A program made the position numbers and the translations under genes. Source: Eledone cirrhosa (lineage: Eukaryota). Taken from it: a stretch of DNA of 64,000 bases. The stretch covers positions 154,380,001 through 154,444,000 of the forward strand of contig OZ024740.1 in NCBI GenBank assembly GCA_964016885.1. The letters are read 5' to 3'. Under the pieces are notes generated by a model, which searched no databases, had not been told where the DNA came from, and worked only from the letters and a program-made list of their open reading frames with translations. This document shows positions 1 to 64,000 of this stretch, piece by piece (the stretch's first letter is position 1; every line of letters begins with the position of its first letter).

Positions 1-325
1 TCAGTAATTAGGAATATTCCAAAGCTTGGTAGAACAAGTTGTGAGGAAAGTTATCAACATACGTTAAGGTGACTCGACAGGTTGGTAGGGATTCTGTAAT
101 GGAAACACGAACAAACGAGGAGTGTAATCAAAAGAGAGAAATATGACGAAGGTAAACAGTTACAAAAGGATTTAATCCACGTATTAACAATTGTTTCATC
201 AGAATTTCAGTCCATTATTGCTACACTGTGTAATAATAGGCAATCAAGAAAGATACTGTGGCATCCGAATTTTCAAAATACAAAGTTGAAATGACCTTAC
301 GAAATGAAATAGGGGTAGTAGTGTA

Positions 326-327
<2 letters not shown>
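1..327 (-). mobile_element. Penelope-like element pLTR/3' end fragment abutting (TA)n
   Basis: Minus strand carries an HHR motif followed by ATTAAA and a T-rich tail. The fragment ends at the (TA)n tract starting at 328 and runs off the window edge. Confidence 0.6.
181..281 (-). ncRNA. Type I hammerhead ribozyme, U3-A8 variant with long stem II
   Basis: Minus strand reads GTATT-TTGAAAA-(TTCGGA...TCTGAT, about 70 nt)-GAAA-CAATTG-TT-AATAC. Stem I is GTATT/AATAC and stem III is palindromic. Confidence 0.75.
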
Positions 328-374
<47 letters not shown>

Positions 375-899
375 TATAAACAGGTATATTGTCTGTCCTT
401 CATTTACCAGTTTTTCTCGATGAATTAATTAATTAAATAAATAATCAATTAGTCAGAGCTTTATGAAATTCTAAATAAGATAACAAGTTGCCTAATTTTA
501 CTTCAGTGTTCCGACTGGAGTTTCACAATGTGGTTTGTCGCTTTGAATATTTGGGGGCATCCATAACATTGAGGACACGGCTTTTCAAAAGAAAACATTT
601 TTCTAACTGATCGTTGCCAGTGACATTTTCGAAAGGGAAAAATATCACGTGGTTTATGGTCATCAAGAAGGGTAGCGAAAGGTGGACTATTGGCAGTCGT
701 GACTATTAACACTCTTTCCACTTATAATTATATATGTGTGTATAAATATATATATATACATACATATATATATATATATTGGTAAACGGAATAGAAAATG
801 CTGACAAATTGTTCACAGTTGAAAAATGGTTTAATTAGGAATAAAAGAGTATTAGTGATTGTATGGGTTAGTATTCAGTTGTGGTTTTAAGTTTTTAAG

Positions 900-937
900 T
901 TTTTACCGGTTGCGCATTTCTAAATGCTTTTCAAAAA
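900..937 (-). ncRNA. Minimal hammerhead variant (UUGAAAA / GCAA core)
   Basis: TTT-TTGAAAA-GCATTT ag AAATGC-GCAA-CCGG-TA-AAA; near-identical motif at 12598-12633. Confidence 0.6.
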
Positions 938-1047
938 TAATTCTGAGATAGAGTGTCCGTGCTGTTTGCGGCTAGGCGGTTCCGCCGCCGACCCGTACTT
1001 TTACGAGTAGCTGCCGGGAAAGACAGACGGCAAGACGGCGGCGTGTA

Positions 1048-1140
1048 TACGCGACGCGAGGCGAAGTTACGCGACGCGAGGCGAAGTTACGCGACGCGAG
1101 GCGAAGTTACGCGACGCGAGGCGAAGTTACGCGATGCGAC
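1048..1140. repeat. 20-nt tandem repeat (TACGCGACGCGAGGCGAAGT) x4 plus partial
   Basis: Read directly from the sequence. Confidence 0.95.
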
Positions 1141-1179
1141 ACGACGCCTCCGTCTTCCGCCTCGAACCCGGCAAACGTT

Positions 1180-1598
1180 CCTTTCATGTCCAGTTCTATG
1201 AGGGTCTTATAATTCTCCATGGCTCCTTCGTATACTCTGACTCTGTCTCTTTGGTTGTAGCCAGAGAACTGCATGCGGTTGATGAAGTGTTGGATGTGTC
1301 TTTCCATTTCTGTTGGGTCGCACATGCGGGACACATTCTTCATCACTCGTACCAAATCTGCGATCAGAATATTAAACTTAGCACTACTGGACATTGCTGA
1401 GTTTTTGAGTATCAGGTATTTGGAGGCCATGGGTTTAGCATAGTGTGAGTGGAGAATTTGGGCTCTCTCGTCTATAGTGTTAATCCAGAGTTCCGTGTCT
1501 AATACAGGTAGTCTATTGTTAGGGTGTTTGAAAGGGTAGTCGATAGTTACAGTTATACTCTGGTGTATGGAATTAGCTATCTGCTGGATGCTTTCCAT
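1180..1598 (-). pseudogene. PLE reverse transcriptase fragment (end of palm plus thumb)
   Basis: IANSIH..TIDYP..RLPVLDTELW..HYAKPM..RMQFSGY; closely similar to 25135-25725, which is linked to a GIY-YIG domain. Confidence 0.85.
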
Positions 1599-1685
1599 TG
1601 TGCAACGTCTAAATCAAACTTGTTAGTGCTCTCTAGTGGGGATGTTCTTATAACATGTTATATATAACATGTTATATATAACATG

Positions 1686-1743
<58 letters not shown>

Positions 1744-1818
1744 AGATGAGCAAGCAAGATTTAAACAATTCTTTAAAATAAATTAAAAAATATAATTTAA
1801 ATATTTACCTATTCCAAT

Positions 1819-1900
1819 TGCTTTTACCGATCGGTTTCACTTCACAAAAGATTGGAGATCCTAGGGACTTCCAATGGAAAGTTTAGATCATCAGAAAGCA
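1819..1900 (-). ncRNA. Hammerhead ribozyme with extended stem II
   Basis: TGCTTT-CTGATGA-tctaa-ACTT..ATTGGA..TCCAAT..AAGT-GAAA-CCGATCGG-TA-AAAGCA. Confidence 0.75.
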
Positions 1901-2304
1901 TTTTCCTTTCCTAGGACTAAAAGTCCCAGGAACGGCAAAATATATTGCCATCTGCCAGCTAGCACAGGATCGAATGGGGCCGAAAATTTGACCCATGCAT
2001 GAACCAGTCCGTAGTATAAGCGGAAGTAAACATAGACGTATTGTCTACATCGCTACTAAAAATAGCAGCTAAATAGAACAACAGATTTGTTCTCTACATA
2101 ACGGAGAATATTAAAAGAAGTTAATATGCCCACAGGTACTATGTACCCCTGGAAATATATAGGGTGTCTATGATACAAGGGTTGTTCTATGGTATTAATT
2201 TTACATACCAGAACTATAATATTGAGATAAGCGGAGCAAGCAAGATTTAAACAATTCTTTAAAATAAATAAAAAAATATAATTTAAATATTTACCTATTC
2301 CAAT

Positions 2305-2385
2305 TGCTTTTACCGACGGTTTCACTTCACAAAAGATTGGAGATCCTAGGGACTTCCAATGGAAAGTTTAGATCATCAGAAAGCA
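2305..2385 (-). ncRNA. Hammerhead ribozyme, second tandem copy
   Basis: Same as 1819-1900 but with stem III CCGTCGG (1-nt deletion). Confidence 0.7.
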
Positions 2386-2723
2386 TTTTCCTTTCCTAGG
2401 ACTAAAAGTCCCAGGAACGGCAAAATATATTGCCATCTGCCAGCTAGCACATTCGATCCTGTGCTAGCTGGCAGATGGCAATATATTTTCCGTAAAAGCA
2501 ATTGGAATAGGTAAATATTTAAATTATATTTTTTAATTTATTTTAAAGAATTGTTTAAATCTTGCTTGCTCCGCTTATCTCAATATTATAGTTCTGGTAT
2601 GTCAAATTAATACCATAGAACAACCCTTGTATCATAGACACCCTATATATTTCCAGGGGTACTTAGTACCTGTGGGCATATTAACTTCTTATATATATAT
2701 ATATATAAATATATATATATATA

Positions 2724-3000
2724 TTAGAAAGTGAGGTTTTTTTTACAAAATGAAAAATAACCGAGGTGTCCTACACGAGTGAAAGTATAAAGAAAAAGAG
2801 ATGAAATCGAAAATGCAACTGAAGTCTTATTTTTTAAAAAAATATATATATTTATTTGGTTCCTTTACCGGTTTCGCAGTTCTTCTGCTTTTCAAAAGGT
2901 GAGTTGAGATGGAGGGTCTGTGGTTTTTCTCAATAAATATATATATTTTTTAAAAAAATAAGACTTCAGTTGCATTTTCGATTTCATCTCTTTTTCTTTA
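2724..3000 (-). mobile_element. Short PLE 3'-end insertion with inverted terminal copy, in (TA)n
   Basis: Inverted repeat about 2787-2856 / 2932-3000 surrounding an HHR. Confidence 0.75.
2862..2899 (-). ncRNA. Minimal hammerhead ribozyme (U3-A8 variant)
   Basis: CCTT-TTGAAAA-GCAG aagaa CTGC-GAAA-CCGG-TA-AAGG; stems I and II are perfectly paired and stem III is palindromic. Confidence 0.85.
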
Positions 3001-3560
3001 TATATATATATATATATATATATAATTATCTCCCTTAGTTGCTTCTCATTAACTGTAAAATTACGTAGAGAATAGCTCTGCATGAAAATCAAATGGTAAT
3101 GTCGGTGCAAATATACCTGATATCTTGAAATAGCGAGCCAAACTATCTTAATTATGTGAAATTACACTTGTATTGATGGTAAAAAATAATTAGCTTAGTA
3201 GTTAATTATGGCAAAAGAATGACGAAAGAAAAAAGAAAGAGTTAAAGAAAATAGAAGGGAAGAAAAGCTGGACATTTCAATCAAATACACAGATTCATTG
3301 TTTTGTTAATTCTTTCTTAATTGCCAGATCAGTTTTGATTATGTAGACCTATGGCCAAAAATATTCCATCTGTAAACTTTCCGCTTCATTTTCCTTGCAT
3401 CAAGATCAGTGTTTCCTAACGTGACCTCCAGTGTATCCCGAGGAGATCATCTAAATCAGGTATCTATTATTACAATGTACTAAAAAAAATAATGTATATT
3501 ACGTTAATTTATATACGTAAATTCACTCCCTTTAACAATTTTGTTTCATTTAATGCCATG

Positions 3561-3720
3561 GCGGTAATCGGCGAATTGACCGAGTTGTTAGAACGTCGGA
3601 TAAAATACTTTGCGGTACTCGTTGCATTTCTCTGCGCTCCGAGTACAAATCCTGCCTAGGTCAACTTTACTTTTCATCCTTTCAAGGTCGATATAAAGGA
3701 TTGCCAGTCAAGTACTGATG
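3561..3720 (+). mobile_element. tRNA-derived SINE (octopus-type), degenerate
   Basis: GGCGG..GAATTG head, GAGTACAAATCC B-box-like motif, TTTCATCCTTTC..GGTCGATA core shared with many copies in the window. Confidence 0.65.
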
Positions 3721-3982
3721 TTGATTCGCCCTCTATGTCTCATTTTCACTTCGTTTTTATCAATACCTCTTTCCCTCGAAGAAATAATGTGTCAGATCTG
3801 AAGAGAGCGGATGAACATCATCAGGTTTTAAAGATACCAAGATAGCTACAGAGCAGTTACATCTCAAGAATGAGCTACTTGTCCACACATACTTGCATTC
3901 CATCTGAAAGTTTTCCGTTTTAGTTTTTCTTGTATAGTGTATCAAGGCCAGTGTTCCCCAAAGGGGATCAGGCGTATTTTAA

Positions 3983-4183
3983 TAATTGTTTCTACTTTAG
4001 GCACAAGGCCAGCAATCACCTAGTGCATTACTGGTACTTTACTGGTACTTTATTTTATCGACCCCGTCAGGATGAAAGGCAAAGTCAACCTCGGCGGGAT
4101 TTGAACTCAGATCGTAAAGAGACGTAACTATGCTGGAAAGCATGGCGTCCGACCATCTACCGATACTGCCAATCCACCGCCCT
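3983..4183 (-). mobile_element. tRNA-derived SINE (same family)
   Basis: Minus strand has GAGTTCAAATCCCGCCGAGGTTGACTTTGCCTTTCATCC..GGGGTCGATAAAATAAAGTACCAGT..GGCCTTGTGCC..GTAGAAACAATTATT. Confidence 0.85.
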
Positions 4184-4453
4184 TACTAATAATAATAATG
4201 AAAATTATAATGTACAGGCGTATTTTAATAATATTTATTAAAATATAATTTGTATTATATTATTTTATAGAAATAAATTCACACCCTATACTTATTTTGT
4301 TTCATTTACTGCCTTATAAAAATTAGAATGTTGTGGATCAACTGTAAAATATAAGCTTTCCTATATGGCTTTAAGAAAATGATAAAAGTTTCGTGGTTGT
4401 TGGGGAAAACGTATAAGGATTCCGCGACAGCAGAGCCGTAAAAGTTTTGAATA

Positions 4454-4725
4454 TAATTGTTTCTACTTTTGGCATAAGGCCAGCAATTACCCAGTGCATT
4501 ACTGGTACTTTATTTTATCGACCCCATAAGGATGAAACTCAGAATGGCTAGGGCCGTAACTCTATGCGTCTAAGCATGGCGTCCGACACTCTACCGATAC
4601 TGTTGACTATAATGCATTACGATATATTTTTCTGGCTCTCAACGCAATCTCATTTCAAATCTCGCCGGCGTCAATTTCGCTACTCCCCTTTTCGGGGTCG
4701 ATAAATAAATTATTAGTAAAGTACT
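4454..4725. mobile_element. Two partial tRNA-SINE copies (4454-4601 minus; about 4640-4725 plus)
   Basis: Same core motifs as 3983-4183. Confidence 0.7.
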
Positions 4726-5554
4726 GACACAATCATCTCTTCTCCACTGGGTTAAGTGTAGGAGGGTCGAGAGGAATCTCAATCTGCTAATGACTACAGG
4801 AGTACCTAAGCTGTTAGTGAAAGATGATATATACCGATACTAAATCATCTTCGTAGGCCTAAATATAGCAGTTTAGTATGTAGAGGGCTTTATCCAAAGA
4901 AGACTTCTTAATCTTCTTCTGCTTGTTATTTAGTTCAAGATTAGCCTTAATAAAACAGATCTATGATAAAAAGCATGCCATCCTAACTTGTCTCTATTTT
5001 CCTTTTCGGGAATTGTGTATCTTAGACTACACTTTTGTTTATGTTCCTTCTTTTTTTTTTTCGATTTATCCCCAGATAAACATTGTGTGATATCTTATCT
5101 AGAATTTACATATATAGGCAGTTATATTAATGAGTAATATAATTATATTACTCACTCTATCAACTATTAATGAAAGTGATGTGGATATGTATAATAATTC
5201 CATATATACATTTCTGCTAAAATATGGATACATGCCCAGAGAAATTATAAATAAAATATGTATTATTTTAGTGTATGTAGTTTGATTTATTTTCAACTGA
5301 CATTCCATTTAAGATATCATTACGTATTTATGAAAATTCTTTTTTTTTTTCATTATCTTCGCTAGAATTTTGTATGAAGCAATGTTGCCGTTATATCTAT
5401 GAAATATTCCTGTCACTAATATATATTCATGCATATTTGCATCTGTATATCAATATACACATACATATACACACACGTACAAATGCATATATATGTATGT
5501 TTGAGTGTGCTTTCATATACATACTAACAATAATACATATATATATAATATATA

Positions 5555-5605
<51 letters not shown>

Positions 5606-5610
<5 letters not shown>

Positions 5611-5735
5611 GAGGTCACAGAATGTGCGACGAAAGAGCTTTGACAATATTTAAACAACCTACCGGTTACAACCAACCAGCCAACCAACCGGAAATTTATA
5701 ATAAATTGAAGCGACCCTCCCAAAGTATAACAATA
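5606..5735 (+). mobile_element. PLE family A 3' end fragment starting inside its HHR
   Basis: Matches 26380-26565 and 16976-17130; flanked by (TA)n. Confidence 0.8.
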
Positions 5736-5758
5736 TATATATATTGTACATGGGCCTG

Positions 5759-5804
<46 letters not shown>

Positions 5805-6402
5805 TATAAAGGATGGTGTGCTCAAGCGCAGAAATGATATAAAATAAGCCGAAAACCCCACCAAGACGGAAAAAGAAGTTGCTATCGTCGGCCGCTATCA
5901 GGAATTGAACCCCATATCCTTTATACTTATATTGATATAAGTATAAAGATGATGTGCTATAGATATACTTGTATGTGTGTTTGTGTGTGTATGTATGTGT
6001 ATGTGTATATAGTTATACATACATATATATACATACAGAACATATATACAGACAATCAGACATACAGACATACAGACATACAGACAGAAGACAGACATAC
6101 ATATGTACATAAAGTGAATGCCAAGATACTTCAATGCTAATTTTCGTGAAATATATCCGACAAAACGTTGAATTACGAACAAACGTAATATATCAGATGT
6201 CGAAGTTAGTTTCCTTGAAGTTTAATATTAAATTGGATGTGCGACAATTTTATGTCGGTTTGTCTGTTAAGAGAGGATGTTTTCCTATTTCCGATTAGTT
6301 AAACCACCGTATGGATTCCGTCAGTATTCTGAACAAAATGATTTGTGTCTATTGTAGCAGAGATTTATGGAAATAAAAAAAAAATTTTTTAAAATCAAAA
6401 AA

Positions 6403-6476
<74 letters not shown>

Positions 6477-6888
6477 TCTCTCTCTATCTATCTATCTATC
6501 TATCTACCTACTTTTACTTGGAATATTCTAGAAACAGCAGTAAAAAGAAAACAGAATTATCGCTCGTTTGATTAAACCAGACGCTAACATAATACTTGCA
6601 ATAACAACGCACGAGAACATAATATCGATGTCATATATCTAGATAAATTTCAAACTAACATTGTCAGAAAGTTTAGTTTCACTTTCGTTTTCGGGAGATA
6701 AAGAATCAACAGAATTTATATGTTTTTCTACAGGTAATGAGCATTATCCCTTGACTGGTCCGTTACTAGTGTTATATAATTGATGTACTTTATTTTTATC
6801 GCCTATCCGGATGGCGAAAATTGCCGAATTGAACCTAACTTCAGATAAATTATATGCCGAAATTTTATGATGGGTAGTTATTAATGTC

Positions 6889-6981
<93 letters not shown>

Positions 6982-7089
6982 GGTGGTGGTGGTGGTGGTG
7001 GTGGTGGTGGTGGTGGTGGTGGTGGTGGTGGTGGTGGTGGTGGTGGTGGTGGTGGTGGTAGTGGCGGTGGCGGTGGTGGTGGTGTGCTG

Positions 7090-7160
<71 letters not shown>

Positions 7161-7175
7161 AGTGGTGGTGTGCTG

Positions 7176-7257
<82 letters not shown>

Positions 7258-7280
7258 GCAGCTGGGTGGTGGTGGTAGTA
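6889..7280. repeat. Compound (TAG)n/(TGG)n microsatellite
   Basis: Read directly from the sequence. Confidence 0.95.
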
Positions 7281-7779
7281 ATGCAGTGACAAAATCTGTT
7301 AAGTGTCCATTAAAATGTCTTGTGGTGTTTTTTAAGTTACGTCCCTTTATGATCAGAATTCAAATCCTGCCCCAGCCTATATCAGCACCTTTTTCTTCAA
7401 AAATATAGAAGGGTTGAGCAAGAGCACGTGAAAATATTGATATGCTACTGGAAACGTTGATGGACGGCCCGGTGACCATCACACCACAAAATAGTCAGAT
7501 GATATTGAGAAAACAACAACATAGGATGTCATGTATATAAGGTGATTTGGTTGTTGCATCTAGAAGGTCGAATGAATAAGTAGAGACACTCATGTTAAAT
7601 TCATATGATGACTTTATAGAACATCCATAGTTTATTATTTGTTTGTTTTATTAAAGAATCTACACACACAAACACAGAAACGCATATACAAAGAGAATGG
7701 GAAGATTCTGTTCTGTATATTGGTATTGATAAATATGTTGGGTCCGTCACCTCCTTATTTTATATATATATATATATAT

Positions 7780-7960
7780 ATTTCGTTTCTGAATTTGTTT
7801 AGCAAGATTCTTTATCTGAAAACGTGTGTTTAAACCGATATTGTTATACTTTGGGAGGGTCATGTTGCCAATAAGAAAGACACGCACCAGTTGCTTTCAC
7901 TTCAATTTATTATAATAAATTGAAGTGAAAGCAACTGGCAACATGACCCTCCCAAAGTAT

Positions 7961-7965
<5 letters not shown>
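7780..7965. mobile_element. Fold-back of PLE family A extreme 3' end, in (TA)n
   Basis: Hairpin centred near 7912; sequence matches 24200-24335. Confidence 0.85.
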
Positions 7966-7996
<31 letters not shown>

Positions 7997-8000
<4 letters not shown>

Positions 8001-8272
8001 AATTAGTATATCTACCAACATATATATACAGATGTATACCTATGCAAGCAAATATACAGGTTTTGTCTTAGTAACTTTGTGGTTCAATGCAAGGGGATGC
8101 AGAACAATTATATGAAAAACGTAAAATAAGAAAATTATAGTAATTAGCTTACTTACTTAAATTTCACTCCAACTAATTAGTTTCTGAACGGGAATATACA
8201 TAGTCTCCAAATGGAGATCATGGAGAAACCTTTTCTTCATCAGGAAGTCATTCTCAGCTGAGATACCTGGCG
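7997..8272 (-). mobile_element. PLE-type 3' end insertion in (TA)n
   Basis: Contains an HHR; a related copy in the opposite orientation lies at about 26770-27000. Confidence 0.7.
8166..8248 (-). ncRNA. Hammerhead ribozyme with extended stem II
   Basis: ACTTC-CTGATGA-(AGAA...TCTCCA ttTGGAGA...TTCA)-GAAA-CTAATTAG-TT-GGAGT. Confidence 0.75.
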
Positions 8273-8292
8273 ATATATATATATGTGTGTGT

Positions 8293-8331
<39 letters not shown>

Positions 8332-8336
<5 letters not shown>

Positions 8337-8532
8337 AATGGCGTGCTCCGTGGTTGCACATGGGTTACATATGAATAAAATTAGTCCTTCATCAGTGATC
8401 TTCCAACCTTCATTGGTATTTCTTCGCTTTAAAGATCATATTCCTCTCGCACCAACCAGAGGTATATGATCTTTAAAGCGAAGAAATACCAATGAAGGTT
8501 GAAAGATCACTGATGAAGGACTAATTTTATTC

Positions 8533-8535
<3 letters not shown>
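8332..8535. mobile_element. Fold-back insertion in (TA)n; related copy at about 33140-33280
   Basis: Inverted repeat about 8368-8446 / 8458-8535. Confidence 0.7.
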
Positions 8536-8583
<48 letters not shown>

Positions 8584-9050
8584 GAGAGAGGGAAAGAGTG
8601 AGCTAGGTAGAGGGAGAGAAATAGACGGATAAACAGACAGACTGTCTTACAGGCAGACACATAAAGAGATACATAGATAACTATACTGACAGACAGACTA
8701 ACACACAGACAGAACAACAACTATGATGAATGAGGAAAAATCTTCAATGAACTGTGAGTGTCCTCACAGTTTTAAAATCGAATTTCTTGTAATGAAACAC
8801 AAGCCTGAGTCGATTCAAATCTTTTGGAACATGTTAAGCGTGAATCCTGTCTATAAGCCGCTTGATGAAAGCAACAGACATATTTCAATCTTATTAGACT
8901 TCCTCAGCGAAACATGTTCACTCTACTAACTGGTGAGCTAAGAACGACTTGAAACTGATATAAGAAAAGAATAGAAAATTGTTTGTCATTAGAAATTATA
9001 GCTCTCTTCATAAAGTATCGACACAAATAGAGTCTCGTAGTCTAAATAAT

Positions 9051-9442
9051 AATTGTTTCTACTTTTGGCACAAGGCCAACAATTACCCAGTGCACTACTG
9101 GTGCTTTATTTTATCGACCCCGTGAGGATGAAAAGCAAAGCTAACCTCGGTGGATTTGAACTCAGAACGTAAAGGGCTATAACTCTATGCTGCAAAGCAT
9201 GGTGTCTGACGCTCTACCGATACTGCCAAATAATGATGATTTCTAACAATGACACAAGGCTAGAAATTTGGGGGAAGGGAAATTCCATTATACCGACCCC
9301 AGGTCTTAACTGGTACTTTATTTTGTCAACCGCTGAGGGATGAAAGGCAAAATTGGCCTTGGTGGGATTTGAACTCAGAAGGTAAAAAGTCGGAAAATAT
9401 ACCCCAAAGTATTTTGTCCAATGTTCTAAGGATTCTGACACT
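9051..9442 (-). mobile_element. Two tandem tRNA-derived SINE copies (9051-9228, 9240-9442)
   Basis: Both have TTTGAACTCAGAA and GGATGAAA..CAAA..CCT core motifs. Confidence 0.8.
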
Positions 9443-9857
9443 CAACTGTGTGTTTGTCTATGTGTGTGTGTATGTGTGTGCGTGCGTGTGTGTGAGTATT
9501 TGTATTACATAAACCACATGATTCTTATGCAATATACTATAGAGCATATAAATTAATAAATTCTATATGAGAAAAATATTCCTAGCTTTGGCATTCTAAC
9601 AACCAGCCAAAATTATTTTAGAGCAAGATTACAAAATCTACTCTTATAAAGAATTAACATAATTATTACTGAACCATAACAAATGTTTAGAAACATGATG
9701 TGAAGTGAACTGGATATGTGTGAAAGGAAACGAGGTTTGTTGCTGTTAATATTTAATCGCTTTCTCAATGCAAATGTTGTTAATTATTTGCCGTTTACAC
9801 GGTTGGTTGAGCATACACATTTCATATAGCGTGCTGATTAGATTCCAGAAGTAACGT

Positions 9858-9943
<86 letters not shown>

Positions 9944-9970
9944 ACTACTACTATTGCTGCTGCTGCTATT
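9858..9970. repeat. (CTA)n/(CTG)n microsatellite
   Basis: Read directly from the sequence. Confidence 0.95.
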
Positions 9971-10421
9971 AGAAGCCAACTAGGGTGCTTCTAGTTAGAT
10001 GCTCAACCTGTTAGAAATAACACTGGTATCACCCTAGCGTCATAAAAAGAATAAGAAAGAACATTGGATAATGATGTAGCCCTGGCTGGTCATGGCTGGA
10101 ACATCCCTGAAAATATGTCTCTTCGAGCAGCGATTGTTTACTAGAAAAATAACTTCTGGCCCTAATGCGAGCCAATGAAGAAGCCTCTATAGGGCAATTT
10201 CACCTACTAGAAATAGCAACTACAATATCACTCAAGTCACACCTTAAAATTAAAAGTGGTATTAGTTTACTTTAATGGAATTCAAATGGTTGATCACTTC
10301 GAAAGAAAGTTTCTAGAAAAATAAAACAAAGAGGCACTTTATGATTAACAGGATATTTCAACCGTCGACGTTAAACACTGCAATATGAACGGTGCTTATG
10401 CAACAAATATTCTCCTCTCGG

Positions 10422-10488
10422 CATGCTGATGAAGGCGTTACATCGGTTTATTAACATGTGACTGCCAGAAACATGGGTTTATGTCCAG
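10422..10488 (+). ncRNA. Hammerhead ribozyme motif at a PLE-type 3' end
   Basis: CTGATGA-A GGC GTTACAT..ATGTGAC t GCC A-GAAA-CAT gggttt ATG-TC, followed by ATTAAA and (TA)n; stem I is weak. Confidence 0.6.
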
Positions 10489-10490
10489 AT

Positions 10491-10638
<148 letters not shown>

Positions 10639-10672
10639 GATGTGTTCATTCTGTCATTACAACAGCAGAAAT

Positions 10673-10760
10673 CCGACGAGCTTTTGATTCCAAAGTCGGG
10701 CCTTATGTATACAGATCGATGGATACAGATTGAGCTGATCAATAACGAAGCGCGCGTCAC
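10673..10760 (+). ncRNA. Degenerate hammerhead motif with long stem II
   Basis: CCGACGA..TTGATT...GATCAA..GAAG-CGCGCG-TC, then AATAAA, in a TA-flanked insert; both core strands are mutated. Confidence 0.35.
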
Positions 10761-10806
10761 CAATCAATAAACGTAATGAAAGCATAACAAATCGCCCTTT
10801 TATCAT

Positions 10807-10880
<74 letters not shown>

Positions 10881-11060
10881 TGTATGTATGTGTATATATA
10901 TATGTGTATATATATATGTATATATATATGAATGTATGTAAATGTATGTATGTGTATATATGTATGAATGCATGTATGTATATATATATATATGTGTGTA
11001 TATATATATATGTGTGTGTGTATGTATGTACGTATGTGTGTATGTATGTATGTATGTATG

Positions 11061-11114
<54 letters not shown>

Positions 11115-11159
11115 TGTGTGTGTGTGTGTCTGTGTGTGTTTGCGTGTGTTTTGATCAAG

Positions 11160-11545
11160 TCAGGAAATGATCACTTTGAAACTCTTCGAAGGGAACACCA
11201 AACACTAATAAGTAAGGTGAGGAAAAGCGACTGTTCTGAACTGCCTGTTATTGAGCAACATCTGGTTTGCCAAATCCGTGGTCGAGTCTGCCTTAGCAAA
11301 GCTCATCTGATAAGACATGAACAAAGTCATATCAGTATACCTCGTGTAGATTATGAACAGCATGATCTGAAAAGGTGTAGGGAATGTGGTAAGAAATGTG
11401 CAACCATTGAAGGTCTTTAAAGACATATGAGAACGCTCAGTCAGAACCAAGCAGTGGAAAGTCCCAGACGAATCTAACGCCGTCATGTATGTGCCAGAGG
11501 GTGCAAGTGTTTGACTGGTTTGATGAGCCACATCTGTGCCTCACA
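11160..11545 (+). pseudogene. C2H2 zinc-finger C-terminal remnant, probably an RTE-type LINE 3' end
   Basis: HFETLRRE..RK, CQIRGRVCLSKAHLIRHEQSH, CRECGKKCATIEGL*RHMR; contains stops and follows a (TG)n tract. Confidence 0.5.
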
Positions 11546-12197
11546 TTATTTTAGCATTTTATTAGTCGATGACAATGCTCGAACACGAGTTTGCGGCCAT
11601 CATCATATGTGTATATATATATGCATATGGTTGGACAATACATGTGTCCCTGGACGCTTTTTGCGTGTAGGGATATATACTTTATTATTATTATTATTCT
11701 CCTCTTGGTCGAGAAAAAGAAAAGAAAAATTGGTCGTTTTGACTGCTGCTATTTATAGTGGTAGTAGACTGACCTCCCTGCCTCTGCTTCTATCTTTACA
11801 CACGGCACTGGACAGAATTGCTTCCACATCATTCATTCTCATCTCGGGAGCAATTTTGAAATGCGACAGTTCGTAATTTGAACTCGGGAATTTTATATTC
11901 TGCGAGTGAAAAGAACCTTCACGCTGAGGTGCGCTTGTCAAACAGTTTGACAAGCGCACCTCAGCGTGAAAGGTCGCTCTAAAAACGAAACAATACCTCC
12001 TACGTTAACCAAGAACTCCTAAGACCTAACCAACAACCAACAACTTAATTTATAAAATAATTTTTTCTAAGGAAAAAAAAAAAAAAAAGAAAATTTTTCT
12101 AATCCGGAAAAAAATTATTTTGGGATTTTGTGAAGAAAATAAATTTGTTGAAAGCACAAGTGAAGCCATTTTTTCTTCCCCCCTGTCTTAATATATA

Positions 12198-12260
<63 letters not shown>

Positions 12261-12263
<3 letters not shown>

Positions 12264-12462
12264 AAAATGTTCAAGACTCCGACGGCAGAGCTCAGGCCGT
12301 TTCGACGGCTATTTCCGTCCAGAAATAGCCAAATAGCCGTCGAAACGGCTTGAGCTCTGCCGTCGGTTTCTTAAACATTTTCCTATTACCCACTCTATTA
12401 CCCTAAGTATTGAGTACACTAGTGCGTTATGGTCCACCTGGTTCCTTACCACAGTCCCTTCG

Positions 12463-12465
<3 letters not shown>
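12261..12465. mobile_element. Short fold-back insertion in (TA)n
   Basis: Inverted repeat 12261-12313 / 12331-12384 with a 3' tail. Confidence 0.7.
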
Positions 12466-12517
<52 letters not shown>

Positions 12518-12522
<5 letters not shown>

Positions 12523-12840
12523 GTGAAAAATAGTTTAATTAGGAATAAGTAAATATTAGTAATAAGTATTGGTTAGTATTCAGTTTTAGTTTTAAGTCTT
12601 TACCGGTTGCGCATTTCTAATGCTTTTCAAAAATAATTTTGAGATAGAGCGCCCATGATGTTTGCTCTAATCTGATTAGTTTTGGAAATTCTACCTGTTT
12701 TATGTGAAAAAAGTGGCTCCAGAGGTATTAAAATAAGTTTCGCGCCAATCCGTGTTGCAAAAATTCTTGTGGTCAAAACAATTTTGATTGGTCGGTAAGG
12801 TCACGTGAATGTTAAAAAATTATTTTTCAGTGACTTCTTT
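12518..12840 (-). mobile_element. PLE 3' end related to 780-960, with HHR variant at 12598-12633
   Basis: TACCGGTTGCGCATTTCT..ATGCTTTTCAAAAATAA shared with 900-950. Confidence 0.7.
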
Positions 12841-12844
12841 TTCA

Positions 12845-13938
12845 GCAATATAGTTTGTTATCCTTAACTTTAAATATTAAATTAAGAAAAATAAAGAAAA
12901 ATAACAGATTGGGCAAAAATGCCTGGTAACAACTAGACAGTGTTGGAGACTGTTTCGCAACGACTTATTAAGTGAAGTTTTCACTTTTCTCTGCTCCTCA
13001 GTAGTTGTTGAGAAATTAGTGATCCTTTCACTTGTAAAAATATTAGAGAATGAATTGTGTACGATATGAATTATCACACGTGTCATTCGGAACCCAGCTT
13101 GTCTCGAAATTCCCTGCCGCTAAAAATAGCAGCTTGGCTGACAGGACAATAAAAATTAGCTCTACATGATGGAGCCGACAAATATATATTGAGTTAAGAA
13201 CTCAGAGTAGTCCCTTACAATTAAATAGCTCTAAGAAAAAAGCTTTTCCGAGCCGTACAATATAATGGTGAAAAAATACTAACTATAGCAATATAGTTTT
13301 CTTAATTTAAAGTTAACTATATTGCTGTAGTTAGTATTTTTTCACCCTAGCAAATTTTAGTCCTTGCGATTCGAACACATGTATGTTTATATTAGTGTTC
13401 ATCTCTCTTGATTATTCAATTATATTGTACGGCTCGGAAAAGCTTTTTACTTCGAGCTATTTAATTGTAAGGGACTACCCTGAGTTCTTAACTCAATATA
13501 CATTTGTCGGCTCCATCATGTAGAGCTAATTTTTATTGTCCTGTCAGCCAAGCTGCTATTTTTAGCGGCAGGGAATTTCGAGACAAGCTGGGTTCCGAAT
13601 GACACGTGTGATAATTCATATTGTACACAATTCATTCTCTAATATTTTTACAAGTGAAAGGATCACTAATTTCTCAACAACTACTGAGGAGCAGAGAAAT
13701 GTGAAAACTTCACTTAATAAGTCGTTGCAAAACAGTCTCCAACACTGTCTAGTTGTTACCAGGCATTTTTGCCCAATATAGATCTGTTATCTTTCTTAAT
13801 TTTTCTTAATTTAATATTTAAAGTTAAGGATAACAAACTATATTGCTGTAGTTAGTATTTTTTCGCCCTAGCAAATTTTAGTCCTTACGATTCGAACATA
13901 TGTATGTTTATATTAGTGTTCATCTCTCTTGTTTATTC

Positions 13939-13945
<7 letters not shown>
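12845..13945 (+). mobile_element. Non-coding element: about 520-nt partial tandem plus about 420-bp inverted copy
   Basis: 12845-13263 is inverted to about 13420-13847; 13315-13425 is directly repeated at about 13838-13945; ends in (TA)n. Confidence 0.8.
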
Positions 13946-14018
<73 letters not shown>

Positions 14019-14080
14019 CGGGTAAAATTCCCGATATATATATATATATATATATATATATCTAGGGCGGGTAAAATTCC

Positions 14081-14119
<39 letters not shown>

Positions 14120-14301
14120 CTAAATATATTTGTAAATTATAAACATACATACGTAATATAAAATATTGATACATACGAAAACAACGATAAATATTTGCAA
14201 GCAGACTATCAGAATGCTAAATAAGTTCATGAAATCATTCATTAGATTTAGAGCTATAATATAACAAGCTAGATAGACTGATAGAGAAAAACATAACAGT
14301 A

Positions 14302-14332
<31 letters not shown>

Positions 14333-14391
14333 TGTATATATATACATACATATATATATATATACACACATATGTATATGTATATATATAT

Positions 14392-14998
14392 AATTAAGTT
14401 AAAAATGTACATCCACATATGTATACTGAAATACTAGTATGCATATGAATACACACACGTGTACATATGTAGATGTACCGAGTTTTCACTGGTCACTTTA
14501 CTGTGAGTGTCCAGCTATTCTGTATGTAGACACACAGACAAACCGGTTCTTAGAGTCATACTGGTTTTTGAGGAAACACCTTTCCTCTATTCTCCAGAAA
14601 GCCAGACAAGGAATATTGGACTAGTTTCGATGTTGTTACATCTCATCAGCAATATTTACCTATCTTCCGGCTTCTCTAGAGAATCGTGAAAGCACATATC
14701 GTTATATGCTTTTTCTATGAAAATTAGTAGTGGGCAGACCAATTTGCATAGAGCGTGAGTACGTACCGGTTCAACGGAGACGATAAAAACAAATAACGAA
14801 ACGAAATTAAATTTCGTTTCGTTTGTAACTCACTTTTGTATGACTGACGCTTAAACAATTAAGTTAAAAATGTACATCCACATATGTATACTGAAATACT
14901 AGTATGCATATGAATACACACACGTGTACATATGTAGATGTACCGAGTTTTCTGTGACCAGTGAAAACTCGGTACATCTACATATGTACACGTGTGTG
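14392..14998 (-). mobile_element. Non-coding HHR element (family C, divergent), about 465-nt unit plus short inversion
   Basis: 14392-14490 is repeated at 14857-14952; 14956-14998 is inverted; shares motifs with 54836-57270. Confidence 0.8.
14612..14656 (-). ncRNA. Canonical minimal type I hammerhead ribozyme
   Basis: AATATTG-CTGATGA-GATGT aaca ACATC-GAAA-CTAG-TC-CAATATT; fully canonical with a GUC cleavage site. Confidence 0.92.
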
Positions 14999-15016
14999 TA
15001 AACAAATATTTGTTTT

Positions 15017-15051
<35 letters not shown>

Positions 15052-15058
15052 ATATATA

Positions 15059-15190
<132 letters not shown>

Positions 15191-15225
15191 CTGTGTGTGT
15201 ATATATATATATATATTTATATATA

Positions 15226-15262
<37 letters not shown>

Positions 15263-15298
15263 TTATATATATCTCTCTCTATATATATATAAGGCGGG

Positions 15299-15339
<41 letters not shown>

Positions 15340-15344
15340 AACTT

Positions 15345-15622
15345 AATGTTTATACTTCGTGACTCAAGTTTCATATTACAGAACATTTTTTTCGAACAGC
15401 CAACAGACGAGCAAATGAAACGCGCGCCATATCATATCACTTATAACATTTGATTATGAAGAGAGGATTTGGAAATCTTTTCCCATAATCAATGAAATTC
15501 AAATCATTTTTCATTATCAAGCGTAAGAAGATATATCTGATGTGGGTTTCGTTTACTTGTCTGATGATTGCTCAGAAATTATTCCGCAACATGAAACTTT
15601 AAATCACGAAGTATAAACATTG
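15345..15622. repeat. Imperfect about 85-bp inverted repeats (MITE-like or old fold-back)
   Basis: AATGTTTATACTTCGTGA..AAGTTTCAT versus ATGAAACTT..TCACGAAGTATAAACATT. Confidence 0.55.
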
Positions 15623-15698
15623 ATGCATTTCCCATGATAAATATCTAATTTTGTTATATGCACTCTGATTTTGTTCTCGTAATCACTTACATTCACCA

Positions 15699-15772
<74 letters not shown>

Positions 15773-15787
15773 ATATATATGTGTGTG

Positions 15788-15822
<35 letters not shown>

Positions 15823-15851
15823 ATGATATATATATATATATATATATATAA

Positions 15852-15892
<41 letters not shown>

Positions 15893-16114
15893 TATGTGTG
15901 TGTGCGCGTGTGAGTATACATATATGTGTGTGTGTGTGTGTATTCTTTTACTGGGTTCAGTCAGATTGCGGCCATGCTACAATCTGATTGAACCCAGGAT
16001 TATATTCAATCAAATCTCCCCCAGTACATATTGTATCGATATTCATTTTGCAAAACCCTAGATTACGGAACATAAATAAATAAATACAAACATGAACACC
16101 CACCAACCTATCCA

Positions 16115-16217
<103 letters not shown>

Positions 16218-16904
16218 CGATGCTCCTCTTCTTTGCAGTCCGTTATGGGCACGTATATGAAAGAAATGTCCAAGATTCTACGGCAGATATTGCATACATG
16301 CTGCACTAATGGCTACAAATGTTCGATTATGCTGCTACCTTGCTAGGCACCTCTCATTGCTCATAGTGATCTAGTCAGAGCGAAGCTAAGACAGATCAAG
16401 GAGATGCTGGGTGGTAAGAAAGCGCCAGCCTTTTCGGTCTTTTACATCATCTTCACACATGGGGTATATTTGTCTATTAGCGGTCACGTTCTTGTCCTGC
16501 AGGTGTAGCTAAAACTCTTTGGTTTCCGACTGCCTCTCAACTCTCAGCTGTGGTTCATAGTAACTGACTGTGTGCACCAGTGGCCATACCTCTGTAAATT
16601 ACCTCGATCGGCAAGCTAAATAAGGCGAGGAAACTTAAGTGAAAGAAGTCTCCTGTGGCCTTCTGAGTAAACGGCATTGTAATGTGGCAGGCGATTTGTA
16701 AGGAGCGATGTCTGTGACGTAAGTAGACATCGGCTAGTCGCTGGAACCGTCACCTTGTCTTGTTGCCGATGGGCCATATGTCCCACAGCTGATGAATAAG
16801 TGTGTACATCTGCACTACTGCAACGACAGAAATATCTCAAACAAAACATGCCCAAGTTGTTCTTCTCGAGGAGATCGGCTGTGTGACGACTTCCACGAGC
16901 TTTT

Positions 16905-17200
16905 TTTTCAGCACACAAAACCAAGATGGTGTAGGACAGAACAAAGGAGAGACACAAAATAACACATTAGTCTCTGAGGAAGTCACAGAATGTGTTACGA
17001 AAGAGCTTTGGCAATAAATAAACGACCATCCGGTTATTAAATCAACCAACTGGAAATTTGTAATAAATTAAAGTGAAAATCAATAGATGCGTGTGTTTTT
17101 ATTCGCAGCATAACCCTTCTCAAGTACAACAATATCTGTTTCATGACACGTTTTCTGGTAAGAATCTTGCAGAACAAATGCAAAAACGAAGTGTATGTAT
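16905..17200 (+). mobile_element. PLE family A 3' end with HHR at 16970-17012
   Basis: CTGAGGA-aGTCACA gaatg TGTTAC-GAAA-GAGC-TT; matches 26310-26565. Confidence 0.8.
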
Positions 17201-17223
17201 ATATATATATATATATATATGAA

Positions 17224-17258
<35 letters not shown>

Positions 17259-17374
17259 GAGAGAGAGAGAGGATTATGATCTTAAGTTTTGTGTATTGAT
17301 TAAGGAATATTTCCTTTCTTCGTAGAAATATGCATTTTGCTCTTCATTACCCCTTCTTCTTCTTCTTCTTCCTC

Positions 17375-17424
<50 letters not shown>

Positions 17425-17624
17425 TCCTAAAAGAAAATAATCTTAAACGATTATGGCTTTTGTTTGAATGAAACTGAATTGATTTTTAGATGTCAAATTA
17501 CAGGGTAAGGGCCATTATTATTATAATATTGTTGCTGTTGTCTTGTTTAAATAACAGTTTCAATATATATCTTGTCATATTCGATGAGAAACATAAAATC
17601 TATATAGTAAGTAACGTACGTGTA

Positions 17625-19713
17625 TGCATGTTCTTCTGGTTTTATAATTTCACAAATGGTTACCAATAGAGAGAGAGTCGGTTTCTAACATAGACACAAG
17701 ACTCTCACATCGGAATTTACACAACATCAACTAGGTAGATATGTATGTATGCATGCATGTGTAGATATGGATGTTATTGTATGTGTGGATGTGGATGTTT
17801 TGAGTTGTATGTGTGCATGTCTATATGCTTTGCATCTGCACATATGTATATGCAGTTATTAGATGCAAAATTTTTGGAATGTTTTACATATTTTTACTGT
17901 TCCATTAATGGATTGTACTTGTAATTTCCTAACTAGTTGTGTTCTTTCTGTTCCTGTGAAGCCTGGCTTCTCAAGATTTGTATTGAGGCAGTTACTAACA
18001 TATCCCAGTGCCCCAATAATCACAGGCATAAATCTGAAGGTGTAATCAGGGTGGAGTATCTGCAGATTTCTCATCAGTTCTGCATAAATATTCTCCTTTT
18101 CACTAATGTTTGATATTACATTGGCATATGCTGGGCAGCTAATTTCCACTACTGTGCATGCTTTCTTCCACTGTCCCATATCATAATATCTGGTCTGTTA
18201 TGCCTGCATTTTATTGGGGTTTTTACTAGAACATTCCACTAGTACTCTTTCATATTATGTACATGGATGTCTTCCACATTGCTGTAGCTTTTAATGTGTT
18301 TATTATAGGGGCTATCTTTTTTACGAACTGCATTGTACAGTGTTTTGGCCACTACACCATGCCTCATAGGTAGATAGAACCGCGATGGCATCTTTGGACA
18401 GCTACTGATCAATGTTAGTTCTGCAGAGTCTGCACTTGTTATCATATCTAGGTGTTTTGCCTGCATCCCTATCTCTTTTGTGAATCAGGTATTTCGTGTT
18501 AATCTCCTGTTCTTGGATGTCAAAAGCGTATCCTTCAAAGTGGGAGCCAATATAGCTGTTGTTGGTCCAAGATAGACTACTTTCCTTATCTATATTACTC
18601 TCACTCTGGAGCTTTCTGGCAACATATCCATGCATGATTTTTTGCTGATAAGCATGCAGTTTTTCATCCATGGATTCACTGCGATACTGCTGAGCGACAT
18701 CCCTGGGTGTAAGTTTTTGATTATCACACAGGGAATATCTCTCGAGGAGTTCCTTCCCAACTCTCATGATCTTATCTGTTTCATGCAGATAGACTTGCTC
18801 GAGAAACGGGCTCCTACGCTTCGAGGTTAGTATATGTTGTCGGAGAAATATGATGCGACATTCAAATGTTGTCTGGACTGATGTTAGGCCTCTGCCTTCC
18901 TGCTTACGTTTCAAGTAAAGGCAGTCTATGTCACTGTTGATGTGGAAGTTTCCGGTGTTGTTTAGTGTTTTTCGAGTTCCAACATCAACTGCTCGGATTT
19001 CGTCTATCGTCCAATTGAGTATTCCAAACGTTGGTGTTAGGACAGGCACAGCAAACACATTGTGAGCCACTGTTTTGTTTTGCGCAGAGAGTTACGATGA
19101 CCAGATCTTTCTTAATCGGGTGTAGTATTCCCTGGTAACGCGTTCTTTATTACAGATACCATTATAGGATATGTTCTCATCTATCCCCACGTATCTGTAG
19201 CAGTCCGCATCAGATATCGGTGAAACAGTTAGGCCATTGATTACAATGTTGCTAGATTGGGTTGTTGTTTTTCCCCGCTTTACAGTCATGTATGAGCATT
19301 TATCTTGGCCAAACTCCATTCCTATATCCTTTGAGAACATTGTAACCATGTCAAGAATTTTCTTCATCCCATCCATGTTCTTGGCATAGAGTTTCAGATC
19401 GTCCACAAAGAAATTATGGGTTAGGTTCGTATTTCTGTCCTCCTGTGAGCCAATGATGTATCCCTCACATTTCTTGAGCAGAAAGGACAAGGGGTTTAAT
19501 GACAAGATGAATAATATCACAGAGAGACTGTCCCCCTGAAATATACCCCTGCAATATTTTATTTTATCAGTGAAAATAGAGTTCTCCCTCTCTGTCTTTA
19601 ACCATAGGATAGTAGCCCAAGAAGAAGACAGCCTCTCTATGGCTCTGACAATAATGTCTGGGACTTTAGCAAGTTGGAGGGCCTCTATCATCCAAGAGTG
19701 GGGAACAGAATCG
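17625..19713 (-). mobile_element. R4/Dong-clade non-LTR retrotransposon, 5'-truncated (RT, CCHC knuckle, RLE endonuclease, 3' UTR)
   Basis: YDSVPHSW, RGIFQGDSLS, FFVDDLKLY, GMEFGQDKC, CRLC zinc knuckle, RPDI..VEISCP..EK..Y RLE motif; frameshifts and stops; (CATA)n-type flanks. Confidence 0.9.
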
Positions 19714-19837
19714 TATGTATGTATGCATGTATGCATTTTTATGTATGCATATGTATATATGTATGTATGTATTTATGCATGCATGTATGCATTTGTATGT
19801 ATGCGTATGTATATATGTTTGTAAGTATGTATGTAGA

Positions 19838-20198
19838 TAAACTCTGATATAACACCTGCAACCCTGATGGTATCCAATGATGTTGACTTGTTCTTCTTTT
19901 TGGTAAATATCATCTTGGTTAAGAGAGTGGGACTGGCTTTGTGCAGTGCCTTTGCTCACTATAAAAGCTTCACGGCACAGGCATTGCTTTATATCTGGAG
20001 ATCTCTCTGCACTTGTCGTCACATGGTACCATGGGCCCAGCACTATGTGTCAATAATTGTCGCAAGTGTAGTGTTTGTACCAGAGTTTTCAAGTCGCTGG
20101 CTGGACTAAAAAGTCACACTCGTTCAGCGCATCGGTAGGCGTTCTCCTACATGGATATAAAGTAGTGGCCGTACTCGAAAACGAGTTGGCAGCCACCA
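19838..20198 (+). mobile_element. RTE-related non-coding element (family B), 5'-truncated, (TATG)n tail
   Basis: Reverse complement of 34777-35135. Confidence 0.8.
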
Positions 20199-20608
20199 TG
20201 TATGTATATATGCATATGCATGTATGCATGTAAGTATGTATGTATTTATGTGTGCGTGTGTATCTATGCATGTATGTATTTATGTGTGCGTGTGTATCTA
20301 TGCATGTATGTATTTATGTGTGTGTGTGTGTGTGCGTATGTATGCATGTATGTATGTATGTATTATTTTTGCTGTTATTGTTGCTGTTATTGTGGCTGTT
20401 GTATATTGTGGTAAAGGAAATATTTATTATTATATGACTCAGGAAAACTCATTAAGAAAAACAAATTTGTTTTGGTTATGAGCTATCATTGAGGTAAAAA
20501 AAATTAACTTTTGACATGTCTTCGTGAAATAATGGTAGTATAATGGACTGCGTTATAGATAATAGGAGCATTCAAAACTTGTCAGAATAATAATAACAAC
20601 AATAATAG

Positions 20609-20673
<65 letters not shown>

Positions 20674-21174
20674 GAGGTTATATTTAATTTGTTGGGATTC
20701 AACAAGCTTAAAGAATTTTATAACTGATATAAAGCAACGTATCATTATAAATATTATAATCACAACGTAATGAACCCTACATTCTAAATATTATTCTTCC
20801 ACGTTAATCTTATTTCTTCTTTCACTTCTTCCTTCACTTCTTCTTTCACTTAGATATATTTACGCTATGTATATTTTTCCATTAAAACTTATTTCTTCAT
20901 TTACTCTGTCTATCTCCAATATCACTATGTATAATCGTTCTTTCTTTCCTCTTATCTCTTTCTCCTTCCTTTTCTTTTTCCTCTCTCCCTTACATAACAT
21001 CTTCTTCCAAATAAACCGTTATCTTTTCAATTTCTCGGACACTCATTTGCATACTCACTCATAACTTTGTATTACCCTGAATAAAATATTATCTCCACTA
21101 TCCAGGAAGGTCCAACCGTTAAGTGTTTGTCTTTTTTTTCGGTTATGTCAATGTTTATTTATAAAACAAATGTG

Positions 21175-21240
21175 TATTTTATCTGATGAAAGCGCACCAT
21201 AATTTGCCTTGGTTGACCTTGAAATATATATAATGAAATA
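21175..21240 (+). ncRNA. Hammerhead ribozyme in a PLE-type 3' end (about 20770-21285)
   Basis: TATTTTAT-CTGATGA-AAG..CCA..TGG..CTT-GAAA-TATATA-TA-ATGAAATA; second copy at 49479-49544. Confidence 0.8.
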
Positions 21241-21409
21241 AATATGGTTTTATAAATATAGTTTCCATTTATTAATATATTGTATATATATATATATATA
21301 TAATAATAATAAATTTGAAGACTAAAATCCAAAGAGGGCACGATAAGGATAAATATATATCAAATATATAAGAACTGTAGAGCAAATATTTATTAAAATA
21401 ACAGATTAA

Positions 21410-21460
21410 AGTTTAAGCAAAGAATCGCTGCTTTCACCCTTAACGGGATCTTCTGAAACT
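21410..21460 (-). ncRNA. Hammerhead ribozyme, CAGAAGA core variant
   Basis: AGTTT-CAGAAGA-tCCC gttaa GGGt-GAAA-GCA gcgattctt TGC-TT-AAACT. Confidence 0.7.
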
Positions 21461-22437
21461 AACAAAGTCAATCTGTAAACGCAGAAGTGGATATTTTAAA
21501 AAACGTTGCAACCGAAGGAAGACAAGAAGACGATACTTTGGTTCGTGGAAACGTTCCCTGGCAAAGAACGGGAAAAAACGAATATAATACGTCATTATTT
21601 GGAGCGGTGAAAAACAATTAGACGCAAAGACAGAACGACGTTTATGGTATAAAAGAAGTTGTAGACTAATGTTCTCTTAGGTGGGTCATAGAGACGTTCT
21701 CTGGCAATGAACGGAAAAAACGAAGATAATACGTCATATGTGGAGCGGGAAGAACAATTGACCGCAAAGACAAAACCACGTAAATGGTATAGCTGAAGTC
21801 GTAGACTAAAATTCTAACAAAGAAACCGAATGATTCTCCGTTTCAGAGTTAAGAATAAAGTAAATAAAATACAATACAGAGGTAATTGATATTAAATAAA
21901 TACATACACGGATCCAAATATGTACATACACAGGCATACGCGAAAACACTCGCCATAGGTATTCAAACCACGCACATATAAATATATGTGTGTGTGCGTG
22001 CGTGTATACAAATAAATAAGTAATTAAATAAACTTATATAAATAAATAAATACGTATATAACAAGCGCACACATATACCTATATGTAAATACACAAATGT
22101 TCGGAGACGTACGTCAACCAAAACATGAAATACACATATACACACACCCAACATACGTACGAAGCCGCATACTCACACAGACGCAAAACTCCCGTATACA
22201 CATAACCAAAAGCATATGTACCAGAATATATAAAAATATACGCCATAATAAAATCAAATATACGTACGAGAAAGTATACGTACCTTCACAAAACATACAC
22301 GTAATATATATTTCCTATGCAAATAAGTAATGGTATAAACATAACATATACTTAACTACCACATCAAGACGTAAAATATCCACGTATAGATCGTACTAAC
22401 CGTTAGGGTATAATGTGGGGCTGTAATACAGGAAAGT

Positions 22438-23650
22438 TTAGTGCAATTTATGTTTACAAGCCGAAATTGCCTCAGAAATTTTGTTTAAGATGTGGTCTGT
22501 GGCGTAGAGTATTTCCAGGGCCTCAGTGGCGCAGAGGTCACATGGTCTTTTATTTCCGTTATACAATCTAGCCCTAGCTGGGATCTCCCAGTGTAACTTA
22601 TATTGGCTGTGGTTGTCTTTTAGACTCCAGATATAAGCTGAAAGTGACGTCATATTCCTTCTTAGAGAGTAACGAAAAGAATGGGTATGCATGTAAAGAC
22701 ACTGCTTGAATCTATTGGCGGTTAACCCTATGTAGGCCCTACGGGACGTGGGTGTTTCAACCTTACATTTGTAGACAATGTTACTAGTGAGGCATTTCCC
22801 GGATAGGGGGCAATCAACCCGATTCCTACAATTACAGTTAGTACTAACTACAGGGTTGCACGTGTTCCTACGGCAAGGTAGTTTAGCTAAATTTGAAGCT
22901 GTGATGTTATGTGCAAGGTTAGGAGTCGTAGAGTAAGAAATTTTAATAGTATTTCAATTAAAAATTTTACTTATATTTATGTGTAGGGGGAAAATGCTTC
23001 GTAATAAGGGATAGAAGATCTTAGATAATGGTGTGGCCACCTCCATATTATATGGTGGGTTATACCATATGATGCGACGGGATCTAGTTCTTCTAGGTCT
23101 ATTCTCGTACTCTGTATATGCTACCTTATCGACAAATCCACTCCGAGCAAGAGCTTCATTGTAATAAGTGGAATGGTCGTTGAAAATATGCTTGTTAGTA
23201 GATAGACGGGAAAGCCTCAACGAAACGTTTCTTACCAGGTTCTTGGTTATGCTGGCAGGATGGTTGGAATGCTTACTTATGTAATTAAGCGTATCATTCA
23301 GCTTTCTATACGAGTAATACAAGCCATTCAATAAATTGAGGGTAACGTCGAGGTAATTAACGACCGAGAAGTTGGCCTCAACCTGTATAGAGAGGTTGAA
23401 GCCTTTAAAGAAGGCTGTGAGTTCTTTTCTGAACATGTCGCAAGCTCGAGGGCCGCACTTAGTGATGGTCAAAAGACCATCATCACGGTACAAACCTCCG
23501 CCCACGTTGAGGAATTCGTCCTTGATAGAGAAAAAAAGGAAAAGGCCGATAAGATCAGTAACCTCCGCGGGAATCGCCGGCGCCCATACTCACGTCGAAT
23601 GGGGTACTATTGGATTTTTTTATCCAAATAGAGTCGTCGAAATTAATCAC
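22438..23650 (-). pseudogene. PLE RT plus GIY-YIG coding region (frameshifted)
   Basis: ORF pieces 22954-23505 and 22438-22692 plus the intervening cysteine-rich linker. Confidence 0.9.
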
Positions 23651-24026
23651 CGACTTACAGGCATTGATAGAATTTTAGTCTACGACTTCAGTTATACCAT
23701 TTACGTGGTTTTGTCTTTGCGTGTAATTGAATTGTTCTCACCGCTCCACATATGACGTATTATCTTCGTTTTTTCCGTTCATTGCCAGAGAACGTCTCCA
23801 TGGACCACCTAATAGAATATTAGTCTACGACTTCATTTATACCATAAACGTGGTTTTGTCTTTGCGTGTAATTGTTTTCACAGCACCAAATTATGACATA
23901 TTATCTTCGTTTTTTTTCGTTCTTTGCCAGGGAACGTTTCCACGAACCAAAGTATCGTCTTCCTGTCTTCCTCCGGTTGCAACGTTTTGGAAATATTTAC
24001 TTCTGCGTTCACAGATTGACTTTGTT

Positions 24027-24077
24027 AGTTTCAGAAGATCCCGTTAAGGGTGAAAGCAGCGATTCTTTGCTTAAACT
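24027..24077 (+). ncRNA. Hammerhead ribozyme, CAGAAGA core variant (inverted pLTR copy)
   Basis: Identical to 21410-21460. Confidence 0.7.
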
Positions 24078-24199
24078 TTAATCTGTTATTTTAATAAATA
24101 TTTGGTCTACGGTTCTTATATATAACTGATATATATTTATCCGTATCGAGCCCTGTTTGGATTTTAGTCTTCAAATTTATTATTATTACTATATATATA

Positions 24200-26671
<2,472 letters not shown>

Positions 26672-26684
26672 ATGTGTATATGTG

Positions 26685-26743
<59 letters not shown>

Positions 26744-27060
26744 TATATATATATGAATTCTCTATAGCTATATATATTATGTAACTATATTTATCCCATT
26801 ACAGAAACTAATTAGTTGGAGTGAAAATTTTAGTAAGTAAGTTGATTTTTAACTTTTAAAATTTTCTTATTTTACGTCTTTCATATAATTGTTCTGCATT
26901 CACCTGCATAGAACCACATAGGTACTAAGACATAACTTATATATTTGCTAGCATGAGTGTACATCTGTACACATATGTTGGTAGATGTACTAATTCTCTC
27001 TATATATGTATATATATGTATATATACATATGTATATATATATAATATATATAATATATA

Positions 27061-27324
27061 TAGTAATAATAATAAATTTGACTAAAATCCAAAGAGGGCT
27101 CGATAAGGATAATTACATATCAAATATATAAGAACCGTAGAGCAAATATTTATTAAAATAACAGATTAAAGTTTAAGCAAAAAATCGCTGCTATCACCCT
27201 TAACGGGATCTTCTGAAACTAACAAAATCAATCTGACTGACAGATTGACTTTGTTAGTTTCAGAAGATCCCGTTAAGGGTGAAAGCAGCGATTCTTTGCT
27301 TAAACTTTAATCTGTTATTTTAAT

Positions 27325-27328
<4 letters not shown>
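27061..27328. mobile_element. Fold-back of family Y pLTR with two HHR copies
   Basis: Inverted about 27238; matches 21301-21480. Confidence 0.85.
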
Positions 27329-27392
<64 letters not shown>

Positions 27393-27434
27393 CGAAACAT
27401 AAGTCAATTGCATGAACTCGTAATCCCTTATTTT

Positions 27435-27488
27435 CTACTATATATATTTCGATGATAACCATTGAATGGCTATGACCTCATCAGGCAG
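27435..27488 (-). ncRNA. Hammerhead ribozyme in a TA-flanked insert (27389-27740)
   Basis: CTGC-CTGATGA-GGT c ATAGCCA ttcaa TGGTTAT c ATC-GAAA-TATATA-TA-GTAG. Confidence 0.85.
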
Positions 27489-27802
27489 TTAGTCAATTCT
27501 TAGATATGCCAGCTCCGTGTTTTTGGTGTTGATGGTTTCAGAGCCTTGGGACATATGAGTTTGTTATAATTTAATGTTGTCAGCAGGAATAATCTTAATT
27601 CTCATTGGTCAGTTTGTAGATGCTAATAGAGTTGGTATTTGACCTCAGAGAGGCAGGTGGTATTGTAAAGTTCAAACCGTCAGGCAAGATGACAATAGTT
27701 TCATATGACTGATTTTCACAAAAAGCATTACTGGTCAAAACAATTGTTCTCGGTATGGTGAACTAACTCTTGTGTAACCACTTCTACCTTCCAGTGTTCT
27801 AC

Positions 27803-27912
<110 letters not shown>

Positions 27913-28013
27913 TTAGTGGTAGAACACTGGAAGGTAATATCCGTAGTGGTAGAGCACTCAGTCCATGGGACGAGTTAGGTAGAAGTGGTTACACAACAGT
28001 TAGTTCACCATAC

Positions 28014-28051
28014 CGAGAATAATTGTTTCACCTTAGCGGATCCTCAGCTCG
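28014..28051 (-). ncRNA. Minimal hammerhead ribozyme (family Z)
   Basis: CGAG-CTGAGGA-tCC gctaa GGt-GAAA-CAATTA-TT-CTCG. Confidence 0.75.
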
Positions 28052-28059
28052 TAATGGAC

Positions 28060-29898
28060 ATGGTTATACGGAACAGCCGAATACTGGTGGTTCAGGAAAC
28101 TTTCCTTAAATCATCCCTCCACCATACCCACATAGGATTTGACCTCCTGTGGTTGATTTGGTCGGTTGGAAGTGACCACAGCTTCATAAATTACACCGGG
28201 TGTGTTGCATTGCTGTTGAAGGGGACAACCTTTGGGCTTACGGCAAGAGCACCCTGGTGGGGTGTTGCTCTTAGGGCTGTTTGTGATGTGGATCTTCATG
28301 TCCTTAGCGCAGGAGTATCCTAGTTTTACTGTGTCGATTAAAGATGGAGCGGTATTTATGACCTATGGAAAAGTGTCTATCTAAGAGGGCTAGAAATTGT
28401 TTGCCTACATTGATTTTAACATTGAGTGAGAAGGGAGGAGAGAGCCAGATAGTTTGTCTATTGTTACGCTTTCTTTTCTGTTGATAGTGGGAGAGTAAGT
28501 GATAGGTTGCGAGAAGCCGCTGTTAGGTAACGCCGTGTTATAGTAGGGTGCCGCCCTGTCAAAGGTAGCCTTATTAGAGGAGAGGTTTGAGATTCTAGTA
28601 CTGATATTATTTACGAAGTTTCTAAAAACAGTGGGAGGGTGGCATGAGTCCTTGTGAATGTAATTGAGTTTATCGTTTAGCTTATGGAAGGGTCTGTAGG
28701 TGTGTGTGCGAAGGTCTAAATTAATGTCTAAGAAATCCACGCTAGAGAGGTTGGTAGTTACTGTTATCCTAAGTCCTATCTCATTGAATGTAGAAGCTAA
28801 GTCTTTTTTAAACCGGTCGAGATCGTGACCACTTTTATGGCTCGATAAGATCAGCCCATCGTCACGGTATATTCCCGTGTGGAAGTCCGGGAATCTAACA
28901 CGTAATATGTCTAAGATAAAAAGGCCCACCAAGTCGCATACGTCAGCACTGTCAAACGATCCCATGGAGACGTCGAATAGGTCTGAAGTTGTTGACTTCT
29001 TTGCCCAGGCTACTCCGTCGTTGAAGAGGAGGGTTTTCCGGCAGTGAGTGATGATTTCCCTGTCTAAACCATGGACGGTAGTGTAAGTGGTAGCGAAGTC
29101 CAAGGCTTTGTTTAACAGGGTCTCTGAGATCGACGGGTAAAAATCAACAATGTCAAACTGTGTGAACTTCGCTTTTTTGGATATTAAGGAGTTAAACCAC
29201 TTAATTACGGAGTCGCTGTTCTCCCACTGGGGCAGGTTGGACTTGGTCCTAATGGTGTTAACTATGTTTCTAAGTATGGCCTTACTGACTAGTCCCATAT
29301 CTGTGCCTGCCGGGTTTATTAGTCTACATGTGGAGTTAGAAGTAAAGTCTACCTTGTGATCTTTCAGGGTGAGGAACGCCTCCCGCGTAGCTAGAGATTG
29401 TAGTTTCTTATCTACCTTAAGGGCGGCAGCAAGTTCTTTGGCTTCTGTATTAATATCGTGGTAGGCCATAGGGTTAGCTTTCTTATATTTGGAAGTAATA
29501 GCGTTATGGGCCAGGTGGCGGAAAGTGGTGTTGTCGACTTCGTAAATATTATTAGTTTTGTCGGAAAGAACGAAAGTGTTATTAGAGGACCTAAATTTCT
29601 TAATATCATTTATAAGTTTAGTTTGAAAGGTGTTAGGGTGTTTGCGAAAGGAAATGTTAGCGACTAAGTCAAGATGGTCCGCCTCGAAAGGAGCAAGTTC
29701 AGTTACCTTAGGAGGATAGGCTCTCGATTTCAGGTTGAAGGTGTTATTGGTGCCTGCAATTTTGCCGTCAAAAGCTAGGGCTCGCCATCTTCAGCGTCTG
29801 ACGACATCTTCCGATTTTTGTAGGAGAAGCTTTTGGTAAACATGGTTGGAGGGAGTGGGAATGTTCTTCAGGGAGTAATCCAGTTCGTATAAATCCAT
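28060..29898 (-). pseudogene. PLE RT plus partial GIY-YIG ORF with stops and frameshifts
   Basis: ORF pieces 29412-29609, 28405-29469 and 28111-28299. Confidence 0.9.
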
Positions 29899-30107
29899 AC
29901 TGACGTTGATGAGACACAAAATTGTGTAGGGCACGAGGATATAGAAAGCGCTCTCAGGGTAGTAAGCCAAACTCGCACGTGGTGAAGAATCTGCTAAAAG
30001 CCAAACTTCTACGAAGTGAAGAGAATCTGCTGACCGTTGCTAGAGACGTATATAGTGGTAGAACACTGGAAAATAATATCCGTAGTGGTAGAGCAGTCAG
30101 TCCATTA

Positions 30108-30145
30108 CGAGCTGAGGATCTGCTAAGGTGAAACAATTGTTCTCG
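30108..30145 (+). ncRNA. Minimal hammerhead ribozyme (family Z inverted copy)
   Basis: CGAG-CTGAGGA-tctgctaaggt-GAAA-CAATTG-TT-CTCG. Confidence 0.75.
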
Positions 30146-30173
30146 GTATGGTGAACTAACTGTTGTGTAACCA

Positions 30174-30289
<116 letters not shown>

Positions 30290-30501
30290 AAAGTAAAAAG
30301 AAAGGAAAATTACAGATTTCATTCATATAGGATGACGTTGAGAAGAAAACAAAATAAAAATAAAAATGTTTTGGGAGCTATTTATAAGGTTATTTTAATA
30401 TATAAAAGTGAATATTATGTTCCAAGATGTAGGCTATATTTCTGCTTCTAGGTGGCTGAAATTTTGCATAAGAGCATATATTTTTAAGAAGGCCATAGGC
30501 T

Positions 30502-30776
30502 ACAGCACTCATGAGCAGCCTGCGGTCCGTGAAGCTTTCTGAATGGCTCGCTTAAATCACCTAAGTGGAATCATTCTGATTTTTTTAGCCCAACTTTTCA
30601 GTCGTAATTTATCTTTCTATCTTTTTACGATCGAGGAAAACAACGTGTACGAATTCTGACGAAACAAATCAAAAAATATCAAAACAACCCTTTTTTTATG
30701 TGGGCACGAATGTAAATTACTGCTTACGGCCCGCCTGATGATGAGCCCGCTTCTCTAAAAAGGTTGCCCATGCCTG
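30502..30776. mobile_element. Degenerate hAT (Charlie-like) MITE
   Basis: 3' end AAAAGGTTGCCCATGCCTG, subterminal CGGCCCG, and degenerate 5' CATGAGCAGCCTGCGGTCC. Confidence 0.55.
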
Positions 30777-31769
30777 TGCTACAGCTTAGCCACATAGTGT
30801 TGTGGTTTGGCAGAATCAATAGAGCGCCGTGCAAAATACAAATAAGCTTTGAATTGTAATCCTAAAAAGGATAATATTTGATTTTGATGAAATAAGAACG
30901 AAACTCAAGTGCTGATTTCAATATAATCGTCTCTAGACTTATCCGTAAAGTGTATGTATGGCTTTGTGCCTGTTAATGGAGGATGTTTGGCAGAACTATT
31001 TGAGCGAGAGACAATATGTGTTCAGATATTTAGTTACATACATTTAAATTCCGGCGTGTATTATACTAATATCCATTTTATCGAGAGGCTGGAAAACAAT
31101 AGTGACTTTAAATAGTTTCACAATGATCAGTTTAGACTAAGACACGCAGTTGCTGATGAGAAAATAATAACTTTGAAACCATAGTCAAACAGATCCCTCT
31201 TTGTTCTGTTCACAGTGAAATGTTATAAACAAACAGCCATTTATGACTGTTTTACCTTTTTGATACTAAACTGCCTGAAACCACCCCTGGCTCTATGATA
31301 CAAAACTGTTATGCTTTTCTAAAAAACAACTACCATTATATTTATATGTAAGAACCTTTGTTAAGATATGTTCCTAGCAAAAGATTATTTTTTTAAATGG
31401 TTATTATTTAACTAAATCCCGCCAAATTCTAGATAATGTTTACTAGAAATATAGTAATGAACGGATTAATGAGTTTACACCTGCACTGACGGCTAGAATC
31501 TATTGGTTTGTCGTTCATATTATAGCTGCAAAAGCAAACACTGCTAATGTGTAATATATTTAAATATTCATTTTTTTCTTCGTAAACCAAATATATGACT
31601 TTCAATCACTCAATAATCTCCTTAATTTTCTATTTAAGTGAAGTGTTGAGATGGCCATGTTGGTGGAAGAAACGGTGTGTTTGAAGTTTATGAATGAAAT
31701 TGGGGAAGGAGACTTTCAATTAGAATTTATAAACATACACGGACGAACAAATACACACATACGTACACA

Positions 31770-31847
<78 letters not shown>

Positions 31848-31891
31848 GTCTTTAAGTATTATGTAGCTGTGGGTGTATACATATATATATA

Positions 31892-32610
31892 TACGAGGGA
31901 GGGCTGAAAAGTTCATAAGCTGACTATGAAGGAGTAATGTTAGAGCTGTGAAATATTGCATGCATTAAGTTCTTATAAATAACTGTTTTGTTTCTTTGCA
32001 GGTAAACTGACATCTGACTATTCAAAGAAAACTTCAAAAGTATCTAGTAGCGACTTCTCTTGAAAATGGCCAAATTTGGCATCGTAGTGTTATCAAATAC
32101 CTGCAGTAAAAGGGTTTAGACCCCTAGGACATTCATGATGACCTGGTTGCTACATTAGGGGATGATGCTCCAGATTTATTAACAGTACAAGGGGTTAGCT
32201 GAATTTAGGAGGGAAAGGGAGAGTCTTGAAGATGACCCAAGGTCTGGACGTCCTGCAACTGCCACCACCGAGGAAAACATTGACAGTGTTTACCACATGA
32301 TGATGGATGACAGGTAATTGACAATAAATCAAATAGCCAATGCTTTGAGAGAGTTGAGGATACTCTGCACAGTGAACTTGGCTTGACAAAGGTTTCTACT
32401 CGGTGGGTGCCACGTCATCTGACACCTGATCAAAAATGCACTAGCCTGATCACATCACGGGAAAATCTGACATTGTTTGAGGCAGATCCAGCTGGTTTCC
32501 TTGAACGTTTCCTAGCCCAGGAGAAGATGTGAGTTCATCACTTTAATCCAAAGGCAAAGAGACAATCTATGCAGTGGAAACACTCCTCCTCAACTGCTTC
32601 AAGAAAAGTT
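31892..32610 (+). mobile_element. mariner transposon 5' part with transposase pseudogene (about 32065-32610)
   Basis: TA-CGAGGG..GAAAAGTTC TIR; SLEDDPRSGRP and RWVPRHLT motifs; stops; interrupted by (TG)n. Confidence 0.85.
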
Positions 32611-32628
32611 CTGACTTTTATATGTATA

Positions 32629-32726
<98 letters not shown>

Positions 32727-32850
32727 GGAAGAATTTTTCTTTCAAAAATGTGCTCAGATTTGATTTTCTTTATTACGGGTTACCTTATTTCTTTATTATT
32801 ACTTTATATTTGGTTTTAATTAATAGAGTTTCTAGATTTATCACAGACAT

Positions 32851-32892
32851 CTATTAACGTTTCGAGACTTTCTAGTCCCATCTTCAGAAGAA
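32851..32892 (-). ncRNA. Minimal hammerhead motif in a PLE-type 3' end
   Basis: TT-CTGAAGA-tGGGAC tagaaa GTCTC-GAAA-CG-TT-AA; stem I is short. Confidence 0.65.
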
Positions 32893-33764
32893 GAATCGTA
32901 ATAACAGAGTCGTATATATATATATATTTCTCCCCTTCTCACTTCCTCGGATTCCTTCTTTCTCACATCCCATTCACAGCGAAAGGTCTGCTAAGCGCTC
33001 ATGAATTCACCCAGCTTACGCTGATCGAATAACCATGTTGCTTGTGTTTCTTCCCATCTTCGGTTATCTTTTCCTTCTATGTTGTTTACTTGTCTCACTC
33101 GCTTTACGCGTTTCACTTGTCCCAATAGCTGATTTTAGTTATTGCTCGCACCAACCTGAGGTATATGATTTTTAATGCGATGAAATACCATAGATCGTTG
33201 GCAAATCACTGATGAGGGACTAATTTTATAATATGTAATCCATGTGCAACCATGCAGTATTCTTCTCCCCATATTTTTCATATATATATATATATACACA
33301 TAGAGAGAAAGAGAGGGGAGGTCAGATAGAAAGAGATAGAAAGATTTCTCATGTTTTCGAAACGGTAAAATTCCCTTCTCTCTACGGTACTTGAAATTAT
33401 TATGCTTAAGTAATTTATACACACGTACATACGCAAATACACACACATATATACAGACAAACACCCACGCGCACATACGCACATGGTGAAATACATACAC
33501 AAGCACATACAGACATGTACACATACACACACACACATATATATTAATATATATATATATATACCTACACATACATATATATATATATATATTTATATAC
33601 TTACACGTTTACAAAGACACACACACACACACTCACACATATTTTTTTTTTTGGGGGGGGGGGGGGGATCGATCGACTTTCGTCAAATCGAACCGAGGAA
33701 ACAATGTTTCCGTTGGTCTTTCCAGTTGCTAGTACTATCTATCGGTCACAACTCCTGATAGAAG

Positions 33765-33884
33765 GAGCCACGTGAAATAAAGTGTCTTGCTCAAGGACAT
33801 AACGCATCGCCCGGCCCAGGAATCGAACTCACAACCTCAAGATTGTGAATCCAATTCTCTAACCACTCAGGCACACGCCTTCAC
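33765..33884 (-). mobile_element. tRNA-derived CORE-type SINE head
   Basis: GAGTGGTTAGAG A-box, GAGTTCGATTCC B-box, GTCCTTGAGCAAGACACTTTA CORE-like motif. Confidence 0.75.
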
Positions 33885-33885
33885 G

Positions 33886-34094
<209 letters not shown>

Positions 34095-34776
34095 CTTACA
34101 CATTTACAAAGACATGTATATATATATATATACACACAAAAATAAACACATATGTACATAAATACACACAAAATCAGTTATACACTCACACACTGAATCT
34201 CTACCTAGTCGTTCAAGGGGAAATCATTTTATTTTAGGAAATTTATTAAAATATCTTTTGCTGATATAGCCCATTAGAAGTTTCATCAGTTCTACTGTTT
34301 TTAATGCATTGCATTATTTTGTTTCATCAATAGAAATACCGAGTTCAAATTTCTTTACAAACCATAAATAAATAAATAGATAAATAAATAAATAAATAAA
34401 TAACATTTTTTAAAGTAAATAATAATAATAACTGGAGACTTTTTTTAAATCTGTAAATAAAGAATTATTGTCATACTTTGAAAGTAAAATATATTTCTGG
34501 AATAAAATATATATAAATTTTTTAAATAAACAAATCTTAATTATAGCATTTTTCTCTCCTTTTCAAATTTTTTATGTTTGTATTTTTGAGAAATTTCAAC
34601 ATACACACATTCATGCGTATATACGTGAACAAACCTACATAGATACAGTTCAAACATACATACATAATACATACTCACAGACATACATACATACATACAT
34701 ATATACATACATACATATATACATACTCACATACATACACACAAATATACATACATACATACATACATACATACAT

Positions 34777-35390
34777 GGTGGCTGCCAACTCGTTTTCGAG
34801 TACGGCCACTACTTTATATCCATGTAGGAGAACCCCTACCGATGCGCTGAACGAGTGTGACTCTTTAGTCCAGCCAGCGACTTGAGAACTCTGGTACAAA
34901 CATTACACCTGTGCCAATTATTGACACATAGTGCTGGGCCCATGGTACCATGTGACGACAAGTGCAGAGAGATCTCCAGATATAAAGCAATGCCTGTGCC
35001 GTGAAGCTTTTATAGCGAGCAAAGGCACTGCACAGAGCCAGTCCCACTCTCTTAACCAAGATGATATTTACCAAAAAGAAGGAAAAGTCAACATCATTGG
35101 ATACCATCAGGGTTGCAGGTGTTATATCAGAGTTTTCCTTCTCCTAGAATTCTGCCTTGACAAAGGCTAAGGGGTCATCTCTCCCGGTGATTTTGGATGG
35201 CCATCGACTCTTAAGAGCTCCTTTGCCCTTTGACCTTTGACAGGTTTTGTTTTTAGTCCTGCAGGATGTCCAAAGCCACCCTCCTCACCAAGAAACCTTG
35301 GTGGGGTTGCCAGTTTAGTCGCCAACGACCCGACCATGGGACAGGTTGTACTGGATACATGTTACCAGTAGCACCAACTGGTGACCTGAC
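34777..35390 (-). mobile_element. RTE-related non-coding element (family B), apparently full length, about 615 nt, in (CATA)n
   Basis: Contains the RTE 5'UTR-like motif CTAGGAGAAGGAAAACTCTGA; (TATG)n tail; four near-identical copies; no credible ORF. Confidence 0.75.
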
Positions 35391-35456
35391 CATACATACA
35401 TACATACATACATACATACATACATAGATACATACATACATACATACATACATACA

Positions 35457-35487
<31 letters not shown>

Positions 35488-35845
35488 GCGTATCTACGTA
35501 CTTATATATAATTATTAGACGCTTGCCTATGTAACTAACTTCTTCAGCTACTAATCTTGAGAAGCAGATTTCACAAAATTGAAAGGGACGAGCTATTAAT
35601 GCTACCAGGAAAGTATGTAAAACATTTAGGAAGTTTAACATGTAATAAATATATACATACATGCGTAAGCATGCAAACATATGCATGTTTATACATTCAT
35701 AAGTCAAAACACATATTCTCACAGGCAACGGCGTCTATGCTTGCATACAAACGTGTGCACATATAAACATACACACATTCATACAAAGATGTGTTTACAT
35801 TCGTCCCTCCATACATATATTCATTCATCCATCCATACATACATA

Positions 35846-36258
35846 CAACCGGCCTGATATTGTTGTTTGGGTCCACACATTGAAAACTGCTCTGTTGTAG
35901 AGATCAGCTGCCCACTTAATGTCAACATTATAAGAAAAATACAGTAGGAGGATATTTACGGACTAGTTATGAGGAGTTTTCAGATCCAGTATCCAAGATA
36001 CGCCTTCACCTTCATACCCATTATTATTGGTGCTACGGGTTATAAACCAACCAGCTTGGACCAAAGTATAACCGACCTTAGATTTGTGGACAAAGAGCGC
36101 AGCTCCCTAATTCACAGACTACAAATGGCTGCAATATCTGGCACCTTCAAAATTTGCAAAACATTCGTGCGATTCAAGGGATAATTTCTTTTCTTTTACA
36201 ACCTTACCACCAGTAAGGTGGCCGGTCAAATATGTACTCAAAATTAAGAGAAAGAGAA
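35846..36258 (+). mobile_element. R4/Dong-like LINE 3' fragment (RLE domain)
   Basis: NRPDIVVW, EISCPL, FIPIIIGATG, KICKTF; (CATA)n flanks. Confidence 0.8.
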
Positions 36259-36312
36259 CATACATAAATACATACATACATACATACATACATACATACA
36301 TACATACATACA

Positions 36313-36840
36313 TGGTGGCTGCCAACTCGTTTTCGAGTACGGCCACTACTTTATATCCATGTAGGAGAACCCCTACCGATGCGCTGAACGAGTGTGACTT
36401 TTTAGTCCAGCCAGTGACTTGAAAACTCTGGTACAAACACTACACTTGTGACAATTATTGACACATAGTGCTGGGCCCATGGTACCATGTGATGACAAGT
36501 GCAGAGAGATCTCCAGATATAAAGCAATGCCTGTGCCGTGAAGCTTTTATAGTGAGAAAAGGCACTGCACAAAGCTAGTCCCACTCTCTTAACCAAGATG
36601 ATTTTTACCAAAAAGAAGAACAAGTCAACATCATTGGATACCATCAGAGTTGCAGGTGTTATATCAGAGTTTTCCTTCTCCTAGAATTCTGCCTTAACAA
36701 AGGCTAAGGGGTCATCTCTCCCGGTCATTTTGGATGGCCATTGACTCTTAAGAGCTCCTTTGCCCTTTGACAAGTTTTGTTTTTAGTCCTGCAGGATGTC
36801 CAAAGTCACCCTCCTCACCAAGAAACCTTGGTGGGGTTGC
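36313..36840 (-). mobile_element. Family B copy, slightly 5'-truncated
   Basis: Near identical to 34777-35310. Confidence 0.85.
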
Positions 36841-36856
36841 ATACATACATACATAC

Positions 36857-37470
36857 ATGGTGGCTGCCAACTCGCTTTCGAGTACGGCCACTACTTTATA
36901 TCCATGTAGGAGAACCCCTACCGATGCGCTGAACGAGTGTGACTTTTTAATCCAGCCAGCGACTTGAAAACTCTGGTACAAACGCTACACTTGTCACAAT
37001 TATTGACACATAGTGCTGAGCCCATGGTACCATGTGACGACAAGTGCAGAGAGATCTCCAGATATAAAGCAATGCCTGTGCCGTGAAGCTTTTATAGTGA
37101 GCAAAGGCACTGCACAAAGCCAGTCCCACTCTCTTAACCAAGATGATATTTACCAAAAAGAAGAACAAGTCAACATCATTGGATACCATCAGGGTTGCAG
37201 GTGTTATATCAGAGTTATCCTTCTCCTAGAATTCTGCCTTGACAAAGTATATGTCAGGTCACCAGTTGGTGCTACTGGTAACATGTATCCCAGTACAACC
37301 TGTCTCATGGTCGGGTCGTTGGCGACTAAACTGGCAGCCCCATCAAGGTTTCTTGGTGAGGAGGGTGACTTTGGACATCCTGCAGGACTAAAAACAAAAC
37401 CTGTCAAAGGGCAAAGGAGCTCTTAAGAGTCAATGGCCATCCAAAATGACCGCGAGAGATGACCCCTTAA
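36857..37470 (-). mobile_element. Family B copy with inverted 5' third (37253-37470)
   Basis: 36857-37247 is colinear; 37253-37470 is the reverse complement of 35167-35390. Confidence 0.85.
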
Positions 37471-37537
37471 CATACATACATACATACATACATACATACA
37501 TACATACATACATACATACATACATACATACATACAT

Positions 37538-38092
37538 AGTACAGATACTAAGCATATACACATGCACACATACAACTCAAAACATACACATCCACACATA
37601 CAATAACATCCATATCTACACATGCATGCATGCAGACATGCATACATATCTTCTTAGTTGATGTTGTCTAAATTCCAATGAGAGAGTCTTGTGTCTATGT
37701 TAGAAATCGACTCTCTCTCTATTGGCAAACATTTGTGAAATTATAAAACCAGAATAACATAGATAAATACATACATACTTGTAATCTGAAAATTACAAGT
37801 TCAATCCACTAATGGAACAGTAAAAATATGTAAAACATCCCAAAAGCTCTGCATCTAATAACTCCATGTATACATGTTCAGATACAAAGCATATACACAT
37901 GCACACATATAACTCAAAACATCCACATCCACACATACAATGACATCCATACCTGCACACACATGCATGCATGCAGACGTATCTACCTAGTTGTTGTTGT
38001 GTAAATTCCAATGAGAGAGTCTTGTATCTATGTTAGAAACCGACTCTCTCTCTATTGGTAAAGATTTGTGAAATTATAAAACCAGAACATAC
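37538..38092 (+). mobile_element. Two tandem R4/Dong 3' end fragments
   Basis: Reverse complement of 17630-17920; each ends ATAAAACCAGAA followed by (CATA)n. Confidence 0.8.
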
Positions 38093-38339
38093 ATACATTC
38101 AAACACGCATACATACATACATACATACATACATACATACATACATACATACATACATACATACATACATACATACATACATACATACATACATACATAA
38201 ATGGATGATATATTTGACAAATGTTATGTTTCTGAGTTAGTAAATATCTTGACAAATAACAATAATTTACTCGTGCCCGATGAAATAGATCCTGATGATT
38301 TCGTAAATTCGCAACTTTCACAGTGTTATTGACACTCCG

Positions 38340-40080
38340 TTTTATTATACTCCATTTTGTGAGATCTCATGCACAATAAAATGTAAATTTTAACATAAGA
38401 TCTTTCTCAAAATAATTTGATGAATTAAAAGTACTGTTGTCGGCTTTCTCTTTTAGATCTGTTATTTGCCTTCAGGAAACTTGGGCAAAAGACGAAAAAG
38501 AAAAAAAAATAGATTCAAAATATGAATTTGGTGTTTATCGATGTTTTCATGTACCACGAGAATACAATGTGAGAGGTGGGGGTTTCTGAATGTATTTAAT
38601 GCAAGATTTGAACGGTTATGAAAAGGAAGAACTACAAGTTAGTAATGAAGATCTTGAAGCACAATTTATTAAAGTAATAATACCCAAAAATAAAAATGTT
38701 ACTTGGAAGCATATATCGACCACCAAAAGGGAAAATGAAAGCTTTTAACCAAAGTTCATCACTGCTATTAGGCAGAAGCCTATATTCACTACATGTTTTT
38801 AATACTTCATTTGCATCTGGAGAAATTCCGGATAAAATGAAAATAGCAAACGTCATGTAGCTTTTTAAATCAGGAGCAATGACAGAGTTTGTCATTACAG
38901 ACCACTCTTACCAATCTACTCCAAATTGTTGAAGGGACTCGTGCACTCTTCGCTTTACGACTTCTTTGCGAATAATAATCTCTTTTATTCTAAGCAGCTT
39001 GGTTTTCGAAATAATTCCTGTGTAAAATATGGATTGATAGAACTCATTAATGACATCACGACAGCTCAGTAAAGCTCTGTTCAGTAAAGCTTTCAAAACT
39101 GTTGATCATAGAATACTTATTTTTTTTTTTTTTATTTAATTATGTACCAGTTTGTGTAAATTAATGACACTAAATCCGAGTAAAAATCAATATCTTGTGG
39201 TGTTCCTCAAGGTTCAATACTAGTTCCCCTCCTATTTCTTATATATGCCAATTATATTCACCATGCAGTTCCACTTCTGTTATTATGTTTGCCGATGGTA
39301 CGAATATTTTCTTAGGTAGTAAAGACTATTGTTCATTATTCAAAGAAATGGACAACCAATTATCACTCATAAATGACATATTCAGCAAATAATCTTTCTC
39401 TGAATGTAGATAAAACTAAGTACATTCTTCTCTGTTCATCGGCTAATGAAGAAGATCTACCTTTAGAGCCCTCAAAACTTCATTTGGGCTAAAAAAAAAA
39501 GTCAAACGGTCCGACTATACAAAGTTTCTGGGATTCCTTGTTGACAAAAATTTTAATTGGAAATTGCACATTCAAGTTATAGAATTGAAACTATTGACAC
39601 GAATTAGAATAATCTGAATGGGGACGTAAGGTTTGGGACAACAAAGCAATGCAAATGTTATACTTTTCTTTTGTTAATCCATATTTAATATACAGTAACC
39701 TAGCTTGGGTTAGTGTCAAGAAGACAAAATTAAGTAAACTTCATATTTACAAAAATTATGCAGTCAGAATTATATCAAAGGCTCCCCGAGGCTCCCACTC
39801 CCGGCCTTTAAAGCTTGATAATAAAATACTAAATATTTATTCAATAATTTTGGCTGCTCATTTCAGTTCAAAGTTTATCATAAGTCTACACCAAAATGTC
39901 TTCAAGACAAATTTATAAAGAATATTCACAAATACTCGATGAAGTATGCTAGGGCAACATTCAAACGTAATAGTTATGCCACAACAAAATTTAATAAACT
40001 TAGCTACACCTTGTCTGGAATAATTTCGTGTGCAAGGATGCAACTCTTCAGCCTCAAAAGATGTAAAAATATATATTAAA
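38340..40080 (+). pseudogene. Decayed CR1-group LINE ORF2 (APE plus RT), internally deleted
   Basis: NIRS, VICLQETW, GSIYRPP, IPDKMKIANV, KAFKTVDHRIL, CGVPQGSIL, MFADGT, KFLG..D..NWKLHI motifs across frames. Confidence 0.8.
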
Positions 40081-40649
40081 AAGATGCTGTTGAGTACTTG
40101 TTTGTAGTAAAAGCCTACCATTTTTAGTAACATTAAAAATATATTTCAAAATTTGTAAATAAAATAAAAATGACTTTTCAAAAAGTACTTCTTTTACAGT
40201 CCATCGTGAAAAGAATGATTTTTTTTTTTTTGCTATAATCCTCCTCGATGGCCTCACTAGCCTGATTAGCGCATTTTCAATAAGGAACAAATTTATTCTA
40301 TTCCCAAGACCTTTTTATTCTCATCTTTGTAATTAGACATACATACTCACACTACTATTTTTGTTGTCTAAACTCTAATGAAGGAACATTGTTCTTGGTT
40401 TCAGGACCAGTCTTTCTTCAATTGGTGAGAAATATAAACAATATAGCTAGAAAAATCATGCATTTATTCAGCTGCCCATCCGTCCATATGTGCACACTAA
40501 CTCCACCCATACTTTCTTGTTGACAAACTGAATCTGTATTAACTCCAAAACCTTAACATTAACTTCAAAACCTTACAGTAACTTGAATACAATTTATTGA
40601 ATACATAAATGCAGTGTGATGATAAAACAATAAAATATTGCTTCCAGTT

Positions 40650-41640
40650 AAGGAAATCTGAAATAAATGACCTGACAATACAACCCTTCTGCATCAGATG
40701 AGAACTTTATGAATTGTGAACAATACGAGGATGCCAGATACGACAAACCACTTGAAAAGGATGAGTCAAGAAATAAATACTTTAAGAGAGGAATAAAAAT
40801 ATGACCGTCAAAGATAGCATTTCGTACATAACGCCTTTGCAGAACTTTCATGACTATTAGAGGTTATAACTCCCACGCAAAGTCATGGCCTGAAATCTGT
40901 AATGATGAAGAATGAATCTCGTATTTTAAGACTAAAACAACATTTGCAGAAAAAAAAAACAAGAAGTCGGCAGTTATGTTGCTGAAGTTAGAAAGGATAA
41001 TAATATTGCGATAGTCAGAAACGTTCAAAGACATGGAAGAAAACTCACACGAGCTTCTCTTTAAAAAAAAAATGATAAATCGTACTTGACACAACGAAAA
41101 ACAAAATAGGGAAGGTTACATTTAGATTTTATTTCTTATTTTATAATCATGGGTGAGGTTATGTGGAAGATACCTACCTTCAGAATTTGAAACGAAAATC
41201 TCAGATCATGGAAGGAATAAACAATACTAAAAGCTTGAGACAGAGTAACAGAAGATTTCTAATATCCCAATTTGAAGATTACCTCCATGCAATCCAGAAA
41301 CAAGAAATAGCCACCAAGAAATACGTAACTTTTGCATAAAGGTCAAGAACCATCAGCTGACAACCGATGTAGGTTATGCAAAACCAATACAGAACATATT
41401 AGTACCACCATTGCGATCTGCGAGAAAATGTACTCACGATACTACTTTCATGTGAGTCATTTGAGGAATCTGGAATTAGAAACGAAATTCAACAACCAAT
41501 AAAGACGAACACACACAGAGATCGGCAGATCAAAAGGATATTAGTTGAACGTAAAAGAGTAATAAAAAAAAAACCCCAGCAAACAAATTAAAGCGCAACT
41601 GATCTTGTTTGGAGAAACAAATGAAACAAATGATAAACAA
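40650..41640 (+). pseudogene. Highly decayed R4/Dong-like LINE remnant
   Basis: AIQKQEIATK and NRCRLCKTNTEHI resemble the corresponding region of 18400-18540. Confidence 0.5.
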
Positions 41641-41669
41641 GTTCAGCTGTTCCTTTGACGTCAATGTTG

Positions 41670-41850
41670 TTGTCGTTTAGCACCGAGTCAGCTTTGGTTG
41701 AACAAACCAGTGATCAAAGGCATTTCAGTGATACCTTCCCGTCTTCTTTTTTTTACATTTAAGTTGTACCCCGGAGTACAATATCAACTATGTCTTACTA
41801 GAAGCAATGATGTGATTTGAGGGAGATTTGGCTGCTATTTTAACCAGGCG
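41670..41850 (+). repeat. Interspersed repeat (other copies about 4930-5060, 9985-10140, 43380-43590)
   Basis: Shared TGATCAAAGGCATT and GTGATTTGAGGGAGATTTGGCTGCTATTT motifs. Confidence 0.55.
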
Positions 41851-42056
41851 CCAATGTCACTTAGTAAACATATAGGAGAAAGAAGATATTCATTGACCAC
41901 TGATGTGTACCCAAATTAAACTTACAGCATATACTTTCTTCATTAAGATATGTACCAATCCGCTTGAATGGAAATTCCGTAGCTCCATAATTCATAACAC
42001 TACCGATAACTATCATATCTGGAAGAGTAAAAATCTACAAAATTTAAATGATAAAT

Positions 42057-42275
42057 AATTGCTTCTACTTTAGGCACAAGGGCAACACCTTGAAGGGGAG
42101 GAGAAAGTCGATTAAATCGACCCCAGTACTCACTGATGCTTTATTTTATCGACCCATAAAGCTGAAAAGCAAAGCCAGCCTCGGCAAGATTCGAACTGAG
42201 AACGTAAAAAGCCCTAACTCTATGCTACGAAGTATATTGTCCGGCGCTCTACCGATACTACCAATCCACCTCCCT
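42057..42275 (-). mobile_element. tRNA-derived SINE
   Basis: Same family as 3983-4183. Confidence 0.8.
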
Positions 42276-42531
42276 AAATGATAAATAATAGAAAGGGATC
42301 ATGTGTGGAACATTAGATAATATACCATAAATCATATGGATTATCCAATTCTAGTCTTGCTTTAAAACCATTTAGGAGGAGCCGTATTGATATTACAGGG
42401 CTAGGGACTGTATCATCTCAGCAGTGACATTGGACATCATCCGTATCGATATTAATGATCCTCTAATATAAGTTCCGGATCGATAATTAAAGTACTAATC
42501 CTGTAATGAGATCGCATATTTCCTCTGTCTT

Positions 42532-42623
<92 letters not shown>

Positions 42624-43620
42624 TTTTCTCTTCCACTTTATTTCTATCTCTCTCTCTTTACACTTCCCCCTCTCCTTTGCTCTCTGGAAGAAATCGGCTG
42701 TAGTCAGACCTGACGAAGAATGGACCAGGTTTAGATGCCCAAAACACGCGATAGACTACGGCAGAACTCCAACAACTTCATTAAGAGATGAGGGCCCAAG
42801 ACAAGTCAAAACCAAGCAAGGTATTTTCAGAATATGTGTCGCTCAGATATAGCTAAGTGATTTTTGCAACTACGTGATTTCAGGTTCGTTCTACTGTGCG
42901 GCACTTTGGACAAATGGCTACTATCATAGCGTAGAGTAGAACATTAGAACATAGCCATGTGGGTAAATTTGGGATAGACGAAACCTGAGACGAAACATGA
43001 CAGGGAAACTGTTTCTGTTCTCGGGTGGTAAACTCAAGCAGTCGGCTGGCTTAACATCATCATTTGATTTAATCCGTCACTCGATTTAAAATCACTATCT
43101 GGTTTTTAGGTGGTAAGCTTTATACGTCACCTGTTTAACTTCACCACCTAGCCCTTGAATGCCTTTCGTGGAGTAAACTCATATTGCAAATAATCTTATC
43201 AGGCTCCCTCCGGTATCAGGATAACTTTCTCTGCTCCTCCCACTACGGAAGCCCCGGTAAAGGGCTGTGGGCGCTGCTCTTCTTCAAACTACACAATAAA
43301 AAAACAAACTATAAGTCTCTACAAAAGTCAGGGGTAATGTCCCATTTCACCTGACTAATGAATAATAAACGAGCTAATACGGAATCCTCTACATGGTCGG
43401 TCAACTTTCTAGAAAGTAGCAGCTAGATCTTCTTCATATAATACTTCGTTGTCTTCAAAAGGCAGGGCACATTGCATAATGTAGTGCAAGAAATACTATG
43501 CCTGTAAACAAAAAGCGTATCAGTCATGATTGGATTGCTTTTGATGATAAGTTTACTTGATCTCAACTAACTTAAGGCTAAACAACGGCTAATATACAAC
43601 AACAACAACAATAATGATGA

Positions 43621-43829
43621 GTTCTACTGTAGCCACAAGGCCAGCAATTTGGGGAGAGGGGAAAGTCGATTAAATCGGCCCCAGTGCATTACTGGTGCTT
43701 TATTTTGTCGACCTCATCGGGATAAAAGGCAAAGCTGACCTTGGCGGTATTTGAACTCAGAACGTAAAGGACCGTAACTCTATGCGGCAAAGCATAGCGC
43801 CCAACGCTGTACTGCCAATCCGCCGCCCT
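43621..43829 (-). mobile_element. tRNA-derived SINE
   Basis: Same family as 3983-4183. Confidence 0.8.
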
Positions 43830-43929
43830 AACAGTGATAATAATAGCCAAATGATATCAATATTCACACAGATGGGTCTTAGTCAACAACGGTACAGTTT
43901 AATACACGTAACGTATGTGCTCTCAGTCA

Positions 43930-44215
43930 AGCTACTTATTGACTGGATGGTATAAAAGTCACTTTGTATTTTAGATTTGACTGCTCACTATTTTTTTCTA
44001 GCTTCGGAGTTATCTTAAAGAAAGATTTTACGCACACAAACACCAAATACTTCAGAAAATGAAAAAGAATTTTCGACAAGAAATTAGATTGCTGGAGCCA
44101 GGTACATTACGAGCTGTCATGGAACACTGCCTAAAAAGGGTTCGACTCTACCAAGCTGAAAATGGAAGGCATTTACGGGTGTTATATTCCACAATTAGTT
44201 CGACGTTAATTCCAA
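43930..44215 (+). pseudogene. Tc1/mariner-superfamily transposase C-terminal remnant
   Basis: Degenerate DL...YFF..GYLKE and ENGRH motifs. Confidence 0.5.
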
Positions 44216-44267
44216 GGTCAAAAATAAAAATATTTAAAGGCAAAATGTTTATATATATATATATATA

Positions 44268-44450
44268 AATGGCTCCTACAGGACTAGAACTGTTTCATTC
44301 GAAGTAACTCACCAGGAAAGCTTTCCTGGTGATTTCCTTCGAATGAAGCACTTCTAGTCATGTAGAAGCCATTCCTATATTAAAAATGTATACTCTGATA
44401 TGTATTGAGTACCTTACTTACTGTGGTTACCCCCATCTGAACCCGGGATA
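44268..44450. mobile_element. Short fold-back insertion after (TA)n with degenerate HHR halves
   Basis: Inverted repeat centred on GGAAAGCTTTCC; CTGGTGA..GAAA. Confidence 0.55.
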
Positions 44451-44632
44451 CACACACACACATACACACACACACACACACACACATACACATGCACACA
44501 CACATATATACATATATTGTTATACTTTTGGAGGGTCATGCTGTCAATAAAAACAGACGCACGTTTTCAGATAAGAAATCTCGCAAAACAAATTCAAAAC
44601 CGAATTATTTATATATATATATAAAAAAAAAA

Positions 44633-45614
<982 letters not shown>

Positions 45615-45768
45615 AGAAGCCCGATGGAGTGCCCACTCTGTTTCGGTTAGCTCATGAATTGGCCAAAGTTTCTGTTTACAAACGAAAAAGTAAGCATACA
45701 TAGATTGTATATTTTATTAGATACTGAAGCTTTTTGAATCATTATTATTATTTCTATATTATTTCTAT

Positions 45769-46117
45769 GCTTTCCAGCATAGTTACGGCCCTTTATGTTC
45801 TGAGTTCAAATCCCGTCGAGGTTAACTTTGCCTTTCATCCTTACGGGGTCGATAAAACAAAGTACCAGTAATGGACTGGTGAATTGCTGGCCTTGTGCCA
45901 AATGTAGAAACAATTATTATTATTTCTATAAAGGGCGGTGAATTGACAGTATCGGTAGAGGGTCGGACGCCTTCCTTTCCAGCATAGTTACGTCCCTTTA
46001 CGGTCTGAGTTCAAATCCCGTCGAAGTTAACTTTGCCTTTTATCCTTACAGGGTCGATAAAATAAGGCACCAGTAATGTACTGTTTAATTTCTGGCCTTG
46101 TGCCAAAAGTAGAAACA
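45769..46117 (+). mobile_element. Two tandem tRNA-derived SINE copies (45769-45914, 45932-46117)
   Basis: GAGTTCAAATCCCGTCGA..GGTCGATAAAA..GGCCTTGTGCCAAA.GTAGAAACAAT. Confidence 0.85.
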
Positions 46118-46249
46118 ATATTATTATTTCTATTGTTTTTTCCTATTCCTTCAGTATTATTTCTGATATATGGCGAGTGTCTTCCTGACACCTTGGGCAA
46201 ATAAACACACCACATAATCTACAGCTTTAAAAATATATATATATATATT

Positions 46250-46495
46250 AATAAAAATAGGATTTCGCTTCAAGCATAGCTTTATACAAATATGTATAGA
46301 AATTTCATATTTCTAAAGAAACACGCTTTTAGGAAGCCGTAGCTATGCAAGCACCGGGGCTAATACCCTCTGGTGGTGTCCAGCAGAGGCAAGGGGGACA
46401 ACCGTCTATGCATTTAAGGCTTGACTGGCCTTAGCCCCTGTGCTTGCATAGCTACGGCTTCCTAAAACCGTGTGTCTTTAGAAACACGAAATGTA
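46250..46495. mobile_element. Fold-back insertion in (TA)n
   Basis: Inverted repeat about 46293-46353 / 46431-46493. Confidence 0.7.
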
Positions 46496-46515
46496 TATAT
46501 ATATATATATATATA

Positions 46516-46885
46516 AATGGAGTAGAATGAAACGAAATTTCATTTCTCACTCTTAGTACGGCACTTACTTAAATGTAAGTATGCATGTATGTATACGTAC
46601 ACACATATATGTATACAGACGTACAGTAGTATGTATATATATACATACATGCACACATATATACATACATGCACACAGTGTTGAACAAAAAGGTGACGTG
46701 GTTGCCTAAACACTGTATGGCGTAATTCGGACTATTTGTTTGTTTACAAACAAACAAACCGAGCATTATAATAAATGTTCGGTAAACCGATACGTGCATA
46801 TATATATGTGTGCATGTATGTATATATATACATACTACTGTACGTCTGTATACATATATGTATGTATGTATACATACATACTTAC

Positions 46886-46890
<5 letters not shown>
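46516..46890. mobile_element. Family C fold-back fragment
   Basis: Matches 54860-55010 and 55850-56110. Confidence 0.75.
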
Positions 46891-46934
<44 letters not shown>

Positions 46935-46937
46935 TAT

Positions 46938-47765
46938 TATATTTCGTTTCTGAATTTGTTTAGCAAGATTCTTTATCTGAAATTGTGTGTTGAAACCGAT
47001 ATTGTTATGCTTTGGGGAGGTCATGTTGCCAATAAGAAACAAACGCACCAATTGCTTTCACTTCAATTTATTATAAATTAAATTTATAAATTTAGGAATT
47101 TATAAATTTCCGGTTGGTTGGTTCCACAACCAGACGATTATTCATATATTGTCAAAGTTCTTTCGTCACTTATTAGCAATACATTAGCAATACATTAGCA
47201 ATACATTAGCAATACATACCCTTTAAGAAATGTATAATCTGTAAATGAAACCCCCATATTAATTGTAAAACTAGAAATGTAGTATATAGCATAAGATGCA
47301 CTGAAGGACAATGTAGAGATAAGAATATAGTGTACATAGGTGAGACAGCTCGTAGTATAGGGGAACGGATAAATGAACACTGGCGAGAGCTTCAAGATAG
47401 TAAAGAATCATCTGTACTCCACCAACATGCTAAAATAGAACATAAGGGTAAATTTCAGAACATAGAAATAAAAATAGAATCTACACACAGAAAAGACGCA
47501 ATGTTTAGACAAATCACAGAGGCAATAAACATAAATGAACTCCATCCAAAATTAAATAGAAAACATGAATGGAATAGCAACATCACAACTTACAATTAAG
47601 GACTAAATGAAAACACACACGCACATAGAAAAACCAACCAACCAGTAACATCTAAATAAACAAATAAATAAACAAATATAAACACACACAGACACCCGGA
47701 TGTAACACATGCGCAAACAAAGCACACAACACACACAAAAACAAGATGGTGTAGGACAGAACAAA
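46938..47765 (+). mobile_element. PLE family A: inverted 3' end plus GIY-YIG fragment (47330-47599)
   Basis: VYIGETARSIGERINEH..RQITEAI..LNRKHEWN. Confidence 0.9.
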
Positions 47766-47868
47766 TGTACGTAGCCGAATTTTCGGCTTTTGAAGCACTG
47801 AGAATATGGCAATATACTGTATGTTTAATTAAAAACATTTACAAGACCATTCGCTATGAGTTTTAAAG

Positions 47869-47934
<66 letters not shown>

Positions 47935-47971
47935 CTTTAAAACTCATAGCGAATGGTCTTGCAAATGTTTT

Positions 47972-49402
<1,431 letters not shown>

Positions 49403-49478
49403 GCATAAGTTATATCCAGCGCACCTTCAACCGTCAAGGTAGTTTTTCTACGGGTCAACATCTATAAAACATATTTTG

Positions 49479-49544
49479 TATTTTATCTGATGAAAGCGCA
49501 CCAAAATTGCCTTGGTTGCCCTTGAAATATATATAATAAAATAA
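49479..49544 (+). ncRNA. Hammerhead ribozyme (same family as 21175-21240)
   Basis: TATTTTAT-CTGATGA-AAG cgca CCAA..TTGG ttgc c CTT-GAAA-TATATA-TA-ATAAAATA. Confidence 0.8.
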
Positions 49545-49581
49545 TTATGGCTTTATAAATATAGTTCCCATTTATTAATAT

Positions 49582-49640
<59 letters not shown>

Positions 49641-49644
<4 letters not shown>

Positions 49645-50030
49645 ATAATAATAAATTTGAAGACTAAAATCCAAAGAGGGCTCGATAAGGATAAATATAT
49701 ATCAAATATATAAGAACCGTACAGCAAATATTTATTAAAATAACAGATTAAAGTTTAAGCAAAGAATCGCTGCTTTCACCCTAAACGGGATCTTCTGAAA
49801 CTAACAAAGTCAATCTGTAAACGCAGAAGTGGATATTTCAAAAAACGTTGCAACCGGATATTTTACGTCTTGATGTGGTAGCTTAGTATATGTTTTGTTT
49901 ATACCATTACTTATTTGCATAGCCAGGGAACGTTTCCACGAACCAAAGTATCGTCTTCCTGTCTTTCTCCGGTTGCAACGTTTTTTTTAAATATCCACTT
50001 CTGCGTTTACAGATTGACTTTGTTAGTTTG
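49641..50030. mobile_element. Family Y pLTR fold-back with HHR at about 49750-49802 (-)
   Basis: Matches 21301-21515; the inverted part matches 23925-24030. Confidence 0.8.
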
Positions 50031-50131
50031 ACTATGTATATTTTGTTTTGCTTATTATGATGAATCACTCTATTTTGACCTGTGTATAACATCTTCACCT
50101 ATTGTTATAACCTTTTGTATTATTTTTGTAA

Positions 50132-50426
<295 letters not shown>

Positions 50427-51010
50427 TAGAGAGAGAGGGGGGGGGGATAAACGATAGACTATATAAATGATAGAATAAACGAAGCCGGTATGGAAGGATA
50501 TTTAATGAAATGCGTAAAACAGGAAAAACGATAATGATTTCAAAGATGAATATTTAGAATATGAGTTTTTAAAAATTGGTAGTTTATTTTGACAACCCCG
50601 GAAGAATGATAGGGAGAACCGACCAACATTTAAACTAGAGGATCTATCGTGTGCTGTTAGGCAATTTGATGCTGCGATGATATGATGAGGGTGATGAATA
50701 TTTCAGTATTTCCGTTATTAGAAGTTAGCCATTTTATTTCGATTATCTATAACCAAATGTTCGCTATATTATGTGTACTGGTGGTAGAGATATATTTTGA
50801 TTTTCTTCCAGTTACTAAAAGCGATATTGTCAGATTTGGAGAGGTTTTCAAGCAAACTGGCTTCCAGTTGCAAAGTAAGGCTAAAATGCAGTGGGGCAGT
50901 GGGGCAGTGGGGAAGGAGATCATGTATATGTATATTCGGCTGTATTTGAACAACACTCGCGGGCGTATCTATGAATAGCTATTTAGGCATGTCAGACCGT
51001 TTCTCTCTCA

Positions 51011-51045
<35 letters not shown>

Positions 51046-52378
51046 CAGAGAGAGAGAGACAGAGAGAGAGGGAGAGAGAGATAGAGAGAGGGAGAGAGAG
51101 AGAGATAGGGAGAGAACGACAGAGAGAGAGAAAGAGAGAGAAAGAGAGAGAAAGAGAGAGAGAATTGGTTATTTGTAGTGATAAACATGAAAGTAATTAA
51201 ATAAATAAAAGTAAATATTAGTCTTTAATAACTAGTATCCGAACCCGGTATCCAAAGATGTAAAATATTTAAGCAAATCCGGACATAATATTATTATCTG
51301 TGATATAACTTTAAAAAAGGTTTCCAGATTTAAGCAGTCTCGGTAGTTGAGTGGTACAATCACTGGTTATATAATAGTATAACAGCTAATTTTAAGTGGT
51401 AAAGACGGTTCAGAGTTCAATCTCCTCGCGCCTGATAGAAGAATTCTCTTTTATTTTTTTTGCTTCTCGTTTTGCCAACTAGAACGTCCTTTTTCTTCGC
51501 TGGGCCGTGTCCCGCTCGCCTCAGCGTCGACTGTGTGTCTATGTGTATGAGTGTATGATATCTATGGGGCAGAATCTCTAAACGAGTGTGATAGTTTATT
51601 CTCTCTTTTGCTACCGTATTTCTAATTTGAAGGATTGTTGTAGTAATGTAATATAAATGAGAGAGTGTGAATTAGTGTTTAGTGTGTTTAGTTCATTATC
51701 ATTAGATTGTGAGTTTGACCTTGAGCAAGAGACTTTATTATATGTTGCTGTTGTCCACTCAGCTGGATTCCAATGGTCAGGCTTGTCACTCTGCCATGCT
51801 GAATCTCCTTGATTAAGGAGTTACACCACTCCTTAGAATGTCTAGCCAAACATATTAATTTCATAACCAGGCTGTTCCAAATAAATGGAACACTCATCAT
51901 CAGAGTAGACGAAGGTCATATAACAATAGTAATGTAATTAACTTTCTCGTTATTTATTTGGTATTTGGATCATAACATAACAAATGTTCTCATATGAAAT
52001 TATGATGGAAGATTTTTAGATAAATAAAAACACTTTAAAATAATGTTTTTGCATGATAGTACTTTAGAGGCCAATGCAAAAACTTTGTTTTCTAAACAAA
52101 TATCAAATGTCCTAGGGAATATATATATAATATATATAATAGTAATTAACGAAAGATATATACTTTATATCATCTCTATTTATTTCATTATATATATTTC
52201 AAAGATGCAAAGCTTTATGTATAGCATAAAGCAAAGCATGTTTTCCTCGGACAAAATATATAGAAATTGTATAATTTTTTTTTCCTGATATAGACAAACG
52301 TCAATACACTGCAAATGATGAGTGGTCAGTTCTAGCGTCAGTCCCAAAAGAAAATGACCGGACCTGTATATATCTGTG

Positions 52379-52447
<69 letters not shown>

Positions 52448-52469
52448 GTGTACGGATATATTATGTCAG

Positions 52470-53395
52470 CTCGCTCTTCATGTGAGGAGGGTGATTTTGG
52501 ACACCCTGCTGGATGCTAAACAAAATTCATCAAAGGGCAGAGGAACTCAGGAGTCTCAACGACCATCCAATAAAGTTTTTTGTGTGTGGAGAAAGAGACT
52601 CTTAGTCTTCATTAAGACATCTCTCTTGGAGAAGGTCATTCTGATATAAAATCTGTGACTTCGTTTGCATCCAAGGATGTAGACCAGTTCTTTTTGGGCA
52701 ATCGATGTTCAGAGAGGAGGATTGGCCCCGTGCAAAGCCTTTCTTCACTTAAAAGAGCTTCAAGAACAGGCGTCGCTTGATATGTGAAATTGTTTACGAT
52801 GCACGTTATTGCTGGCGATAGGCAAGTTCCTAGCAGGACTAAAAAGCCACGTGTATGTATGTATGCATGTAGGTCACTCTTGGGTGCTACTGGTAACATG
52901 TAGCCCAGTACCACCTGTCTTATGGTCGGGTCATCGGCGACTAAACCGGCAACACCACCAATCTTGCTTGGTGAGGAGGGTGATATTTGGACACCCTGCG
53001 AGATGAAATACAAGACCCGGCAAAGGGCGGAGGAACTCAGCAGAGTCAACCGACCATCCAAATAGTACTTTTTTTTTTGTAACCTAAATGAAAGACCCCC
53101 AGTTGTTGTCACCACACCTTTCTAGGAGAGGGAAACTCTGAAAAAAAAACTTGCGGCTTCAGAAGCATCCGATGGCGTTGACCAGTTCTCCTTTCGGGTA
53201 GTGTTTTCGATGCACAGAGAGTGGAATTGGTCGGGTGCAAGGCCTTTCCCCACTTGAAAAGAAACGTTCAAAGCACAGGTATTGCTTGTTCAGGATATGT
53301 TACAGGTTTATGCGGCTGGCCGTAGCCTAAAAGTGCACCAAACTATATAATCTACAAGCGATTGCAATACCCTTAGCAGAGTTTGCTGCCATCAT
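52470..53395 (+). mobile_element. Diverged family B (RTE-related) copies
   Basis: GGTGCTACTGGTAACATGTA..GGTCGGGTC..GGCGACTAAA, CTAGGAGAGGGAAACTCTGA, (TATG)n tail. Confidence 0.65.
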
Positions 53396-53818
53396 GTATG
53401 TCAGTACGTAAGTATGGGTGCATGTATGTATGTATGTATGTATGCATATATGTATGTATGTGAGTATGTATCTATGCATATATGTATATATGTATGTCTA
53501 CTCAACCACATATATACAAATGATAGCTGTCAACTCGTATGACCGCTTTTTGCATCACCCCCCCCCTCCCTAAAGAGACAGCGCCTCCCCATTATGGGCT
53601 AACAAGAGGACGAAAATACACCGATACGGCAATACCAAGACATCACCATGAAGGCAGAGACAACACTTTAGCATGGAACGCAACACCATTGGCACCCGAA
53701 TAATTATATCGATACATATATATATAACTTTACCTATAAAAACATGCATATGCATACATATATATATATATATACATATAGATACACACATACATACACA
53801 CACATGAATATATATATA

Positions 53819-54172
53819 CAGTGAAGTCCCGGTTATTCGCGGAATTTTCCTTACAACCTAACTAATTGTTCGTGGAAACCACCGCATATTCGCGGAGTCG
53901 TAAATATCTTCCACGATTTTTGATGGCTTTTTCCGTGGCAATATACCAGTAATGAACTGGGTATTTGCTGGCCTTGTGCCTAAAGTAGAAACAAATATAT
54001 ATATATATTTTAACACTAAATTACTAATAACAATATACCGTATTTGCCGGCCTATTGGACGCTCCTTCTTTTTTTATTATATTATACGTTATATTTTAAC
54101 GTTTATAAGCATTTTTATGGACTGCGTCCAATATTCGCGGTTTTTCGCGAATACCGGGGGGGGGGTCTACTG
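53819..54172. mobile_element. pogo/Tigger-like MITE with internal SINE fragment
   Basis: TA-CAGTGAAGTCCCGGTTATTCGCG ... CGCGAATACCGG..TCTACTG-TA terminal inverted repeats with TA duplication. Confidence 0.75.
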
Positions 54173-54364
54173 TATTTACATAAGTACAGTCATAGATATA
54201 GTTATGAACTATATCTCTTACTGTCAATGTCTATATATAGGCTTATTCATCAGTATTCTTTTTACCTTATACCAAACTTTTGTTTCTGCTATTATTTTTG
54301 TTCATCTTTACGTGTCTCCTTCCGTCTGTGAAAACAATCATTCGCATATTTCTATATACACACA

Positions 54365-54417
<53 letters not shown>

Positions 54418-54419
54418 CA

Positions 54420-54461
<42 letters not shown>

Positions 54462-54739
54462 GCATATTTTAATTTTTGTGTACATTTTCAAACAGCAGAC
54501 CGGCGTACATACATTATACGTATAGACATATATGCACATAAATATGTAGGTGTGGGTGTAATGTGGGGAAGAGTAGTTAGCTAAACTAAGTGAGGCAACT
54601 CATTAAAAGCAAGACTTGCACATATTGTGAAGGAATGTTTTCTCGTCGTTCCAGCAGTCAGCTGTCAAATGCTTATCGTTGCAAACCGACGACAGGACAG
54701 TCTACACACAAACACATGTCTATACCCTCTCTCTCTCTC

Positions 54740-54836
<97 letters not shown>

Positions 54837-55158
54837 TTGAAAAAAATGAAAACGAAAAACGAAATTTCATTTCTCACTCTTAGTATGGCACTTAAATGTA
54901 AGTATGTATGTATACGTACATACATATATGTATACAGACGTACAGTAGCATGCATATATATATATATATATATATATGTATACACATATATATATACATA
55001 CATACATGCAGGTACACATACATATATGCACGCATCAGTTTAGCAGACGCTTATTATAGCGCTTGCTTTGTTCGTTTGTCAACAAACTGAACAGCCTGAA
55101 TTTATGCCATACGGTGTTAAGGCAACCACGTCACCTTTTTGTTCAACACTGACACAGG

Positions 55159-55203
55159 AACGATGTACTAGTTTCAAGCTTGTTAGCTATCATCAGCACC
55201 GTT
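55159..55203 (-). ncRNA. Minimal hammerhead ribozyme (family C)
   Basis: AACGGTG-CTGATGA-tAGCT aaca AGCTt-GAAA-CTAG-TA-CATCGTT. Confidence 0.88.
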
Positions 55204-55654
55204 TACCCATCTGCCAGATAGTTGAACGTTCGAAAGTATATACTTTCCTTATGAAAATTAACGGCTGAGCAGCCTAATTTGCATATTGAGTGAGTTAAAT
55301 CGGTCAGGCATACCGAAAACGATAAGTTGAAAAAAATGAAAACGAAAAACGAAATTTCATTTCTCACTCTTAGTATGGCACTTACTTAAATGTAAGTATG
55401 TATGTATACGTACATACATATATGTATACAGACGTACAGTAGCATGCATATATATATATATATATATATATATGTATACACATATATATATACATACATA
55501 CATGCAGGTACACATACATATATGCACGCATCAGTTTAGCAGACGCTTATTATAGCGCTTGCTTTGTTCGTTTGTCAACAAACTGAACAGCCTGAATTTA
55601 TGCCATACGGTGTTAAGGCAACCACGTCACCTTTTTGTTCAACACTGACACAGG

Positions 55655-55699
55655 AACGATGTACTAGTTTCAAGCTTGTTAGCTATCATCAGCACCGTT
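55655..55699 (-). ncRNA. Minimal hammerhead ribozyme (family C, tandem copy)
   Basis: Identical motif 496 nt from the previous copy. Confidence 0.88.
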
Positions 55700-56018
55700 T
55701 ACCCATCTGCCAGATAGTTGAACGTTCGAAAGTATATACTTTCCTTATGAAAATTAACGGCTGAGCAGCCTAATTTGCATATTGAGTGAGTTAAATCGGT
55801 GAGTTAAATCAGTGAGTTAAATCAGTGAGTTAAATCGGTGAGTTAAATCAGTGTTGAACAAAAAGGTGACGTGATTGCCTTAACACCGTATGGCATAAAT
55901 TCAGGCTGTTCAGTTTGTTGACAAACGAACAAAGCAAGCGCTATAATAAGCGTCTGCTAAACTGATGCGTGCATATATGTATGTGTACCTGCATGTATGT
56001 ATGTATATATATATGTGT

Positions 56019-56055
<37 letters not shown>

Positions 56056-56296
56056 TGCTACTGTACGTCTGTATACATATATGTATGTACGTATACATAC
56101 ATACTTACATTTAAGTAAGTGCCATACTAAGAGTGAGAAATGAAATTTCGTTTTTCGTTTTCATTTTTTTCAACTTATCGTTTTCGGTATGCCTGACCGA
56201 TTTAACTCACTCAATATGCAAATTAGGCTGCTCAGCCGTTAATTTTCATAAGGAAAGTATATACTTTCGAACGTTCAACTATCTGGCAGATGGGTA

Positions 56297-56341
56297 AACG
56301 GTGCTGATGATAGCTAACAAGCTTGAAACTAGTACATCGTT
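56297..56341 (+). ncRNA. Minimal hammerhead ribozyme (family C, inverted copy)
   Basis: Identical motif on the plus strand. Confidence 0.88.
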
Positions 56342-56713
56342 CCTGTGTCAGTGTTGAACAAAAAGGTGACGTGGTTGCCTTAACACCGTATGGCATAAAT
56401 TCAGGCTGTTCAGTTTGTTGACAAACGAACAAAGCAAGCGCTATAATAAGCGTCTGCTAAACTGATGCGTGCATATATGTATGTGTACCTGCATGTATGT
56501 ATGTATATATATATGTGTATACATATATATATATATATATATATATATGCATGCTACTGTACGTCTGTATACATATATGTATGTACGTATACATACATAC
56601 TTACATATATATATATATATATATAATGAAAAATTGAACAGGGACAGAACAGAGAGGCAGTACAATAAATGTTTATTAAATTCACGCTCAGGAGAGTGGG
56701 GGGTAGGTGGGGG

Positions 56714-56745
56714 ACGACGTTTCGGGCATAAGCCCTTCTTCAGGT
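56714..56745 (-). ncRNA. Minimal Penelope-type hammerhead in a 120-nt TA-flanked insert (56627-56748)
   Basis: AC-CTGAAGA-aGGGC ttat GCCC-GAAA-CG-TC-GT, then AATAAA; the insert is truncated just 5' of the core. Confidence 0.8.
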
Positions 56746-56760
56746 GATATATATATATAT

Positions 56761-57266
56761 AAGTTGTAATATAATTAAACGAAATTTCATTTCTCACTCT
56801 TAGTACGGCACTTACTTAAATGTAAGTATGTATGTATACGTACATACATATATTTATACAGACGTACAGTAGCATGCATATATATATATATATACATACA
56901 GGTACACATATATATATGTACGTATCAGTTTAGCGAACGTTTATTATAACGCCCGCTTTGTTCGTTTGTAAACAAGCGAACAGCCTGATTTATGCCATAC
57001 GGTGTTAAGGCAACCACGTCACCTTTTTGTTCAACACTGACACAGGAACGATGTACTAGTTTCAAGCTTGTTAGCTATCATCAGCACCGTATACCTTTCT
57101 GCCAGATAGTTGAACGTTCGAAAGTATATACTTTCCTTATGAAAATTAACGGCTGAGCAGCCTAATTTGCATATCGAGTGAGTTAAGTCGGCCAGGCGAT
57201 AAGTTGTAATATAATGAAACGAAATTTCATTTCTCACTCTTAGTACGGTACTTACTTAAATGTAAG

Positions 57267-57270
<4 letters not shown>
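56761..57270 (-). mobile_element. Family C variant, about 440-nt unit, HHR at 57047-57091
   Basis: 56761-56830 is repeated at 57201-57270. Confidence 0.85.
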
Positions 57271-57318
<48 letters not shown>

Positions 57319-57332
57319 TAGAGAGATATACA

Positions 57333-57389
<57 letters not shown>

Positions 57390-57479
57390 TTTCGTTTTCA
57401 ACTTCTTTATATTTCTTCGATCATTCTGTCTACACACAAACACATGTCTATACCCTCTTTCTCTCTCTCTATATATATA

Positions 57480-57560
<81 letters not shown>

Positions 57561-57691
57561 AGAGAAAGAGAGAGAAAGATATATATATATATGTATGTAT
57601 GTATGTATATATTTTCGTTTTCCACTTCTTTATATTTCTTCGATCATTGTGTATATACATGTCTATAATATATTATATATATATATATATG

Positions 57692-57757
<66 letters not shown>

Positions 57758-58099
57758 GGGGGGGGGAGCGAGAGAGAGAGAGAGAAAAAGAAAGAAAGAA
57801 AGTAAGAAAGAAAGAAAAAAGAGAGGAAGAGAGACATTAAATTTCATTATTTTTGTACTATAATTACCTTCTAATTCTAAAAACTTCATATTTTTGTGTC
57901 TGTACATATATGTACATAATGGAGAAACAGTGATAACGTGTGAATGTATTTAGGTTAGATGTACTGGTTACAAACATGAACAGTCCTCAACTGGAGGTAG
58001 ACAAACGAACCATAAAAACAACAAACAAAATAAACTTGAAAAATATTCATGAAGCAATTCTCCACACAATGAAACTAATTACAAATAACCTTACTCATT

Positions 58100-59112
58100 T
58101 TCTCTCTTGTCCCTGTCTTTCCGTCTTTCCCCCTTTCTTTGTTTTTACTTTCTTTCTTTCTTCCTTTCTTTCATCTATGTTTCAATTATTCTTTCGTTGT
58201 TTTTTTATTTGTTTGTTTTTATGTCATCCATCATTTCTTTCTTTCAGTCATTTTTTTCTCTTTTTAACTTTCATTAATTTTTTCTTTCTTTTAACCTTTC
58301 TTTCTTTCATCTATGTTTCAATTATTCCTTCGTTGTTTTTTTTTTTTTTTTTTTTTTTTTTTTTGGGGGGGGGGGGGGCTTCTTATTTATTTTTGTCGTC
58401 CACCATTTCTTTCTTTTTAACTTTCATTCATTTTCTCTTTCTCTTAACCTTTCTTTCCTTCTCTCTTCATTCGTTAAACTTTCATTCAGTCTTTCATTCT
58501 TATATTTACCCATTCTTTCTTTCATTTATCTTTTGTTATTTCTTTGTTCCTTTCTTTCATCCCTTCTTTTCTTCCTTTCTTTCTTTCATTCTCTAAACTC
58601 TCTTTCTTTCATCCAGCTATCTCTCTTCCTTTCATCCATTTACTCTCTCTCTCTCTCTCTCTTCTTTCATCTATCTATTCTCTCTTCGTCATCAATCCAT
58701 ATTTTCTACCTTTCTTCCTGAAACCATCCTTTCTTCTTGTCTTATATCCATTCTCTCTTTATATATTTCATCCTTTCCAAATCTTCCTTTATTCTTTCAT
58801 GTTTTTCAGTGAATTCTTTCCTTTACGGTTTGTTTGTTTTCCGTAATTCTTTGTTTTTGCTCACCAAATATATTTCTTCTTCTACTTTTTTTTCTGTCAT
58901 ATATTTTCTTTATTTCGGTTTTATTATTATTAATTTTTTTTGTATATTTTCTCCTCACTGTTTTTAAGATTCATTTCTATATTTCTTTCTCTGTCGACTT
59001 TATCTTTTTTTTTTTCATTCCTTTCATTTACTTTATTTGATTATCTCTCACATCCTCCCACTATATCGCCCTCTTTCTTTGCGCTCTCTTTTTCTTTTGC
59101 TTGCTTCCGCTT

Positions 59113-59170
<58 letters not shown>

Positions 59171-59200
59171 CTTCCTTCCTCTTTTTCATGTCTCCCCAAT
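58100..59200. repeat. Pyrimidine-rich low-complexity tract
   Basis: Degenerate (TTTC)n/(TC)n. Confidence 0.85.
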
Positions 59201-59684
59201 CCTCACCTAAAATAATCTACTTACATTACATTCTGTATCACCCATAAATCTGTCTTCACAAAGAATATCTCCAGTTTTAAAAAGTAGCAGTAATATACTA
59301 ATACATTAAAGCAAAAACCACGTAGATGCTATACCGAAGGAGGAAATAGAGCATAAAATAAATGGTGGATTGGCTGAAAGGTTGGTTATTGCTCTGTGAG
59401 TAATTCACTTTTGAAAGAAACAGTCATATTGTAATTACTTGGAAATTACAGAGAGTTGTATCGTGTACGAATTCTTCCTAGACTACAGAAGTGACTTGCA
59501 ACCAATATCAAATTAACATAGTAACATTTAACATATTTTAAAATATCTACTCTGATAATGGCCACACGTGCGACCGAAAGATAAATTAACGTCTATACTT
59601 TCTATTCCTCTCTTAGTATGGGAAATGTATCTAACTTTCCAGGCGTTTCTTTAGCCATGTTGATATAAATGATTGACTGTACAC

Positions 59685-59756
<72 letters not shown>

Positions 59757-59763
<7 letters not shown>

Positions 59764-60330
59764 ACAGGAGGCTGGACTGGTGTAATTCCTTAAAGGTTTA
59801 TTATACTATGAACATTTCAATGACCGGGTTCAGTATGAATCCGGTAACATCATCAGGTATTCGAAATTTAACAAAGGAATATAATAGACGCAATCCATGG
59901 GGCTGCAAAGGCAGAGAGACGAGAAGGCGGCCAAACATTTAGCAGTTTCCAGTCCGGTTGGCCGCCTTCAACCGGACTGGAAACTGCTAAATGTTTGGCC
60001 GCCTTCTCGTCTCTCTGCCTTTGCAGCCCCATGGATTGTGTCTATTATATTCCTTTGTTAAATTTCGAATACCTGATGATGTTACCGGATTCATACTGAA
60101 CCCGGTCATTGAAATGTTCATAGTATAATAAACCTTTAAGGAATTACACCAGTCCAGGTTCCTGTTATTTTATAATAATTAACTCCGTACCCGCGCCACC
60201 AACTACACAAACGAAGACGTGTGAGTTGCATTACGTCGAGTGTTCTCCCTAATATTACATCAAGGTTGACTATACGGAATGACCAGTTCTATCCAGTGGT
60301 GAACCAACAAACCTAAATGAATATATACAT
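59757..60330 (+). mobile_element. PLE-type 3' end with near-perfect about 205-bp fold-back; HHRs at 59803-59860 (-) and 60069-60126 (+)
   Basis: ATAC-CTGATGA-tgttACCGGaTTCA tac TGAAcCCGGTcatt-GAAA-TG tt CA-TA-GTAT, followed by AATAAA; (TA)n flank. Confidence 0.8.
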
Positions 60331-60930
60331 ATATCAACAGTCGATCGCCAAGATCCCAAACCTCGTCAAATCGGACCGTGAAAACAATGTTTCCATTGGT
60401 CTTTCCAATTGCTAATACACTCAGACAGAGTGTATATATTAGAAGAAAAAAAACAGGAAGTTTCGTTTACAGGTATATGATATTTATTGTGTATCGACCT
60501 GTTACGCACGTTTCGCAAAGGATTGGCTCAAGGTCACCCATAGGAGTTATGAACCCGACTCCACTATCAATCTGCTCTTTAGGCTGGTGATGTGACAAAA
60601 GTTTGTTTTTTTTAATATATATATATACATAAATCAGGATGGATTCATTTGAAACTGGTTCGACCATTACTCAACAGTAATGACTTTAATCTAATTGTAA
60701 TGACTTTAATCAACTGTCTTGCATATGCCTTTTTTTAAAGAAGACTTTTTCATATCTATAATTAATTGGGCTTGTTGTTTTTTTTTGGGGGGGGGGGGTG
60801 CATGCATTCTCCAAGTCTTATATTGATTTCCAGAGGGTATTCTAATTTCGCCTAATTGCATTAAAACTGAAACGAACGTAGAAGTTGATAAAATAATTTG
60901 AAGTATATTGTTTCATTTTTCACTTGAATT

Positions 60931-60971
<41 letters not shown>

Positions 60972-61105
60972 AGGATGAATATAAAATGAAAGTGCTTTTG
61001 TTAAAAAAGGAATTTATTAGGTATTGACATGTTTCTGTAACAGACCGAATACCTATGTATCGCTGCTTGCGTAATCATATAATGTTAGCAAGTATTCGAT
61101 AGCAA

Positions 61106-62911
61106 ATGTATAATCAGTTGTCACTTCTTCAGGACCACAAGGTAAACTTCGATACTAACCCTAATATTAGACTTATATGCCCCTCTAAATCTGATATAGG
61201 TAAAATTAGCAAATATATACTAGACAGAATTATCCCCCAAGTTAAGGTTAAAGTAGAGATTAAACTATGGGGTAACACTCATGAAGCAATAAGATGGTTT
61301 AATAACATTACTGATAAGAAAAAATCAAAATTTATTCAGTTTGATATTGATGAATATTATTCCTCAATTTCACCTGATACTCTACATGAAGCTCTTTCGT
61401 TCGCTAAGGATAATTCCGACCTTACGGATGCTGAAATTAAAATTATTATGGAAGCGAGAAAAACTATAGTTAAATTCGATGATAGCTACTGGGTTCGCAA
61501 AGATAGACCTTCTAATTTTGATATCACTATGGGTTCTAATGATTCGGCGGAAGTAACAGATCTTGTGGGAATTTATATCACCCACAGATTACAAGGAAAA
61601 TTCAAGGATCTCCACGGTGGAATTTACCGTGACGATGCGCTCCTATTAGTTAAGCATATGAATAACCAGAATTTAGAAAGGATGCGTAAAAATATCAGAA
61701 AGCTTTTTAAGGAACTAGGATTAAATATTACATTTGAATATAACCTCAAAGAGGTCAATTTCCTTGATGTTACTTTCAATCTCAATACAGATACGATTAA
61801 ACCGTTCCATAAACTAAATGAGAACCTTAAATATGTAAATATGAGTTCTAACCATCCACTCTCTATAATTAAATCCATCCCTAGAAATGTTTCTCTTAGG
61901 ATCTCCCGCCTGTCGTCCAACCAACAAACCTTCAAAGAACATGCCGAGTATTATGATGATGCACTTAGGAAAGCCGGTCACCTAGATAATATAGAGTATA
62001 TAGTCAAAGATCACCAAAACACCCAAAATAAATCACATAGGAGTGGAAATAGCACAGAATCACCACCATACAAACACTACCGCAATAGACACAATAATAG
62101 TCGCACACCACCAAACAGAAGGCGATGTAAGGAGTATATCTGGTACAACCCGGTCTATAACAACTCTATTAAAACCAATCTACCCTCAAAATTCTTTAGA
62201 TTAGTTAGAAAACACTTTCCAACATCACATAAATATAATAAAATCTTAAACCCTAACACTATTCGACTTTCATATTCAACCGCCCCTAATATTGAACAAC
62301 ATATAAAAAAGCTTAACGCAAAACGGTTGTATAAACGCCTTCCAACACATAACAATACACGTAAAACATTAGCTATAACATCACAAAACAACAAACAACA
62401 TCCTGTCCTACATAAGCAACCTCATCAACCCATCCATGGCAATACAACAACGCAAAATTATAATTGCAACTGTGTCCAACCAGGAATGTGTCCGTTGAAC
62501 AATCAGTGTCTTGAACGCAACATCGTATACAAATGTACTATCGAATCGGATAGACAGAAGTGGTACTATGTGGGATCTACAGCCACCTCCTTCAAATCAC
62601 GCCTTTATAGACATCGTTACTCGAGAAAACATGAAAACCAGCGTTATGTAACAACACTCGCAGACAAGGCTTGGCAGCTGCGTGAAAATAACCAACAATT
62701 TCACCTAAAATGGGATATAATAGCGGCTGCCCCCCCCCCCCCCCCCCCCATATATTCCCATGGACAGGAATTTTGTAAATTATGTAATGTAGAATTATTT
62801 TGTATTATGAAATCCAAAAACATTTTATTAAATAACAGAATAGAGCGATCGTTATACTGTAACCATCGCTTAAAATCTACATTTTCATATTATAAATACT
62901 ACCAGGATTGA
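61106..62911 (+). CDS. Penelope (Naiad-like) reverse transcriptase plus GIY-YIG endonuclease, N-terminally truncated
   Basis: DHK..RLICPSK, QFDIDEYYSSI, TMGSNDSAE, GIYRDD, NFLDVT, WYNP, CNC..CPL..C..IVYKC..YVGST, CKLC..E..LN.R.E..CNH. The first about 8 codons come from the inverted pLTR. Confidence 0.9.
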   Translation: MYNQLSLLQDHKVNFDTNPNIRLICPSKSDIGKISKYILDRIIPQVKVKVEIKLWGNTHEAIRWFNNITDKKKSKFIQFDIDEYYSSISPDTLHEALSFAKDNSDLTDAEIKIIMEARKTIVKFDDSYWVRKDRPSNFDITMGSNDSAEVTDLVGIYITHRLQGKFKDLHGGIYRDDALLLVKHMNNQNLERMRKNIRKLFKELGLNITFEYNLKEVNFLDVTFNLNTDTIKPFHKLNENLKYVNMSSNHPLSIIKSIPRNVSLRISRLSSNQQTFKEHAEYYDDALRKAGHLDNIEYIVKDHQNTQNKSHRSGNSTESPPYKHYRNRHNNSRTPPNRRRCKEYIWYNPVYNNSIKTNLPSKFFRLVRKHFPTSHKYNKILNPNTIRLSYSTAPNIEQHIKKLNAKRLYKRLPTHNNTRKTLAITSQNNKQHPVLHKQPHQPIHGNTTTQNYNCNCVQPGMCPLNNQCLERNIVYKCTIESDRQKWYYVGSTATSFKSRLYRHRYSRKHENQRYVTTLADKAWQLRENNQQFHLKWDIIAAAPPPPPPIYSHGQEFCKLCNVELFCIMKSKNILLNNRIERSLYCNHRLKSTFSYYKYYQD

Positions 62912-63365
62912 ACGCCTGTCTCTATCCCCGTTTGATTGTCAAAATAGATATGAACATTCTTTATTAGTCTTAATTCTATCAACTCTTCTATTATTTACCT
63001 TTTAATACAAACTGCTATAGATAAAATGAGATTTCTGATTTCTTGATTCAATTCCCTAATGCATATACCAGCTGGCTACTAGCATTGATGTTATTTAGTA
63101 GCAATCGAAATCTCCCCCTTCCCCAATTGACACTTTATAATTAATACTACTGCACCAAATGACCAGCCCTGTCCATTGTCCAGTTGGTCAAGTAGAGATT
63201 AAAATTGGCACTCCCAAAATTCTTATTTAGATTTACTCATGGGATTCTCATTAGAAACCCATTATATACTTGTTTAGCAGTAAATTACTATCCCCTCTGT
63301 TCCTTCCTCCTTTACTAATATAAATACTTCAATTTTTCTGATTTTATCCAGTTTATCCAAAATCT

Positions 63366-63480
63366 CTGAAGAAGTGACAACTGATTATACATTTGCTATC
63401 GAATACTTGCTAACATTATATGATTACGCAAGCAGCGATACATAGGTATTCGGTCTGTTACAGAAACATATGTCAATACC
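63366..63480 (+). ncRNA. Hammerhead-like motif with about 90-nt stem II hairpin
   Basis: CTGAAGA-aGTGACA..long imperfect hairpin..TGTTACa-GAAA-CATATG-TC, then AATAAA; stem I is not evident. Confidence 0.55.
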
Positions 63481-63853
63481 TAATAAATTCCTTTTTTAAC
63501 AAAAGCACTTTCATTTTATATTCATCCTTTCTACATTTTCTCCGGAATATAATTTATACTCGTTGAGCAAACCTGCACGTACGCTGTTCATCTCTAACGT
63601 AACGATATATTATCACTACATTATTGATAACCTGAAATTTTATATATATATATAGTTAAAACATAAAACAAAAACAATAACGAAGAGTGCAGTACAAAGT
63701 GTTAGTATTAGGCTCACGCTTGAGAGTGGAGTCTATATATATATATATATTATATATATATATAGAGAGAGAGAGAGATTTTTTATTTTTTTATTAAAGA
63801 AATTTTAGCCTGATAATGGGGTTTAGAACCCTCAGATAAATGGAAAAAGATGA

Positions 63854-64000
63854 GTATTGATATACATGGGAGTCGAACCGACATCTTTGGTTATCCAGAC
63901 CACTGTGCTACCATTACACCAACACATCACATTGGTGTAATAGTAGCACAGTGGTCTGGATAACCAAAGATGTGGGTTCGACTCCCATGTACATCAATAC
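63854..64000. mobile_element. Head-to-head inverted pair of tRNA-derived sequences
   Basis: TGGTGTAATAGTAGCA A-box/D-arm, TGGT-CTGGATA-ACCA anticodon-like arm, GTGGG-TTCGACT-CCCAT T-arm; no acceptor stem; inverted at 63854-63922 / 63932-64000. Confidence 0.7.

Follow-up and report, generated by a model that had tools for sequence, protein, structure and literature searches.

The locus at 14,392 to 15,000 of the window, i.e. of the whole 64-kb stretch of DNA that was analysed, raises the question of how a hammerhead ribozyme can be kept in a repeat that has otherwise diverged strongly from its relatives, and by which route such a repeat spreads. The window, which judging by its content comes from an animal genome, is AT-rich and contains many simple repeats and broken retroelement ORFs. 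A sequence-only reading had proposed compensatory changes across the ribozyme and long-term selection for self-cleavage in a non-coding element. Since hammerheads with compensatory changes are well known from animal repeats, that reading is in itself ordinary. The movement of animal retrozymes by Penelope-like machinery has so far been argued from co-occurrence and phylogeny in the literature cited here; at this locus and its relatives, the Penelope pattern is visible in the insertion ends as such, which point to two candidate start sites of the reverse transcriptase (RT).

Hammerhead ribozyme and repeat unit

The letters given for stems, core and loop were confirmed on the minus strand, where a type I hammerhead occupies 14612..14656. 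Stem I is formed by AATATTG (14656-14650) and CAATATT (14618-14612) and the core CUGAUGA lies at 14649-14643; GATGT-AACA-ACATC at 14642-14629 makes up stem II with its loop, followed by GAAA, CTAG and TC, and the cleavage triplet is GUC. Helix III is the palindrome ACUAGU (14625-14620, minus strand), and the predicted cut site lies between 14619 and 14618. Stem I reaches beyond the pairs quoted at first: the extended helix (14589..14684, minus strand) comprises a bulge (UAA), the pairs GG/CC and, distally, a long helix around the ribozyme, with a pair probability of 0.94. With helix I open, all three helices are present, and helix III comprises 2 bp as monomer and 6 bp as dimer. The self-duplex of ACUAGU, which is helix III between two copies, has an energy of -4.8 kcal/mol; the same duplex of the 48 kb copy is weak (-0.2 kcal/mol).

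Five further hammerheads of the family were found by a descriptor search of the window, with core positions 48327 (+), 55196 (-), 55692 (-), 56304 (+) and 57084 (-). The strict descriptor matched eight loci, six of which belong to this retrozyme family, and none in each of 12 block-wise dinucleotide shuffles. A model made from four copies gave at least 89 bits for all six family hammerheads, as expected by construction, and nothing else scored above 22 bits.

In Rfam, the 14.6 kb copy matched Hammerhead_HH9 (RF02275) over its full length with 38.9 bits (E 1.2e-8), below the gathering score of 52; no Rfam hammerhead family reached its gathering score anywhere in the 64-kb window. Rfam microRNA matches tracked TA hairpins, were all below gathering scores and were discarded. 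In a comparison by sequence alignment only, the UA bulge of stem I and the A-rich loop II (A-A-Y-A), putative partners in a tertiary contact and kept in all four units, are in register with HH9. Hammerhead_HH9 is a single-copy amniote locus, whereas the family here is multi-copy and its helix III is five model positions shorter.

Hammerhead positions (N7, 15.1, 16.1, H17) are given in the usual numbering. The core was claimed to be kept, and this holds for CUGANGA, GAA, A15.1-U16.1 and H17, whose 11 positions are all invariant in the four distinct sequences; both GUC and GUA occur as cleavage triplets in the family. The stem I sequences at 55-57 kb and 48 kb are as quoted, except that the outermost quoted position is U at 57 and 48 kb. 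For stem II, GATGT/ACATC with AACA was found at 14.6 kb as described; the loop said to be retained is AATA at 48 kb, where N7 is C. Most pairs bear out the compensatory changes, but the basal pair of stem II is broken, going from G-C to U.U, and U.U is found in five of six copies. Owing to this base and the AATA loop at 48 kb, not every change is compensatory. A U.U at the base of helix II, as in this family, also occurs in the cleaving axolotl ribozyme HHR_Amex2 (PMC7229834).

The repeat unit of the family measures 417-496 bp (roughly 450 bp) at a GC content of 0.35-0.37. No coding frame was found in it, and all overlapping frames of at least 100 AA are of low complexity. The 14.6 kb unit is 60-61% identical to the other three in the regions flanking the ribozyme and 64-71% within the 45 columns of the ribozyme, while the units at 48, 55 and 57 kb are 79-94% identical among themselves. 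The units are homologous outside the ribozyme, since 14703-14943 matches 48286-48057 (68%, E 1e-13; part of this stretch is TA/CA-rich). The strong divergence noted for the surrounding unit applies to its sequence, but the fold appears to be kept.

Compensatory change in a repeat-borne hammerhead is, according to the description of the pDo500 satellite of the cave cricket Dolichopoda (PMC2837043), already known: this repeat of about 500 bp has compensatory stem changes and a protected core, as here. The ribozyme of pDo500 is more conserved than its flanks; in the present, dispersed family it is so only to a slight degree (64-71% against 60%).

Insertions, their ends and the probable route of spread

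The family is present in five insertions with eight arms. At 14.6 kb (insertion A), the main arm (14392..14952, minus strand) contains 1.2 units of a 465-bp repeat with only one hammerhead, and its 3' end at 14392 lies against (TA)n; an inverted arm of 47 bp (14954..15000, plus strand) is joined head to head at 14953 and is identical to 14496-14450 (47/47). The direct repeat within the main arm is likewise perfect (14392-14487 equals 14857-14952, 96/96). Judged by this identity, the copy is young and a member of a second, recently active subfamily, not an old relic.

Insertion B (46513..46886) consists of two truncated arms without ribozyme, head to head at 46676/46677. Insertion C (47971..48620, plus strand) contains 1.5 units of about 420 bp with the core at 48327. 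Its two rounds are 7 mismatches and 2 indels apart; hence, not every arm came from one circle. At 47832-47972, about 40 bp of flank is duplicated in inverted orientation across a TA run and immediately adjoins insertion C at its 5' end, which looks like fold-back copying of target DNA. The left arm of insertion D (54832..55803, minus strand) comprises 1.96 units of 496 bp, in which consecutive tandem units each carry a type I hammerhead (cores 55692 and 55196). Its right arm (55849..56606, plus strand; 1.5 units, core 56304) starts 15 nt past the cut site and has the short 3' end described below. The inversion junction (55785..55853) holds five 13-bp repeats, which may be due to RT stutter. 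Insertion E (56759..57290, minus strand) contains 1.2 units of 440 bp with the core at 57084.

Five of the eight arms are longer than one unit, three of the five insertions are head to head and seven arms abut (TA)n, TA runs being common in the window anyway. Measured from the cut, the 3' ends fall at +268 to +272 in three arms, at about +330 to +340 in four arms and elsewhere in one. All four long ends terminate in TTAT before CG, and this motif is invariant in the four units. Short and long sites are 60-70 nt apart, and in B and D the long end is found on one arm only (in B this is the left arm, the right one ending at the short site). For the short end, AT microhomology is another possible cause; the position corresponding to it falls into the loop of a small hairpin predicted at 14850..14863 (minus strand). 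Two of the eight arms begin 15-16 nt beyond the cut site, which is suggestive only. The five arms longer than one unit would have been read through the cut site, for which a circular or an uncut multimeric template is needed.

By its testable features, as far as they can be read from genomic sequence, the family is an animal non-LTR retrozyme. With the retrozymes described by Cervera and de la Pena (2020, PMC7229834) and in a preprint by Li, Clavereau and Pollet (2026, 10.64898/2026.07.22.740005) it shares the non-coding, low-GC tandem unit, the canonical type I hammerhead, the weak palindromic helix III and a strongly self-paired fold which leaves the ribozyme free. A dimer design via palindromic helix III is known from PMC4209133 and, backed by assays, from PMC7229834, the latter also reporting a self-paired fold for retrozyme circles. 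In contrast to these animal retrozymes, the unit here has an internal TA/CA hairpin, the subfamilies are 60% identical with the same helix order, and the arrays are short (at most two units per arm).

Its mode of insertion, by analogy, appears to be that of a non-autonomous Penelope-like element. Partial tandems, an inverted 5'-truncated arm, a microsatellite target, two alternative 3' ends and an extension of one arm only (here in B and D) are shared with Penelope-like elements and their pLTR hammerheads (PMC4209133, PMC8557442, PMC11167929); partial tandems, inverted truncated arm, microsatellite target and a tail at one end are described as marks of such elements (PMC8557442, PMC11167929), and the tail has been linked to two RT start sites (PMC11167929). 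Unlike these elements, the family has no ORF, its hammerhead is canonical instead of minimal, the extension is 60-70 nt where 30-40 nt is the usual length of the tail between the two start sites, a tail often present at one end only, and no parent was found in the window. A profile search of the 64-kb window found no unit-like sequence beside any ORF; Penelope-like ORF remnants are present.

The observed anatomy of unit and hammerhead, the covariation and the insertion pattern are best explained by a non-LTR retrozyme that is a non-autonomous Penelope-like element, and we consider this identity very probable. Following the cited systems, tandem copies would be transcribed on the ribozyme strand, two hammerheads would pair via the palindromic ACUAGU and cut out monomers, and a host ligase may close the monomers into circles. 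A Penelope-like RT-endonuclease would nick (TA)n DNA, start at one of the two fixed sites of the unit and copy past the cut site, leaving 1.2-2 units and, when both target strands are used, as would often be the case, head-to-head arms. The next generation would be made by copies in which the hammerhead and, probably, the remaining fold are intact; stems would thus covary while the sequence drifts.

Several points count against this explanation. In Xenopus, eight of nine predicted retrozyme dimers did not cleave in a test (10.64898/2026.07.22.740005). In vitro, the insertion of a Penelope element did not require its hammerhead, which cleaved only when protein was present (PMC11167929). Here, the U.U base of stem II, the weak helix III at 48 kb, the excess of the 3'-site gap over the usual tail length, the single hammerhead in A, the failure of the profile search to find the unit beside any ORF of the window and a comparison that comprises three lineages have to be added.

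Insertion marks identical to those seen would also be left by solo pLTRs, i.e. truncated pieces of a Penelope-like element that still codes, copied from long read-through transcripts. In that case, selection on the hammerhead would have taken place in the coding parent, and free circles would not exist. Truncation at the 5' end is found in most such insertions (PMC8557442), and the differing rounds of C fit a multimeric or older template better than one circle. However, the unit end joins its own start in five arms with no ORF remnant between, predicted helices close across this junction, and both rounds of A are identical. Solo pLTRs are an unlikely source of the units.

Covariation in the ribozyme and fold of the unit

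Between the 14.6 and 55 kb copies, stems I and II show 12 substitutions at 22 positions, all of them in six pairs altered on both sides. With pairs fixed by the core, 10 of 11 are still paired (p about 7e-4); if the extended part of stem I is included, 18 of 19 are kept (p about 5e-6). Among the four sequences, 7 of 21 pairs are doubly changed and 95% of cells are paired, which was reached by none of 500 shuffles in a test that ignores the relatedness of the sequences. Slid registers, used as a control, gave 30-49% paired cells and 0-2 double-changed pairs. Under nulls with 51-70% transitions, each of the 20 tests that included the 14.6 kb copy gave p ≤ 0.0062, and G-U pairs are retained in the ribozyme helices. 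The four distinct sequences represent three lineages, and a single branch accounts for most of the double changes; with three lineages only, significance of the R-scape kind for single pairs is not attainable. Compared among themselves, the 48, 55 and 57 kb copies carry too few ribozyme changes to test covariation, and the result is thus one deep comparison, not many. As it exceeds the shuffled, slid and transition-biased controls, the covariation in the hammerhead stems of these copies is real. Neither outcome that had been named as refuting, units without homology or covariation short of significance, was thus obtained.

These comparisons show that the hammerhead fold and core are under selection. 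Self-cleavage, which had been proposed as the selected property, we infer from fold and core, and the assumed long term is undatable.

When folded separately, the 14.6 and 55 kb units showed, besides stem II, 13 helices in the same order, most of them also in the other two units; correspondence of helices was judged by eye from position and sequence. Circular folding compared with shuffles gave z-scores of -5.4 to -9.6 per unit. After removal of the TA-rich part, z was -4.3 to -9.2 for the sense and -2.7 to -5.0 for the antisense strand, and the sense strand folded better in all four units. One of 30 control folds was below z -4; it is located in another hammerhead-bearing repeat.

A predicted long-range helix (14554..14845, minus strand; 14845-14838 with 14561-14554) closes the ribozyme half and was found in three of the four units as cut. 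One of its pairs is U-A, U-G or C-G across copies and another A-U versus G-C. The best-conserved block outside the ribozyme (14714..14752, minus strand; 17/20 identity to the 55 kb unit) forms a hairpin predicted in all four units, with ATGCAAAT in its 5' arm. This sequence hints at a promoter of the octamer/snRNA type, like that of newt satellite 2, for which no paper surfaced in the literature search. A promoter role may apply, but the same letters also form one arm of the hairpin.

For pairing outside the ribozyme, the structure of one unit was projected onto another via sequence-only alignments, excluding the ribozyme. From 55 to 48 kb, 85 of 91 pairs were kept with 5 compensations (p 0.0002-0.002). 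From 55 to 14.6 kb, 71 of 102 pairs were kept and 13 compensations were counted; p was about 0.003-0.004 when the transition rate was set as observed, and 0.11 and 0.009 with 70% transitions. The projection from 14.6 to 48 kb was not significant, with p 0.28-0.60 for the compensatory counts, and with 70% transitions pairing outside the ribozyme was significant in none of ten tests with the 14.6 kb unit (p 0.05-0.44). The RNAalifold consensus was left out of the counts, because its alignment misplaces the start of the 14.6 kb unit. Pairing outside the ribozyme thus appears to be kept beyond chance, firmly between 48 and 55 kb and less firmly for the 14.6 kb unit. Given the strong, the mixed and the non-significant projections, conservation across the whole unit is likely, not settled, and selection on the complete 13-helix fold is, in these models, somewhat favored. 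A covariation test across a whole animal retrozyme unit was not found in the literature examined; the supplements of PMC7229834 and of the preprint may bear on this. If one fold is indeed kept by the whole unit despite 40% divergence, the two subfamilies would be a natural experiment for identifying the helices required by the RT, the ligase or the promoter.

Beyond that, the unit might be a viroid-like circular RNA that is selected for its 13-helix fold as a whole, docks the Penelope RT at the two start sites by a defined structure, diversifies through copying at the RNA level and has moved between species; this is quite improbable, more so than an origin from solo pLTRs. Lower still is the probability that the paired changes arose by correction of imperfect palindromes at the level of DNA or RT, without selection on RNA function. 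Local palindromes are abundant in the unit, the antisense strand folds well too, and the divergence between 14.6 and 55 kb is alike in paired (104/282) and unpaired (55/142) columns. Such correction does not account for the invariance of the unpaired core, the retained G-U pairs or the better folding of the sense strand; moreover, the arms of stem I are 31 nt apart, with a core between them that is not palindromic, and one helix bridges about 280 nt. Equally remote is a service to the host as regulatory circle or trans-cleaving ribozyme, which has been proposed for satellite hammerheads (PMC2837043) and for which the abundance of retrozyme circles in other animals (PMC7229834) would speak, whereas the copies here are young, dispersed in microsatellites and often truncated, and the pattern is explained by selection on the spread of the element. 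Most likely, selection acts on this spread and not for the host.

Sequencing runs and neighboring elements

The search of sequencing runs covered the 55 kb stretch only. Part of this stretch was present in 20 rows from 15 studies with 16 coded organism labels, 17 of the rows matching at least half of the words; one study is possibly the source. Among the rows listed, no RNA run contains the stretch. In run X1, 3,676 contigs matched, ranging from >99% to <90% alike, as for a high-copy family; they represent a large, varied family and not a copy number. Runs X4 and X20 and the raw reads of X23 gave no matches to the 55 kb stretch, and such blanks can be false. As only X1 of four runs was confirmed, a spread across species is unsupported; the list of organisms would be accounted for by close relatives or by carry-over from sample to sample. 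X1 varies at 19 places in 321 bases, four of them in the ribozyme (loop II, N7, a wobble pair and the edge of stem I). No variant fell into the 11 core bases, where fewer than one was expected, so that this absence is no test. Degenerate family patterns matched neither metagenome contigs nor viral contigs, two collections not aimed at animal genomes.

At least four hammerhead-bearing repeat families lie within the 64 kb. A second one forms an inverted pair, 96.5% alike, at 12843-13266 (minus strand) and 13419-13848 (plus strand), with cores at 13001 and 13684, a long stem II, a full stem III of 4-5 bp and an 8-bp stem I; AAAA replaces GAAA at 13684, and the folding score of this family was not above shuffles. 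Hammerhead-like motifs with a TATA loop III were observed at 21157-21514 and 49460-49856 (cores 21183 and 49487), and a further TATA-loop motif of different sequence at 27484 (minus strand). The sequence downstream of the motif at 21183 (21290-21820) has a match at 24200-23664 that continues into Penelope-like ORF remnants (22438-23589), and this motif may thus be the pLTR ribozyme of that element. At 1733-2698, a partial-tandem and inverted insertion with a unit of about 480 bp lies between TA runs and has a hammerhead-like motif on the minus strand, with a very long stem II and a palindromic stem III. Single weak hammerhead-like matches at 10426 (plus strand; no second copy in the window) and 8860-8929 (minus strand), one of which scored 21.8 bits, may be chance.

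Twelve frames were searched against Pfam: 47249-47596 matched GIY-YIG and 19095-19772 matched RVT_1, and the other ten had no match. The latter match belongs to a broken, stop-interrupted ORF of a non-LTR retrotransposon (17859-19772, minus strand), to which pieces at 34.6-38.1 kb are related. For the frame of 602 aa at 61103-62911, 56 relatives were found, and the few that are named come from animals; its domains are presumably RT followed by endonuclease. An RT frame at 28405-29790 (minus strand) shows RWR and DKT motifs, and 61103-62911 and 22438-23589 look related. These motifs are close to RWK and DKT, described as marks of the Hydra clade of Penelope-like elements (PMC8557442). Two tRNA-like copies, an inverted pair 90% alike, lie head to head near a TA run at 63854-64000; they may represent a tRNA-derived element with a similar mode of insertion.

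Follow-up and report, generated by a model that had tools for sequence, protein, structure and literature searches.

A putative snRNA-type promoter and a likely Hydra-clade helper for a tandem hammerhead retrozyme of Eledone cirrhosa

A 64,000-nt stretch of the Eledone cirrhosa genome (GCA_964016885.1, contig OZ024740.1, positions 154,380,001 to 154,444,000; hereafter the window) contains non-coding units, each with a hammerhead ribozyme, that follow one another head to tail and are enclosed, together with an inverted copy, by (TA)n. How could such a unit be transcribed, copied and inserted, and which enzyme would do it? With fair confidence, it is considered to be a non-coding hammerhead element that is likely copied in trans by the RT/GIY-YIG protein of a Hydra-clade Penelope-like element (PLE) from a likely circular one-unit RNA. 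A first-pass annotation of this DNA had already proposed a young, non-autonomous ribozyme element copied by a PLE, and had missed the snRNA-type promoter, the strict pairing of long and short ends and the Hydra-clade partner.

The hammerhead-bearing unit has a tandem period of 496 nt (2.0 copies, 98% matches, at 54832-55800), and the tandem, the inverted copy and the flanking (TA)n are present as first annotated (Table 1). Units are numbered u1-496 from 55803 on the minus strand; the hammerhead core begins at u112, and cleavage is predicted after u142. Window self-comparison matched the inverted 1.5 units over 55848-56609, and the arm boundary was set at 56606. The hammerhead sequence spelled out in the first-pass annotation recurs exactly in all three units of the insertion that carry it. 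The left boundary of the span given there moves to 54834, and that span had taken in an unrelated PLE fragment at 56625-56748. The longest ATG-ORF of the circular 496-nt unit has only 54 aa.

Table 1. Coordinates in the window of the insertion, its parts and its relatives.
Feature	Position	Strand	Remarks
Left arm	54834..55803	-	~2 tandem units, sense on minus; 3' end at long site u480-482
Left (TA)n target	54806..54833		directly outside left arm
Arm-to-arm junction	55785..55853		13-nt unit-derived repeat x5.3, then 4-nt overlap into right arm; presumed stuttered joining of the two arms
Right arm	55848..56606	+	1.5 units, u156 to u414; 3' end at short site
Right (TA)n target	56607..56624		directly outside right arm
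66-68-nt tail between short and long start sites (u414-482)	56110..56176	+	read through inside right arm
12-mer TATGCAAATTAG (u23-34)	56215..56226	+	identical to -78 element of host U6 gene
Further 12-mer TATGCAAATTAG copies	55770-55781 and 55274-55285	-	left arm
TCAGC (u40) and TATA box GTATATAC (u65-72)	56232..56264	+	spacing 25 nt, as in host U1/U2/U5 promoters
Predicted transcription start (u96-98)	~56288-56290	+	putative
Type I hammerhead, right arm	56297..56341	+	predicted cut after 56334 (GUA); palindromic stem III ACUAGU; U-U at 10.1-11.1
Hammerhead, left arm, second unit	55655..55699	-	exact match to first-annotated sequence
Hammerhead, left arm, first unit	55159..55203	-	exact match to first-annotated sequence
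One-armed separate insertion, subfamily 87% identical	56761..57271	-	long end 56761; hammerhead 57047-57091
Older subfamily copy	47971..48620	+	long end 48620; hammerhead variant 48320-48364
Two short divergent arms	46515..46890		long end left, short end right; without hammerhead
Sister family C, ~466-nt unit	14392..14998	-	same 12-mer and TATA; G-C-closed hammerhead at 14612-14656
Truncated terminal repeat of unrelated PLE	56625..56748	-	own hammerhead; inserted in same (TA)n

Genome-wide counting, which the first-pass annotation had suggested, gave 10,299 exact matches of the 39-nt hammerhead core in the 3.0-Gb genome and none of its reversed control, so the occurrence is not due to chance. 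Twenty places outside the window, among 40 scored candidates, are identical over 281 nt, in keeping with the young age first assigned to the element. The unit is also found in contigs of two other organisms (26 and 1 pieces); a raw-read RNA run from another organism gave 0 matching reads, which says nothing about expression in Eledone. Sixty loci were sampled (all 50 clusters from the first 100 listed core matches and 10 from a similarity search), biased to intact cores and lying mostly in the first 70 Mb of contig 1. PLE coding pieces occur in many of their flanks; the unit was not found as the terminal repeat (pLTR) of an ORF at any of the 60 loci, in line with the non-autonomous nature proposed earlier. 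The first-pass annotation saw none of the window's relatives attached to RT sequence; three insertions elsewhere in the genome are chimeras with a PLE family, Hydra-X. Tandem non-coding units with a type I hammerhead each, no LTR and no RT of their own identify the element, as far as sequence can tell, as a non-LTR retrozyme mobilised like a PLE, a class whose link to PLEs has been published (PMC7229834 and 10.64898/2026.07.22.740005, both in excerpt).

The helices of the ribozyme (I, 7 bp; II, 4 bp; III, short and palindromic) fit the canonical metazoan type I hammerhead as described in excerpts of PMC4209133. The first-pass labels "minimal" and "well-formed" therefore need qualification as to size, the fold itself being upheld, and position 10.1-11.1, a highly conserved G-C according to the same excerpts, is U-U in the 496-nt family (family A). 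Among eight variants of related families, chosen by core pattern and mutually related, this pair is unpaired in five, family A included, and ribozyme activity may consequently be low. Ten of the 15 pairs change on both sides across these variants (0 of 500 shuffles as high), and 87.5% of cells pair, against 24-38% in slid controls, suggesting that the hammerhead fold is under selection. Stem III is palindromic in every variant, which fits cleavage as a dimer (PMC4209133, excerpt). Folding of single hammerheads was not significant against shuffles (z -0.8 to -1.6), so support for the fold comes from covariation, and the Rfam hammerhead models gave no match in the window at gathering score. One of nine predicted Xenopus retrozyme dimers was cleaved in vitro (10.64898/2026.07.22.740005, excerpt), and cleavage is dispensable for insertion by a purified PLE (PMC11167929).

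The relatives listed by the first-pass annotation are all present; 46515-46890 is without a hammerhead, and 14392-14998 belongs to a separate family, C, which is identical to family A at 257 of 496 positions overall and at 12 of 12 in the 12-mer discussed below. Family C has 2,600 exact cores genome-wide. The subfamily hammerhead at 57091-57047 (minus strand) departs from the first-annotated sequence by one flanking base.

The least variable block of the unit is u23-72, where 12 of 2,850 locus-positions differ, against 675 of 17,886 elsewhere outside the ribozyme; these counts share ancestry and no p-value is claimed. Its first 12 nucleotides, u23-34, are identical (12/12) to an element at -78 of the host U6 gene at L122. 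Five host Pol III genes, namely three U6 types, U6atac and RNase MRP, carry the consensus TATG[CG][AT]AAT[TG]AG at positions -77 to -79, followed after 46-48 nt by a TATA at -31. The 12-mer was absent from 3 of 9 U6 and 7 of 8 U6atac upstream sequences, several of which look like retrocopies, and from all 32 U1, U2, U5 and U3 upstream sequences searched. Dinucleotide shuffles of the unit gave it in 11 of 20,000 cases, never with a TATA. At host U1, U2 and U5 genes, [T/C]CAGT is found at about -56, and host Pol II snRNA promoters combine AATTA near -88, TCAGT near -56 and a TATA-like element. Genes for U6, U2 and U5 were noted in tandem arrays at C19:31.78-31.84 Mb, C3:307.35-307.45 Mb and C9:32.79-32.83 Mb.

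The same 12-mer recurs well beyond family A. A pattern of 12-mer plus hammerhead core, with families A and C left out, gave 1,560 further matches (control 0), which by eye fall into about a dozen divergent hammerhead sequence types; conservation of the 12-mer there is partly built into the search pattern, that of the TATA and of an invariant CA at +18/19 is not. The 12-mer and the TATA are 42 nt apart in family A, 41 nt in C and 40-43 nt in most other families, so that A and C do not have the host U6 spacing of 46-48 nt. Three types, L296, L297 and L298, do show a U6-like spacing of 47-48 nt and could be members transcribed by Pol III. A Pol II core profile, which included one mis-anchored U3 row, found its best match at one common offset in 14 of 20 rows; four family rows score like host genes (p<=0.001) and Pol III genes not at all, family A matching weakly (-0.6, p 0.045; re-scored 1.5 at a different offset). 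With the 12-mer of Pol III genes, a Pol II-like core and the spacing of neither host class, the putative promoter is a hybrid. The promoter of newt satellite 2 reportedly consists of an octamer and a PSE. Pol III would be stopped by the T5 and T7 runs immediately ahead of the long site (PMC5725217, excerpt), which favours Pol II. Excerpts of the literature report an snRNA-type Pol II promoter for newt satellite 2 (PMC2220036, PMC6765202) and a PSE that sets polymerase choice in insects (PMC1761439). It is thus likely, judging from these motifs, that each unit drives its own transcription from an snRNA-type promoter.

Two other readings of the unit bear on this conclusion. The conserved block could be an RNA hairpin needed for replication, as u23-58 pairs in families A, A' and C and the spacing is unlike that of host U6. 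This appears quite unlikely, since a C that breaks the A and C hairpin and completes the host motif is retained, and since other families keep 12-mer and TATA without the partner arm. The unit might also be the orphaned terminal repeat of a rare autonomous PLE outside the sample, which covers 60 of roughly 5,000 loci; in Xenopus, 24 of 57 retrozyme families match known elements, mostly PLE termini (10.64898/2026.07.22.740005, excerpt). Such an origin is still less probable than the hairpin. Neither a recurrent 5' boundary nor a common upstream ORF was found among 37 free 5' flanks, no attached ORF was seen at the loci examined, 14 of family C and 25 of other promoter-bearing families, and the repeats of autonomous elements are without the 12-mer, which was absent near Hydra-X, other Hydra-like and Neptune-like repeat hammerheads, bar one chance-like one-mismatch match. 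The apparent use of a promoter-bearing unit as a Hydra pLTR at L310 was rejected, as (TA)n separates the two and that Hydra has its own hammerhead. PLE adjacencies at L064, L208 and L224 proved to be separate insertions into shared (TA)n, not fusions. A 310-nt tandem hammerhead unit without the 12-mer, seen at L064:6056-8354, has a core resembling the Hydra repeat hammerhead at L310:3640-3680 and is possibly a pLTR-derived retrozyme. In addition, identical insertions at nearby places (L238, L257, L258 and L259; the L304 series) indicate large segmental duplications.

Insertions have a pair of arms that diverge within (TA)n. When 107 arm ends were mapped, 53 lay at a long site, for the most part u477-482 and counting subfamily tails, another 40 lay 66-68 nt upstream at a short site (u399-418, mostly 411-418), and 14 were elsewhere; (TA)n adjoins 86 of the 93 classed ends, bearing out the (TA)n targeting first proposed. 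Both ends could be classed in 27 of 35 divergent arm pairs, the other eight being interrupted, cut by the locus edge or old fragments. Long is paired with short in 26 of the 27 (two with degraded short ends), short with short once (L072) and long with long never (binomial p ~1e-7). The window insertion and 46515-46890 both obey this rule, as do all 10 classifiable pairs among 11 of family C, whose sites lie 65-69 nt apart. In 24 of 35 pairs the arms overlap by 1-20 nt where they join, a weak sign of microhomology because chance may account for 1-2 nt. Twin priming of the L1 kind on a single linear RNA, in which the long arm should stop where the short arm starts, was rejected as a misfit to most loci. 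The retrozyme displays the inverted 5'-truncated arm and one-sided tail of PLE-mobilised DNA. Inverted arms and one-ended tails are known PLE traits (PMC8557442, excerpt), and with a purified PLE reverse transcription begins at two internal sites and both target strands are extended (PMC11167929). What the present data add is the near-strict use of one site of each kind per insertion.

Sequence variants bear on the template. The median distance is 0.4% between arms of one locus and 3.1% between loci, some loci mixing independent insertions. Rare variants occur in both arms in 22 cases, against only 4 cases of fixation in a single multi-unit arm, in a count that includes some loci that are not single insertions. 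At L064, five private variants occur in all 7-8 units covering them, in both arms. Among 25 curated insertions, differences affect one unit at 132 positions and all units at nine; real subset variants are confined to four positions, most apparent ones being alignment-end gaps at u450-459. The presence of private variants in every unit of both arms points to a template one unit long and probably circular, as the first-pass annotation had supposed. Arm 5' ends were not enriched at the cut site (1/108, 2.4 expected) or at the predicted start (3/108, 2.4 expected).

The helper is suggested by the chimeras. Three insertions are joined to one PLE family, Hydra-X, and all obey the long+short rule; together with the PLE-type ends they support the copying by PLE machinery proposed earlier. 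At L074 (C1:26.726 Mb) a Hydra-X long arm is combined with a retrozyme short arm and the junction lies inside the endonuclease domain; at L077 (C1:36.253 Mb) a retrozyme long arm meets a Hydra-X short arm inside the RT domain. These two loci belong to the 60 sampled; both junctions are sense-to-sense, with no (TA)n at the joint. L237 (C1:380.463 Mb), one of 26 extended Hydra-X loci, combines a retrozyme long arm with a near-full Hydra-X short arm; its joint is in the unit's internal TA tract and no retrozyme remainder lies downstream, though it may have arisen by nested insertion and subsequent loss. The Hydra-X family is of young age, the top 40 of 2,204 candidates being at least 99% identical. 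Its natural copy L239 has a repeat-ORF-repeat layout with an 800-aa ORF bearing RWT, DKS, YRDDG and CNCRIKNKC (CxCX5C). Section 11 of PMC8557442 (excerpt) delimits the Hydra clade by RWK-like, DKT and CxCX5C motifs, a C-terminal EN without CCHH, a hammerhead and (TA)n targets, and by its sequence features Hydra-X belongs there. The protein was recognised by neither Pfam nor PDB sequence search; 12 of its 16 unnamed homologues carry PF26215. Most classed Hydra-X copies pair long with short, with one short+short copy (L261). The Hydra-X terminal repeat is unrelated to the 496-nt unit, and no common fold of the two tails was found. Taken together, Hydra-X is likely to be the helper of the retrozyme. 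U6atac and U6 copies without promoters, adjoining TA-rich DNA at L227, L228, L134 and L135, are possibly host RNAs copied in trans by PLE machinery.

Both template and helper can be read otherwise. The template might be a linear read-through of tandem donors, with a weak or dispensable ribozyme and arrays that grow and homogenise later by unequal crossover and arm-to-arm conversion. The U-U closing pair in stem II and the lack of clustering of arm 5' ends at the cut site speak for it, uncleaved RNA is the dominant substrate of purified PLE (PMC11167929), and circle and tandem read-through would give the same DNA. We nevertheless regard this as rather unlikely, given that compensatory changes keep the hammerhead fold across families, that private variants are fixed in every unit of both arms with few subset variants, and that a family C arm of 31 units stands opposite a short inverted arm. 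As for the enzyme, the main role might fall to a PLE other than Hydra-X, Neptune-like or from a different Hydra family, or be divided among several; the chimeras with Hydra-X would then be occasional jumps or later deletions. Tails measure ~90 nt in Hydra-X and 66-68 nt in the retrozyme, to which a Neptune-like family (~60-67 nt) and another Hydra-like family (~70 nt) come closer; the opposite arm derives from other elements at L089 and L103, another Hydra family joins the retrozyme at L107 (long+long, old) and L119, and there are only three Hydra-X chimeras. On the other side, TA-free coding junctions come only from Hydra-X, and in its three chimeras the long+short rule holds even though two unrelated RNAs are involved. 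Coding junctions were seen at 2 of 5 loci with Hydra-X coding DNA and in 0 of 14 family-locus cases for other PLE families, numbers too few to be decisive. A different main helper thus seems somewhat improbable, if less so than a linear template; tail lengths and the chimeras with other elements leave room for further helpers, and Hydra-X may not be unique.

Other elements share the neighbourhood. A 602-aa Hydra-like PLE ORF at 61103-62911 lies between inverted repeats (60964-61132 and 63366-63536); further Hydra-like pieces are at 22438-23589 and 28405-29790, and Neptune-like pieces at 1107-1613, 24190-26567 and 46934-47765. A short segment flanks one (TA)n at 47766-47870 and 47933-47970, with nothing between its inverted copy and the retrozyme at 47971; 47933-47970 is neither PLE coding nor retrozyme-family DNA. 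A small, very common two-armed element in (TA)n, "Y" (12202-12520, L061, L089, L246 and many other loci), has a 78-nt one-sided tail and a long/short architecture like that of the retrozyme, and no hammerhead core was found in it. Two tRNA-like sequences stand head to head on opposite strands at 63858-63988 (Rfam 41 and 35 bits), and a broken non-LTR reverse transcriptase (PF00078, E 8e-15) at 18402-19772 (minus strand) is unrelated to the retrozyme family.

The favoured reading, a retrozyme copied in trans by a Hydra-clade PLE, can be put as a cycle. The snRNA-type promoter would start transcription at u96-98, 7-9 nt before the ribozyme, and by reading into the next unit the RNA would carry a copy of its own upstream promoter. 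Two hammerheads would pair via their palindromic stem III and cut once per unit, releasing a 496-nt monomer to be ligated into a circle. The PLE protein would then nick both (TA)n strands, and of these two nicks one would prime cDNA synthesis at the long site, its counterpart doing so 66-68 nt upstream at the short site; the ends are those observed, the enzymology is conjectural. Each cDNA would extend round the template over 0.1 to >12 units, with occasional switches between it and the mRNA of the helper itself, and the two cDNAs would join by short overlaps and copy each other into a palindromic insertion with a one-sided tail.

A broader reading is put forward tentatively, with somewhat more doubt than belief. 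It holds that about a dozen hammerhead retroelements (>14,000 units) form an old superfamily that captured a hybrid snRNA promoter and keeps it via a circularly permuted monomer. Insertion would be the work of a dimeric PLE enzyme of the Hydra clade, for which the priming of two mutually templating cDNAs, one at each of two fixed sites, is obligatory. If this is true, an animal retrozyme would for the first time have a helper assigned to it directly, and the inverted arms and one-sided tails of PLEs could be explained in general with no need for a separate primer of the second strand. PLEs are named only as candidate helpers of animal retrozymes in excerpts of PMC7229834, and excerpts of 10.64898/2026.07.22.740005 argue for a PLE helper from co-occurrence and repeat homology; how the inverted arms and tails of PLEs arise is described as an unsolved question (PMC8557442, excerpt; PMC11167929). 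Both questions can here be tested in vitro, as the RNA is small and defined, the young helper ORF is intact and two start sites have been mapped; the thousands of young copies offer a genomic readout. So abundant a family also shapes a microsatellite-rich 3-Gb genome, and its comparison with the host yields host snRNA promoter elements.

Literature searches did not find the helper chimeras, the strict end pairing or this promoter, and supplements may list related families. The closest known systems are the metazoan non-LTR retrozymes (PMC7229834; Li, 10.64898/2026.07.22.740005; both in excerpt), which likewise consist of tandem non-coding units, each with a single type I hammerhead; their GC is low, their copies run to thousands, and coexisting PLEs have been proposed as helper. 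Their units measure 170-400 nt in PMC7229834 and 51-972 nt in Li, a range that includes the 496 nt found here. Circles have been shown for them and are predicted for the Eledone element; it differs from what those excerpts describe in its divergent two-armed insertions with fixed long/short ends, in chimeras that name a helper and in having no homology to the helper's terminal repeat. With Hydra-clade PLEs (PMC8557442, excerpt) it shares the (TA)n target, a hammerhead near the 3' end, the inverted 5'-truncated arm and the one-ended tail, and it differs in having no ORF, another hammerhead and tail sequence and its own putative promoter. Chlamys non-autonomous elements such as MRC1 also make PLE-dependent head-to-tail insertions; as described in the same excerpt, they are without hammerheads and have 3' sequence in common with autonomous families, unlike the retrozyme. 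In vitro, the Poseidon PLE of Anolis (PMC11167929) similarly starts reverse transcription at two internal sites that define the tail, and cuts and extends both target strands; no difference between the strands in the choice of start site was seen there, whereas genomic retrozyme copies use each site once per insertion. Newt satellite 2 (PMC2220036, PMC6765202, in excerpt) and schistosome Sm-alpha are also tandem hammerhead units with their own promoter. Compared with these, the retrozyme combines the 12-mer of host Pol III genes with a Pol II-like core register, forms dispersed PLE-type insertions and shares its 12-mer with about a dozen families.
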